DNA of 63,473 bases, the filler included, from Globobulimina sp. (taxonomy: Eukaryota): NCBI GenBank assembly GCA_003354225.1. It is 57 parts of 57 records of this genome, joined end to end, with 100 filler letters (N's around TTAATTAATTAA, not from the genome) between each part and the next. Parts side by side here need not be neighbours in the genome. Positions count along the whole stretch, not along the records: positions 44,627 to 45,641 come from PIVH01025756.1; 56 more parts are not named here. One strand, 5' to 3'. Positions 1 to 63,473 of the stretch are shown in pieces. Under the pieces are notes generated by a model. That model worked only from the letters and a program-made list of their open reading frames with translations. It did not search any database and was not told where the DNA came from. Position 1 is the stretch's first letter; each line of letters opens with the position of its first letter. The position numbers and the translations under genes were made by a program.

Positions 1-62
1 TATTATATATTAGTAAAAAAATGCGTGACATGTGCTCCATTCTATAAATATATTAGTACAAC

Positions 63-115
63 TAATATATATATTAGTACTAATATGCGTACCTCTTATC
101 GGGAACACTACTGTA
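63..115 (-). mobile_element. Terminal repeat of a Tc1/mariner-like DNA transposon or MITE (copy 1)
   Basis: Reverse complement of 35515-35567 with one mismatch. Reads TA|CAGTAGTGTTCCCGATAAGAG from the outside in, i.e. a TA target plus CAGT terminus. Confidence 0.7.
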
Positions 116-1017
116 TCTTGGTAAAATCCACATAAATGTCCGGAAAATTGGCAAAAATATATACAGATTTTCATTGATACAAACACATATATGTAATGCC
201 AACTACAAACACATTTTCATTGATTTTTCCAACATGTTTGAAACCAACGATTTTATCCAATGTAGGACTATATGCTGCAGTTTCAATAGTTGGAAACCAT
301 GATATACTATTCACCAAATCTCCTTGAGTAAAAAACATTGGTGGTATTCCAATAAAAATAATAATGGTGTGATATTATATATGATCCTGTTCACTACGTA
401 ACAATGTTTCCAAATGGAGATCATGTGTGGGGTCCAGATTGGTATAGACCCATCCTATCCTATATACCCAACAGTAAATCCAACAATAGACCCAACATAT
501 ATCTTAACCAACAATTTTTATTGAACAATTTTTATTGATCAAATAGTGGCAAAATTATTTCATTTTTGTATATATTACTTTTGACGGATTTCCGATGTAT
601 ACATATTATTAGTTGTTGATAAATATGTGTACACTTTATCCACTATTACAGGAAATATAAATACGTGGGTTTTGTTCATCATCAGGTGTTTTACGACGAA
701 TTTTACCCTGGATTCAGTACATCATATACGGCCGGATTTTGAGTTCAAAGTATTTTAGTTCAACGCATTCCCGCCAATTGTTAACTCGTATAATGTTTGC
801 GTTGAACTACATCATGGGACAAACATTTTAAAAAACTACATCATGGTCACTTATTGCAACATTTTATCGAAATTTAATGAACATGATATATTTATAATTT
901 CAACTATGTATTGGGCTCCAAATAATTTACAACAAGCAATGCACATTGCGAACATTACACATTTGGATTTAATATGAATTTAATGGATTTAATATTTAGT
1001 GGATATATTAAATCCAC

Positions 1018-1117
1018 NNNNNNNNNNNNNNNNNNNNNNNNNNNNNNNNNNNNNNNNNNNNTTAATTAATTAANNNNNNNNNNNNNNNNNNNNNNNNNNN
1101 NNNNNNNNNNNNNNNNN
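1018..1117. other. Artificial contig-joining spacer (first of 56 identical ones)
   Basis: 44 N + TTAATTAATTAA + 44 N recurs every 1114-1116 bp. Contig lengths plus 56x100 bp sum exactly to 63473. Confidence 0.99.
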
Positions 1118-1267
1118 AAAAGTGATCGTTTCGCCGGGATAGCGATGGTAAAAATCTACAACGTGACCGATCACAGCCGGCCCTGATTCTGGGTCGGGCA
1201 TACGTTCAGACGGGGTCTGAGGGGTATCCCTTATCGCTTCAGGGGTTATGGTTTCAGTCCCAGTCAT
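1118..1267 (-). CDS. Bacterial hypothetical protein, N-terminal fragment (possibly tail/baseplate operon)
   Basis: ATG overlaps the upstream stop (GAGAATGACTGGGACTGA), with purine-rich GGAAGAGG upstream. GC-richer than the rest of the contig. Confidence 0.5.
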
Positions 1268-1831
1268 TCTCGCCCTCTTCCAGGTCCGTAATTATGATTT
1301 CATGATCAAGAGAAGACAGCAACGTATCGGCCCTAACTCGAACGATCTTTTGCTTAACCGGCGTCAGTTCTTCCTCAATCACTGTTCTCTCAAACAACTC
1401 TGCCATTTGATGGCTAATTTTATCACCTAAAATATTTATGAAATATTCGTCAATTTGTTGAGTTACATATTTGATTCTATCTCGAAACAGTTCATCAGAT
1501 ATTGCATGGATTTGTGGGCAAATACACTGTCTTAGTCTTTTATATTCACAGTGTTTCTGTTCAATGTTTATGATTTTTAAGTGCTTGAATAGTACTATTT
1601 TACAACAACAGTTATCATATCCATTGTGAATATCGTCCCAAATATCGATCCATTCGTCAAACTTCAACAACAAAAAAGAATAAACCATATAAAATGAAGT
1701 TGTACGTCTCTGCGATATGAACAAACCTGATGTAATTTGAAATATTGTTTAATCTGTGTTGCGAACTTAGTACCGAATTCATGCGCAATTCTTTGTTCTA
1801 GTTCGTTAATATTCTGTGGTATTGATGACAT
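1254..1831 (-). CDS. Spliced eukaryotic hypothetical gene running in frame into a bacterial C-terminus (probable chimera)
   Basis: Exon 1727-1831 (MSSIPQN...KLHQ), GT-AG intron 1662-1726, then FDEWIDIWDD... Composition switches near 1400 to a bacterial-style tail (...VRVRADTLLSSLDHEIII...). Confidence 0.5.
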
Positions 1832-2235
1832 TCTACACCATCATCATTATCAAAATTAATGCAAAGGTTTTCCAGTTTTTATGATTTAGTTTTTTTGCGA
1901 AAGATAGTCATAAATTAAACCAGTATCACAAAGACATTCAAAACAAAATAATAATTAAAGTTCTTATTTAATATTATATTTTCACGTTTTATCCACCACA
2001 GCCACCTCCACAACCGCCGCCACAGCCACCTCCGCAATGCTTTGAAATTGGTATCTTTCCAAATTATTTCGGTGCTGCCTTGCTTTGTAGGCAATAAATT
2101 GGATAACTTCCATGGCCATTTATGTCGGCAAAGNNNNNNNNNNNNNNNNNNNNNNNNNNNNNNNNNNNNNNNNNNNNTTAATTAATTAANNNNNNNNNNN
2201 NNNNNNNNNNNNNNNNNNNNNNNNNNNNNNNNNGT

Positions 2236-2820
2236 CTCACTTTATATGCAAATGGATTTCAGCAAATATTTTCGTTGTCTTTGAATAGATTCAAACAGTA
2301 TGATTTTGAAATTGTTGATGAAAAACAGTTTAAAAAGAGACAGAACGGTACGAATAGCAATGGCAATGATAATGGGGATCATGGATCGTTTGTGGATATT
2401 TTGATTACATCATCGCAACCAACGTTTGATGCATTATCACAAAAATTGACCACTACCAATTTTGATCGGATTTTAATTAAAATGTTGTCATATTATTTAG
2501 GCGAGTTGGAAAGATTTGTGTTGAATCATAAATTTACATTTTGGGGTGGTATGCAATTTGATAAATATAGACAAGAATTAAAATCTTATTTTAATCAATT
2601 GACGACTACCACCACCACATTTGGTCATCAATTCAGTCGGATACGGTGTATTGCGCAAATATTACAATTTTCCAATATGAATGAAGCGGTCAATTATGTA
2701 AATGATGATATTTATATTACAAATGCTACGGATCAATCGTTCACTGTGGATGAAATAAAAAAGATTCTAGCTTTAAGAATAGAATTTAATCAAAATCATA
2801 TTCAACAACTTAAACTTTGA
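2236..2820 (+). CDS. COG4: Conserved oligomeric Golgi complex subunit 4, C-terminal part
   Basis: FTFWGGMQFDK...FSRIRCIAQIL...FTVDEIKKILALRIEF...IQQLKL* matches the COG4 C-terminus. Frame is open from the contig start and ends at TGA. Confidence 0.85.
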   Translation, partial: LTLYANGFQQIFSLSLNRFKQYDFEIVDEKQFKKRQNGTNSNGNDNGDHGSFVDILITSSQPTFDALSQKLTTTNFDRILIKMLSYYLGELERFVLNHKFTFWGGMQFDKYRQELKSYFNQLTTTTTTFGHQFSRIRCIAQILQFSNMNEAVNYVNDDIYITNATDQSFTVDEIKKILALRIEFNQNHIQQLKL

Positions 2821-3532
2821 TTGTTAGTGACTAAGACTTGTCTGTTTGTCTGTCTCTGTTAACCGTATCTTGAAATGAGGACGTTAAAAATTGGTACTTT
2901 AATAACGGAAAGCACAACACAAGCACAAAAAATATTAATACAACACAAACATTATTGAAATGAGTACACTTAAATACAACACAAAAATATTAATATATAT
3001 TTAAACATGATTGTCATATACAATATGTATCCCATCCTTGTCAAGATCGACATCGTTATCATTGTCCGATTTAGATCCCCCACCAACATCACGTACATTA
3101 ACGTGAATATTTTTATCCACCATCAATCTCCAAAATTGTCGGGCTGCTTTTGAGCGTGATTTACCACCACAAACAATAAATTCATTAAATGATTTATTAC
3201 TTATCAATGTAACACCACGTTTTATTGTGATTGTAATATCTAATATTTCNNNNNNNNNNNNNNNNNNNNNNNNNNNNNNNNNNNNNNNNNNNNTTAATTA
3301 ATTAANNNNNNNNNNNNNNNNNNNNNNNNNNNNNNNNNNNNNNNNNNNNTTTGAATGTGATGATGATAAAACTACTCCCGTTTTCCATTCATTTTTGTAT
3401 TTCAATTTGATCACTGAATTCTCTTCAAACATAGATTTTGATTGTAACGGATCGAGTGGCCTTGCAGTAATTGTCTGATTAGTTTAATAATTAAATTAAC
3501 ACAAAAGTTTTTACTTTATATAGCCTTTAACC

Positions 3533-4365
3533 ATGGAACAGTTAATTCGGTTTCGGTTGCTCGCGGATTCATTATTACAAAATGAGTTCGATGCATTTGT
3601 CCAGGTCGCAAATTTAAATGTAAGAAGCCTTGTTTTAAATGGATTATTCCATTCATTTCGTACACAAATGCAAACCGATTCAGATAATACGAAATTGAAA
3701 GAAACGACAGAAATAATCTCAACAATAATCCGATCAAGAAATGCCAAACAATTAAAACAAATTGAATCATTAAAAAAAGAGCCCACAAAATTATCAATAA
3801 ATGATTTACCATTTTCACTCATTGGGGAATGTGCCTCTTTTTTACCATTTATTGATTATAATTCATTACAAAATGTGTCAAGATCTGTATTTATTGGCTG
3901 TAATGACCCAAATACAGTCACAACAATTGATGGAGAAATATTTACAAGAAATTATAAATCAAAACAACATTTACAATTAGTAAAATATAAAAAAGTAATT
4001 AATTTTGAAATTAGTATATATTGTATTGCAAAAATGAAATCAATTCATAATTTATCATTATCACAAGATACGAAATCATTATTATTGCGTGACATCGATA
4101 CAAAGAGCACGAAGAAATGTTTGAATGTGAAATGTTTCAATTTTGATAGGATTGAAATACTTAAAATTCAAATTACTATTAACACATTTGGTGCTAACAC
4201 ATTTTGTGAGTTATTAAAACGTTTCAAAAATATAAAATTTTTAGAAGTTATTTGTGGACAAATAATTACACTCCAAGGTTTTAAATCAATTTTTGATAAT
4301 AAACAGTTTAGAAACAAAATATTTAATAATTTACAAGGTTTAGCGTTCTTTGCCAGGGAGGATGA
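3533..4365 (+). CDS. F-box-like domain protein followed by LRR-like region (partial)
   Basis: INDLPFSLIGECASFLPFIDYNSLQNVSR is an F-box-like motif. Confidence 0.65.
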
Positions 4366-5581
4366 NNNNNNNNNNNNNNNNNNNNNNNNNNNNNNNNNNN
4401 NNNNNNNNNTTAATTAATTAANNNNNNNNNNNNNNNNNNNNNNNNNNNNNNNNNNNNNNNNNNNNAGCTGTTGATATCCAAAATCTATTATTTGTTGTAA
4501 CACGAGGTGTTACCTTTTGTGCACATTGTCTTTTATTCCCTCTATTACCACGCCATTGTAAGCTTTTTACATTTTCATATGACTGTGCTGGACACGCAGA
4601 TACTTTATGTGATTGCGGGAATGTTTTATTTAGAGTGTGCATTCGGAGTTGGTTCGTTTGTATATTGTTTATCATTTTTATCACATCGATTGTTATAAAA
4701 CGGATGGCGATGGCATGGTTTCTGTTTTTTTTGATTATTCACTTTGTAATTTCCTGGCCTATTCTTTCTTTTTCTCGCGTTGATTCTAGTTTTCATTTAA
4801 TTTGCAAACATCAAAATAAACAAATAAAAGTAAAATAAAACTATTATAAACTTATGATCTTTGGTCCATTGTTGGTATAAATCAGGAGCGCTTTGTTGAT
4901 ATGCATCTGGAAAATAATGTGGCGATGGAGGTTTTTGGGCCAATGGTTGGTCAGTATCAAATGCATATGGTTGATACGAATGGAAAGGTGGTATATGATG
5001 TATAATTCTTATCATTTGAATGTGTAGGTTTTCAGTATACAAAAAATACAAAACACAAACAGAAATTATCGATTCTTAACATTATTATTGGAGTTATTAT
5101 TTGATTGATTATTTGATTTATTATTTGAATTTGTTTGATTGCAGTTATTATTGGCGTTGTTACTTCCATTTAGTTCAAATGACATAGCGGCTATTTAATT
5201 GCGATTGGATGTTTGTTGCAACTCTTAATTAAATGTTTGTTATTTGTTTGTGGTGTTTATTTCTAAGAGAGGTCAATTTAAACAGTATAGGTTAAGTGTC
5301 CGATGTTTCGACAGTAAAGTGGAATTAAACTAACAAAAATCAGAAAACTAAGCCCGAGAAGAAATGAGAGTATAAAAAATTGGCGTTACTGGTGTTAAGA
5401 AATTGATAAAAAATAAAATGAATATGGACTAAACGATACATTCCAAAATATACCCCCCCCCCACCCTGTTTGGATAACCCCNNNNNNNNNNNNNNNNNNN
5501 NNNNNNNNNNNNNNNNNNNNNNNNNTTAATTAATTAANNNNNNNNNNNNNNNNNNNNNNNNNNNNNNNNNNNNNNNNNNNN

Positions 5582-5809
5582 ATTCTGAATCTTGGTGTTT
5601 TCCTTCTGTTCTAACTCGAGTTTTTCGATATCAGCCGCGTGCGAATCATGCCGGTCGGCGTGATGATTCAACACCTTTTCGCTGATAATCTTCAGTTCTG
5701 TGATGGCGTAATTAGCTGCCTTCATTTCAGAAACTCCGTCTTTGAAATCGGTCTTCATCTCCGTGACCTCGCGTTCTAGAGCGCGCATTCTAGGCTCCCA
5801 CGATTCCAT
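5582..5809 (-). CDS. Phage-like coiled-coil protein (possibly holin/XhlA-like), N-terminal part
   Basis: SD-like AGGGTGG upstream of ATG. Coiled-coil RMRALEREVTEMK. Intronless, tightly packed genes. Confidence 0.45.
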
Positions 5810-5872
5810 TTTAATACCACCCTAAAAAGCCGCGTTGATTTAAGTTTAGCTTAGTCTATTTTATCAGCAATT

Positions 5873-6394
5873 TTATCCGCCTTCCTTATTTCTCTGATCT
5901 CTTTTATAACGTAAATCAATGATCCCAGCATGAAGATCATTAATATCGGAAACAGTATTGGTGCTACGTCTAAGGGGTCCATTGATTCCACCAGCAATAA
6001 GTACTACACATTTTGCAATAAATATACCAATCAGAGTCAGTCGGTAAATACCGAAATCCTCAAACCGATACTCCAAAAAAACTGTAAAAAACTCGCTGTT
6101 TGTAAATCTAATTACCCATTCGGCCATACACCCGCCGAGATGAACGGTAAGGGCCGCTATTTGTAGCTGCATGAGTGCCAAGGCATATTTTTCTGCCATG
6201 CCGTCCCATGTTGCAACGACATAGATCAAACCTAATGCGACCATGTCGAATGTAAAACCGCTAAAATATCTTAAAAACCAAAATGGCGTCCCTTCAATAC
6301 CAGTATAAACAATAGTGAAATCTATGATTTGCGTACATACCAGTATAGATACAATCGATAAATATATATAAATGCTATTTCTTGTTGCGACCAC
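5873..6394 (-). CDS. Phage/bacterial multi-pass membrane protein
   Basis: About four hydrophobic segments. Likely GTG start at 6394, overlapping the upstream basic protein's stop (the ORF track starts at 6499). Confidence 0.55.
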   Translation of the reverse strand: MVATRNSIYIYLSIVSILVCTQIIDFTIVYTGIEGTPFWFLRYFSGFTFDMVALGLIYVVATWDGMAEKYALALMQLQIAALTVHLGGCMAEWVIRFTNSEFFTVFLEYRFEDFGIYRLTLIGIFIAKCVVLIAGGINGPLRRSTNTVSDINDLHAGIIDLRYKRDQRNKEGG

Positions 6395-6596
6395 TCGATT
6401 TGCCCTTACTTTTGGTGGGTGTGGGTGTTGGTGTGGTCGATGACTTTGGTTTTCTAGTACCGTGACCAACGCCTTTGAATCTTCTGATATTTTGGACATC
6501 TGCTGATCCGTTTAATGCGCCAGAACTTGCCAGTTCCATCGACTTAGCCTTAGCTTTGGTTTTGGCCTTGGCTTTAGCTTTTGATTTTGCTTTAGA
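6375..6596 (-). CDS. Lys/Ala-rich basic protein, C-terminal part (not in ORF track)
   Basis: SKAKSKAKAKAKTKAKAKSMELASS...KSKGKSSGRNKK*, open from the contig end. Confidence 0.55.
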   Translation of the reverse strand, partial: SKAKSKAKAKAKTKAKAKSMELASSGALNGSADVQNIRRFKGVGHGTRKPKSSTTPTPTPTKSKGKSSGRNKK

Positions 6597-6697
6597 TNNN
6601 NNNNNNNNNNNNNNNNNNNNNNNNNNNNNNNNNNNNNNNNNTTAATTAATTAANNNNNNNNNNNNNNNNNNNNNNNNNNNNNNNNNNNNNNNNNNNN

Positions 6698-7713
6698 CCG
6701 CACATCCATGACATCGCCGAATGGTCCTTTTAATACAGTTTCTGTTTCGTCATCGAGCGGATCTATACATTTATCAAAATACGCCGCTGGAATCTCATTG
6801 ACATTTAATTGTAAACCTGATATTTTTATATTTGACATTCGCACGTTTTCTCCATTACCAATATCATTTTGGCTTTGGCCAAAGCCACCAACTGCCCCAC
6901 CCCGCGAATTTAATATGATTCCATAAATGGAAGAACCGTCAGATATTTCCATTGGATTTGTATAGAAATCTAAACTGATATCATACAATTCGTGGTTGCG
7001 ATCCTCATCAGTTGTTTCGCCTAAAAACGAGCGATATGCAATGTCTAATGAGGCTATTAAATCACTATAAATCTCGGTTATACTCTTACTACGGCCACCA
7101 TTAAATGTCAAGCTGTAGTTTTCAGTGTCAAAGTCGGTGTCGGACTCAAGGATTTTATACAAAGCAAGACTTAGAAACTTCCCATTTGAATAATAACCGC
7201 ATGCTATGTATATATTATGGCGCAAAGTTAGTTACAACTTACAAGTGAGCAACATGTGACATTGCGTTTAAGCTTGATTTCCAAGCTAAGGATTTTCACT
7301 CAAAACATTTTGAAAATGTGTTTTGTTTTTGGTACAAAAAATGCTTAACGTTTGACTTGTGTTGATGAAGGACCAATAATTAAATTATGCATTGTTAGAT
7401 TATTGAATCCATTAAATTGAATTCCTGCAGTCTCAAAATCGCGGATTCTTAGATTTTCGATGGTAATATTTTGGGCGTCGTTTGAATGTATTCCGGAATG
7501 CGATGATAAACCTAACACACCGTCATGAACATATATATTTCGAACGACACTATTTTCACCAAAATCAGCTGGACCTTGACCTGTCATCAATTTGTTGTGT
7601 ATAAAAAACGAATTTAAACTCGTCCGCACTTATAAATAAAAGAAGAAAAGATAACAAATATACGATAATTACCTGTAATAAACGGGGTATTCCCAATCTC
7701 AATGATGGTAAAC
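6698..7713 (-). CDS. Right-handed beta-helix (pectin-lyase-like) protein, internal three-exon fragment
   Basis: Introns 7581-7672 and 7204-7349 join ...TPFITGQGPADFG...SSHSGIHSNDAQNITIENLRIRDFETAGIQFNG...VKPCGYYSNG in frame. Confidence 0.7.
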
Positions 7714-7814
7714 NNNNNNNNNNNNNNNNNNNNNNNNNNNNNNNNNNNNNNNNNNNNTTAATTAATTAANNNNNNNNNNNNNNNNNNNNNNNNNNNNNNN
7801 NNNNNNNNNNNNNC

Positions 7815-8829
7815 TTGGATTTATACGGCACCATTCCTACTAAATTGCAATTGGGAGACATTGATTACTTGACGCTGCATAATAATCGATTAAGTGGATA
7901 CATACCAGAACATTTCAAGGCTGTTCCAACAGATACAAACATCACAACTTCCGCGGTCGTGTTGCTGGGCAACTTATTATGGACGCGGGCATTGTCGCCG
8001 CCGGAATGGGTCAATTCCAAATTGCGAACTGCGGTCAATATGTATTATACACCATATCAGCAGTTCGAGGGATATCTGGTTGTATTGGTTGGATTTATAG
8101 GTATTGCCGTTGGCATTTTGTATGTGTTAATGCACGGTTGGTTTGAACGGAAATGGTTCCATCATCAACGACAATTATTTGAAAAGAAATTAGCAACAAT
8201 TTTATTTTTTGATACAATGCAAACTTTGAGACGCTTGTTCGCCGGAACTGATCTGATATTATTTATTTGTACATTGATTTTGCTCGTTTTTTACGCGTTT
8301 ACCAGCAAATATTATGCCAAAGTTCCGGTAGAATCTAAATTTTCATTGCCTTGGTATTGGATTAATCCACAAAATGGTTCTACAGTGCCGTATATTGTCA
8401 ATGTTATTTTATTTGTGTTGTGTGTGTTGTTTAATTGGTTGTTGTTGAGATTGGTGAATGATTTAAATCGATTGAATAAACAAACAAAGCAAGAAATGAA
8501 AGCAAATAAAATCGAATTTAAATCACAGTTAAAGTTGAAGTTAAAGCAATCAATGGAATGGCAAGCAATACCAAATACTCCCAACACTCCGGATGTTGGT
8601 GACGAGCAACAGTTAAAATCTGGTATGAAACCAGGTGATTTTTTACCAAATGGATGGCGTATTGGCATTACAAATGATGGCCGGACATATTATATCAATG
8701 ATATTACAAAGGAGACAGAATGGAGTAAGCCAGAGATTCTTCCCAATGGTTGGTCTATTCGATATACACAAGATAACAGACTTTATTATCAAAATAATAT
8801 CACTAAAAAAACACAATGGGAAAGGCCGC
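7815..8829 (+). CDS. LRR receptor-like membrane protein with three TM helices and two tandem WW domains (partial)
   Basis: LYGTIP...LHNNRLSGYIP (plant-type LRR), three hydrophobic helices, then LPNGW...YY.N.ITK.T.W..P twice. Confidence 0.8.
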
Positions 8830-8978
8830 NNNNNNNNNNNNNNNNNNNNNNNNNNNNNNNNNNNNNNNNNNNNTTAATTAATTAANNNNNNNNNNNNNNN
8901 NNNNNNNNNNNNNNNNNNNNNNNNNNNNNATTAAATTTGAAATTAAATAAATAAAATTTTTGTCTTATGGGGGGAAGA

Positions 8979-9137
8979 ATGGATAAATGTTGTAAAAATG
9001 AATTGTGTGAAATAAAGTATAAATGTTATCGATATACTGCACCTGATTCTATTTCTTTACAAACATATACAACATTTAATACTGGCATTGTTAAAAATAT
9101 AAAAAATTGTATGTGGTTTTGGAGTAATGGGGAATAA
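8979..9137 (+). CDS. Small Cys-rich phage-type protein, 52 aa (not in ORF track)
   Basis: MDKCCKNELCEIKYKCYRYTAP...CMWFW, with SD GGGGGG upstream. Resembles a common phage small-protein family (CYRYTA motif; recollection). Confidence 0.7.
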   Translation: MDKCCKNELCEIKYKCYRYTAPDSISLQTYTTFNTGIVKNIKNCMWFWSNGE

Positions 9138-9161
9138 AAACTATGTCTTAATGAGGAAAGA

Positions 9162-9341
9162 ATGAAAAATAATTATGAAAAAAAAGCTAAAGAAGCTTTA
9201 ATTTTAGCTAGAAAATTAGCTTCAGCAACGCGCCATTTATTAAATTCGGATATGCATAATCTAGGAGAAGAAATTGAAAATTTGACAAGAGCATTAAAGA
9301 ACTATAATAATTATATTTCTGAATGGAACAATGAAAAATAA
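9162..9341 (+). CDS. Small phage-type hypothetical protein, 59 aa (not in ORF track)
   Basis: SD GAGG upstream. MKNNYEKKAKEALILARKLAS...WNNEK*. Confidence 0.65.
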   Translation: MKNNYEKKAKEALILARKLASATRHLLNSDMHNLGEEIENLTRALKNYNNYISEWNNEK

Positions 9342-9367
9342 ATAATTTATGTCTTATGGAGGGGATA

Positions 9368-9421
9368 ATGACACAAATAGCTGAATTATTATTTAATCAA
9401 ATTAAGGATTATTATAAATGA
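9368..9421 (+). CDS. 17-aa mini-ORF translationally coupled to the next gene
   Basis: Strong SD GGAGG. MTQIAELLFNQIKDYYK*, with ATGA overlap into 9418. Confidence 0.45.
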   Translation: MTQIAELLFNQIKDYYK

Positions 9422-9609
9422 AACCTGAAAATAAACTTGAAAAATGTGAATGCGGTAGTAAAATAGTATCTGTAATTGATGAAAAGCACAAAAAAAATTA
9501 TATTAAATTTTGTTCTAAATGTAATAAAAGTTATGGTGTAGTAAAAAATATATATGCTGATAGTCGATACAATACTTGTAAAAAAAAAGGTGGTAAAAAT
9601 GTTAATTAA
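9418..9609 (+). CDS. Small zinc-ribbon-like phage protein
   Basis: KCECG...FCSKC motif. ATGA overlap upstream and overlap with the lipase start downstream. Confidence 0.6.
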   Translation: MKPENKLEKCECGSKIVSVIDEKHKKNYIKFCSKCNKSYGVVKNIYADSRYNTCKKKGGKNVN

Positions 9610-9945
9610 CAAATTAGAAAAAAAAATAGCAATCCAGGTATGTATTAATGCAAAGGGGGGCAAAGATGGTAAAGTCATAGAGGTTTTACATGAAGTTATT
9701 CAATTCAAAGAAAAAAATGTTGAGGGTCATTTCGGTCTTATAGGAGATAAAGTTTTTATCGTATTTGAAAGTACTGATGGCAGCATGGATTGGAAAGATA
9801 ATTTCAAGTTCCAGATGAAAAGCATGTATAATGCTGGAAAATATGGTAAGCGCGTCCGGATCCATACCGGATTCAAAAGACAATATGGTATCATAGCTGA
9901 AACTATAGAAACAATTTTAAAATCATTTATAAAAGATTATTCTAA
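9599..9945 (+). CDS. Lipase class 3 family protein, N-terminal part
   Basis: IVFEST...DWKDNF...VRIHTGFKRQY are Lipase_3 lid-region motifs. SD AAGGTGG before ATG 9599. Confidence 0.7.
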
Positions 9946-11280
9946 NNNNNNNNNNNNNNNNNNNNNNNNNNNNNNNNNNNNNNNNNNNNTTAATTAATTA
10001 ANNNNNNNNNNNNNNNNNNNNNNNNNNNNNNNNNNNNNNNNNNNNCGAATGTCTTACGCGTACTATTTACGTTTGTTTTATGTGTTTGGTTGCATTTAGT
10101 TACAATGTCATCATTGTTGTTATTATGCACTTCCTCGCATGATATGTTATTGGTGTTTAAGTGTTTGTTTTTGATCTGTGTCATTTGCTTGTTTTTTATG
10201 AGGGGTTGTTTAGGTGATTGATGCTTCATTGTTGTATGAAGTCTGGATAGATATTAAATTGTACGGTGTTTGCTTGTGTCCAGTCAATATAATCGAAAAA
10301 AATACAATCGCAGTCTTCAATAAATCGGCTGCAACTACGACACGAAGGAACGTATATACTATTCCAAACTCCAAAGGATATTTCGTTATCGATGTAGTAA
10401 CAGATCTCTTCGTACGGTGGCTGGTAACAATGACCTTCTACCGTCGAGTCGATAATATATTGAGTGATGTAATCGGCAAATTGTCGTCGATTATGATTCT
10501 CAGCGACAAGTAATGAGCGGGTCTCTTCGTACGACTCAATAGAACGCTGAACGCTAAGTTCGTTGTCTATTGGTATATATTGTACGATTTCGATTGCTAA
10601 TACTAAATCTATTGGCGAATACAATGTTAATGCTGCTAATTCAAATTGATATTCTTCGGTTATGCACTCGATGTGAGTGTTATAGCTCGTGTTATCCAGT
10701 TTGTCTATATTTGCTTTAAAAAATGTGGCGAGGGTATGTTCTTAGTGAAAGTTAGTGAAAGTTACATTCTCTTTTCTTTATTTTATCGACAGCTATTATG
10801 GGAGGAAGAATATGTGAACCAAAAAACATATTTTTTTATTTATTTATTTAGTTTTTTATTATTATTTGTTTTTGATTTGTTGCGACTGTATTATTTTATT
10901 TGGTTTTTTGTTATCTATTTTTATTGTGTTATATTTTGCAGGAGTTTCTGCACAGATCAAAATAATTTGTGTTAAGAAAAAAACATATGTTGGGGGGAGA
11001 GTGTTGGCCGTTAAATCCTTTCTGGAGACAAGCCGAAAAAGATGCGACCCACCGACTTTAANNNNNNNNNNNNNNNNNNNNNNNNNNNNNNNNNNNNNNN
11101 NNNNNTTAATTAATTAANNNNNNNNNNNNNNNNNNNNNNNNNNNNNNNNNNNNNNNNNNNNAAACGCATAAGTGTCAAACCACGAACCCCACAAAAACAA
11201 CGGTATATATTACGTAAATTATCCTGCGCAAAATCGAAAAAAAAAAAATATTCCACTCAAAAACGAATAATATAACATTC

Positions 11281-12176
11281 CAGTTTCAAACTGAAAAAAA
11301 AAAAATCACAATCCATCATAGGTCATATTTCAGTTTGAAACTGCCGCATAAAATAATATTCCAGTTTGAAACCGAAAAAAATAAAATAAAAAAAAAGGTC
11401 ATTTGCAACATTTGAAGCCCAAACACCATTTCTCGATGGCCTCATTACCAAAAAGCGTGATTGGCGACGAAGCGTTTCACGCTCAGGCATACAATCAGCA
11501 GTTCTCAAATAATGTAAACAATTTCCAGTACAACGGCAATAACAACACGTATGCAGCGGACAACAATGTACAAAGTCATCGACGTCCATCCAATCCGGCG
11601 CCACCCCCAAGAAGCAAAAAAAAGCCTCGACCACGACCCAATGCGCAATATGTGCGTAACGGGCAACCTGTACACGTTGCCAATGGAAGTGAGTCGTTGG
11701 ACAATGGCAATAACCATATGTTTAAACCGGGTGCTATGCCTGATTTGGACCCATTGCCTGCGGAGCCGCTGCCTGCTAATCTGAGTGTTAATGGGGCCAA
11801 TGGCGCGGCGAAGAGAATGGTGAAGGCCTCGCCTGATATGCGACCACCGGTATTTTCGAGGCCGTTACCCAATGTGAATGTGAATGTGAATGGACACAAA
11901 GCACAGATGCTTGTGAATAACGCTCCCGTTGAGCTGGAATATGGACACAATGCCAAAGAGTGGAAATGTGCGGTTTGTACATATCAAAATACTGAGCTCT
12001 TTCTAAAATGTGCCATGTGTGGCTTGGCCAAAAAGCCGGCACTCAAAGCTGGTTTGTCATTATTTGTGTCAGTTTGAAACTGATTTTTTTTTTACAGTTT
12101 GAGACTGGAAAATGTATCACAATAAAATTTCAGTTTGAAACTGCAAAGTTGTGCGTTTTTGTTTGGTTTGAAACTG
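11281..12176. repeat. Seven copies of the 13-bp palindrome CAGTTT(G/C)AAACTG in the non-coding flanks of the exon
   Basis: Copies start at 11281, 11331, 11362, 12070, 12095, 12131 and 12164 (0-2 mismatches). None lies in the exon. Confidence 0.9.
11398..12051 (+). CDS. Internal exon of a Pro/Asn-rich protein with a RanBP2-type zinc finger
   Basis: WKCAVCTYQN...KCAMC. Bounded by AG acceptor (11397) and GT donor (12052), both phase 1. Confidence 0.7.
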
Positions 12177-13599
12177 ANNNNNNNNNNNNNNNNNNNNNNN
12201 NNNNNNNNNNNNNNNNNNNNNTTAATTAATTAANNNNNNNNNNNNNNNNNNNNNNNNNNNNNNNNNNNNNNNNNNNNAGAAGGCAGATCATTACTTATTC
12301 ATCTTTCCATTTGTACACGCTGATCTGACAATATTTGGCATGTACAAAGGAAACATCAACATAAACACATAAACACACAAACACACAAAATTGCCAAATA
12401 TTAATATTACAATACAATATACTAACTCTTAAAAAAATACGTTTAGGCGCACCTTAATTTCATTTGCACAATGCATTGCTTAAATCGCTTAGTTTTTCCT
12501 TTTTATTACCTGTCTGCTCTGGTTCTGGTGAAGTGATCATTGTGTCGGCCATCATCACCATGCATGCAGTGTTAAACATATCCGTTGGTTTAACTGCCAT
12601 TTATTCTTACTATTAAACAGTATGTCATGCTATATTCTATATTTCACGATTGACTGTTCTTTCGATTTTATCGCCGATAAAATGTTCATTGTTGCATATC
12701 GCACCACAACTTATATTCACCCCCTTTAGCTCCACCATAATAATATTCCCTTCCAACGCATCACGTGCAACGCATACATGGGATTATTCGCATCACATTC
12801 ACGTGCATCCATATCAAAATACAAATATTGTGCTTTTTTGCTATGGATTTTGCTTTCATACGTTGCCATTGTAATAAATGATATCTATATATTGTGGTCG
12901 TTTCTGGAGGATTGTTGTTTGGCGTGTCTGAATACCATTGTATACATTATTGATTTCAATGCTTCAATCTTGACAAATCTCGCGAAAATGGGTGGGATGA
13001 GTTTCAATATGATACGAGAACTGGTTTATGGCGTTGGTTTGAGATTGATTGTATGACATCTCGAAATAATTGAAGTTCCGAACATTTCCAAAACTTCACA
13101 AGTGTGAGGTACTATAAAAGTGTTTTTTGTTTCTATTTTATTTTTCTTGTATACAATAAAAAGTTTTTGCATAGGGCAAAAAACATCAGATAAAGTTACT
13201 TTTATAGGCGTTGTTGGGAATAAAGTATGTAAACTATCATATTACTTCAAGTTATCTCTCTCAGCAAACAAGTTATTTATATTGTCATATTCTNNNNNNN
13301 NNNNNNNNNNNNNNNNNNNNNNNNNNNNNNNNNNNNNTTAATTAATTAANNNNNNNNNNNNNNNNNNNNNNNNNNNNNNNNNNNNNNNNNNNNGTATATG
13401 TACAGACCAAAACATAAGAAATACCTGGTACCCTGGGCGATTTTAAGGGTATCATAGATATCGAAGTCACGAGTGACTGGAAATCCGATGGAACTGTTAT
13501 TGTTTGATTGAAATTTGTGTAGCCGACTGGGGTTGCTTTTGGCTGACTGATATATTTTAGACTTTTTGATGGCCGTGTCATAAGTGCGAATATCTCATG

Positions 13600-14190
13600 T
13601 GAGTTAAAATGTGCACTTAGATCCGAATTTCATGGTGAACACGCTGATATACTTTATTTCGCTCAAACTTTAATACTCGATGAGATATTTAACGATTTTG
13701 ATATGGGCTGCATATTTTGTCAAATGTGAAAAAATTATAGTCAGAAATAAACATATCAATGGGTTTGCGTCAGTAGTGACTGAATATTAACTTTTGTTTT
13801 TTTGAGTTAAAATGTGCACTTAGATCCGAATTTCATGGTGAACACGCTGATATACTTTATTTCGCTCAAACTTTAATACTCGGTGAGATATATAACGATT
13901 TTGACATGGGCTGCGTATTTTATAGATTGTCAAAAAATTGAAGCTAGATATAGGCAAAGGCAATGGGTTTGTGTCATAAGTGACTGAATATTAACTTTTG
14001 GTTTTTTGAGTTAAAATGTGCACTTAGATCCGAATTTCATGGTGAACACGCTGATATACTTTATTTTGCTCAAACTTTAATACTCGATGAGATATATAAC
14101 GATTTTGACCATGGGCTGCGTATTTTATAGATTGTCAAAAAATTACAGACAGATATAAACATGTCAATGATATCAAGAACAGACTGAATT
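13600..14190 (+). repeat. Tandem repeat, about 204-bp unit, 3 copies
   Basis: TGAGTTAAAATGTGCACTTAGATCCGAATTTCATGGTGAACACGCTGATATAC starts at 13600, 13803 and 14007. Confidence 0.95.
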
Positions 14191-14509
14191 CAGTGGTAGT
14201 GTTTTAAAATTCTTACTACTACTAGCCCTTGTTGATCAAAAAAGTGCCTATTCAACAGACTCGCACTATTATATTGTTGTATGTAGATATGAATTACTAC
14301 TATTCAATACTAACAAAACTGACTGACATGACAACCGTTTTACCACTTCACATTTGTACACTCGTACTGTATTCTACAGTAAATAACCAGGATGCTGGAC
14401 AAAGGAAGANNNNNNNNNNNNNNNNNNNNNNNNNNNNNNNNNNNNNNNNNNNNTTAATTAATTAANNNNNNNNNNNNNNNNNNNNNNNNNNNNNNNNNNN
14501 NNNNNNNNN

Positions 14510-15099
14510 TTATAAAATATGGCATCAAAATCTATCCACATCACGTAATTGATTCGCTTTCCGTACAGCTTATCCGTCAAAATAGAGTGGATTATAAATG
14601 GTTTTTGTGCTTTAAACATTGCATTTGCTGCCGGTATGTGTGTGTCAAAGTATTTTTGTATAGTTTGTGTGTCAAACAGTAAAGTATTGGCATCAAAATA
14701 GATGTATTTATGTTTAAGGCTATAACCGATGTGGTTCGTCAATATTAATTTCTCGTAACGTGTTAATTCGTGCTTGTTTGGGTAGTGATGGAACGATGCA
14801 ATGGCGATTGTTAATTGTTTGTGTTTGTCTGCTGGAGTGGCATTGTTATTTTTTAGTGTGCTGTTAATATCCGTGCAGTCATAAACTGTAAGTTTCTTTT
14901 TATTGTGCCATGGATGGACGATGCAATGGTTTGTAATTTGGGCCATGTTTGGTCTGAAATCATGCAGAGGATAATCCAGCACTTGATAGATTTTAAATTG
15001 ATATGAGAGCAGAGTCCAATTCCTCATCAGAATGGTAGTCATCAATACGAATAAGCATAGGCTAGGAATAATAACCCTGCATTTTAGCTGTTTATTCAT
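14510..15099 (-). CDS. Type II membrane glycosyltransferase, GT34 (MNN10/GMA12)-like, partial
   Basis: N-terminal anchor IIPSLCLFVLMTTILM, then YSLKHKY...QKPFII...YVMWIDFDAIF (DxD motif). Confidence 0.7.
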
Positions 15100-15625
15100 T
15101 GCTCGGTGGAAGTATTTATAACGGTTTGGGACAGGATGTAGTTTACACTTCTCAGCACGTATTATTACATTTTTCCGAACACTTGAAGTGAGGACATGTT
15201 CGTGGACACTGGATCTGCGTAGCATTAGCTCAAAAACAGCTTAAAGTCTACAAACTAAACCCAAAGATGTAACTCAAGTAATTTTGACTCAATTACAAAA
15301 AACATTTGTTTTCATCAAAATTATCTCAAACATGCCAACTTTTGTTGGAAGCGAGAAACTTATTATTGAGAAAGCATTGAGCTGTTAGTTATTTACTCAA
15401 ATATTTTATTATTGCAGTATTTTATTATTATTATAATATTATGATTTAAGTTGAATATCGACTCTATTTTTGTGTTTTCTATCGATATTACAGCTTAAAA
15501 TTAGTCGTCGACCAATTTTACGTTTNNNNNNNNNNNNNNNNNNNNNNNNNNNNNNNNNNNNNNNNNNNNTTAATTAATTAANNNNNNNNNNNNNNNNNNN
15601 NNNNNNNNNNNNNNNNNNNNNNNNN

Positions 15626-15963
15626 GCCTTTAACTCCAAATTGTTTTCCTAATGCACGATTTTGAGTGACATCTATTTTTGCCACATTCACTTTCCCTTT
15701 CAATTGTGTTGCTAATTCCTCCCATACCGGTGCTAATCTTTTGCAATGTCCGCACCATGGCGCATAGAACTAAATACATGCAATTCAATTGGAGGTATTA
15801 CACATAATTACATAATACATACTTTGACGAACCAATCGCCTGTGGTTGCTCCGGTGTTTAATTGTGTTAAATGTTCAAAATTTGATTCAGTTAATTCAAC
15901 CACATCACCATCCGAATATGCAATGGACAGAAAAATAGATAAAATAGATACAGAGGTCCACAT
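15626..15963 (-). CDS. Protein disulfide-isomerase/thioredoxin-domain protein, N-terminal part (not in ORF track)
   Basis: Signal peptide [17 protein letters not shown]. Intron 15770-15822 joins [10 protein letters not shown] to [20 protein letters not shown]. Confidence 0.92.
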
Positions 15964-16069
15964 GGTTGAAGACTAGAGCTCGAGCTAGTTTTTAGTACTT
16001 AAAAGTTTAAATGATTTATTTTTCGCTAATTGATACAATTGAAATTACAGTAATCATTTACTTATTTAT

Positions 16070-16641
16070 TTATTCATGATCAGCTTTACTTTGTGCAACA
16101 GTATTGATTTTTTCTTTGATTAATTTTTTATATATTTTTATATTTATTGATGGGAAATATTGAGCCAATTTATTTTTAACTTGTCGGTTTGTCAATGTAT
16201 TTAAATCCGCATTTTGCACAATATCTTCGATTCTTATTTCCATTTTGGACCAAACGCTTTCATCAATTTTACCCAATGCACCATTTTTATTCTCCTTATC
16301 CTTATTTTTATTCTTATTCTTTTTCTTGCTCTTTTTTTTCTTTTTCTTTTTTTTGCGTAATTTTCTCGTTTCAGTCTCTTCCTCATTTCCCAATATATCG
16401 TAATCATTGTCACCTTCCTCCTGTTGACCAAATTGATCCATATGATGCTGACGCGGATGCTGCGAATCCTCTTCTTTTAACCTCCTCACTCTTTTAATCG
16501 GTGGCTGGTTATCATTTTCATTCTCATTATTCTCCTCATCCAGCATCAATTTCCTTTTCCCGTTGATTTGAGGTCGCGGTTCAATCCAATTAATCTGCTT
16601 CGATTTTAACTTTGCCTGCGCTGCTTTCAATTTATTTTCTT
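16070..16641 (-). CDS. Charged nuclear protein with C-terminal DEK-C-like domain (3' part)
   Basis: Poly-Lys tract, then IEDIVQNADLNTLTNRQVKNKLAQYF...KKLIKEKI. Confidence 0.65.
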
Positions 16642-16956
16642 NNNNNNNNNNNNNNNNNNNNNNNNNNNNNNNNNNNNNNNNNNNNTTAATTAATTAANNN
16701 NNNNNNNNNNNNNNNNNNNNNNNNNNNNNNNNNNNNNNNNNTAAGATTAAAGTAATTGCACCGGATATTAAGTTCTTTCTTGATTTGAATGATTTGTATG
16801 TTGCGTTTGTGTTTATGATAACAACCAATCCAATATTTGTTTTATGTTTTCTTTTTTTGATTGGTGTGTTTCTTTTTTATATGTACCTATGACGAAATGT
16901 GTTTCGTTGTAGATACAAAACGGTTATTAGGTACGGGTGGTGCCACTTATTTATTT

Positions 16957-17451
16957 TTAATTTGAGCACAAGACTTGGCTCGTCAATAGAAAAAAAAAAA
17001 AATATTCACATTCAAGCGAACATGCAACTTCATCTTTTGAATCGGGATGAAAATAATAATCCCCATCCATTTTATCATCGATTGATCTGACTTGAATTTG
17101 TTTTTTTAGCTTCCAAAATCCAATGATTTTACATTCAATCCAGCGGCTCATATTTGTAATACCATATTGTTTTGATGGCAAATACGCCATATTTACAAAA
17201 ACATGCTCATCAATTTCTAAATTTTGCATACAAACTTTTGATATTTGATCAGTCCGCGATGAAATACAACCATTTATCATTAATCTCTGATCATCCAAAG
17301 ATACAAATTCCTGCTCCAATTTGTCTTTATTATCATTGTAATTATAGTTGTAACTCACACAGACTTCAATATTATTATCAGCGTCAATGTCGGTTATTTT
17401 TGCGTTGACAATCTCGCCCGTACAACAACGTACATCTATGTAATCCGCCAA
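16957..17451 (-). CDS. Hypothetical protein with Tudor/MBT-like beta-barrel repeats
   Basis: Long ORF with DYIDVR...AKITDID and WIECKII...QIQV...YYFHPD. Family assignment is tentative. Confidence 0.4.
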   Translation of the reverse strand: MADYIDVRCCTGEIVNAKITDIDADNNIEVCVSYNYNYNDNKDKLEQEFVSLDDQRLMINGCISSRTDQISKVCMQNLEIDEHVFVNMAYLPSKQYGITNMSRWIECKIIGFWKLKKQIQVRSIDDKMDGDYYFHPDSKDEVACSLECEYFFFFLLTSQVLCSN

Positions 17452-17857
17452 TGCTAATTGGATACACTCGTCATACGACAGTATTAATTCTTCAATTTTA
17501 AATCCTGGCTTATCTCTTCGCGTTTTTATTGACCAAATATTTAATAACTGCGAGTTACTTATTATGGCGCATTTATTTACATTTTATAGTTCCGAAAATA
17601 GTGCATACTGTTTCTAAGGTTTGCGTGTATATATTATTAATAAGCTCAATATTTTGCGAATTACAAACAAATCATAGAAACGCTATGCAATATTCTGTAT
17701 TATCGGGACTCGGCATACCTTAATATTCTCCAGTTATTTGGAAAATCTATATTTTGANNNNNNNNNNNNNNNNNNNNNNNNNNNNNNNNNNNNNNNNNNN
17801 NTTAATTAATTAANNNNNNNNNNNNNNNNNNNNNNNNNNNNNNNNNNNNNNNNNNNN

Positions 17858-18060
17858 TCCATAAAACGAATTCCTTTGAGATTCTTCAACAATTCATCCA
17901 AATCATTTTTGTCTTCAATATATTTAAAATCATTCACTGATTCAACACCTAATTCTTTTAACGAGTTCACATATTGCTTTGCAAACTCTTCTTTAATTTT
18001 AAATTGTTTTAACCAGGCCTCCAAATCGGGTGAACCTTCAGTCACTTTAATTTGTGACAT
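17858..18060 (-). CDS. SAM-like domain protein, N-terminal part
   Basis: LEAWLKQFKI...QYVNSLKELGVESVNDFKYI...DLDEL fits the SAM-domain pattern. Confidence 0.6.
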
Positions 18061-18187
18061 AATGGACTAAAGAGAAGAAGTTTTTTTTTGATTGAAAAAA
18101 CTCAAAGTACCAACATCAAAAAGAGCGGAAGCAAATCAACTTAAAATTGTATTACAAGATCACAAAAGTGGCAATGTCCATAATTAA

Positions 18188-18873
18188 TTATTTTATAAAT
18201 TCATTTGTTTGTTTATTATTTACAGTTTGTGTCACAGCAATAGCTTGTGTCATTTGTATCTGATCATTTCGATGCGCATCGCGTTCAATCCCAGCATAAA
18301 TAAATGTTAATTCTCCTAAAATTGCAGGAGTTAACAATATCCCATGAGATACAGCAATAGTTATAATCCCAGCAAACATATAAAAGAATATTCTAAAGGC
18401 CGCAGATTTGCTAAATATTAACGCTAAACAGCCTAAAAAAGTGGTAAACGCGCCTTTGATGACCGATGTACCCATTTCAAAGAATGCGATTTCAATTTTC
18501 TCATCGAATGTATTCCCATTCGCGTCCGCAATGGCATGCGTTATATGGATGACATAGTCCACAGTCAAACCCACCGCCATCACACACTGTGTATATGATA
18601 CCGTATCCAATGATACATTCAATAGCCACATCCATCCAAATAAATTGACATCAATCATGGTTACAATGACAATAATAAATATACTCATTCTTAAATCTAA
18701 CAACAACAACAATACGCAGAATATACCGATTCCTATATATTGTTTTTACAAATAACATTGCATAGAGACTAGAGAGGTCTGTGCAATCTGTAACGTATTA
18801 CCTGCAAATATCATATTTTCAATGGTGAGGCGAACAATGGAATACGATAAAAAAGCATAGCAATACGTGTCAG
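18188..18873 (-). CDS. Patched/NPC1-family (RND/SSD) membrane protein, C-terminal part
   Basis: MAVGLTVDYVIHITHA...MGTSVIKGAFTTFLG...FRIFF.MF...HGILLTPAIL. Intron 18733-18801 restores frame. Confidence 0.88.
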
Positions 18874-18973
18874 NNNNNNNNNNNNNNNNNNNNNNNNNNN
18901 NNNNNNNNNNNNNNNNNTTAATTAATTAANNNNNNNNNNNNNNNNNNNNNNNNNNNNNNNNNNNNNNNNNNNN

Positions 18974-19989
18974 CAATTTAAATTGGCAGTCAATGACCAA
19001 AATCGATTACTTTCAATATTCCCAGGATCATACGCCATATCAAATGTAGGACTACCATCGTTTGCATGGCAATCTTCATTCTCATATGCATATCAATGGA
19101 CAGCATTCCCTGTAGCAACTTCCTCATTGCGAACAATATAAAAACCACTTCCATCCTCCTGCAAACAATTCCAAATCACAGGATCCGGTGGGCCATCACT
19201 GCAACGATTTGTAATAACTCTTTGTTCATCATATACACCTTCAGGAGTTACACCAAAATATCCATCATAAGCTCCAACACAACTTCTTATTCGTGACGCA
19301 TCAACGCCCGTATTCTCATATCGTAAACAATCAAACGTAAAATTAATAATTTGATATAATTTATAACCACCACCCATTTGATATATTCCCTTTATGAACC
19401 CATCAAAACCATAATTCCCCGCTAATGACACCAACTGAGCGCCTTGGCTGAAACCAGCCAATACAACACCTTTATTACAGTCAATCCGCGCAGTATGTTC
19501 ATTTGTATTTGGGTTACATAATACACTTATTTTATATTTCCGATCTGATTTTAGTGCAAAAAAAAAAGACAAAACAATATACCTCAATGCACTGAATTGA
19601 TTACTTTGGTCCCATAGTCTTCTCGCTTTACCATTCCACTGCGTGCTAGAATCGCTGTTATCAGCACCGCAACTTAGAGGAAATGCACCGCGTAGTTCAT
19701 AGTCAATTGAGACCGCTGCGAAGTTGTTGTTTGCCATATAAGTACAATATATTATATCATCATTTGTCCAGTGATTCATTGATGTTCCTGTGACCCAAAT
19801 AAATAATGGATACGTGTCTGTTCCGGATGGAATTAAACCAGTTATCGTTCCTGTTGCATATGACGTGTCAAATATTATATTATTACCATATGCATCTTTT
19901 CTTCTTGATGACCTGAAAAGTCTACTAGTTGAATTCCATGAATCAGCAATTGATTCTGATAAGACAATAAAAAGAAGAGCAACAACAAA
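18974..19989 (-). CDS. Secreted alpha/beta hydrolase with one in-frame TGA (19093-19095)
   Basis: Signal-like VVALLFIVLSESIA, nucleophile elbow GFSQG, probable 57-bp intron 19526-19582. The frame continues after H-TGA as YAYENEDCHANDG...FWSLTANLNW to the contig end. Confidence 0.75.
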
Positions 19990-20603
19990 NNNNNNNNNNN
20001 NNNNNNNNNNNNNNNNNNNNNNNNNNNNNNNNNTTAATTAATTAANNNNNNNNNNNNNNNNNNNNNNNNNNNNNNNNNNNNNNNNNNNNGTGAAATGGGT
20101 TTGGGGCCAATCTGATGATGAAAAGGAACCGGATAACATCCAAGAGATAGAAGAGACCGAGAGTGCAGAAAAAAAAGAGGAGGAGACTGACAGCGAAGAA
20201 AACGTAGAAAATGACGCAGAATTGTTTGAATATGGAGCACGTGCACAGTGTAGGTAGTTATGTTAAATTTTATACAATGAATAGGAATATAAATATAAAC
20301 AGCGGGATCGAGTGCATCCTCATTTGATTTGGCGTCGTCGCAATACGGCTCCCATTGTATGTCACGCGAATATGGAAATAACAACAATGACAGTTCCACA
20401 AATGTCAACACGGAACAAACCGACATTACAAATGCATTCAATACGGATAACGTAGATTCAAATAATAACAATTCATTCAACAACGTCAACGTGTATGGTG
20501 ATATTAATTTGGTAATTAATGATCCGCAGACAGCAGCATCGGTGATCAATTCCATCCTATCTATGGCAGGAGTTTGCCCTCCAAACCATCCACAAAGTTA
20601 TAA

Positions 20604-20743
20604 TTACATATTTCATATTACATATTTTACATATTACATATTACATATTACATATTTCATATTACATATTACATATTTCTTATTACATATATTTCATATT
20701 ACATATATTGCATATTTCATATTTCATATTTCATATTGTATAT
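20604..20743 (+). repeat. CATATT(A/T) heptamer microsatellite filling a 158-bp intron (20597-20754)
   Basis: Repeat is visible directly. Splicing joins PPNHPQ to NGDEKKKK in frame. Confidence 0.85.
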
Positions 20744-21205
20744 TATTGAATTAGATGGAGATGAAAAGAAGAAAAAGAAGAAAAACAAGACTTCTGTGGA
20801 AAAAGAAGAAAAGGAAAAAAGAAATATGAACAATTATACTACAAATATTAATTTGATAATTGACGGCAATGATCAACAGACCGTATTATCAACATTTTAC
20901 CCACCAAACCATCCAAAAAATAGTACTTTGGCGGATACATCGATTCCGAATGCAACAGAAATGAAAAGAAAAAAAAGAAAAAGGAAACGACAAACAAATG
21001 CAAGTACTGATACATCGGATGAAGGCTCGGATGTACCATTAAAGAAAAAACGCAAAGTCTGCCAAAAAGGACATACAGAGCAACCAAACAAACCATGATT
21101 AATTTNNNNNNNNNNNNNNNNNNNNNNNNNNNNNNNNNNNNNNNNNNNNTTAATTAATTAANNNNNNNNNNNNNNNNNNNNNNNNNNNNNNNNNNNNNNN
21201 NNNNN

Positions 21206-21733
21206 GATTTGTTGAGCACTGAAGAATTTGAAGCGGCTATTATATTAAAATCTTTTATTCTAGAGAATCAGATAGCAGTTTTAAATGTTGCAGGGCCTAG
21301 GTTGAGTCATCACCCGGAGATCTATCAAGATGTGAAAATAGTTTTTGAGGCTGTTTTGTACCTGCTTTATTTAGATGCAAAACAGGATACAGTCATTGAA
21401 GCATATGTGCCATCAGAAACAATAAAAGAGGATTTCCCAGAATCCGTTTTTGAGGCTTTGAGCACTTTGTGTCAGGATCTTTCATTGAAAACAAAAGCGT
21501 TTATTGCAAAATCAGACAATTCAGATATCCGGATGCTGTATTTTGGGATGCTTGATTATGTAAGGCACCGTGTGGGGTTTGATTCTGAAAATAAAATATT
21601 GCATCAAGTTTGTTGTAATGAAGTTGGTGAATTGCAGGATTCTAATTGCACCATTGAAGATGCGGTTATGGAAATAATAAAACAATTGAAAGCAAATCTA
21701 GAAAAAGACTATCTTTTAAGGGTTGTCAAATGA
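21206..21733 (+). CDS. Putative molybdenum-carrier/YpsA-like SLOG protein with C-terminal extension (bacterial, partial)
   Basis: IAVLNVAGPRLS...IY motif. ATGA overlap with the rhomboid gene. Confidence 0.75.
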   Translation, partial: DLLSTEEFEAAIILKSFILENQIAVLNVAGPRLSHHPEIYQDVKIVFEAVLYLLYLDAKQDTVIEAYVPSETIKEDFPESVFEALSTLCQDLSLKTKAFIAKSDNSDIRMLYFGMLDYVRHRVGFDSENKILHQVCCNEVGELQDSNCTIEDAVMEIIKQLKANLEKDYLLRVVK

Positions 21734-22221
21734 TTCCAATACGGGATACTCAACCCTCTAATTGTCTTCCTGTAGTGACTTACTTTCTAATAAGTATCAA
21801 TCTTTTTGTTTTTATTTTTCAGATGCAAATTGGATTTGATAACGATCCTTTTTTTTACATCTATGGGCTGGTTCCAGCAAAATATACGAATCCGGAAGTA
21901 TCGATTCATTTTACTTTTTTAAATCAGATATTGTCTGCTTTTACCTATATGTTTTTACATGGTGGGTTCCTTCATTTTGTTGGCAATATGTGGTCCCTAT
22001 ATATATTTGGTGATAATGTTGAAGAACATTTCGGATCAATCCGCTTCCTTGGGTTTTATATACTTACCGGCCTTATATCCGGCATGTTTCACTTTTTTTT
22101 TAAATCCTACATCAATGGTTCCGACCATTGGCGCCAGTGGGGCCATTGCCGGAGTTATGGGGGCATATTTTTTATTATTTCCTAAATCTAAAATTTTAAC
22201 GGTTATCCCAATTATAATTAT
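21730..22221 (+). CDS. Rhomboid family intramembrane serine protease with a +1 frameshift in a T9 run (22093-22101)
   Basis: MIPIRD...MFLHGGFLHFVGNMWSLYIFGDNVE, then in the shifted frame PTIGASGAIAGVMGAY. Confidence 0.9.
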
Positions 22222-22321
22222 NNNNNNNNNNNNNNNNNNNNNNNNNNNNNNNNNNNNNNNNNNNNTTAATTAATTAANNNNNNNNNNNNNNNNNNNNNNN
22301 NNNNNNNNNNNNNNNNNNNNN

Positions 22322-23337
22322 TTAAAACCAGCTTTAATTATTGCAAAACATTCATTACATTTAAGTCCCCATAATTCGACCAGCAGTCAGCAGCAGAGTT
22401 ATAAAAAAAATAAGAAAGCTAAAAAAAAGAGAAAAGAAAATAATAATTTTTCTATACAAGTACAAGGCCCATCAAGTTATAACAAAGATGATAGTATAAA
22501 AATGCTTGAATTAATTGATCACCGATCGAATACGGATATTGATATATCAGTCAGTGTTGCTACAGATAGCGAAGAGAGTACGGACAGTCAAGATTTATCA
22601 ATTGAACCATCTCCGAATAACAGACACCATTCCAGTCATTCAGCAAATACTGTTAACATTGTAATTACATCTGATCATGACACAAATGTAAGACCGCAAA
22701 TGAGCAATGATGACAGCATCGTCGCTGAACCTGGTTCTTTGCAGCCATCACCACGAAATTCTATTATATACAGTTTAAACAGTTTGGAAGATCAATATAT
22801 TAAACCAACATTAGAAGCAATGGATTCGTACAATGATACAGAAAAAGAATTAAATGATATTATGATGAATATTATGGTTGAACAAGCGGACAACTTTGCA
22901 GTTACTCCAACAGCAAAAACATTACCACCAATTGCTGAAGATGATGATGCAAAGAAAGATAATGTACATCAACACCGACATGAACCTGAACAAGAAGAAG
23001 CCGAAGAAGATACTTTAGAATTTGGCATAGAAACACCAACAATTTCAACACCTGGAAGTCCCATCGTGGCCAGGATAAGACATGATATTTCCAATAATGA
23101 TTTGATGAGTGATATACCATCGAGTTTACCACCAATTTTTGAAAGTAATTTAGATTTAAATATTGATATTGATAAAGATAATGACAATTATGCAACGCCA
23201 GTTGCTGATGCTGAAGAAGATGAGTTAGAAATTTATCAATCTGTTGATATGAATATGAATAATATTAATGACATATTCGATGTAAATCATAATTCAGCTT
23301 TATCCTCATTTAAAAATCCGGAAACACCGCTTATGTT
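22322..23337 (+). CDS. Acidic low-complexity, probably disordered eukaryotic protein (internal fragment)
   Basis: Long open frame rich in D/E/S/N with no recognisable domain. Confidence 0.6.
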
Positions 23338-23437
23338 NNNNNNNNNNNNNNNNNNNNNNNNNNNNNNNNNNNNNNNNNNNNTTAATTAATTAANNNNNNN
23401 NNNNNNNNNNNNNNNNNNNNNNNNNNNNNNNNNNNNN

Positions 23438-24318
23438 TAATTGGAACTGCGTGGACCCATCTTCTGTTTTTGCACAAATTGATGCGTTTATACAAAGATG
23501 CCGCGATTTGTTGACGGTTTGCAAAGGGCAGTTACAATTTTGTCGGAATAAGAATGATAACATATTGACTTCGTTTGGCGGAGCAAAGGGAAATTTAATT
23601 ATAAAATCGTTGTTTGAAATCGAGGATGGCTTTTTGAAACATATTGAAAAATTAAAGAATTTGAATTATAACATATTGGACGTGAACACTACCAAATGGC
23701 ACGAAGATTATACGTATTTTAAGAATGGCGTGAAAGATTTGGAGGTGATGATGAGTAATATTATAAATAATGCATTTGATGGCATCTCCACCATTGAAGA
23801 TGGCATCAATTTGTTGGCTTCGTTTATTGAATTATCCAAAACGGAATCCATGAAACAAAATATTGAACGGAAACTGTCAGAGTTATATCAATTATGCATC
23901 GAATCTGCACTATTAATCAAGAAAGACTTTGATAAGTATCACCACCATACATCGGCCTTGATAATAAATGAGAATTTACCCAAATATGGCGGTGCAGCAT
24001 TATGGGTCTTAGGATTAAGGCAACGGCTATTAAAACAAATAAATTATTTAAAATATTCGGTATTGTTGCCAGCTACAAAGGAAAAACAGGAAGCAATCTC
24101 GCTATCTGCACAAGTGTATGATGTGTTAAATGTGTATTTGAAGCAGAAACATATTGAGTTTGATGCGAAGATTAATAAAATGGATGTTGATCAAGAATTA
24201 GATTCCAGACTAAATAAACCATTGTTATCTCCATCAGCCATCGATTCGCAGTTAATTAAAAAAGATGGCATTTCTGGTCATTTAGTATGCAATTTTGATC
24301 AGGATTTGTTGCGGATGA
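23438..24318 (+). CDS. Axonemal dynein heavy chain N-terminal (DHC_N1) region, DNAH2-like
   Basis: SSVFAQIDAFIQRCRDLL.VC...YNILDV.TTKWHEDY..FKNGVKDLEVMMSNIIN.AF...LVCNFD. Confidence 0.85.
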
Positions 24319-24453
24319 TCCGCGATGGCATGCCGGGCACAGCCATGCCGGGCTGGGGTGATATGCTGTCCGAACAGGACATGATCGATGTTATTGCCTA
24401 TATCAAGACATTTGCAGAGCTGGAAGGGGAACCTGATACCCAGCTTGATTACG
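24301..24453 (+). CDS. Bacterial c-type cytochrome fragment joined in frame to dynein (probable chimera)
   Basis: DLLRMIRDGMPGTAMPGWGDMLSEQDMIDVIAYIKTF is a cytochrome c distal-Met region. GC content rises abruptly. Confidence 0.75.
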
Positions 24454-24650
24454 NNNNNNNNNNNNNNNNNNNNNNNNNNNNNNNNNNNNNNNNNNNNTTA
24501 ATTAATTAANNNNNNNNNNNNNNNNNNNNNNNNNNNNNNNNNNNNNNNNNNNNTAAATCAAACAAATACAACAAAATCGCAAATGAAATAAAACATATAT
24601 TAGACACATCACGCACACAATTTCCAAGATACACAAAAAAAGATATTTTA

Positions 24651-25505
24651 TTGACTTTATTAAACACAAATTGGCAATTCTTTATACAATTTATTTCCAA
24701 TGAGATCCAAACAGAATTTGTAGGAGCTGATGGCAGTGCAATTTATTCGTTAATGGAAGTTGCATGGAATTGTAATAATTTGAGTGATTTATGTCAATTG
24801 GAATGGTTTAGAACTCAATTTGACAGACCTCAATTTGTAATGTTTATGAATATGTGTGAGTTCGGAGTTCCTTTTCCAGAATGTTGGGATCAACGAATTT
24901 ATATTGAGATATTAAAAAATTTTTATGACGCAAATGAGACATATTTACAATTGTTGATCTTTGCAGTTTTAACAGAAATGAATTCACAATGGGTACATAA
25001 CGATGATACCGGTATGAGACAAGATTTTGTTTTAAATTTTATAAACTCGAATGGTGTATATTGGCTGCTTACAATTTCAGTAAATGCATTCAAAAAAAAT
25101 AGAGATTCATCAGTTGGAAGATCAGGAGTCGTAAGTATTAGATTAATGACAAAATGCATTGATATTTTAAGTGCAATTTTTATGGATTTGCCAAGTGCTT
25201 TATTTTTGAGAAAAGAATGTTTGAAACTGTTTGATGACACAATTGGAATTGCCGAAGAAAACACGGTGATAAAGATTTTATGGTGGCTGATATTAAAAAG
25301 AGTATTTACAGAAAATATGGGCGATGAAAATCATATGAAGTTAATATTGGTTGAAATAAATTGGTTTCTTGATCAATATGATGGCGTGCAATCCATAGAT
25401 AATAATAACGATATAAGGGATGTTTTGCTTGAATTACAAACACAGCAGTTTACAGACAAAGACATTACGACTTATTTACAAAATATAATATCATATATAC
25501 AATAA
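24651..25505 (+). CDS. Hypothetical helical-repeat-like protein
   Basis: 284-codon ORF in AT-rich DNA with no specific motif. Confidence 0.5.
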   Translation: MTLLNTNWQFFIQFISNEIQTEFVGADGSAIYSLMEVAWNCNNLSDLCQLEWFRTQFDRPQFVMFMNMCEFGVPFPECWDQRIYIEILKNFYDANETYLQLLIFAVLTEMNSQWVHNDDTGMRQDFVLNFINSNGVYWLLTISVNAFKKNRDSSVGRSGVVSIRLMTKCIDILSAIFMDLPSALFLRKECLKLFDDTIGIAEENTVIKILWWLILKRVFTENMGDENHMKLILVEINWFLDQYDGVQSIDNNNDIRDVLLELQTQQFTDKDITTYLQNIISYIQ

Positions 25506-25669
25506 ACTTGAATTTGAACAATTTGTTTTTAATAGTGGGTGCAGTTAAAAAAAGGCTCTTCTTTCTTAANNNNNNNNNNNNNNNNNNNNNNNNNNNNNNN
25601 NNNNNNNNNNNNNTTAATTAATTAANNNNNNNNNNNNNNNNNNNNNNNNNNNNNNNNNNNNNNNNNNNN

Positions 25670-26320
25670 AATTTGTCAGATCTTGACACGAAAAAGATAT
25701 ATCAAAGTAATGCATATTCGCTTGCTTTTGATAATTTGCATCATGTTAGGATACGTTTGAGGAATTCCAAAGGAAAAACAAAAGGGAAGGACGTGATGTT
25801 AAGGATTGGTAAAACGAATAATAAAATAGACCCAGCAGTGATATTATATCATATTTATCATACACAAAAAAGAGATCTGAAGAAGATCCATAAACAGAAA
25901 TTGAGACATTATTATCTTTTCCAACCAATTAAAAGGAGCTTTAAATTAAGGACTATTAAGAAGTTTTGGAAAAAGGTGATCTATGAGATGGGGTTCTGGG
26001 AGCCGGAAAGGTACAGATTTCATGGTTTAAGAAAGGGATTCGCCACAACAATGCAACAAAAAGGGGTTCCAATGAGTTTGATTGCATTTGCTGGCAGATG
26101 GAAATTAACTGCTGCAATTTATAGGTATTTGATACATACACAGAGGGATTTGATTTGTTTAGCGAATATATTCATATATGGAAAGAATAAAAATAAATTT
26201 GCCTTAGATATGGATGGAAATGAATGTGATTTGGTGAGAGAGTTCAATAATAATAATGAGCAATTCTCCATGGAATTCATCAATGAATATCAGGCAAAAT
26301 TGTGTGAATATGAGATTTGA
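25670..26320 (+). mobile_element. Tyrosine recombinase C-terminal domain, DIRS/Crypton-like
   Basis: LRNSK...YLF...FHGLRKGFAT...IAFAGRW...AIYRY supplies the catalytic K, HxxR, W and Y. Eukaryotic AT-rich flank. Confidence 0.8.
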
Positions 26321-27364
26321 TATTAAGTAGTGGTGGGGGGGAGTATTTAGTATTGGATGTGTAAGTTGTTGATAAATTAGTCGATGTGGAGTAGGTTGTA
26401 TATATTTAGTAGTAATTTATATATATTATAATATATGTTAATTGGAGCGAGATGGAGATTGGAATAGTTTGTGTATTATGGATTATTGTTAATGTATATT
26501 ATGAGGTATAATTAATTAAATTTAAATTAATATTATTTTATCCACATCGATAATTGACAATAAAACTGAATGTTGTGTAGCGACAAAGGTTTCATTCAAT
26601 TAATAGATAGACTGAAGTGACTGACTCAAAGTGTTTTTGTTTTTTGTGTTGTTGGATTGCTTCTTTCTTTTTTCTCCCACCCACCNNNNNNNNNNNNNNN
26701 NNNNNNNNNNNNNNNNNNNNNNNNNNNNNTTAATTAATTAANNNNNNNNNNNNNNNNNNNNNNNNNNNNNNNNNNNNNNNNNNNNTTGCGTGGATTCATA
26801 TATGGCGCTAAGGAAGAATTATAAGTCGCTGATAAAGTTTGCCCAGTTGGCTTTCAGTTATATTAAAAAAGAAAATGATATCGAGAATTTTATTAAAAAT
26901 AGATTGAAAATATTTGATCAGAATCAGCATCAAAATAATAAAAAATATAAAAAATGGAGTGATCCGCAGTATGTTAAGGAATGGCTGGAAAAAAAGTTAA
27001 TGACTGCACCGAAAGATAATAAAACCAAAAGAAAAAACAAATTAAGAAAATTTCTATCGCCGACAATGACTGATTTAGATAAAAAATTGAATTTAAATCA
27101 AAATATCAATGATAATGATGTGTGATTTGATATCGATGTATTCCTTATTGTACGAATAATTAAAAACAAGTGTTTCTCATTTATTGTTTCATTGTTTATT
27201 ACTTTTTTTAATGTGTTTGTTTGTAACTTTTTTTTTCTTTGAAAATTGCAATTAATTATATGTTTATTGTTTTTTTACAGGGGGTGGAAAAGCAAGCATT
27301 AACAAAGTTTGCTGTACATAGTAAAACCTACATAGTTACTTTAGAATAGGACCTGTTTGAAACA

Positions 27365-27572
27365 CATTTGACTTTTTAGGCTTAAACTTCTAAACACTTC
27401 TTTTGTGATTGGCAAGGTTTTTGGGTTAGCTAGAGTGGTTTTCAACCTAGTATTCAAAGTTGACCTAGTATTCGAATCCTAGTATTCAAAGTTGAAAACC
27501 ACTCTAGCTAACCCAAAAACCTTGCCAATCACAAAAGAAGTGTTTAGAAGTTTAAGCCTAAAAAGTCAAATG
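27365..27572. repeat. Perfect 82-bp inverted repeat with a 44-bp spacer
   Basis: Arms 27365-27446 and 27491-27572 are exact reverse complements. The centre holds three CCTAGTATTC copies. Confidence 0.95.
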
Positions 27573-28334
27573 GATTCATTTAAAAGAAAATACAAATATA
27601 TTAACAAGAATCACTTTTCATTTTGATTATTTACATCATTTGCACGTAGCTTCCTGTGGTTGTACCTGTGCTGCCATCATTAGTTGTTTTATTCTCTCTC
27701 AATCCAAATGCATTTTTGCCTTCTCCTAAATATTTACTTTTAACAACATCATCAAAACTGTCATCCGAATTATCGCCTTCCTCTTCCAACTCCATTTTAT
27801 ANNNNNNNNNNNNNNNNNNNNNNNNNNNNNNNNNNNNNNNNNNNNTTAATTAATTAANNNNNNNNNNNNNNNNNNNNNNNNNNNNNNNNNNNNNNNNNNN
27901 NCAACAATATGGATCACAGACAAGTCTCGAGTTATTGCAATTTATTGCAATTAAGGATACCTAGGTCCTAGGTCCAAATGTATATTCATAATACACGGTA
28001 CAGAAACAGATTGTAATTATATCAGAAGTCCACAACAGATATAAAATATATTAAAGATCGAACAAAAAAGCTGAAACATGCTGGAACGACGGACATTAAA
28101 TGATTAAAAGTATCACAACACAAAACAACAACATTTCAGAGAAAAAAGCCAAAAGAAAAGAATATGCATTGAACAAAAAATAAATTAATTCGGATATGCT
28201 CGAAATTCCCTATTAAAGAAATTAAACAAAAACACAAACCAAATAAACAAAAAAAAAGGAAAATGAAAATTAAATATCTCAACACTATGTATTATTTTGT
28301 ACATTCAATATATAAATAAATATAGATATCGATA

Positions 28335-28916
28335 TTATTCGTAAGAGCATGCAATTGCCCCTTCTTCCAAATAGCCCATCATTTGATCCATATCATATTG
28401 ATCCGCTAAAATACCATTTTCTTTTTCAAACATGTCCCAGGTTCCTGGCCCCGGCTTAATTGTCATCGGCTCGCTGTCAGATATATTTGGTTTAAATTGT
28501 AACTGTTCCGAACCACTAAAATTATAATTATGCGATCCCATTTGTGTGCTCTTTGGCGGAGTGCTCGGTAAATGTTCATCAATCACTGTCAATTCACTTT
28601 CTTTTTCAGTACTTCTTTTTTGTTCACTCACCGCTATATTTTGTATATTTTTTCGTTTATTTCTGCGATTAATATTTCTGGTCTGTGGCTGTTCAATGTG
28701 TTGATTTGATTTCCGCTCATGGCCATTCTGCACTGTTGCTACCATATTGATACTCCCACCAACCATCTTGTCATTTGTTTTATTTTTATCTGTATCAATA
28801 TCGATAGCAAGCTCGGATGACAATGACATGGCAGGTTTTGCTGTTGCAACAACTGCAGTGGGCTGAGCTGACACAGTCGAAATGGACTTTGACTTTGGCG
28901 ATTTGGGCTGATCTAT
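28335..28916 (-). CDS. Low-complexity eukaryotic protein, C-terminal part
   Basis: Long open frame ending at a stop, followed by AT-rich 3' sequence. Confidence 0.5.
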   Translation of the reverse strand: MDQPKSPKSKSISTVSAQPTAVVATAKPAMSLSSELAIDIDTDKNKTNDKMVGGSINMVATVQNGHERKSNQHIEQPQTRNINRRNKRKNIQNIAVSEQKRSTEKESELTVIDEHLPSTPPKSTQMGSHNYNFSGSEQLQFKPNISDSEPMTIKPGPGTWDMFEKENGILADQYDMDQMMGYLEEGAIACSYE

Positions 28917-29016
28917 NNNNNNNNNNNNNNNNNNNNNNNNNNNNNNNNNNNNNNNNNNNNTTAATTAATTAANNNNNNNNNNNNNNNNNNNNNNNNNNNN
29001 NNNNNNNNNNNNNNNN

Positions 29017-30029
29017 TGTGGGACAGTATCGAAAGCCTTTGACAGATCGAAAAAGATGCCAACTGCATTTGTGAGCCCAGGGCACTGATTAAATATGGAA
29101 AGCACATGATGTTCAATCAAGTAATACCAAAGCATCTTCAGTTGAATGTTGGGGACGAAAACCATATTGTAGTAATGGTAATTTAGCATCAATAATAGGG
29201 CCCAACTGTTTGAGAAAACAACATTTGCAGGTTTCCATTCAGAAGGCATTTTTCCTTCAATCAAGGAACGGTTAATAAGCAGGGCTACCGATGATGCAAT
29301 TGTACCAGCAGTTTCCAGTAACATTTTTGAGGAAATGCCATCAGGACCACTTGCCTTTGTAATGTCCAGTAGACGGAGTTGTTCATATACCCAGTTGTCA
29401 TCACATAACCATTCAGCATCGATTGAAATATCTGATATTGGTGGGAATGGTCCATCAACACGAGAGAATACCCGGTCATATTGATCAGCCAATAGATTTG
29501 CTTTCCCAATGTTTGAAGTTGCTAATTGGCCAGTGAAATCTTCTAAATCAGGAATTTCGGATACTTTAGATTTTCCACACATTTTGTTGAGTGTTTTCCA
29601 AAATTTCGACTGATCTCTGGCACAACTTGCAAATTGCTCACTGTAGTAGTTCTTTTTTGCTGAAGCTATTTCTTTCCTCAATTTTGTTCGCAATTGTTTC
29701 AACTGGCTAAAGGTGACATGATTACTATTACGTTTCCATAGTCTGTATGCCCGATCACGTGTTTTGAATAAACTTCTGAGATGTGGATTAAACCAACCTT
29801 TGTCAAGCCTGGACCATGGAACAGACTTTTTTGGCACAAACTGCAATACAGCTGATAAGAAGGCAGATTTCCAAATAGTCCATGCATCTTCCATTGAGTC
29901 GGCATTTAGAACTATTGAGGGTAAATCAAGATCAAACAAAAACTGATTCAATGAAGGCCAATCAGCTTTTGAATAAAGCCAAACTGGTCGTTTTCCCTTT
30001 GGTGGTACATTGGGGGTTGCAAAAACATG
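29017..30029 (-). pseudogene. Degenerate non-LTR (CR1/L2/Jockey-group) reverse transcriptase fragment
   Basis: VWLYSKADW, KASGPDGIS..ML, EWK.ANVV and IFFDLSKAFDTVP are present. The YRPISL block is missing and QYGFRPQHST is in another frame. Confidence 0.88.
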
Positions 30030-30387
30030 GANNNNNNNNNNNNNNNNNNNNNNNNNNNNNNNNNNNNNNNNNNNNTTAATTAATTAANNNNNNNNNNNNN
30101 NNNNNNNNNNNNNNNNNNNNNNNNNNNNNNNGTTTGTTCCATTACAGGCGTCTGCAGCAGGCAAATGTTCACAACCGGCAGACGTATCAGATTGTTTTTC
30201 AAACGAGCAAAGGCTCGGCCGTGGACCAGCGAGGAGATTTCGTCCCTCCAAATTGCGTGAAGATGGTGACCGAAAGGTCAAATTTCCATTTTGCAGAATC
30301 TTTCTAGACAGGCCTATAGCCTTCATTTTAGGTTTTCGAATCAAAACATTGTCTCCAGAGGAACTCACACTTGCCGTAGGGCATGGA

Positions 30388-30425
30388 GCACAACATGTTT
30401 CGCCTAAAAAGGCATCATCAGGTGC
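30388..30425 (-). ncRNA. Minimal type I hammerhead ribozyme (Penelope-like element type)
   Basis: GCAC-CUGAUGA-U-GCCU(UUUU)AGGC-GAAA-CAU-GUU-GUGC: core, stem I, stem II and palindromic stem III. Confidence 0.8.
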
Positions 30426-30835
30426 AGCGAGTGCTCCACCAGAGACTGAGGGAAGATTATTCGACATTTCGAAAGATTTTCGTAAAAAACCTATACTTGC
30501 AAATTATGCAAAATTTTGTCTAATATTTTAGAGTCCTTTCTTGGCAATTGCCAACACAAACTTGAGTATTTCAAAATTCAGCCAATCGACTTTTTTTGCA
30601 AATTTTTCGAAAATGTGGCTGTTTCAAGTTTATGCTAAGAAGGAAAGGAGGCAATTCTCCAAACCAGCAAAAGCAATCGTATATTTCAGCAAATAATTAT
30701 TGCCCCTCCGTTTGGTCAGATACCTACACAGAGTGTATTCGCAGGCAAATAAAATTGCTACTCTGATTGGCCAGATTAATACTGACACAAAAAGCACGAC
30801 TGTACTGCAAGGACACGTCGTGTACTCAGTTTGCA

Positions 30836-31146
30836 AGCACGACTGTACTGAAGGGACACGTCGTGTACTGAGAATTAACTGGTGAGTTTTACAAACAACA
30901 CCAAGTGAGCTGAAAATAAGATGTGAATGTGTAGTCCCGTAGAGACTGTTGGGATATAGATCGATTGCAATAAGAGCGAGAGACTGTGAGGCAAAGCTCC
31001 GAGACTCTCTAGCTATCACAACTCTTATTGCAATCGATCTATAACCCCTACACATTCACATCTTATTTTCAGCTCACTTGGTGTTGTTTGTAAAACTCAC
31101 CAGTTAATTCTCAGTACACGACGTGTCCCTTCAGTACAGTCGTGCT
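30836..31146. repeat. Foldback: 99-bp perfect outer arms plus 22-bp inner arms
   Basis: 30836-30934 pairs with 31048-31146 and 30955-30976 pairs with 31022-31043. A related direct repeat starts at 30793. Confidence 0.95.
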
Positions 31147-31396
31147 NNNNNNNNNNNNNNNNNNNNNNNNNNNNNNNNNNNNNNNNNNNNTTAATTAATT
31201 AANNNNNNNNNNNNNNNNNNNNNNNNNNNNNNNNNNNNNNNNNNNNGGTCGCAAAGACCACTGTTTCCTTCTTTCATTTTTCATTTTTTCCAATAATTAT
31301 TTCCAATCCCATGATAATACAACGTGATGAAGATGCAGTTTGATAGACTGCATTTTCACGTTATACTGCAGTTTGATAGACGGCATTTCCTTCAAA

Positions 31397-31548
31397 TATA
31401 ATATTACGCCGCCTTAATACGTGACGGCTATGCTTATAATATTACGCCGCCTTACTACGTGACGGCTTTGCTTATAATAATTCGCCGTCTTAATAAGTGA
31501 CGCTTTCCTTCAAATAATTCGCCGCCTTAATACCTGACGGCATTTGCT
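31397..31548 (+). repeat. About 38-bp minisatellite, 4 copies, each with a GCCG..CGGC hairpin
   Basis: TATAATATTACGCCGCCTTAATACGTGACGGCTATGCT variants at 31397, 31435, 31473 and 31510. Confidence 0.9.
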
Positions 31549-31621
31549 TATCATATTCTGAGCTTGCATGTCATAGCAGAGGCTCGTGTTTAATCAAATA
31601 ATCCATTCCATTCATATCCAT

Positions 31622-31703
31622 TCCACACCGTAGGATTCGAACCTACATCCATTTGGTTTGTAATTCATTCAAACCAATGCTCTACCAATTGAGCTAGGTG
31701 CTC
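31622..31703 (-). tRNA. tRNA-like sequence (pseudo-tRNA or SINE head; possible GAA anticodon)
   Basis: D arm GCTC/GAGC, T arm GTAGG-TTCGAAT-CCTAC, intact A and B boxes. The acceptor stem has two terminal mismatches and the anticodon loop is expanded. Confidence 0.7.
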
Positions 31704-31908
31704 ATTTTTCTATTTTTTGCATTTACCATTTTTGAAAAAGTAAATCTTGACGAGGCAATTTTAGATTGCTTTGAATCGGTTTCATATGAATTTAATACTA
31801 AATTGGGTTAAATTCATTAATGGGAAACCGATTCAAAGTTGCCAGACTAAAGCGTAAGTGCCATGTATTTAACTTTGAAAGTTATAGCTTACAGAAAAAA
31901 GTTAGTTA

Positions 31909-32261
31909 GCACTAGCCGAGGACGATGAAAAACGAGCCAACGAAGAAAAGGATGAACAAGACATAAGGACGGAGACGAGAAGAAACGCAGATGAAAAGAG
32001 GCGAAAACAAAGAGAGAAGGAAGACGCCGATCGCGAAGAACCCCGAAAGAAGGAAGATGAAAAACGCGAACAAAAGCGACGGAAAGATGAAGAGAGAAGA
32101 AAAAAAGAAGCGGCATAGGCGGATGAAAGGCGTAGACACAAAGGCAGCATCGACACAGAAACGATGTACGAGCTCATCATGGCCAGCACCGAGAGCGCAA
32201 AGGGTATGATGGAGAAAGCAACAGAAATGATGGAGGTAAAGGTTAACTCAACTCCCACAAA
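31909..32261 (+). pseudogene. E/K/R-rich coiled-coil coding remnant with an in-frame TAG (32116-32118)
   Basis: ALAEDDEKRANEEK...KKEAA*ADERRRHK...MMEVK. Confidence 0.4.
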
Positions 32262-32361
32262 NNNNNNNNNNNNNNNNNNNNNNNNNNNNNNNNNNNNNNN
32301 NNNNNTTAATTAATTAANNNNNNNNNNNNNNNNNNNNNNNNNNNNNNNNNNNNNNNNNNNN

Positions 32362-33376
32362 ATATTTGAATTTGCATTCCTTAACATTTTAATAATAATC
32401 AAATGCCGCTTAACAATGGCAATGGTTAATGCTATCTGTCCATTACAATCAGTTCCATTCACATTCGCGCCGAGTGACAACAGCACATTTAACGAATCTT
32501 TTTGGTTATAATATGCCGCTAAATGCAATGCTGTGCATCCAGCAATAACCGCATTGCTGTGATTTGCATCAATGCCCAATGTTTGGTTCAAATCAACGCC
32601 ATACTCATACAGCATTTTAATGCATTCTTCGTGATTCGTCTGATCGGTAACCGTAAAATTTGGGAAATCCAAACATGAAAACAATGCGTTGAAGCCATTT
32701 GCTTTCGATTCATAGTTATAAACAAACCCTTTGTTATCAATATAATTTAACAGCAATTCCAAGACTTTTGAATGACCCAAACGACAGCAATCAATAATGA
32801 GCGAATCGCCATTTTTATTCACCACATCCACGCGGACCACATTCGTCGATAATAATATTTCTGCAAAATTTGGATTGCCACACTTACAGATTGCCGACAT
32901 TGGTGTATTTCCCTCGAGATTCGCAAAATTGACATCGGCTTTCTGTTTAATTAATGCTTTGATAATGGATGGATACACATTTCGCAATGTTTGTGGTGGA
33001 CATTTGACGCAGGTGATATACAACGGAGTGTTTCCAAATGCATTCGGGGTATCAATGGCCGTCTTATTCAATTTAATAAAATATTCAACGTGGGCTACGT
33101 TACCAGTTTCACACGCTTTGTATAGCGCAGTCTCGCCATTTTCATTGGTCTCAATGATTAAGTTTGGGCTATGTGCTAATAGCAATTTGGCCAAATTCAA
33201 GTATAATTGGGCCAGTTTTGAATCATACCTTGTCGGAATACAATAATTTAACAACATGTCGATAGTTGCAGTTACATTGTATTTATTAATCAGCACTTCC
33301 ACCATTTTCAGCATCCTTTTCTTCAAACACAAAATCAAATATTTATCAAAATCAATGTCAGAGTGTTTGTATGTGC
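32362..33376 (-). CDS. Ankyrin repeat protein (internal fragment)
   Basis: Multiple G.T[AP]L..A motifs (GETALYKAC, GNTPLY, GCTALHLAA). Confidence 0.93.
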
Positions 33377-33476
33377 NNNNNNNNNNNNNNNNNNNNNNNN
33401 NNNNNNNNNNNNNNNNNNNNTTAATTAATTAANNNNNNNNNNNNNNNNNNNNNNNNNNNNNNNNNNNNNNNNNNNN

Positions 33477-34491
33477 GTGTTTATACCATTTATGATTTTG
33501 CATTTTCTCCATTGTTATCCTTTTGTCACTGTCATAAAATAGCATTTTTGTAATTAAATCTGTCTCATATTTCTTCAGACCGCATTTTCTATGCAATTTC
33601 CAAAAAGATTGGTAATTACCATTCGCGATATGGCCGTACCATTTATCAGTGATATCTGAATCGCATTTATCACAGACAATTCATCGCGTTTTATACACAA
33701 GAAATATATAAAAATATCTGTACATATACCTGCGCACTTAAATGGGGGATATCCGGTCATCAAAATAAATAAAACAACGCCCATGGAAAATATGTCGCAT
33801 TTGTACGTATAATACAAGCCCATCGACGTCAAATCCGCGCCATTCTGCAAGATATTATTCATATTTACGATTTCCGGCGCTTGATACCCCCGGGTACCGA
33901 CGCGCGGATTTGATAATTTCACATTGGAGATATGATCCACTGCACTGATTTTACAGATTTTGCTGAGCCCAAAATCAGTGATTTTCAAATTATAGCCGTT
34001 GTCCAATAATAAATTCTGAGGCTTAATGTCTCTGTGGATGATGCCATGGCGATGTAAATGGGCGATGCCGTCGCATAATTGATGAAAATATGTGCGCGCT
34101 AATATGGCTTCTAAGTGCGATGTATAATATAATAAATCGAATAATTCGCCGCCGGGACAATATTCTAAGACCAATAATATGACCGCCCGGTCCTTACCAT
34201 TCTTATCTGGATATTTTTGATTTAAATTATACGCAATTAATTTGATAATTTGTGCGTTTTTACCAATGCTGCGTAGCACTGATATCTCAGTCTCAACCTG
34301 TTTGATTTGCGATTTTCGCAATTTGCCAGTTGCGTCTTTTTTGCGCTCCATAAATTTCAATGCGTATCGCTTGTTTGTTTTTACATCAATGCCCATTTTT
34401 ACCCAGGAATAGCCGCCTTTGCCTAAGGTTTTATCAATATACCATTGCCCTATTCGTCTTTTTTTTGTTTCTTTTTGTTCGACATAGTCTG
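33477..34491 (-). CDS. Ser/Thr protein kinase (CAMK-like)
   Basis: LGKGGYSWV, ALK, HRDIKPQN, DFG, APE and DIFSMG motifs. Intron 33656-33729 restores the C-lobe (…DKRIT…HKW). Confidence 0.95.
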
Positions 34492-34753
34492 NNNNNNNNN
34501 NNNNNNNNNNNNNNNNNNNNNNNNNNNNNNNNNNNTTAATTAATTAANNNNNNNNNNNNNNNNNNNNNNNNNNNNNNNNNNNNNNNNNNNNAAAACACTA
34601 AGAAATCAATTAAAGATTTCACCTAATACACAAGCAAGAAACACTAATAAATAGTATAAACAAACAAGGATACAGGCCCTTTTATTTGGGGATGAAGCCA
34701 ATGAACAAAGGTAAATAAAAATATTTGAAACTAATACAAAGTATATAGTTTCC

Positions 34754-35516
34754 TTAATCCGAAATGATCGGAGATATATTCATCAGGTCCACTTGGTATA
34801 GGTAGTTGAATCTTTTTGTTTCTCTCGTAAAACGAAGAAGGTTTTTCCAGACTTCTCCTTGAGTCTTTATTTTTAACTCCTCGTCAATGTCTGGAGGTCG
34901 GCGGATTGTGTAGGGATAAAATAGTTCGTTGATGCTGAATCTATTTCCATTCCTGAATCCATTCCAGATATCATGGAACGCGTTTATCATTCGCTTTCTT
35001 TGGTGTATATATGCTGGGCATTTGATAAAGAAATGGAATATGGATTCTTCTGTGTTGGAGTTGCATTGGGTACAATTTGGAGAGATTACTTCCGATTTAT
35101 CAGTATTTTTATATTTATGTTTGAATAGGAATTGGTTTAGTTCGATATGGCCCGATATGAATCTATTTAGCATTGCCGCCTCGTCTCTATTTAGGAAACG
35201 AAGAATTTTATTTATTTTATTATGTAATTTGGGATTTGCTCTATACATTTTGTAGCTATCTTGGGACGATTTTGTGTTTCTGCCTATCCATGACTGGCCC
35301 CATTGATATTGTATTTGTTTATGCATTTGAGTGATCGTGGTATTATATGTGATTTCGTTATATAGTGATTGGTCATACTTCGCATGTTTAGCTGCGAAAT
35401 TGGCCAATCTATCTACTTCATCATTGAATACATTATTGTTGTGTGATTTTATTTTATTGAAAGATATAAAGATATTTGGCTTATTATATTGTATTTGTAG
35501 GAGTTTAATGAATATA
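34754..35516 (-). mobile_element. Non-LTR retrotransposon C-terminus (RNase H end plus CCHC knuckle), interrupted by a DNA-transposon end
   Basis: KIKSH...NDEVDRLA (RNase H), SGHIELN, and CTQC...ESIFHFFIKCPAY...R. Confidence 0.85.
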
Positions 35517-35567
35517 CAGTAGTGTTCCCGATAAGAGATACGCATATTAGTACTAATATATATATTA
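35515..35567 (+). mobile_element. Terminal repeat of a Tc1/mariner-like element (copy 2)
   Basis: TA|CAGTAGTGTTCCCGATAAGAG..., 52/53 identical to the reverse complement of 63-115. Confidence 0.7.
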
Positions 35568-36370
35568 TACTGCTAATATATTGAATAAATGGTGGACCTG
35601 TCAAGGNNNNNNNNNNNNNNNNNNNNNNNNNNNNNNNNNNNNNNNNNNNNTTAATTAATTAANNNNNNNNNNNNNNNNNNNNNNNNNNNNNNNNNNNNNN
35701 NNNNNNCAATTCTTCTTTTTTGTTATACAAATATCATTACGTTGTCGCTTTCCACAATGGCAACACAACGACTTGTTTGTAGTATGGGATTACAGTATGC
35801 ATTTTTTATATTTTGTTGCATGTTTTCGTTGTTTCCAGTGTGGAATGTGGGTGATAGCTAATCATATTATCGACTAATTTGTGATTGCAATGACTGGCAT
35901 CTTCTTTCCGTCTGAGGTTTTAGATGAATCACTTAACGATTCTCAAGGATGGTATTCAAGTAATTCAACGCACCAAAACTTTTTTGTCTTTTTGTTAGTA
36001 TTCATTTGTCAAATGTATTCACAGGCGTAAAATGATGAATTTACTTTAGAATATGACGTGTTTAGAAAATTAAAATCAATGCTTGGTTTGGCTATATTTG
36101 TTTATAAATTTGTATTAAAAATTCACTAAATATCGCTTGTTCATTGCTATTCTCTTTGTTTGTGTTATTTAAGGTTTCGTAATATTTTAATGCTTTGATC
36201 ACTCTTTGAATTGATTTACATTCATTTATTGTGCATTTGTCACTATCATTTATTCTTTTGTTTAAAAAAAACTTAAAATCAATGCTTGTATGGCTAAGAT
36301 TATTATTTGCGTGTTGATGACTCTTCATCACACGAATTCTGAAAGTTTTAAGACAGATTAAATAAATCAT

Positions 36371-36721
36371 TTAAATTTTCTCAATGGAAATATTAATAAT
36401 TTTAATCGGCTCAACCGGTTTTTTCGTATTTTTATCACATTTGACACATTCAATAGCTTGAATCACATCCATCCCTTTGGTGACTCTCCCAAATATCGTA
36501 TGTTTATTATCCAACCATTTTGCTTCCGTGCTCGTAATAAAAAACTGTGATCCATTCGTGTTTTTGCCCGCATTTGCCATTGAAAGCGTGCCCGGCCGGT
36601 CATGTTTTAAGGAGCGATGAAATTCATCATCGAAGACCGAGCCCCAAATGGATTTCCCGCCCGTTGAGTCTCACTTGGGATCACCAGTTTGGATCATAAA
36701 TCCACGAATCACCCGATGAAA
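36371..36721 (-). CDS. Cyclophilin domain, PPWD1-like, with an in-frame TGA (36671-36673); possibly a pseudogene
   Basis: [57 protein letters not shown]...[12 protein letters not shown]. Confidence 0.88.
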
Positions 36722-36822
36722 NNNNNNNNNNNNNNNNNNNNNNNNNNNNNNNNNNNNNNNNNNNNTTAATTAATTAANNNNNNNNNNNNNNNNNNNNNNN
36801 NNNNNNNNNNNNNNNNNNNNNA

Positions 36823-37656
36823 AAACATAAAGAATTTTATCATGGCATAAATATTAAAATGGTGTTTGGTGCATTAAGTGCAAAATTTTGTTCACCGACA
36901 TCAACGACAATATTAAAAGATGTGGCCATAAATTATGCAATGGAAGGAATAATATTAACTATTAACAATACTAAACACGAAATTAATTATTTTAATTGTA
37001 TTCCATTTTCTGATTTTCCAGGCGAAGCTGAAATGTTATTTATTTCTGGATTTAAGTGTTTGGAAATAAGCGGTTTGAGTGATTTATCGATATCAAGAGA
37101 CTATGATGAATATATTCGAGCTATTAAAATATTGCAATTATGTTTACATGGTATTCTATCTTTGGATAATTTATCTGATTCTTATTATAATATATTATCA
37201 CAATTAATAAATTATAAATTATCATCATCACAGTCAAAAAATGAATCAAATCCGTCGTCCATTCCACCATATATTATACATATTTTTGATCATATTTTAT
37301 CCTCATTTGGTGGAGTAAATATTGATGTTGGATTATTAAAAAAAGAGTTTGTATTTACAGATACTAGTCTTCGACCTCCACCACCTCCACAATATGGATA
37401 TCTTAAATTATTCTCATTATTTATGGATTCGTCGGATTGGATTCGTTTTAATGTTCTCCATCAATTGGTTCCTCAAATAAAAACAATATCAATTATGTGT
37501 ATGAAACATTCATCAAATAATTGTGATAAATGTGTATCCTCAATAAAGTTAACAGATGATATTTTTTTAGATATTTGTAACGTATTATCATATTGGTCAT
37601 TGGAACGGTTTACTATTATAAAACCATTAAATAGTTTAAAATCGATCCATATATAA
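36823..37656 (+). CDS. ADP-ribosyltransferase-fold-like protein (partial)
   Basis: FYHG...PTSTT..DVAINYA..GIIL...FSDFPGEAEMLF parallels the YRG/STS/ExE motifs of R-S-E ARTs. Confidence 0.6.
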   Translation, partial: KHKEFYHGINIKMVFGALSAKFCSPTSTTILKDVAINYAMEGIILTINNTKHEINYFNCIPFSDFPGEAEMLFISGFKCLEISGLSDLSISRDYDEYIRAIKILQLCLHGILSLDNLSDSYYNILSQLINYKLSSSQSKNESNPSSIPPYIIHIFDHILSSFGGVNIDVGLLKKEFVFTDTSLRPPPPPQYGYLKLFSLFMDSSDWIRFNVLHQLVPQIKTISIMCMKHSSNNCDKCVSSIKLTDDIFLDICNVLSYWSLERFTIIKPLNSLKSIHI

Positions 37657-37944
37657 TATTTGTAACTATTATAAAACCATTAAATAGTGTCTACATATTC
37701 ATTGGTGATCGATCCATACATAATATTTGGTATAAACGCCTTGCTCAAAGTAGATGGTCAAATTATGCTGTTTTTCACAACTGTGAGACACTTTCATTTG
37801 CCATAAAAAAACTTCAACTTTTTCACTAACCAAATANNNNNNNNNNNNNNNNNNNNNNNNNNNNNNNNNNNNNNNNNNNNTTAATTAATTAANNNNNNNN
37901 NNNNNNNNNNNNNNNNNNNNNNNNNNNNNNNNNNNNTTGTTGCA

Positions 37945-38802
37945 ATGGATATTTTTATTTCTGTGAAAAATATATTTGAAACCGTACATTTAATGTTTTT
38001 GACAAAGCTCGAAAAATACTTGAGACACGCAATGATGCCAAGGAAGAAGAAATTTAGGAAAACATATTCGCAGGAATATTACCGCCGTGCTACGTTTTTG
38101 ACGGCCTGCGTTAATTTCAAATCTTGCAAAGAAAATGCAATGTTGTTGTTGTATGGTTATACACGCGAACAAACAACGCATCTTCCACTGTATAAATATA
38201 TTCCCGATGATATTATGCATTTAATATATACCGTATGTTACAGAGAGAAAAAGTTCTACGAAGGAAATAACCACAATCATTGGGATGAAAAATCCATTGA
38301 GAAACTAAATAAATTTAACATTGGTGACGAATATAAAAAAATTGAACTGGATCAATGTAAAAATGTTGTTACAATATATGCAAATGATACTGGTGCTGCA
38401 CAGACCATTGTTGCCTCGAATAGAATCACAAATTCTCGAATTCGGAAAGTATGGAAGTTGAGGATATTGAAAACATTCGAGAATAGAGGGATTTCAATGG
38501 GAATATCAGTGCAAGAATATAACACATACAGTAAAATACGTGGCGAAGCAAAAAAATTTGATTTGATACATGCGGAGGATAATAATGAAGTGGAGGGCAA
38601 TGAAATTGTTATAAGAGAAGGCGATATGATAACAGTTTTATTCATCAATCACAGAGGAAAAGATAAGTTGACTCAGTATGCAATAAATGGCAGAGTTTAC
38701 CCACACAGAGAAATAAAACCAGAGGTGATGCAGTTATATCGCAGAAGGTATAGACTGGCTATAAGTGTTAAAGATAAAGTAGTCGTTGAATTGTTGAATT
38801 GA
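37945..38802 (+). CDS. Hypothetical protein with an F-box-like helix and a SPRY-like beta domain
   Basis: LLLYGYTRE...IPDDIMHLI, then WKLRI...MGI...EGDMITV...YAING...YRLAIS. Confidence 0.5.
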   Translation: MDIFISVKNIFETVHLMFLTKLEKYLRHAMMPRKKKFRKTYSQEYYRRATFLTACVNFKSCKENAMLLLYGYTREQTTHLPLYKYIPDDIMHLIYTVCYREKKFYEGNNHNHWDEKSIEKLNKFNIGDEYKKIELDQCKNVVTIYANDTGAAQTIVASNRITNSRIRKVWKLRILKTFENRGISMGISVQEYNTYSKIRGEAKKFDLIHAEDNNEVEGNEIVIREGDMITVLFINHRGKDKLTQYAINGRVYPHREIKPEVMQLYRRRYRLAISVKDKVVVELLN

Positions 38803-40180
38803 TGCTTCTTTTTTCTACAAAAATCATTTAAGCACAATACTGTTAATATATCACTTGTTTTACTCAGCAACGAAAAGTGGGTTTTACCACCTGACACTAA
38901 GCACTATAGGATAGTTTCGGTGATGTATAATAACTCCAAATTATTCGCTCCNNNNNNNNNNNNNNNNNNNNNNNNNNNNNNNNNNNNNNNNNNNNTTAAT
39001 TAATTAANNNNNNNNNNNNNNNNNNNNNNNNNNNNNNNNNNNNNNNNNNNNGATTATATTCCCAAATTGAAGATTTGTTGTACATTTTGATATATTTGTT
39101 TGTTACTTTTGATCTATTTTTTTTTTGGTTTACATAAACTTTTATCTACAATATCCCACCCCACCATTCACACACACTGCAGACACAACTATTGTGGTGA
39201 TCGGACTTCAACTTTTGGAGTTGATAGCTAACCACAATAAATTAGCTCAATGCAGTGGGGATTTTGAATTTTGGTATCAAAGATTATCCAAAAATCACAT
39301 CAGAAATATGGCCAAGTCAGTATTAACTCTCACAAGTAACGAACCAATATCAAAATACCCAACAAAACTAAATTTATGGGAATATATCATTAATTGATTG
39401 GAATATATATGGTATCGATGTGAGTCTGTAAAACTATTTCATTCATATCATAGGGATACCACAGAATCGGTTATATTATTAGTTTATCGGTTATTTTTAT
39501 CAACATTTAACAACACAGTCACATCCATCAACATTTCAGTGGATTCCATAAAATCCAAATACCTCTTAAAGAGGTTCAAAAAGATTATACAAACCAGCAC
39601 TATAATCTTGCCGTATTTTTATTACATAATACCACATAATATAGTTTCATTAGTTTGTGCCCCAAAGATTATTATATAAACAATATCCAGATATAAATCC
39701 AATTCCTGGCACATCATACGACATGATTTTAAATTTATTATAAAATGCAAGGCTCCATCTAATTTATCTGCAGTCAAATCCGCGGTGTTTCCAAAAGGTA
39801 GTATTCTAATTCTAATCTGAGTCATTTACAACAACACACAAAAACCTTTACCAACTCCATTTTCCAACCTTTGTTTCAACCATGAATTATAGCCACTTGC
39901 TAATGCTAATAATAATATTAGCGTATTTCTCACAGACTTCAGTTTGTCAGACACATCAAGAAGAAGCAAATGCGCGTGCAAACCGAGGCTCATTATCAGC
40001 CATTGGTAATATTCCTCGATATGGCGGTGATGCAACATTAGATAGAGACGATTTTTCCGACCCAATNNNNNNNNNNNNNNNNNNNNNNNNNNNNNNNNNN
40101 NNNNNNNNNNTTAATTAATTAANNNNNNNNNNNNNNNNNNNNNNNNNNNNNNNNNNNNNNNNNNNNCACAGAATGCCGCA

Positions 40181-40930
40181 TCACCTGCGCTTATTGTTGT
40201 TGGTGTTCGATGGGAAATTGTTGGGAAATGATGGATTGACGGACATTGGGATAGGAACTACATTGGATTGGATTGTCTGCTTAAATGTATACAAGCAGTC
40301 TTCAGGGACATTTTGTATGACTTGCAACAATTTATGCTCTGATTTGCTCATTTGAGCCCATGCATGCGCGAAATCCGCCCCTTTCCAACAGAGCCGAGCT
40401 TCGGAGCTGTGAAAGCGAAAGCGGTTCACGCTGAACAAAATACCGATCCTCTGCCAGAATACGGGTGGCGAGATCGCTTTGTCATTGATCATCGGCACTA
40501 CGTTGGTGTTAATGAGCACCCTCAACTCCTTAAGATGCCTCGTAATAAAATTCACCAAACCCGCATATTTTTGTGCATTCGCTTTCTGATATAATACATC
40601 AAAAGCCCTCTCCGCAAAGGTCGTCCAAAAAACATGAAAGTTGGACTTTTTCGCAATAAAAGCCCGTAGCGCCGCCGTGATGGACTGACCCCACTTCAAA
40701 TAAAATTGCCAATACATATACCACGTATATTTGATCAACGTGAATATGCATCCAAATCCATCAAATAATAAATGAATACATTCATCCAACGCCAGTTTGA
40801 CGTCGGCTTGCTTCGCAAGTAAAATCCCATCGGATTTAGCCCGTTTTTGGCTTAATATACTATCTGATATGATACAAAACGCAGAATACATAAACGTTTG
40901 ATTGGTTGCATTAGCAACGACGGTATACAC
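40181..40930 (-). CDS. Hypothetical protein
   Basis: 249-codon ORF with no recognised motif. Confidence 0.45.
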   Translation of the reverse strand: MYTVVANATNQTFMYSAFCIISDSILSQKRAKSDGILLAKQADVKLALDECIHLLFDGFGCIFTLIKYTWYMYWQFYLKWGQSITAALRAFIAKKSNFHVFWTTFAERAFDVLYQKANAQKYAGLVNFITRHLKELRVLINTNVVPMINDKAISPPVFWQRIGILFSVNRFRFHSSEARLCWKGADFAHAWAQMSKSEHKLLQVIQNVPEDCLYTFKQTIQSNVVPIPMSVNPSFPNNFPSNTNNNKRR

Positions 40931-41283
40931 TCAAATGTTCGATCATTGGAGAGATGCGAGCAAAGAGACACAAATGGAAACGGCAAACTTACTACGTACA
41001 AAAGGGAAAACTCCACGGAAACCAGACCCGGTTCGCAGAGCACGGAAAAAAGGTTAGGAACGTTGTATTACAGTTTGCTTACATCCGCTGACGATGCGCA
41101 AACTTGACGTCAATACAGAGCGTTATTCGCTAACTCACAGAGAACACAAACAAAACAGACACGGAACAATATTATGAGTGTNNNNNNNNNNNNNNNNNNN
41201 NNNNNNNNNNNNNNNNNNNNNNNNNTTAATTAATTAANNNNNNNNNNNNNNNNNNNNNNNNNNNNNNNNNNNNNNNNNNNNAT

Positions 41284-42296
41284 TCTGAACAGGAAGAAGA
41301 TGCTAATGAGCACCCAAACATTCAAGAAACAGAAATTGATACCTCATCAAATCCAGACGATGACAATAATAACGATTTAGAAGACTTACCGTTATCACTC
41401 GATTCGTGGGAATCGTTAGATTTACACAAAAACACTTTATTAGCTCTATACAAACAAGGATTTGAGAAAATGATGAAAATCCAAGAATTATCCATCCCGC
41501 TCTTATTAACTGGCGAGAACTTAGTTGGTTCGGCACGCACTGGTTCTGGTAAGACATTAGCATTTCTAGTGCCAACCATTGAAATCATATTAGACAACGA
41601 CTGGGATTATAGAGCCGATGGTGTGGCCGCATTGATCATTGCGCCCACTCGCGAGTTAGCTATGCAAATCAGACATGTTGGCAATAATATTTGTGAATTT
41701 CATGCGATGTTGAAACTTGGTTTACTGATTGGCGGCAACCCGCGTCATTCGGATATTGTCCATATCACCAAAGGTATGACGATATGCATAGCGACACCCG
41801 GCCGGTTATTGGATCACTTAATAAGAACCAAAGAGTTTCAATGTAAAAACGTTAAAATATTGGTGTTGGATGAAGCGGATAGAATATTGGACGAAGGCTA
41901 CGAGAAAGAGATTAAAGAGATTTTAAAATATTTACCCAAAAAAAGGCGGCAAACCATACTGTTTTCAGCCACACAAACGCAGAAAACCAAGGATTTGATC
42001 CGCTTATCGTTTAACAAGAAACCGCACTTTGTGGATGATGGCAGCTGTATTGATTACTCACTTATTATTAAAACGAAAGGCAGCAAAAATAATGTGGTGC
42101 CAACCAGAGAATGTTTAGGTTTGTCAATGTATTTTTTGTGCACAAAATTGAGAGTAAAGTCAATATAAACAGTCCAAGGATACATTTTGGTGGATGTTCG
42201 ATATAAATTTTTATTGTTGTTTAGTTTTATAAAGAAACATTATTTGAATAAGAAGATAATGGTTTTTTTCAGTACTGTTTTTGTGACAAAACATTT
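41284..42296 (+). CDS. DDX18: DEAD-box RNA helicase, HAS1/DDX18 subfamily (partial)
   Basis: ARTGSGKTLAF, PTRELA, TPGRLLDHL, DEAD and SATQT motifs. Intron 42119-42172 gives QGY...KFLLLFSFIKK...KKIMVFFS. Confidence 0.88.
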
Positions 42297-42401
42297 NNNN
42301 NNNNNNNNNNNNNNNNNNNNNNNNNNNNNNNNNNNNNNNNTTAATTAATTAANNNNNNNNNNNNNNNNNNNNNNNNNNNNNNNNNNNNNNNNNNNNACAT
42401 A

Positions 42402-42641
42402 TTTTCATAATCATTGTCGTTCATGTTTTAGGATCCATAGACTTTTGGGATTTTGGAACTTTGCGATTCTTCCGTCCCGCTGCAGATAAAAACGTTTCTC
42501 AAGGTTTTGAGCAGGTTTTTCTGTCAAACAGCAACGCATTTGTTAACTTATAACGTTTTTGTCAGCCAGCAATTGATTTCTGCTCAGAGGCAAAGTTCTA
42601 AAAGTCCTGGAATTCCTAAAAAACGACAATGATTATGAAAA
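42402..42641. mobile_element. MITE-like element (240 bp) with terminal inverted repeats
   Basis: TTTTCATAATCATTGTCGTT (42402-42421) is the exact reverse complement of 42622-42641, and the pairing extends imperfectly inward. Confidence 0.55.
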
Positions 42642-43513
42642 GAAACTGAGCGACAATGATTTTGACAATTAGTATAATCGTCCAGTCCTATTTGTGATCG
42701 ATGATTATATGACAATCGACACTGTTGATATATTCCACTGACAAACAAGACGTGTCAATTATAAAAATAACAAACAACATTCATATCTCATTATTGACTG
42801 CAGTCTGCAGTGATTGTTTGAGAAAAGAAGTAAAAAAAGATAAAAAGGAAAAATAATAATAATAATATATTAAGTTGAGTTAGCAATAATCCTATTTAAA
42901 CGTAGTAAGTTCGTAGCATCCAATCTCTTCCTTCCTCCATGGTCATTTCCAATATGAAATGTGAGAAATTCGTCCCGTAAAACGTTACCTTTATTTGACA
43001 ATCCTCGCAAAACCCGTTGGAATACATTACCCCATGGACCCTATATACAATATACATTCATGCTTTTATAACTGATAAATGGCAAGAAATTTCGGAGCCA
43101 TGCAATAAATCTAAAACAAGGTTGTACGTACAACTGAAACAATATACTACACATACTCGCAAGTCTACAAAAACTGTTTCCATTCTGACAGTGTAGCGTT
43201 GTCATATGACAGTATATTGTTCTATTTGTCCATATTGTGTTTGCAAATCAATGGTATTTACAGCACAATTGGTACAAAGACAGACGCTCTACTTTATTAC
43301 ATTTTCAGTTTTTATAACAACAAGTTGTACGAAATTTCATATACAATTCTAAATATAACTTTTTTGTTTGAAAAAAGTTATTTTTTTTGTCATCCATAAA
43401 AGGCAGTGATGNNNNNNNNNNNNNNNNNNNNNNNNNNNNNNNNNNNNNNNNNNNNTTAATTAATTAANNNNNNNNNNNNNNNNNNNNNNNNNNNNNNNNN
43501 NNNNNNNNNNNCG

Positions 43514-44526
43514 AATCACAATAACAAACACAAAATACTTGACGGAAGAGCTCAAAATCCTGACAATTCAGGCATTTATGAGAACATACGTATACATTAC
43601 GACACCTCCCAACTAGAAACTGATTGGTCAGACTACAGCAAGAAATCCTATTTTGTAGATGATGTAATCCCAGCAGCATATGAATGGCTAATGAAAGTGA
43701 TCTCAGTTCGGCCCGTTTCAGGAGCATTAACATTTGATGTACGTTGCGATAATAATGATGGAACGGTATGGACCTCCGGACCAAACAGAGGACAATGTGT
43801 GGAACCAAATGACGACTGGCAACAATGTGGCGATACAGGCGCAATTATCCCACAATATATGTTTGATTCGCAGTTAATATGTCGCGAAGCTGATGGTGAC
43901 TGTGAGTCGTCGACCTATGCCCAAGGCGACGGCATGTCTGCCACCGATTTAGTTATATTCTTTACAGGCGACCCAAGCAGAGATAATAGCAAACATTGCG
44001 ACAACGTGATGGGCTTCGCAGCATATTGCCATACAAACGCGCGAGATCGCCCTATCGCTGGCTACGTGAATCTATGTCGATCTACAATTGATTCCACCGA
44101 TGTGTTAACGTGGGAGGAGACCATCTCATTAATTGTCCACGAAACCTTTCACGTTTTAGGTTTCAGCTCTGATGGTTTTGATCACTTTAAGAATGAGGAT
44201 GGTACGGACCGCACCGATGTATATTCGAAGATCGTCAAACGTGGCAAATTGCGCGCTGTCATAACCTTACCTACGGTGGTCGAGAAAGCGCAGCAATTCT
44301 TTGACTGTGCCAGTATGGACGGCATAGAGTTGGAGGACTACGGTGTGGATTGGGCCGGTGAGCCCGCCTCGCATTGGGATAATCGCATCGTTGCTTATGA
44401 TTTTATGATAAGTTATGTGCCGCCGGCTGCACCCTATGGGCTATTCACATTAGCTGTGTTGCACGATAGTGGCTGGTATGACATTAACTGGAAGTATGCG
44501 CAAGAAACGCCGCATGGCAGAGGCAA
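43514..44526 (+). CDS. Leishmanolysin/GP63-like metalloprotease (peptidase M8), partial
   Basis: RPIAGYVNLC, HETFHVLGF (HExxH), GIELED...SHW..R...M, and TLAVLHDSGWY. Confidence 0.93.
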
Positions 44527-44626
44527 NNNNNNNNNNNNNNNNNNNNNNNNNNNNNNNNNNNNNNNNNNNNTTAATTAATTAANNNNNNNNNNNNNNNNNN
44601 NNNNNNNNNNNNNNNNNNNNNNNNNN

Positions 44627-45641
44627 AGTGCTCAATCTTCTGATGTTGTGGGCTATTACAGATACCAACTCAAACAAATCAACAAGTTGATTGATAAACT
44701 GGAAAAACACACACACAAAGTGGTCTTATTTTCATTCAATGGAGCCAGGTATGGATTAATAATCAGTATATAAAATATAAAACTATTTTTTGCAGGTTTG
44801 ACATGAAACTGTGTCGTGACCATCTAATTGAACAACTATTCAAAAACGAACAGACAAAACCAACAGCATGTATAAAACGAAATGGCGCATATACATTGTT
44901 ATCAACAGAAAAACTGGTATTCAGGGATTTTGCTCAACTATTACCTCCAGGTAAACAATTTTGCAGAAATGGTATGCTGTAAGTATATACATAGATATTT
45001 AGGTACATCACTGGATAAATTCCTAAAAAGTCAATCAGTCTCAGTATTGAAATCAATATTTCCCTATGACTGGATGGATTGCCTACAGAAGGTAAAATAA
45101 ATGCTATCTAACAATAGTTTTACATACACACTCAAAATTTTAATTTCAGCTGGAACAAAACCATTTACCACCAAGAGAAGTTTTTTATAACAGCCTAACA
45201 AAACAAAATGTCTCCATGGCCGACTATACTGCAGCACAATCAATATTCCAATCTTCTTGCTCAAATATGTGGGATTACTTGGAAGAGTAAACAATATTCA
45301 TCTTTGACATACATATCAGTACCAACATTCCATTCTTTCAGCTATAACATAAAGGATGTAGAAGGGTTTGTACCTGCAATAGAATCAATGCAACAACAGT
45401 GGAAACAACTCGATCTATGCCTCATCAACGACGGTATTAGCTTATCATCCTTGGCATACAAACTCATGCATAGATCAGCGGCACCTAAACAATCGGTTAT
45501 TTGGCTGCCCAGGCGTCAAGAAAAATTTGTATTTGACGCCATTTCAAAGGCTATCATTGGTAAGTTTGATTGTTTCTCCTTTTGATATATAATACATAAA
45601 ATGATCATGTTTAGGTGGCCCATCCCTCTGCTCTACCCGTT
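44627..45641 (+). CDS. Polinton/Maverick-type protein-primed DNA polymerase B, six-exon internal fragment (not resolved by ORF track)
   Basis: GT-AG introns at 44749-44795, 44951-45002, 45092-45149, 45287-45341 and 45560-45614. The spliced frame is stop-free: FNGARFD...FRDFAQLLPPGTSLDKFLK...KSIFPYDWMD...LPPREVFYNSL...DYLEDYNIKDV...DGISLSSLA...IIGGPS. Confidence 0.88.
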
Positions 45642-45742
45642 NNNNNNNNNNNNNNNNNNNNNNNNNNNNNNNNNNNNNNNNNNNNTTAATTAATTAANNN
45701 NNNNNNNNNNNNNNNNNNNNNNNNNNNNNNNNNNNNNNNNNT

Positions 45743-46736
45743 AAATTTGAACAAAAAAATGGACAAATTGATTAATCAGAAAAAATTCAAAGTTCCCGAG
45801 GACTTTCTAAATTGGATCCCAGTCCCGATTGGAAAACGACACGTTTTCCCTTTCAAATGTAATGTGGCAAAGCATAGTTTTCGGCAATGTATTTTCGGAA
45901 CTCAGGTAATTCATTTTGTTTATTGTGTGATAAGTGTGACCATGTCGACGATGGTTGACACTTTTAGTCATAACCAGTTTACTGATCAGTTTAACCATGG
46001 TGAAGATCATTGACAGTTTTGGTCATGACCAGTTTACTGGTCAGTGTGACCATGGCGACGATGGTTTACCATTCTGACAATGACCAGTTTATTGATCAGT
46101 GTGGCCATGTCGACGATGGTTTGACAGTTTTTTTGTCATGACCAGTTTACTGATCAGTGTGACCATTGCAACGATGGTTGCCCCGCTATAATTATAACCA
46201 GTTTTCTGATCAGTGTGATTTATGTGACCAGGGCTACAACTAAAAGTTATGTTAAAAATTTTCGATTTTCAGTGTCAAATGTTTATCAAGGAAAAAGCAC
46301 ATTGTGACGTCGAGTTTTTTGTCTCATGGAAGAAGGAAAATAAAACTAGAAAGCGTAAATCTACCAATGACCTGAAGGACAATGCACCCCTTCCCAAACC
46401 CATCGACATGCTTGCATGTTGTTGTTATTGTTACGATGTTGTTATCAAACCACTCTTTGTAAAGGCAAACACCGTCTACCACCATGAAGAGTCTTTAGGT
46501 TATTTTCGTGTTGATATTCGACAACAAGGATATTATCAAACCATACAAACTAACGGTCCAGGATTATTGTCCTGTTGCAATCCTGACTGTCCAACCACTG
46601 ACCAAGTCATTTGGAGGTTTTTTCACCTTGCGTATTATTTCCTGAGAAAAAGTTTCATTGTTATTGTATGAGCTGCTTTGAGCAACACCAACCCAATATT
46701 GCGGATTGCCCAAAATGCCAATTTGACACAACATAA
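45743..46736 (+). CDS. Spliced Cys-rich gene with a probable C-terminal RING-like finger (frameshifted at the T run near 46620)
   Basis: Intron 45906-46273. CCNPDC is followed in a shifted frame by PC...HCYCMSC...CPKC*. Confidence 0.45.
45928..46218 (+). repeat. About 55-bp minisatellite, about 5 copies, intronic
   Basis: ACCAGTTT anchor at 45973, 46028, 46083, 46141 and 46197. Confidence 0.92.
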
Positions 46737-46856
46737 GACATGTTGCAATACAGCCANNNNNNNNNNNNNNNNNNNNNNNNNNNNNNNNNNNNNNNNNNNN
46801 TTAATTAATTAANNNNNNNNNNNNNNNNNNNNNNNNNNNNNNNNNNNNNNNNNNNN

Positions 46857-47871
46857 GTTTTTTACGCTTAAATTAGTGGATGTTATTAAAGCCAACAAAA
46901 TGGATATACATGATTTTGAACATATAATTTTTTTGAACACCGTTGTGGTTGATTTACACAAAAAATTTAAAAAAGTAATTAAAGCATACGTTTGTGTAAA
47001 AAAATCAGTTGAGGTGAAATAAGAACTTATGGTATTTAAATAACATAAATCCATATTATTTAAAGTAAATTGTTTATGCGATGTTATCCGTGCTGCAATT
47101 AATGATATTAATGAATGGATGCTCGACAATGAATATTCTACATCATTATTATTGTCAGATACAATATTATTTAAATCAAAAAATATTTTGTGTAAGGTTT
47201 CTAACGCAAACAATGGAAATTTTTTATGTATATTGATTGGTTGCTGATTGTTTATGATTTGTTGATGTTGTGTGGTTAAATAATAATCTCTGCCATTTAT
47301 AACTTGTTTGCTATTCAAACTGCATAAATTAGCTATGGTTGATAATGAAACATAACAATGTTTTAATGAATTTATATAATTTAACGTGATTTGCAATGAA
47401 GATTCGATACATTTTTCATCGACTAATAATTCCAAACATTGTTTATTTTGCGATAAATTATATAAGGACAATGAGGATAAAAATGAATGATATGACGATG
47501 TTTGTGTATTAATTATAATATCATTTATTAATGATTTAACAATATTTGGTTCATCACCAATCAATAATTTATTTTGATAGTGTTCAATTTTTGCAATATA
47601 TGACGTTATGGTCAATAATAATCGTTCGATTTTTAAATGTCTATTCGCTCTATTCTGGGTTGTATAATTTTGTAAGCTCTCTAAATTTGTTCTATTTTTA
47701 TTTATTTCAAATAAATATCGCAACATTTTTATTAAATCTTGACCATATACTTCGTTTTCTAAATCTTGCCATTCATTGCGAGATATTATATTTTTCAACG
47801 CAGTCAATGCTAATAAACGAACATAAGAATCGTTTGACTGAGCATATTGTATTAACAATTTAAATATGGAA
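46857..47871 (-). CDS. Armadillo/HEAT-like repeat protein (internal fragment)
   Basis: VRLLALTALKNI, SLSLYNLS and LSTIANLC helical repeats in a contig-spanning frame. Confidence 0.65.
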
Positions 47872-48030
47872 NNNNNNNNNNNNNNNNNNNNNNNNNNNNN
47901 NNNNNNNNNNNNNNNTTAATTAATTAANNNNNNNNNNNNNNNNNNNNNNNNNNNNNNNNNNNNNNNNNNNNACAACTATAATTACGAATTTGGAGGTTGA
48001 GTAGACCAGACAGGTTCGATTCCTCTCTGA

Positions 48031-48408
48031 TATCCAAGGAGGGAACGAGATGAAGAAAAAGAAGATATAACTGCAACTATTTTTAACGCTTTAGTCCCAA
48101 AATTTCGAAATTCAAGTCAAGTAATTCTGGAAATTTTGGGAGAATTGCCTGGATTTTACATAAATCCAAATGATTTGTCTATAGGGTTACATGGAAAAGT
48201 TATTCCAAATACGAATATCGTCGACATTTTGTATGGACTGCTAGATCGAAAACTAAATCCTGATTTAATCCCAGGATGCAAATTTTGTTTGCTAATTTTG
48301 AGTAAAACGAAAAGAAATGTTACTTATAAATTTATTTCTAATCCAAAATCAATCCAAAAAATTTTGAAATACAAGAAGGATAATAGTGAGAGAAGAAAGC
48401 GAAAATAA
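48031..48408 (+). pseudogene. Polinton/adintovirus-like conserved accessory protein remnant
   Basis: LVPKFR...ILEIL...GKVIPNTNIVDIL...IPG..F.L.IL...I.N resembles a conserved Maverick ORF (recollection). Stops lie upstream in frame. Confidence 0.5.
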
Positions 48409-50992
48409 TCATCAACGAATTACAGAAAATGCATAAATGAATCACAATATTGGTTATCGATATGTTATATAGAAACAAAATGTAAGTTTCTGCATTTAAT
48501 TGGTAAAATCAATGAAATTTCAAGTTTTGTTTCTATAATGTATAATAATATTGAAAATACATATAATTCAATAATATGATAATTGAATAAAACTACTGCT
48601 TAATAAGGCCATTTAACATCAGTTCGAAATGAACATCACAAAACAGTCTTAAAGCTCCTACGAACCTAAACACAACAACTCAGCCACTGAATAGGGAATG
48701 AAATACGCCGACTCTGAATAATTTTCACTTATCTACGTACTGTAGAGTCAAATCGCGAAAAAGAACAGACCTCCAAAATATTCTGTTAGTTCGTGTCTAT
48801 AATATGTGTTATCTTCATCTATAAATCATATTGAGTGGAGGTTCAAATGGTTTTAGATGAAAAAGAACAACGCTCTAGACTAGATCTGAAAGTTATTCTA
48901 CAAATAATAAAATTTACTTTACTCTGTAACCTTTCCGCTTTAATTTCTTAGGACTTTGTTTTTCTAATTGCTCAATGTACTTGTCCNNNNNNNNNNNNNN
49001 NNNNNNNNNNNNNNNNNNNNNNNNNNNNNNTTAATTAATTAANNNNNNNNNNNNNNNNNNNNNNNNNNNNNNNNNNNNNNNNNNNNATTCAATCAATTTT
49101 ACAATTACAGAAGGGATATTTATGAAAAACTGAAACAAATTAAAACCAATGTTGATCGTTCTAATGTATTTAGAGGACCATTGACTGTTCCACCAAACGC
49201 ATGTAAGGAAGAAAAAGATTGTGAACCCACCAAGAAAACGCTACACAAAAGCAAGGCACAGTTGATTTCTATTCAGGTGATGCAGCATGATCCAAAATGA
49301 CCAAAATTTGATTGTTATCTAAACTTTGATAAAGTGAAACTTGATCCGTTGATTTATCATTTTCACCGTCACTCGCATTATTCACACTCATTTCCATCGT
49401 TCCCCCATCCACACTCTCCTCGTTCCGATGCCGATGATGTCGTATCTTTGTATAGCCGCCGTGCACCAACGCAGAGAATAAGCCAACGACAAACACTGTC
49501 ATCTGCAAAATAAAGGCAAATCTCTTAGAAAGTGTCCACACTCTTGGTATGACTAAAATAAATCAGGTGAGGGTTTTGCGTGTAAAAAAGCGCACTTTTA
49601 TTAAGATATTTATGCATTCAGGTGTACGGAGGAATATTATTCGATATGACAAAAAATGATTCAACAAAAAAAAAATAAAAACAAAAAAACGTTGCTAAAT
49701 ATACGGGAGTATAGGATTTCTACCTATCATGAGATGAGCGGGGAACCCATTTGGCCTCCCTAGATATTGTCTGACTATCCTGTGCATATTCATACTTTTT
49801 TTGTTTTTTTTTTATTTTTGTTTTATAACATATGTACTTAACTGACTAACGTGTTAATGCCATCAAAACACAGGCATTTATAATATCATTCATTTGGATT
49901 GAACTGGTTGTTTTTGTACGGGTATAGGATGTTATAAAGCAAAGCAATGCAATGAAACGTCTGGTATATTGCTACATCCCAATGGTATATTGCATTAATT
50001 TTTGATTATGTTTGTGTTTACATACATTCTTTTGGGGTCTCTATGTGTGATGTTTGCATTATTTTTTATGTGACTTCCTTTTCTAATTTGCAAATAATTT
50101 ANNNNNNNNNNNNNNNNNNNNNNNNNNNNNNNNNNNNNNNNNNNNTTAATTAATTAANNNNNNNNNNNNNNNNNNNNNNNNNNNNNNNNNNNNNNNNNNN
50201 NGTACTGATTTACATTTCGTGTTTATTTTTTCTCTTTTGGCCTATTTTTTGCCAATTTTCTTATTTTATTCTGCCACTAAGTATCGTCTTGGATGTTTTT
50301 CTTTTATCATAATTTAATTTTTTTTCCTTGGCCAATTTCACACAGTTCACTGTGGTAATTACAATGTTTACACAATCACAGTGCACAAAATAATTTATTT
50401 GTTTACACAAACACAGTACACTGCAATAATAACGACGCTTTCTATGTTACTTTAATAAAGTTTTGCTTTTCTTAAAAATTTCTGCTCTGCCACAAAATTT
50501 CGTATTAGATTTCTCCTTGGGTAATTCGGCAGATTTTATCAATCTGTTCAGATATTTTGCCACATAATTCAAACTCAAAATTTTTCGCCTTGGTTAATTT
50601 CTATGTCAAAAAGGAATGTAGCCGAGAAACTATTTTCTCAAATTAGCATATTAAACAAAACACAAAGTACATCGAGTCCAGTTAAGCATCCATCTACTTT
50701 GGCCAATTAGGCCTCTGTAGGTGACAAATGATCAACTCCCGCGACTTTTTTTTAACATATTGTGTGCCAGGGCACAGCAGGGGACCAACTGATTAAACTA
50801 GACCCTCTACATTTTCATATAGTATGGTTTTTTGTACCAGTTACTAACTTCAAGGTTTACAACACTTGTAAACTTCAGATAGATTAAGTCAGAAAATTTG
50901 ACAAAACCCAATTCAAATTTGGGTGTCTCATACTTCTAGTGCACTTAATAGTATAGTCTCCAGACAAATTAGCACCAATCGTAGGATTTATA

Positions 50993-51030
50993 GCACGACC
51001 GGTTTCGCCCAGAAGGGCATCGTCAGGTGC
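50993..51030 (-). ncRNA. Minimal type I hammerhead ribozyme (Penelope-like element type)
   Basis: GCAC-CUGACGA-U-GCCC(UUCU)GGGC-GAAA-CCG-GUC-GUGC, with a canonical GUC cleavage triplet. Confidence 0.85.
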
Positions 51031-51317
51031 AGCACTAACATGACCAGAGACATTTCTATCATTTCAGTTTGCAGTTACATGCAAAAAATGGGGAACCTTC
51101 TGACTCCCTTAAATTTTAAAACTTTCATTTTATGGTCATTCCTCTCTGCTTTATCCCAAATGGATTAACAAAAATTCCCCTGGGGCTAACTACCCAACTT
51201 TTCAAACACATACGAGNNNNNNNNNNNNNNNNNNNNNNNNNNNNNNNNNNNNNNNNNNNNTTAATTAATTAANNNNNNNNNNNNNNNNNNNNNNNNNNNN
51301 NNNNNNNNNNNNNNNNA

Positions 51318-51938
51318 GGATGGAATCATATTCAAACACTTGAAAACATTAAAAAAATTGCAACTGGAAGCGGTCACTCTCTCTGTTTAGATTCAGATGG
51401 CAATGTTTTATCGTTTGGATGGAATAAGTGGGGCCAGTTAGGATTCTGTACAGCAGATAAAGATCAACAAAGTAAACCAAGCATAATTCCACTATTCCTA
51501 CAATTAAAGATTTGTGTCAATGATATCTGTTGCGGTAGTGGGCATTCTGTGGTATTGAGTAAAGCCGGAGAAGTCTATACATTTGGAAGCAACACGTTTG
51601 GCGAATGTGGAAATACACCGAAAAGTGAGGAACATGTAACAAAACCTAAGAAAGTGAATGGATTAACAAACATATCACAGATATTATGTGCTTCATTCCA
51701 TAATGCAGCAATTACAGACAATAATATTATACATTTATTTGGTAATAATAAATTTAATCAATGTATTATTTCAACCTATGATCCATTCAAAGATATCCCT
51801 GTGGCCATTAATGATTATATAAAAACAACATATGATAAAAAAGTAAATAAAATATTTTTAGGACGTCAAAATACAAAATTAATCTTATCAGATATTGATG
51901 AAAAAGAGCTTGAAGAGGCGAAATATAATAAGGTATAA
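51318..51938 (+). CDS. RCC1-repeat protein, C-terminal part
   Basis: IATGSGHSLCL..DGNVLSFGWNKWGQLG and ICCGSGHSVVLSKAGEVYTFGSNTFGECG. Confidence 0.92.
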   Translation, partial: GWNHIQTLENIKKIATGSGHSLCLDSDGNVLSFGWNKWGQLGFCTADKDQQSKPSIIPLFLQLKICVNDICCGSGHSVVLSKAGEVYTFGSNTFGECGNTPKSEEHVTKPKKVNGLTNISQILCASFHNAAITDNNIIHLFGNNKFNQCIISTYDPFKDIPVAINDYIKTTYDKKVNKIFLGRQNTKLILSDIDEKELEEAKYNKV

Positions 51939-52579
51939 TAATAATATACGTTTTTGTTTTTTTTTGGTCAGAAATAAATTGACAATTTTTTATTTACAAA
52001 AAGGGACAGAAACAAATACCAAATGAATTAAATAAAACGTCGACTTGGAATTGTCCAACGTGTACATATTGCAATGCAGATTCAAATGAGATATGTTTAA
52101 TGTGTCAAATGGATATTAATCCAAATAAAATAAAAAAAGTTAAAAATATAATACGTGTTTCTGTGATATGTACACTTTTTTTTTTAATATTTGTTCAGAA
52201 TGAAATGGCATTACATAAAAAATTGAAAGAGGCGGAAAGACGGAGAATTGAAACAGAACAAAAATTAGAAACAGAAGAAAGAGAACGAAGGAAAATAGAA
52301 ACAGAGAAAGAAGCAATGCAACAAAAATTAANNNNNNNNNNNNNNNNNNNNNNNNNNNNNNNNNNNNNNNNNNNNTTAATTAATTAANNNNNNNNNNNNN
52401 NNNNNNNNNNNNNNNNNNNNNNNNNNNNNNNAGCAATGAGTAGTGTGTAATTATTGTATTGGATCCGAGTTGAAAGTTGATCCGCGACATGTACTGAGCT
52501 ATTGACTTAGTGGAGTGAGTGACCTAATCTGTATTTTCTTAGTAGTCATGAAGAAGTGTGAACCTAAAAAGTTAATTAT

Positions 52580-53446
52580 CTACACATTTACAAACATTAC
52601 AGTCAAACAAAACGGAATCAAAACTATCCCGATAGTCACAGTAATAATTGATCCATATCGATTTATTGCAACACAACAGTTTCCTTTGTCGCTGTCTGAC
52701 GATGTGCTATAATAATAATATAAACCCGGTAAGATCAGCGTGCCCATTGGTGCTGAGGTAGATCCCATGAATCTCAACATTACTCCTAAATCGTCCACAA
52801 TCATCGTAACAATAAGCGATGCACTCATCCATACACTTGAAACAATATAAAACTTTGTTTTTGATATTTGTGATGCATTCTTTTTGTATAAAATGGATGA
52901 CAAACAATGTCTGCCTGGATTAGTAATGACGGGGTAAGAGCAGGCCACAGCAGTTAGTAAACCAACTCTCGCCAATACTGTTAATACGTCATTTTGCGGA
53001 TAATTGGTTAATATATTTGAATTCACATTGTTCCCAAATGTAAAATATCCGATCAATGCAGCGGATAAATATAACATCGATGTTAATACAAAGGTTGCTG
53101 TGGTCACATAATTCATTCTTGAAAAAGTAGAGTTTGATAATTCATTTGAAACAGAAAAAGAAAGTGAATGTGCTGCAAATGCACCGATATAAAATGGAAC
53201 AGCTTTAAAAAATGCAAATATATTTTCTGCTGAAAGTGTTTTCGAATATAGAATGATTACGCAAAGATCTCCAGCATTACAAATATTGACATCCGCATTG
53301 TTTAAAAATATAAGCATCATTATAATTATGTACAAAAAACATAAAATTGCAATGAATGAGGTGTATCTCAATGCATTTAATTTCTTTTTTATTGTCATTG
53401 GCAAAATTATAATTATGAGAAAAAAACAAATCCAAAATCTTCTCTG
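52580..53446 (-). CDS. Amino-acid transporter (AAAP/SLC38-like), C-terminal part
   Basis: LNALRYTS, GYFTFGNNVNSNILTNYP, SYP...P.R and ILPGLYY motifs, with multiple TM helices. Confidence 0.9.
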   Translation of the reverse strand, partial: QRRFWICFFLIIIILPMTIKKKLNALRYTSFIAILCFLYIIIMMLIFLNNADVNICNAGDLCVIILYSKTLSAENIFAFFKAVPFYIGAFAAHSLSFSVSNELSNSTFSRMNYVTTATFVLTSMLYLSAALIGYFTFGNNVNSNILTNYPQNDVLTVLARVGLLTAVACSYPVITNPGRHCLSSILYKKNASQISKTKFYIVSSVWMSASLIVTMIVDDLGVMLRFMGSTSAPMGTLILPGLYYYYSTSSDSDKGNCCVAINRYGSIITVTIGIVLIPFCLTVMFVNV

Positions 53447-53546
53447 NNNNNNNNNNNNNNNNNNNNNNNNNNNNNNNNNNNNNNNNNNNNTTAATTAATT
53501 AANNNNNNNNNNNNNNNNNNNNNNNNNNNNNNNNNNNNNNNNNNNN

Positions 53547-53961
53547 CATCTGGGTTATCCCATTCATGATTAATTATTTTATATGTTGAAGCTGTTTTAT
53601 TACCAAATTTATAAGATATTTCTTCCTGAGTCATTGGACGATGTGTGCCTAATCCGATTAAAAATGTAATTTCAGAGTTATCAACACCTGATATTTTTAG
53701 TTCGTTTAAAACGATTGGCAGTATTTTATCAAGGGGCGTTGATCGAGTATTGTCATCAGTGACGATCAATACTTTTTTACAACCAACGGCTAATTCCCGG
53801 AGAGGCTTTGTGCCAATTGGATTTTCAATAGCTTTACGAATTTCATTTTCTGAAAATCCATTACCTTTGATTTGTCCTGGGCTGTACACACCAATCAGAT
53901 TGGAGTCGGATATGCTTAACGCACCAAATATATCTTTAGTTAATTTTATGTGATGTTTCAA
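53547..53961 (-). CDS. larA: Nickel-pincer-dependent lactate racemase family (LarA-like) protein, N-terminal part
   Basis: AIENPIGTKPL, VLIVTDDNTRSTP, LIGLGTHRPMT and IINH.WD. Confidence 0.85.
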
Positions 53962-54031
53962 AAAAATACTTTATGATTAGAACGATGAAAATTTTTGTAG
54001 AAGGGATTTGTAGTATTCCAAATATTATATA

Positions 54032-54561
54032 TTATGAAGGTCTGTTTCTACCCACAAAAAAAACTACCATTGATGTTAAATCTTCATCAGAATATTTAAG
54101 CCATGATTGATGAATTCCTTTTTTATCAATGTTTGCACAGCGGTATACTGTTGAGTGCATAATTTTAAACCCTGATTTTTTGATTATATTTTCAATATCA
54201 GACTTTCTTAGTAAATTTAGACTACCGTTTCCACATTCGGAATCACGAGAATACAATGACCTAACACAATTATTTCCATTACGATGAGAACTAAAATCCA
54301 CGGCATGTAGAAAATAACTCTCAGAACGGCATAATTTTTTTATTTTCTTCATCATCGGGCAAACATCATTTCTTGGGATATGTTCTAATACACTATTTGA
54401 CAGGACAATATCTATTGGTTCATTTTTTTCAAAATCAGCGGGTCTGATGTGTGACAGAATCAAATCATAAAAATCTTCAAAATTAATAGTGTTGTTAAAA
54501 TTTGAATGAAATTCGTTATATAAAGGTAAAAAATACTTTTTTTTTATTTCCTTTGATTCAA
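54032..54561 (-). CDS. Class I SAM-dependent methyltransferase (bacterial), C-terminal part
   Basis: DIVLSNSVLEHI...HAVDF..H...LN.LR. Frame is open to the contig end. Confidence 0.75.
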
Positions 54562-56289
54562 NNNNNNNNNNNNNNNNNNNNNNNNNNNNNNNNNNNNNNN
54601 NNNNNTTAATTAATTAANNNNNNNNNNNNNNNNNNNNNNNNNNNNNNNNNNNNNNNNNNNNCTCGCGAATATCTTCGTCTGATATGGCTTCTTTATGTTC
54701 CTTTTTTTCGTCTTGTTCTGATATATCATCTTCATCGTCATCCTTCCCTGCGACTGGCTCATAAAATACTGGTGAACTCATGGATGATTTCAACAAAGGA
54801 AGGTTTTCGGAAGAAAGCATTTTTTGGTCTAGTTTATATTAATAATAATAACAGCGTAAATAATGCTGAAAGTGACAGTGAAACTGAACAATGTGAATTA
54901 AGTGTTGACCATGATCAACGGCTATCGGTTTCATATTAATATCAGTGATCAATACAACTTTTCTTTTTCTTTTTGTTTTTTTGTTAATTAAATTTAATCT
55001 TTACTTTGATTTATATTCACAGCTTCTTGATTTGCAAAGCGTTTCTCAGATAATTGAATAAAATGTATACAACTTTTGGAATATATCGGTTAGAAAGATT
55101 TGGTTTTGAAATATCCTTGCACTGCTAGAAGATGGTGAAAATAAATCCCTCGAACCAATCTACAGGGAAAGTAAAACAAAGATTATGGTTGCGTGTTTGC
55201 ACTACCTTCGTCCTATTAATATACGAAATGACGGTACAGTTAATGTATGAAACAACATACAGTAATAACACAAAACAAACAGAAATGGAAAGTCATTAAC
55301 CGTATCTTGCACAAATAAAAAGACAAAAACACGAATTAATAGTACATACAAACAAACATAATAATAATAATATTCAAATAAATTATTCGAGAAAAAAAAT
55401 AAAACACATATGTTTACAAAATGTTGACAATTAAACAATGGATATGTGATCGTCGAGAAAAATAGAAATATTGCTTATAAATTATGAATTTGACAATACT
55501 TTCTGTCCGCGTCCACCGTAGGAACTTGAATATATTTCTTTATCATTTATTATTATGTTTTGTGATGATTTGTGATAATAATTATTTCTTTTATATTTTC
55601 TTTCATATTTATCATATTTTTTGTTACTTCTTTTTGATATAAACTCTTGTCCTTCTTTTCGCGATGAATGCAAATNNNNNNNNNNNNNNNNNNNNNNNNN
55701 NNNNNNNNNNNNNNNNNNNTTAATTAATTAANNNNNNNNNNNNNNNNNNNNNNNNNNNNNNNNNNNNNNNNNNNNTTACCCCGAATAATAAAACAAATCA
55801 TAGAATCAATAGTATGGCTTTTAATATCTTCATGCACAAACCGGCTATCTCTGGTATGGATATATTTCGGACTTACGTTATATCCCGTTACTTCTGACAA
55901 CGTATAAGCAATTTCACTCAATGCCTGCTTGGTATTAACATTATTAACAAAAACTTTTTAACAATGGCTTCGTCATCGAAGTCAACTTTATGATTTTATC
56001 CTTCCTTACATTATTATACCTCACCTCACATTCCTATTCACCACAATTATTAGATTACCGCACCCTTTACGAGTCTACACTTTTGCCTACGACGTGGCAC
56101 GAGTGTGATATTTTCTATTTATCGTATCATAGGTTTTATTACGGATCAAAAAATAATTACCCGTCTATTATTTGTAGTTTTGATTTATTGCAAAATCAAA
56201 TTAATTTCATCACGTGTTATTCGTTTAGTAGTGATTTATTGCTGAATCAAATTAAATACAACAACAACCGATCAATAGAAACACAAATA

Positions 56290-56789
56290 ATGCCTAAACG
56301 TAGACGACCACTAAGTAATAATAAAGCAAATAATAATAAAGTAAATAATGATAATCAACCACCACATCACCACGCGCAAAATCGCACACAACAACAAATT
56401 GCAAATAATAATAATAAAAATAACCATCAACAACCACCATATCACGCCGCGCAAAATCGCACAAAGAAATCTCATAATTCGGATGAAAATAATAATAACC
56501 ATAGTGCTACACCGTCTGGTGCATGGAATTGTGATATTTGTGATGGAAAGAATGGTAAAACTGACGCCGTATGTAATAGTTGTGGTACAGTACGTGTTAA
56601 TCATGCAGCAATTGATGCAGTGCTTAATATGGTAACCTCACCAGAAACTACTGCCGTCCCAACGGATGCTAACAATAACAGTGGTAATAAACAGAGCAGC
56701 AGTTCAGAAGACGTTGACATTATCGCAGTTAACAAAGGTACAAATAATACAAAACAAAAAGCACGGAGCGGACAAACACCAGCAACAAC
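56290..56789 (+). CDS. Asn/Gln-rich protein with a RanBP2-like zinc finger (N-terminal part)
   Basis: Likely start MPKRRRP, and WNCDIC...N....VCNSCG. Confidence 0.6.
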
Positions 56790-58004
56790 NNNNNNNNNNN
56801 NNNNNNNNNNNNNNNNNNNNNNNNNNNNNNNNNTTAATTAATTAANNNNNNNNNNNNNNNNNNNNNNNNNNNNNNNNNNNNNNNNNNNNTAACAATACAT
56901 AGGATCTAAAACGTCTAAAAACTAAGTAATGCACCAGTTCACCTCTCACAAAATATCTCCAATACATAGGTTGTGGTACGAATGAAGTTTACATTAAATT
57001 CATTATGACTTCTATGTTATAGTCGGCCCAAAGCAATGAGTCCGGATCTTTTTCGCCCATCCACGCTATTCTAATCGCGGATAATGTATCCGTTTGTCTG
57101 ACACTACAATCTCCATCAATGCCAATACCAATCCCGTTCCAAACCCAGGTACCACTACGTTCCGTAAACCTGTCATCCCAATCGCAAATGTAATTCCTTC
57201 AAACAAAACATGAACAAAAACAGAGTCATTATGTATAAATTATGCATGCGCCGCGGCCGCGCATCAATATGAACAAAATAAAAAATACCAGAATGTTGTT
57301 TCGGGTGAATTCGCTGTAGTAACTACTAAATTTCTGTATGTCGCACCAAAGTCGTCCCAATAGTCAGACCCTAAATACATGTCCTGATTCATTATAATGG
57401 GGTGAGATTCACCTGAGCCAGTCGCATAATCATAGGTGTCATGATGATAAAAATCATTGGGATCAGCTGTTGGGCCAAATGTAATTGTTAAACTTCTTTG
57501 CGTTTGATATAACGAATAATGATATTCAGTGTTTAACTGAAGTGTTGGCGATGGCGTGTTCTGAACCCATGGATTCGGAGAGGCCACCGAGGTAAACGTT
57601 GTCTGGATCGTCTGTCATTATTTATATTAATGGATTACTTGAGTTTAAAATCAGTCAATAGGTAATATCAGATATGGACTGTATTTGCCATCGATATCCA
57701 TTGTGTTTTGTATAATGAACAAAGGGAAAACGATTAGTGTTTATTCGGACAAAAATCGGACAAAATCGTTCTAAATCGTCCAATATTTATTATTTTCTCG
57801 TAACAAATATGGTTTCTCCCTTATGCTGAATACAAAACTCAATGGAACACAAATACAATCACTACCTGACATAATTTGATAAGTGTACAAATGGAATAAA
57901 TGCNNNNNNNNNNNNNNNNNNNNNNNNNNNNNNNNNNNNNNNNNNNNTTAATTAATTAANNNNNNNNNNNNNNNNNNNNNNNNNNNNNNNNNNNNNNNNN
58001 NNNT

Positions 58005-58659
58005 TAAATCTCAACATTGTACATTATTGGTAAAAATAAATTGAATACCGGTACCGCTGTCAAATCCGAATCAAATAAAAGCAATATTTCTTTATCGATG
58101 GTTATGGGCAATAAAGATGCATTGCATTTATTTATGTTGCATTTGTCGAAAGAGTTAAGTCTATCGATATTAATATATTTATTTTTAATTGTATTCATTG
58201 TGCAGATATAATATGGAATGTTTATTATTTGTGATTGAAATCAATGAGTTTCAGAAATATATTCAAAACAAAACCAAACAAAAAGATAAAAATATATTAA
58301 TTGATTTTCCATCCACTTTCTCGAATATGTGCTGTTTAAATATTGATAGCGAAGAAACAGAAATTATTTCCTCTGCAAAAGTAAAAGCTCATCGGCTGTA
58401 TAATAAATATATAGCGATTGGGAGTGAGTTAGAGATTAATATATCGTTTGAGGAAAGAAATAATTTAAAAGATTTATTACATGATTTACCAGCATTTTTA
58501 AAATATAATCTAACTTTAATGGATTTATATCAATTATTTCAAGATAGCAAACAAACCGTCATCAAATCATTAAGATCTTCATTCGATCGCTTTAAAATGC
58601 AAACAGAATATGTTAAATTGTATAATATTAATGAAATTACCAAATATCACGAAAAGTAG
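58005..58659 (+). CDS. RGS-domain protein, C-terminal part
   Basis: Intron 58154-58205 joins FMLHLSKE to YNMECLLF. Then LYNKYI..GSELEINIS and SFDRF. Confidence 0.88.
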
Positions 58660-59117
58660 AATTGTCTGACCATAAAAAGTAGAATTGTCTGACCGTAGTA
58701 ATGAAATTTCACACTGCAGTAATTAATAACTTATTATCTTATTATCTTACTGTATTATATTTTTTGAATGTGTTGTGTGTCACCGTTTTTGTGTACCGTT
58801 TTTAATGTGTTATTTGTGTCTCTTCTCGTAAAAACGTTACCTTTTTGAAATGAACTCTGTTTGTTTACAAACTGTCAGACAAAACATTTTTCACACATTA
58901 CAGTGACTACACAGGCGATGTCCACAACGACATGGCATCCGGTTCACTGTTATCAATTATAATATTATTCAATTTTAGCAAACATATATCTTCTCCATTG
59001 AAACCAAAATGTTCTTTNNNNNNNNNNNNNNNNNNNNNNNNNNNNNNNNNNNNNNNNNNNNTTAATTAATTAANNNNNNNNNNNNNNNNNNNNNNNNNNN
59101 NNNNNNNNNNNNNNNNN

Positions 59118-59923
59118 GCAATTTCCACATGCACATGCATGCCATGAGTTTTCGTCAGTTAATTTTGGCGACTTTCCCACCACAAAAATCTTACACTGTT
59201 CCGGCCTTAAATCTTCATTCTGTTGTTTCACCTCCTCTACTACCCGTTGTTGCTCTCTTATAACTATGTTACCTAGTTCAAACATTGTACGGCATCTTCC
59301 TGCTTTCTCTATACATCCCTGGCACACTCATTTGGTTGTGTTTTGATCCAAGGTTCGCATGTTCTTTCGTCTCTTTCGTCTTCGCTCACCCAGAGGTACC
59401 ATAACTTCGGTTTCGGGGGACCTATAACTTCTTTTATGATCTTTTACTGCAGACAATAATTGCGGGGCTTCGGAACCGGATGCAGCTATTACATCTTCCG
59501 TAGTTTGGTCTCGCTGGGCTGCTACTGAATTCTGACTACTGGAACTTCGCTTCCTTTGACAATTCACGCAATCACATATCTGATTCCACTTGTCTTCTGC
59601 TAATTTTGATTGGCGTTGTACTTCGCGAACTGGGCTTTCGCTCCGATCTCTCCTTTTCTCCTCAGTTGTCTCTTGTCGATACCTTTTCCGACTTCTTCGA
59701 CGATTTTTACTGTTACAGTCATCGCAGGAACACTCCTCTACCCATCGAGTTTGTAGTTGCCTTCTTCTATCCCTCCGTTTCTTCCTTTCCTCCTTTCTCT
59801 CCCTCCATTTCGTGCCAATCACCGCTATGTCCCTTAGGATCTGTGGCATCTGTCGGTCAAAACATTCCTCATCTAATGTTTCTCCTTTTTGTCGATAGTG
59901 TGTCCATAAATCCCCAAAATTCC
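59118..59923 (-). CDS. Charged protein with repeated CxCxxC motifs and an in-frame TGA (59328-59330)
   Basis: CSCDDC, CDCVNC, *VCQGC and CACGNC all lie in one frame. Probable acceptor TTTGTAG near 59924. Confidence 0.5.
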
Positions 59924-60456
59924 TACAAACCAAGAAATTTACGTTTATCGACAATTCATTACAACTCATAAAGTTACAACTTTGTAAAGTACTACTTTCT
60001 TCGTTACTTTTTAGACTTTTGTTATTTAACAACTGGACATTGACCTGCAATGTACTGCATTTATATAAAATCGGTTGACACGTAACTGCACGTTCACGAC
60101 GACTGTTCTCGCCGGACGGCTTAAAATTTACNNNNNNNNNNNNNNNNNNNNNNNNNNNNNNNNNNNNNNNNNNNNTTAATTAATTAANNNNNNNNNNNNN
60201 NNNNNNNNNNNNNNNNNNNNNNNNNNNNNNNATCAATTAATCGAATTTTCAAAACTGATTAAAAAATATGATAATTTATCATTGGTGCTACAAATTGGAT
60301 GTTTTGATGATGGGATTAATCAATATTTTACAGCAAAACACAGAGAATTGTCATTATTTGAAAAAGTAGATTCATTGCCATCTGATTATTTGAGCAAAAC
60401 TGTACTTAGAGCTCAACTGTAACTTGTAATAGAATCCTTGCACTTTTATAAATTTA

Positions 60457-60915
60457 TTATTTCTTGCAATTAAGTCTTAATTCGTCATACAATTGATTTG
60501 AGAAATAAGCTGTTAATCCATAAAACATGCAGCCACCAATCAGCTGAATGCATGTAAACACATTATTTGATTTTTGCATTTGTTGGCAACAAGCAATTGT
60601 GCTAAAAATGCATAAATAGCCAGCAAAAAAAACAACACGTTGTGTAGATTCGATATTGTACTGTTTATCATTATGTACTGAACAATACATTGTGGCAATC
60701 AGTCCAATTGAAAACAGAGAAACGATATAATGGCCACCAAGTAAGCCACAGATTGTGATCAAGCATAATGCCATCATAAAATAGAATAAATATGTGCCAT
60801 ACTGCCTGGCTTTATCGCTTGGTTTACACAATGCATATTCCGATGTCCACAAACTAATATATACAGATATTACAATTGACTGTACTTTTGAGCACCAAAT
60901 AATTACATACCACAT
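60457..60915 (-). CDS. Hypothetical multi-pass membrane protein
   Basis: Several hydrophobic helices. Confidence 0.45.
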   Translation of the reverse strand: MWYVIIWCSKVQSIVISVYISLWTSEYALCKPSDKARQYGTYLFYFMMALCLITICGLLGGHYIVSLFSIGLIATMYCSVHNDKQYNIESTQRVVFFAGYLCIFSTIACCQQMQKSNNVFTCIQLIGGCMFYGLTAYFSNQLYDELRLNCKK

Positions 60916-60961
60916 CTCAGTGAATACTGTTTTCAGTCAGTCAGTAATATATAATTTAAAA

Positions 60962-61245
60962 ATGAAGCATCAATTAACAAAATCTAGAAATTTCTTACAG
61001 GCTTATTCTAAATCTTTATTTCATTCATCACCACAATTACAGCGGCCTCGTGGCGGTAAAAAAAACATTGAGATTGATGCCTCAAAGGAAGAATTATTTC
61101 CTACCCGCAGAGGAAATGTTTTCTACGAACAAGAACTTGCATTATACGATAAAATTCGATCTGTACGCATTGCAAAAAAACGCAAAATGCATCAAATAAC
61201 CACACAAAAACACGCAAACTTAATATTTGAGATCTTGCAGGAAGC
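60962..61245 (+). CDS. Hypothetical protein with a mitochondrial-presequence-like N-terminus (partial)
   Basis: MKHQLTKSRNFLQAYSKSLFHSS is basic, Ser-rich and lacks acidic residues. Confidence 0.4.
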
Positions 61246-61345
61246 NNNNNNNNNNNNNNNNNNNNNNNNNNNNNNNNNNNNNNNNNNNNTTAATTAATTA
61301 ANNNNNNNNNNNNNNNNNNNNNNNNNNNNNNNNNNNNNNNNNNNN

Positions 61346-61422
61346 TTTCTCAGATCGGAGCCGCATTTGTTGCTGAAATTGGAACCTTCTGGAATATTAA
61401 ATTGGCATTCTGGGCATTTCAT
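61346..61422 (-). CDS. Double-zinc-ribbon N-terminus (as in deltaproteobacterial adenylate/guanylate cyclase-AAA proteins)
   Basis: MKCPECQFNIPEGSNFSNKCGSDL, with the third Cys replaced by Ser. Confidence 0.55.
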
Positions 61423-61632
61423 TCTCTAAATCCATGCTAAATTGATCTTAAAAATCAATATTATAGGTATAATAGGGAGAATTCAAACCATGATGGTGTA
61501 TAGCAAATATACCAGTGGGGGTCAAATACAGAAAAATCAGAAAGGATAGAGGCTATTCTTGACTTTCCTTACAACCTTCCCAAAACCTCCTGTAAAGCAT
61601 TTTACAATCCGGTGAATAAATCACAAAAAAAC

Positions 61633-61648
61633 TGTGATCCAGTTCACT
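61633..61648. promoter_or_regulatory. CRP/FNR-family or Rex-like operator
   Basis: TGTGA-N6-TCACT in the divergent intergenic region. Confidence 0.4.
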
Positions 61649-61781
61649 GAAAATTTTAAAAATATATGATTTAATGAAATTAAAATTAAGACAGAGATAA
61701 GTTCCAATACAAAAACAATTTTCACAGAACAAGGTAAGGGCATTTCAACTTTTTAATAAAACAAAAAAGGAAGGAACTAAA

Positions 61782-61976
61782 ATGAAAACTACTATGAAAA
61801 AAAGCTTAAACGTTCTTAAGGTAATCGTAATTCTTGGCGGAATTGTTTTCTGGGGAATGGTATGTTACAGCGCCGTTGGTGACGTCAGTAAAGTCAACAA
61901 CAGCACGAAGGCCAATTCTGTTATAGATATAACCGGTACAGGGCATTGTATGTCAGCAGGTTATGGAGGGTTTTAA
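61782..61976 (+). CDS. Small bacterial single-TM or secreted protein, 64 aa
   Basis: Strong SD AGGAAGGA, basic N-terminus, hydrophobic helix and a downstream hairpin. Confidence 0.7.
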   Translation: MKTTMKKSLNVLKVIVILGGIVFWGMVCYSAVGDVSKVNNSTKANSVIDITGTGHCMSAGYGGF

Positions 61977-62000
61977 ATGGCGCATCACTACATGGCTTAC

Positions 62001-62033
62001 GAAGCGGTCTGTTTATAAAAAACAAACCGCTTC
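62001..62033 (+). terminator. Stem-loop after the small gene
   Basis: GAAGCGGTCTGTTT / AAACAAACCGCTTC with one mismatch and only a weak U-tract. Confidence 0.5.
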
Positions 62034-62123
62034 ATTAATAATCTTTCCTACACCGCATCTTTCAATTTTTTACCTGATTTAAATTTCATAACATGTTCCT
62101 AAAGGGATTTTTTGATTGTTTTT

Positions 62124-62144
62124 GGTGCGTAAAACGCACCCTAC
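62124..62144 (-). repeat. GTAG-family REP element
   Basis: GTAG-GGTGCGT-TTT-ACGCACC on the minus strand. Confidence 0.65.
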
Positions 62145-62464
62145 GATTTCTTGATAGGGATTGTGAAATTTGAATTGATACCGATTCCAGATTATTTGCC
62201 AAAACTGTAATAATCAAGTATTCTTAAAACCAATAGATTACGGTAAATAAGCGTTTTATCCATAGTCAAGCCAAAGAAAAGGGCCAGAGAAAATGATTTG
62301 CAACTGGCCCCTATTAATGTTTTACACCGAATAACAGATTATGGATAAACGCTTTGAACNNNNNNNNNNNNNNNNNNNNNNNNNNNNNNNNNNNNNNNNN
62401 NNNTTAATTAATTAANNNNNNNNNNNNNNNNNNNNNNNNNNNNNNNNNNNNNNNNNNNNTGTAA

Positions 62465-63473
62465 TCATTGTTCAATGCCAATAAAATGCGTTGATTTCCA
62501 ATGCGTCTTTAAAATCCCTTTAGTTGTCACTGATTTTGTACATTTTATTCCATTTGCAGTAACATTACACTTAAATGGCTTTTCGTTTGTATGCATAGCA
62601 ATATGTGCTAGAAAGTTGCCAGAATTTGACGACGATAACGGCAAACCAGTACATCCAAACTTTTTGTTGGTACATCCAAACTCACATTGCAACCACTTTT
62701 TATTTGGATCTTTATCATAATGCTGTTGTAAATGGCATCTATATTCATGAAAACCATCAAAATATTGCTTGCACAGATGACATATTGTAGAAAATAAATA
62801 ACTGTCTTCAAATTCGACAGATTGTGCATTAGAATCAACCACAGTCTCTGGTTTTGTTTCAGATTCTGAATCTGATTCGGATTCGGAGTCTGATTCTGAA
62901 TCTGAACTCGATTGACGATAACCTGATTCTGAAGAGCTGCAATAATCATAGATTTCCCTCTTTTTATTTTTGTCACCTTTTGCTACATTTTTCATTGCAT
63001 TGCTGCGTAAATGCTGTGATTTCCAATGGTTTTTCATCTGTATTTTTAATGCTTTTTTGGTTGCTTTACATTGAATTCCATCAATTTGTATCTTACATTT
63101 GTACGGTTTATCGTTTGTATGCGTTGAAATATGTTGAATAAAACCCCGCGCTCCGTTTGACCGCTGACTACAACCATCAAAATCACATTGTTTCCATGTT
63201 TTTGTTACATCATTAATATAATGGTCATGTAAATGACTTTGATATGAATGGATATCATCAAAATGTTTGTGACAAATATGACAATTTACTGATATATAAT
63301 AACTATCTTCAAATGCCACCACATCTGATGTAGACGTCGGGATTCTGAAATTATGGCTTTTATTTGTTGGTTTATGGAAATATTTTGATGGTGGCGGAGT
63401 TGGTGATGGTGTATGTGTTATAATTAATTCATTATTTTCATTAGATTTATTAATTCCTATTTCTATTTCGCAC
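62465..63473 (-). CDS. C2H2 zinc-finger protein with a duplicated three-finger module
   Basis: CHIC...HLHDH, CDFDGC...HISTHTNDKPYKC; the module repeats after an SE/SD-rich linker. Confidence 0.9.
   Translation of the reverse strand, partial: CEIEIGINKSNENNELIITHTPSPTPPPSKYFHKPTNKSHNFRIPTSTSDVVAFEDSYYISVNCHICHKHFDDIHSYQSHLHDHYINDVTKTWKQCDFDGCSQRSNGARGFIQHISTHTNDKPYKCKIQIDGIQCKATKKALKIQMKNHWKSQHLRSNAMKNVAKGDKNKKREIYDYCSSSESGYRQSSSDSESDSESESDSESETKPETVVDSNAQSVEFEDSYLFSTICHLCKQYFDGFHEYRCHLQQHYDKDPNKKWLQCEFGCTNKKFGCTGLPLSSSNSGNFLAHIAMHTNEKPFKCNVTANGIKCTKSVTTKGILKTHWKSTHFIGIEQ

Follow-up and report, generated by a model that had tools for sequence, protein, structure and literature searches.

The window analyzed here, a stretch of 63,473 nucleotides (filler included), joins 57 unrelated contigs of about 1 kb with N linkers. 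One of them, the single complete 1,015-bp contig at positions 44627 to 45641, raises the question of how a gene fragment resembling the polymerase of Polinton/Maverick elements came to be interrupted five times, given that the core genes of Polintons are described as intronless in the available text of two reports (PMC8097293; bioRxiv 10.1101/2022.07.12.499685). Since the contigs are unrelated, the letters that adjoin this contig in the window are not its genomic context. On balance, it is probably a fragment of a Polinton/Maverick-family protein-primed DNA polymerase of family B (pPolB) with five inserted spliceosomal introns, belonging to a small multicopy lineage in which the introns are inherited. 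The GC content is 0.35 for the whole contig, 0.388 for its exons, and 0.247 for its introns. A search for element genes on the other contigs of the window gave one marginal match only (E value of 0.001). Rfam models matched one tRNA only in the window.

Exon-intron structure of the contig

The original prediction held that five GT-AG introns of 47, 52, 58, 55, and 55 bp interrupt the contig and that about 249 uninterrupted codons remain after their removal. All five are present, each beginning with GT and ending with AG, and in silico removal leaves 249 stop-free codons. The segments are as follows, where X1 is a public sequencing run that may be the source sample.

44627..44748, plus strand: exon segment E1, frame 1, with colinear tblastn matches from the uninterrupted relatives P0023 and P0020, included in the best-scoring splice model
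44749..44795, plus strand: intron 1, 47 bp, phase 2, GTATGG...TTGCAG, GC 0.19
44796..44950, plus strand: exon E2, where the tblastn matches of P0018, P0023, and P0006 end at 44949-44952
44951..45002, plus strand: intron 2, 52 bp, phase 1, GTAAAC...ATTTAG, GC 0.27, spanned by a run X1 contig
45003..45091, plus strand: exon E3, (G)TSLDKFLK...CLQK, matched by more relatives than the other exons (39-54% identity in loci)
45092..45149, plus strand: intron 3, 58 bp, phase 0, GTAAAA...TTTCAG, GC 0.22, spanned by a run X1 contig
45150..45286, plus strand: exon E4, LEQNHLPP...WDYLE plus 2 nt of an Asp codon
45287..45341, plus strand: intron 4, 55 bp, phase 2, GTAAAC...TTTCAG, GC 0.31
45342..45559, plus strand: exon E5, with the Exo III motif Y-N-I-K-D at 45343-45357 (Y, N, and D retained) and AIIG as its last residues
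45560..45614, plus strand: intron 5, 55 bp, phase 1, GTAAGT...GTTTAG, GC 0.24
45615..45641, plus strand: exon segment E6, (G)GPSLCSTR, fitting the family consensus VGGPS and open at the 3' end of the contig

E1 is open at the 5' end of the contig. It closes with the initial part of the Exo II motif, namely FNGA and 2 nt of an Arg codon, and E2 completes the motif (R-F-D), with Asn and Asp retained, before ending in LPP(G). E3 bears the family-invariant K..FP, and all three residues are retained. The four junction motifs named in the prediction are real, and each fits the consensus of the family alignment: FNGA(R)|FD corresponds to GFNSxxYD (Exo II), LPP(G)|TSL to APGxSY, YLE(D)|YNIKDV to WYNNKDV (Exo III), and IIG|GPS to VGGPS. 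The five introns have mixed phases (2, 1, 0, 2, 1), are AT-richer than the exons, and are mutually dissimilar.

An open frame is by itself weak evidence, since an enumeration of all sets of five GT-AG introns of 40-90 bp that keep the frame open returned 544 such sets for this contig. Against a hidden Markov model (HMM) built solely from 13 uninterrupted relatives, the proposed set ranks first of the 544, with 216.4 bits (second, 206.5; median, 137.6), and the exon-intron reading is thus settled by homology. Intron 1 is found in all eight top-ranked splice models and is spanned by a DNA contig of run X1, and the donor chosen for intron 5 scores 10-16 bits above three alternative donors under the family HMM. 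The relatives give the same borders. tblastn HSPs from many of them are colinear and change frame where proposed, and among the listed loci matching both exons, the images of E3 and E4 lie 0 nt apart in 14 of 16. The images of E2 and E3 are spaced by exactly the missing codons in all three loci concerned (L040, L031, and L035), as are those of E4 and E5 in two of two (L032 and L017; 6 nt). Residues 1-47 of P0005 correspond exactly to 45150-45284 in E4, an exon also matched by P0009, P0012, P0018, and P0022, and P0005 has one residue between its E4 and E5 images, at the site of intron 4. At the intron 5 site, P0001 and P0002 show G-K(-F) after IIG, as expected from a GTAAG donor that is read through, and P0003 reads across without a break (IVGGPALV).

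Independent Logan contigs of run X1 reproduce positions 44664-45343, including introns 1-4, with 0-5 differences; the run gave five DNA contig pieces and no joints, and coverage does not extend past 45343. Runs X2 and X3 have no contigs covering the gene fragment. The search of public runs with the contig listed no RNA run, and the runs found are DNA that includes the introns.

It is scarcely credible that the exon-intron reading is an accident of AT-rich sequence or an assembly artifact. Although so many alternative sets are also open, and none of five exons scanned singly against Pfam matches any family, PF03175 included, the first rank of the proposed set, the colinear HSPs with their frame hops, and the exact abutment of exon images in intronless relatives exclude it, and the agreement of run X1 with the contig also counts against an artifact. 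Ciliate-type internal eliminated sequences were likewise rejected: all five segments run from GT to AG with an extended splice consensus and are not TA bounded, and long ORFs appear in other contigs of the window when the standard code is applied.

The polymerase family and the elements that carry it

The spliced product matches a family of protein-primed family-B polymerases, as had been predicted. The family consists of proteins of about 1,400 aa with N-terminal C2H2 zinc fingers and a PF03175 protein-primed polymerase, and the named members are proteins of marine animals (sea cucumber, sea slug, and ctenophore). Relatives pass the curated Pfam cutoff of 25.8 bits for PF03175 (P0006, 29.1; P0014, 30.8; P0018, 46.8), with P0012 just under it (25.4). 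Within the proofreading exonuclease domain, the contig fragment begins shortly ahead of Exo II and stops shortly after Exo III. The DEDDy motifs Exo II (N-x3-F/Y-D) and Exo III (Y-x3-D) occur in that order; N-G-A-R-F-D bridges intron 1 and aligns to the family-invariant N636 and D641, and Y-N-I-K-D aligns to the family-invariant Y775, N776, and D779. The contig stops after E6, ahead of the polymerase motifs. The family consensus has Exo I (FDxE), Pol A (DANxLY), Pol B (KLxGNSxYG), and Pol C (MDTDS), which lie off the contig ends; the patterns sought were DxxSLYP-like for Pol A, KxxxNSxYG for Pol B, and YxDTDS for Pol C.

In a model of the polymerase module of one relative (L006; pLDDT of 89.6), the nine best PDB matches are all phi29 polymerase (E values of 3e-13 to 8e-11; TM scores per target of 0.63-0.69), versus E values of 3.7e-7 or worse and TM scores of at most 0.34 for the RNA-primed family-B polymerases of ASFV, Pol epsilon, and archaea. 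The predicted fold of the family, judged from this model, is nearest that of phi29-type protein-primed polymerases, with phi29 polymerase (PDB 1xhx, 2pyj, and 2ex3) as the closest solved fold. The two share the DEDDy Exo I-III motifs and the order of Pol A, B, and C. However, identity is only 10-12%, with no sequence-level PDB match, and the family protein is about 2.5 times as long, adding zinc fingers, a long linker, and a Vsr-like insert. Unlike that of phi29, the gene on the contig is eukaryotic, nuclear, and intron bearing. In PDB searches by sequence, E5 gave chance matches only, P0009 gave nothing relevant, and the family profile gave zinc-finger proteins in all of the best 60 rows listed. 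The long N-terminal region of the relatives yielded no identifiable terminal-protein domain, and an OTU-protease domain, suggested by the motif LCFFRCLA, was rejected, with none of three regions matching.

The Vsr-like insert may link the family to a described class. PF03852 was the top Pfam match in two of the four relatives tested (L004, E value of 6.5e-5 and 23.1 bits; L015, E value of 0.075), both under the 27-bit cutoff, and the other two had no match. The marine pPolB2 class with a VSR endonuclease domain is described, in the available text of PMC10748475, from Polintons of mollusks (Elysia chlorotica and Batillaria) and marine nematodes. Family and class have in common the PF03175 exonuclease and polymerase motifs and, in the relatives, integrase, ATPase, and capsid neighbors; P0015 comes from E. 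chlorotica, a species named in that text. The region of the insert lies off the contig. Unlike published core Polinton genes, which are described as intronless, the copy on the contig has five spliceosomal introns in 1 kb. The word "zinc" occurs 0 times in the available text of PMC10748475, in distinction from the C2H2 zinc fingers of the present family, and a literature search found no paper that combines Polinton, C2H2, and pPolB.

The prediction had also placed the fragment in the Polinton/Maverick family and described its polymerase as normally one intronless ORF; the loci of relatives bear out both. The polymerase is a single ORF in 25 of 33 long loci, in line with the literature, and broken in 8. 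An rve-plus-chromo integrase (51.9 bits) is found in 17 of the 33, and an A32-like ATPase is found in 15 loci (Pox_A32, 20.6 bits, under the cutoff of 22.8). A protein of about 450 aa in 17 loci has the double jelly-roll fold of major capsid proteins (PBCV-1, 1e-14; Sputnik, 3e-12; mavirus, 2e-11), further conserved ORFs accompany it, and gene order is conserved; a protease and a minor capsid protein were not identified among the remaining conserved ORFs. L015 has 55-nt inverted repeats, 98% complementary and 17.6 kb apart, enclosing the gene set, the one case among six long loci examined, the other five of which are probably cut by contig ends. With an integrase, an A32-like ATPase, a capsid gene, and, in one locus, inverted repeats, these loci appear to be Polinton/Maverick-type elements. 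The contig itself ends without flanks, and the integrase, capsid, and inverted repeats are known from relatives but not from the nearest ones: the contigs of P0008, P0009, and L046 measure 4-6 kb, and no neighbor genes were identified in them.

Elsewhere, homologs were found mainly as short pieces. A phmmer search with E5 against 1.84 billion representatives gave seven matches at 36-90% identity, six of which are ORFs of 76-122 aa. PF03175 is present in 16% of the members of the Atlas cluster nearest E5, and its Atlas neighbors are clusters of 64-133 eukaryotic exon-sized fragments of 73-82 aa, which serve as a lead on abundance only. Against longer targets in a word-indexed protein collection, E5 had 24 candidates, none significant. 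In viral contigs, none of the 8 pattern matches of E5 or the 42 of E2 was confirmed, and the family alignment found one distant match (L001, 21% identity).

Constraint, related copies, and the origin of the introns

The intact frame had been taken as a sign of selection, and constraint is backed by retained residues and by the contrast between exon and intron. In the aligned span, 12 of the 13 family residues that are invariant and 8 of the 11 that are nearly so are kept, the changes being L to R among the former and Y to L, W to F, and N to I among the latter. Against P0001, the closest copy, 65 of 72 E5 codons are identical, versus 10 of 23 intron-derived flanking codons. At the E5 borders, both P0001 (90% identity) and P0002 (57%) continue into intron sequence, although the intron 4 site of P0002 seems shifted by 2 nt (phase 0 versus phase 2) and thus may not be strictly identical. 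Run X1 contains a diverged E4 paralog with a GTAAGT donor at the same offset as intron 4, alongside a nearly identical copy of E2 with differences in intron 1. These extra copies could be alleles or derive from other organisms of a mixed sample. In the tree, which is unrooted and for which the method warns of long-branch attraction, the contig sits on a long branch (1.21; the median is 0.18) in a small clade, none of whose members is linked to an integrase.

These data bear on whether the contig is a dead relic, a piece of an endogenous element copy that is old and inactive, with real introns but no working polymerase product. Most endogenous Mavericks are decayed (96% in vertebrates, according to the available text of PMC8097293), and the 8 broken long relatives, the long branch, the 4 altered conserved residues, and the mere 249 codons open to inspection would all be compatible with such a fate. 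It nevertheless appears quite improbable, in view of 249 codons over six exons without a stop or frameshift, five intact splice-site pairs, the retention of the Exo II and Exo III catalytic residues with nearly all of the invariants, and the sharp contrast between exon and intron conservation against P0001.

Under the favored reading of a multicopy Polinton/Maverick polymerase lineage, the five introns would have been acquired by insertion into the polymerase gene, a mode of gain indicated by the absence of any missing coding sequence at the junctions. They would then have been passed on with DNA copies within a small multicopy lineage, as is expected of an element that copies itself as DNA. 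Translation of the polymerase would have to follow nuclear synthesis and splicing of the element's mRNA. We infer actual splicing of the introns, the continued presence of this copy inside an element, and protein-primed replication of that element by the polymerase. Nematode Mavericks offer a parallel: according to the available text of bioRxiv 10.1101/2022.07.12.499685, they carry intron-bearing cargo genes and copy them as DNA, and introns can thus travel with such elements. In that case, however, the introns lie in host-derived cargo and the core genes, including the polymerase, are intronless, whereas on the contig the core polymerase itself is interrupted. The available text of PMC12166617 describes dinoflagellate endogenous Polinton-like viruses that are also integrated and of Polinton type and that have spliceosomal introns, there copies of mobile introner families. 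The introns of the contig, in contrast, are 47-58 bp long with no repeat-family signature, and the host signal is not dinoflagellate. An introner origin was rejected, since pairwise global alignment scores of -2 to 9 over 47-58 nt show no family resemblance.

Intron-bearing pPolB is not unique to the lineage of the contig. P0020, a ctenophore homolog in the same zinc-finger pPolB family, is named "uncharacterized protein LOC134824307 isoform X1" (Bolinopsis microptera). L061, its metagenomic look-alike, has seven candidate introns, all GT-AG and 107-167 bp long, which are AT-richer than the exons. They lie in the polymerase half, are twice as long as those of the contig, and belong to a protein with about 27% identity to the contig's fragment. 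Introns common to both were ruled out, since L061 is uninterrupted over the homologous stretch, and the two sets were therefore gained independently.

Alternatively, the contig could carry a domesticated host gene, a captured Polinton polymerase or exonuclease passed on by vertical descent and expressed as cellular genes are, with introns gained in the course of a long residence; in that case, the copies that have diverged would be a small gene family or orthologs in related species. The intact frame across six exons with its kept invariants and the conservation of E5 far above that of its flanking introns agree with this account, as do intron sites common to copies down to 57% identity, which imply that the introns are old. 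The long branch could reflect a changed function, and P0020 stands in RefSeq as an ordinary multiexon gene, with a look-alike that has seven introns. We nonetheless regard domestication as unlikely. Lineages of an active element are equally expected to show purifying selection between copies, several diverged copies occur in one sample, and no described precedent for a domesticated Polinton polymerase was found in the literature. In addition, the intron density of the polymerase is unlike that of other genes of the same assembly, which fits poorly with slow assimilation to the gene structure of the host.

That density, about one short intron per 50 codons, had been predicted to be host-like, and this part of the prediction was not supported: ordinary genes (dynein, kinase, ankyrin, leishmanolysin, DEAD helicase, and amino acid transporter) occupy ORFs that stay open over the full length, about 1 kb, of other contigs from the same assembly. 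The longest ORF over the 57 contigs has a median of 189 aa and reaches at least 250 aa in 19. The intron-rich polymerase is an outlier among the genes sampled from the assembly, a comparison biased by the choice of genes for their long ORFs. The hint of a nematode host was likewise not supported; the sole pointer to a taxon, a weak one, comes from a dynein fragment, for which a foraminiferan protein is the best named relative (47% identity). The contig might instead derive from another organism than most of the window, in a mixed or holobiont sample, its intron density being that of its own host, a doubtful but not negligible explanation that is compatible with an element lineage, a domesticated gene, or a relic. 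Five introns per kb set against whole-contig ORFs and a median longest ORF of 189 aa would fit a different source, as would named relatives from marine animals alongside a dynein fragment that is weakly of rhizarian-type protist character. Conversely, the GC content (0.39 in exons and 0.35 in the contig) lies inside the range of the window, the comparison genes were selected for long ORFs, and the contig is found in one run only, with similar depth throughout.

Implications of an intron-bearing core gene

In a broader and more tentative reading, the contig may represent a Polinton-type lineage with a spliceosome-dependent core replication gene, its introns kept down to 57% protein identity. 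Such a lineage, if real, would imply long-term nuclear persistence with obligatory splicing, and the introns might be favored because transcripts that contain introns could evade the silencing that hosts direct at intronless foreign genes. Surveys of endogenous Polintons, virophages, and polinton-like viruses, in their available text, assume intronless viral genes and use Prodigal- or MetaGeneMark-type gene calling, through which an intron-bearing lineage would be visible only as exon-sized scraps; ORF finders of the prokaryote type would miss or fragment it. This pattern matches the protein collections, where the matches of E5 are mostly ORFs of 76-122 aa and the Atlas fragments are 73-82 aa long. 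If intron-bearing Polinton genes are common, element counts and host ranges are underestimated. Introns in a core gene bear on the mode of expression, in which transcripts would be made in the nucleus and then spliced. They may also mark the residence time of an element in one host lineage, as well as polymerase domestication, and their positions could be used to trace descent versus horizontal transfer.

Exon-intron structure of the polymerase contig

The window comprises 57 separate contigs of 1,014 to 1,017 bp in descending order of length, with linkers of 50 N, TTAATTAATTAA, and 50 N between them, and positions 44627-45641 are exactly one whole contig (the pPolB contig). Since the window consists of joined contigs rather than a chromosome, the neighbors of 44627-45641 are not its genomic context, and findings based on adjacency across the linkers are invalid. 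The only Rfam match in the window is a tRNA (43 bits; 31626-31700, minus strand). In the contig after the pPolB contig, positions 45905-46270 carry about five tandem imperfect repeats of ~55 to 60 bp resembling GACCAGTTTACTGATCAGTGTGACCATG, which by direct reading lie inside an apparent ~370-bp GT...AG intron flanked by two Cys-rich coding segments.

Three-frame reading of the pPolB contig gave six open segments (exons E1 to E6), in frame order 1, 3, 1, 2, 3, 1.

Introns of the pPolB contig
44749-44795: intron 1, 47 bp, phase 2, donor GTATGG, acceptor TTGCAG
44951-45002: intron 2, 52 bp, phase 1, donor GTAAAC, acceptor ATTTAG
45092-45149: intron 3, 58 bp, phase 0, donor GTAAAA, acceptor TTTCAG
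45287-45341: intron 4, 55 bp, phase 2, donor GTAAAC, acceptor TTTCAG
45560-45614: intron 5, 55 bp, phase 1, donor GTAAGT, acceptor GTTTAG

In silico splicing of these five GT...AG introns, as proposed in the original prediction, yields 249 codons without a stop. Because 544 sets of five GT-AG introns of 40 to 90 bp keep the contig open, the open frame by itself proves little. All 544 conceptual products were scored with an HMM built from 13 uninterrupted relatives, none of them from the window, and the predicted set ranked first, with 216.4 bits against a median of 137.6; the second-best model (206.5 bits) differed solely in the last donor. Alignments of uninterrupted relatives to the contig are also colinear and follow the proposed frames, with the protein P0023 aligning to E1, E2, and E3, P0018 to E2, E3, and E4, and P0022 to E3, E4, and E5. 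Residues 1 to 47 of P0005 correspond exactly to 45150-45284 and residues 49 to 120 to 45343 onward, leaving one residue for the codon split by intron 4. When the exons were laid on 81 fetched related loci, 58 matched, with exon images abutting exactly. Among the 16 listed loci that match both E3 and E4, 14 have no bases between the two images (the remaining two are one codon off), and the E2/E3 and E4/E5 spacings equal exactly the missing codons in three of three and two of two loci, respectively. The coding sequence is thus complete at every junction, which indicates that the introns were inserted into a gene that was once continuous, and they are presumably spliced. Their GC content is 0.247, compared with 0.388 in the exons. 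The five are mutually dissimilar, which excludes a single introner family as their source, and ciliate eliminated sequences are excluded because the introns, read directly, are not TA bounded.

Identity of the polymerase and element context of its relatives

Searched singly against Pfam, the exons, which are too short, gave no match (zero of five). When exon 5 was searched exhaustively with phmmer against a set of 1.84 billion representatives, seven matches were returned, of which the uninterrupted P0006 (219 aa) exceeds the curated threshold of PF03175 (DNA_pol_B_2), with 29.1 versus 25.8 bits. Through P0008 (897 aa), from the same cluster, 20 longer relatives were reached, the named ones deriving from sea cucumber, sea slug, and ctenophore. 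The family combines N-terminal C2H2 zinc fingers, a long linker, and PF03175, and its alignment contains Exo I (FDxE), Exo II (GFNSxxYD), Exo III (YNNKDV), VGGPS, Pol A (DANxLY), Pol B (KLxGNSxYG), and Pol C (MDTDS) motifs. The window's fragment extends from just before Exo II through VGGPS. Over the reliably aligned span, it matches the family at 12 of the 13 invariant positions and at 8 of the 11 near-invariant ones; the catalytic Asn and Asp of Exo II and Tyr, Asn, and Asp of Exo III are all retained. For a model of the exonuclease and polymerase module of a relative, from locus L006 (pLDDT, 89.6; pTM, 0.85), the nine best PDB matches are all to phi29 DNA polymerase (E values of 3e-13 to 8e-11; TM per target, 0.63 to 0.69), whereas RNA-primed family B enzymes reach only 3.7e-7 or worse, with TM scores of at most 0.34. 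Evidence from close relatives therefore supports the predicted assignment to protein-primed PolB, and the enzyme would be expected to replicate by protein priming.

In the family alignments A1 and A3, the relative P0012 has C2H2 zinc fingers at residues 1 to 100 and, at about 940 to 1010, a VDGF...YQFHGCxxHGxxC insert with weak Vsr similarity; a weak Vsr-endonuclease-like signal, under the Pfam cutoff, was obtained in two of the four relatives tested. This insert and an Elysia chlorotica member appear to point to the class "marine pPolB2 with VSR domain" described in PMC10748475. A literature search found no paper combining Polinton, C2H2, and pPolB. The family's polymerase half also has a distant match (21% identity) at L001:5049-5633, on a contig from a viral collection labeled as a giant-virus MAG.

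Scanning metagenome contigs turned up 305 relatives; 80 loci were retained, and flanking ORFs were analyzed in 33 long loci. The ORFs fall into recurrent families in conserved order.

Recurrent families flanking the polymerase in the 33 long loci
rve integrase with chromodomain: 17 loci, 51.9 bits
A32-like ATPase: 15 loci, 20.6 bits, below the 22.8 cutoff
~450-aa protein: 17 loci, double jelly-roll major capsid fold by model
several smaller conserved ORFs

The model of the ~450-aa protein, built from 14 sequences (pLDDT, 72.6; pTM, 0.74), matches PBCV-1 Vp54 (1e-14), Sputnik (3e-12), and mavirus (2e-11), identifying the protein as a major capsid protein of the double jelly-roll type. Among predicted structures, this model (L025:12048-13481, neighbor family 1) most resembles an uncharacterized Cotesia sesamiae Mombasa bracovirus protein (E value, 2e-25; 23% identity), consistent with a gene of Maverick origin carried by a wasp bracovirus. 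In locus L015, the gene set lies between 55-nt inverted repeats that are 17.6 kb apart and 98% complementary; none were found in the other five loci searched. The L015 copies, at 806-860, 4993-5047, and 18452-18506 (96 to 98% complementary), enclose a complete pPolB-ATPase-capsid-integrase set, and the third copy, just upstream of the polymerase, suggests a nested or rearranged element. The relatives' loci are Polinton/Maverick elements.

Intron density, host, and the window's own lineage

Six ordinary eukaryotic genes on other contigs of the window have ORFs open over 0.85 to 1 kb.

Long ORFs on other contigs of the window
23439-24452, plus strand: dynein heavy chain N-terminal region
32364-33374, minus strand: ankyrin repeats
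33575-34489, minus strand: protein kinase
41284-42168, plus strand: DEAD-box helicase
43514-44524, plus strand: leishmanolysin M8
52580-53446, minus strand: amino-acid transporter

Over the 57 contigs, the longest ORF has a median of 189 aa and reaches at least 250 aa in 19, compared with 128 aa in the pPolB contig. Even allowing for the choice of long ORFs for naming, which biases the gene sample, a density of five introns per kb stands out within this assembly, which looks long-exon or intron-poor, and the host-like intron density originally proposed is not supported. The suggested nematode host likewise found no support: in a search covering proteins of up to 2,000 aa, a scope that makes the pointer weak, the best named relative of the dynein fragment is from the foraminiferan Reticulomyxa filosa (47% identity), with a further contig-encoded match at 58%, pointing weakly to a rhizarian-type protist. 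That the pPolB contig comes from a foreign or second organism in the sample is conceivable though rather doubtful, and such an origin is compatible with an element lineage, a domesticated gene, or a relic.

The nearest relatives of exon 5 are exon-sized contig ORFs, P0001 (90% identity) and P0002 (57%), in which nonhomologous sequence begins exactly at the exon borders, at intron sites that these diverged copies share with the window's gene. By direct reading, both continue after IIG with G-K, matching a GTAAG donor, and the upstream residues of P0001 end in F-S, matching a TTYAG|C acceptor. P0002 has 19 extra residues (V...Q) between YLE and YYNNMDV, as a 57-nt intron translated in frame would give; they lie within one codon of the intron 4 site, with an apparently different phase by direct reading. 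P0003 (40% identity) is continuous through IVGGPALV and thus lacks intron 5. Between the window and P0001, 65 of 72 residues are identical in exon 5, compared with only 10 of 23 intron-derived flanking codons, indicating purifying selection on the exon, as had been suspected from the intact frame. Of an element lineage, a domesticated gene, and a dead relic, the relic is given the least credence.

One public sequencing run, X1, contains 62% of the sampled words of the pPolB contig. Its low-depth DNA contigs run through introns 1 to 4 with zero to five differences and zero joints; they reproduce the exon-intron structure, are uninformative on splicing, and may come from the source sample itself. 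X1 also holds a diverged exon 4 paralogue whose loose end reads GTAAGT at the offset of intron 4, and a nearly identical copy of exon 2 whose upstream sequence diverges within intron 1. A domesticated gene seems unlikely. In a quick maximum-likelihood tree (76 rows, 245 columns; 75 of 87 candidate relatives, excluding 10 that cover <180 of the 249 residues and 2 without a match), the window groups with P0008/P0009 (SH-aLRT, 95) and then with L046 (97), on a branch of 1.21 versus a median of 0.18. Rows linked to an integrase are spread over several clades other than the window's, and because the tree is unrooted and subject to a long-branch attraction warning, it does not demonstrate that this clade is element borne.

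Introns in Polinton/Maverick-type polymerases

Of the 33 long loci, 25 have the polymerase as a single ORF of about 1,400 to 1,840 codons (with a short separate N-terminal piece in L044 and L045), in agreement with the original expectation of one intronless ORF and with the literature. Core Maverick or virophage genes are called intronless for vertebrates (PMC8097293), nematodes (bioRxiv 10.1101/2022.07.12.499685), and Cafeteria (PMC8547959). Three surveys justify ORF-only gene calling by intron absence. The published exception found is introner insertion in dinoflagellate elements (PMC12166617). The polymerase is broken in the other 8 long loci, which are probably decaying copies; among the broken loci, L030, L032, L035 (4927-4929), L037, L063, L070, and L071 have stops or frame changes without GT-AG resolution, L042 being an exception.

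A splice-aware pass over the 81 loci gave one candidate GT-AG intron each in L042, L046, and L069 and seven, of 107 to 167 bp, in L061. The latter lie at 3955-6353, in the polymerase half of the gene, and L061 is 60 to 78% identical to the ctenophore RefSeq model P0020. As L061 is uninterrupted over the stretch homologous to the window's fragment, its introns are independent gains, and L061 is a second, independent intron-bearing lineage of the polymerase family. A 1-kb fragment free of context sustains nothing stronger for the window's gene than the reading that we rank first, with modest confidence: it is an intron-bearing copy from a multicopy Polinton/Maverick-type lineage, possibly still mobile, whose introns would be passed on through its DNA copies.
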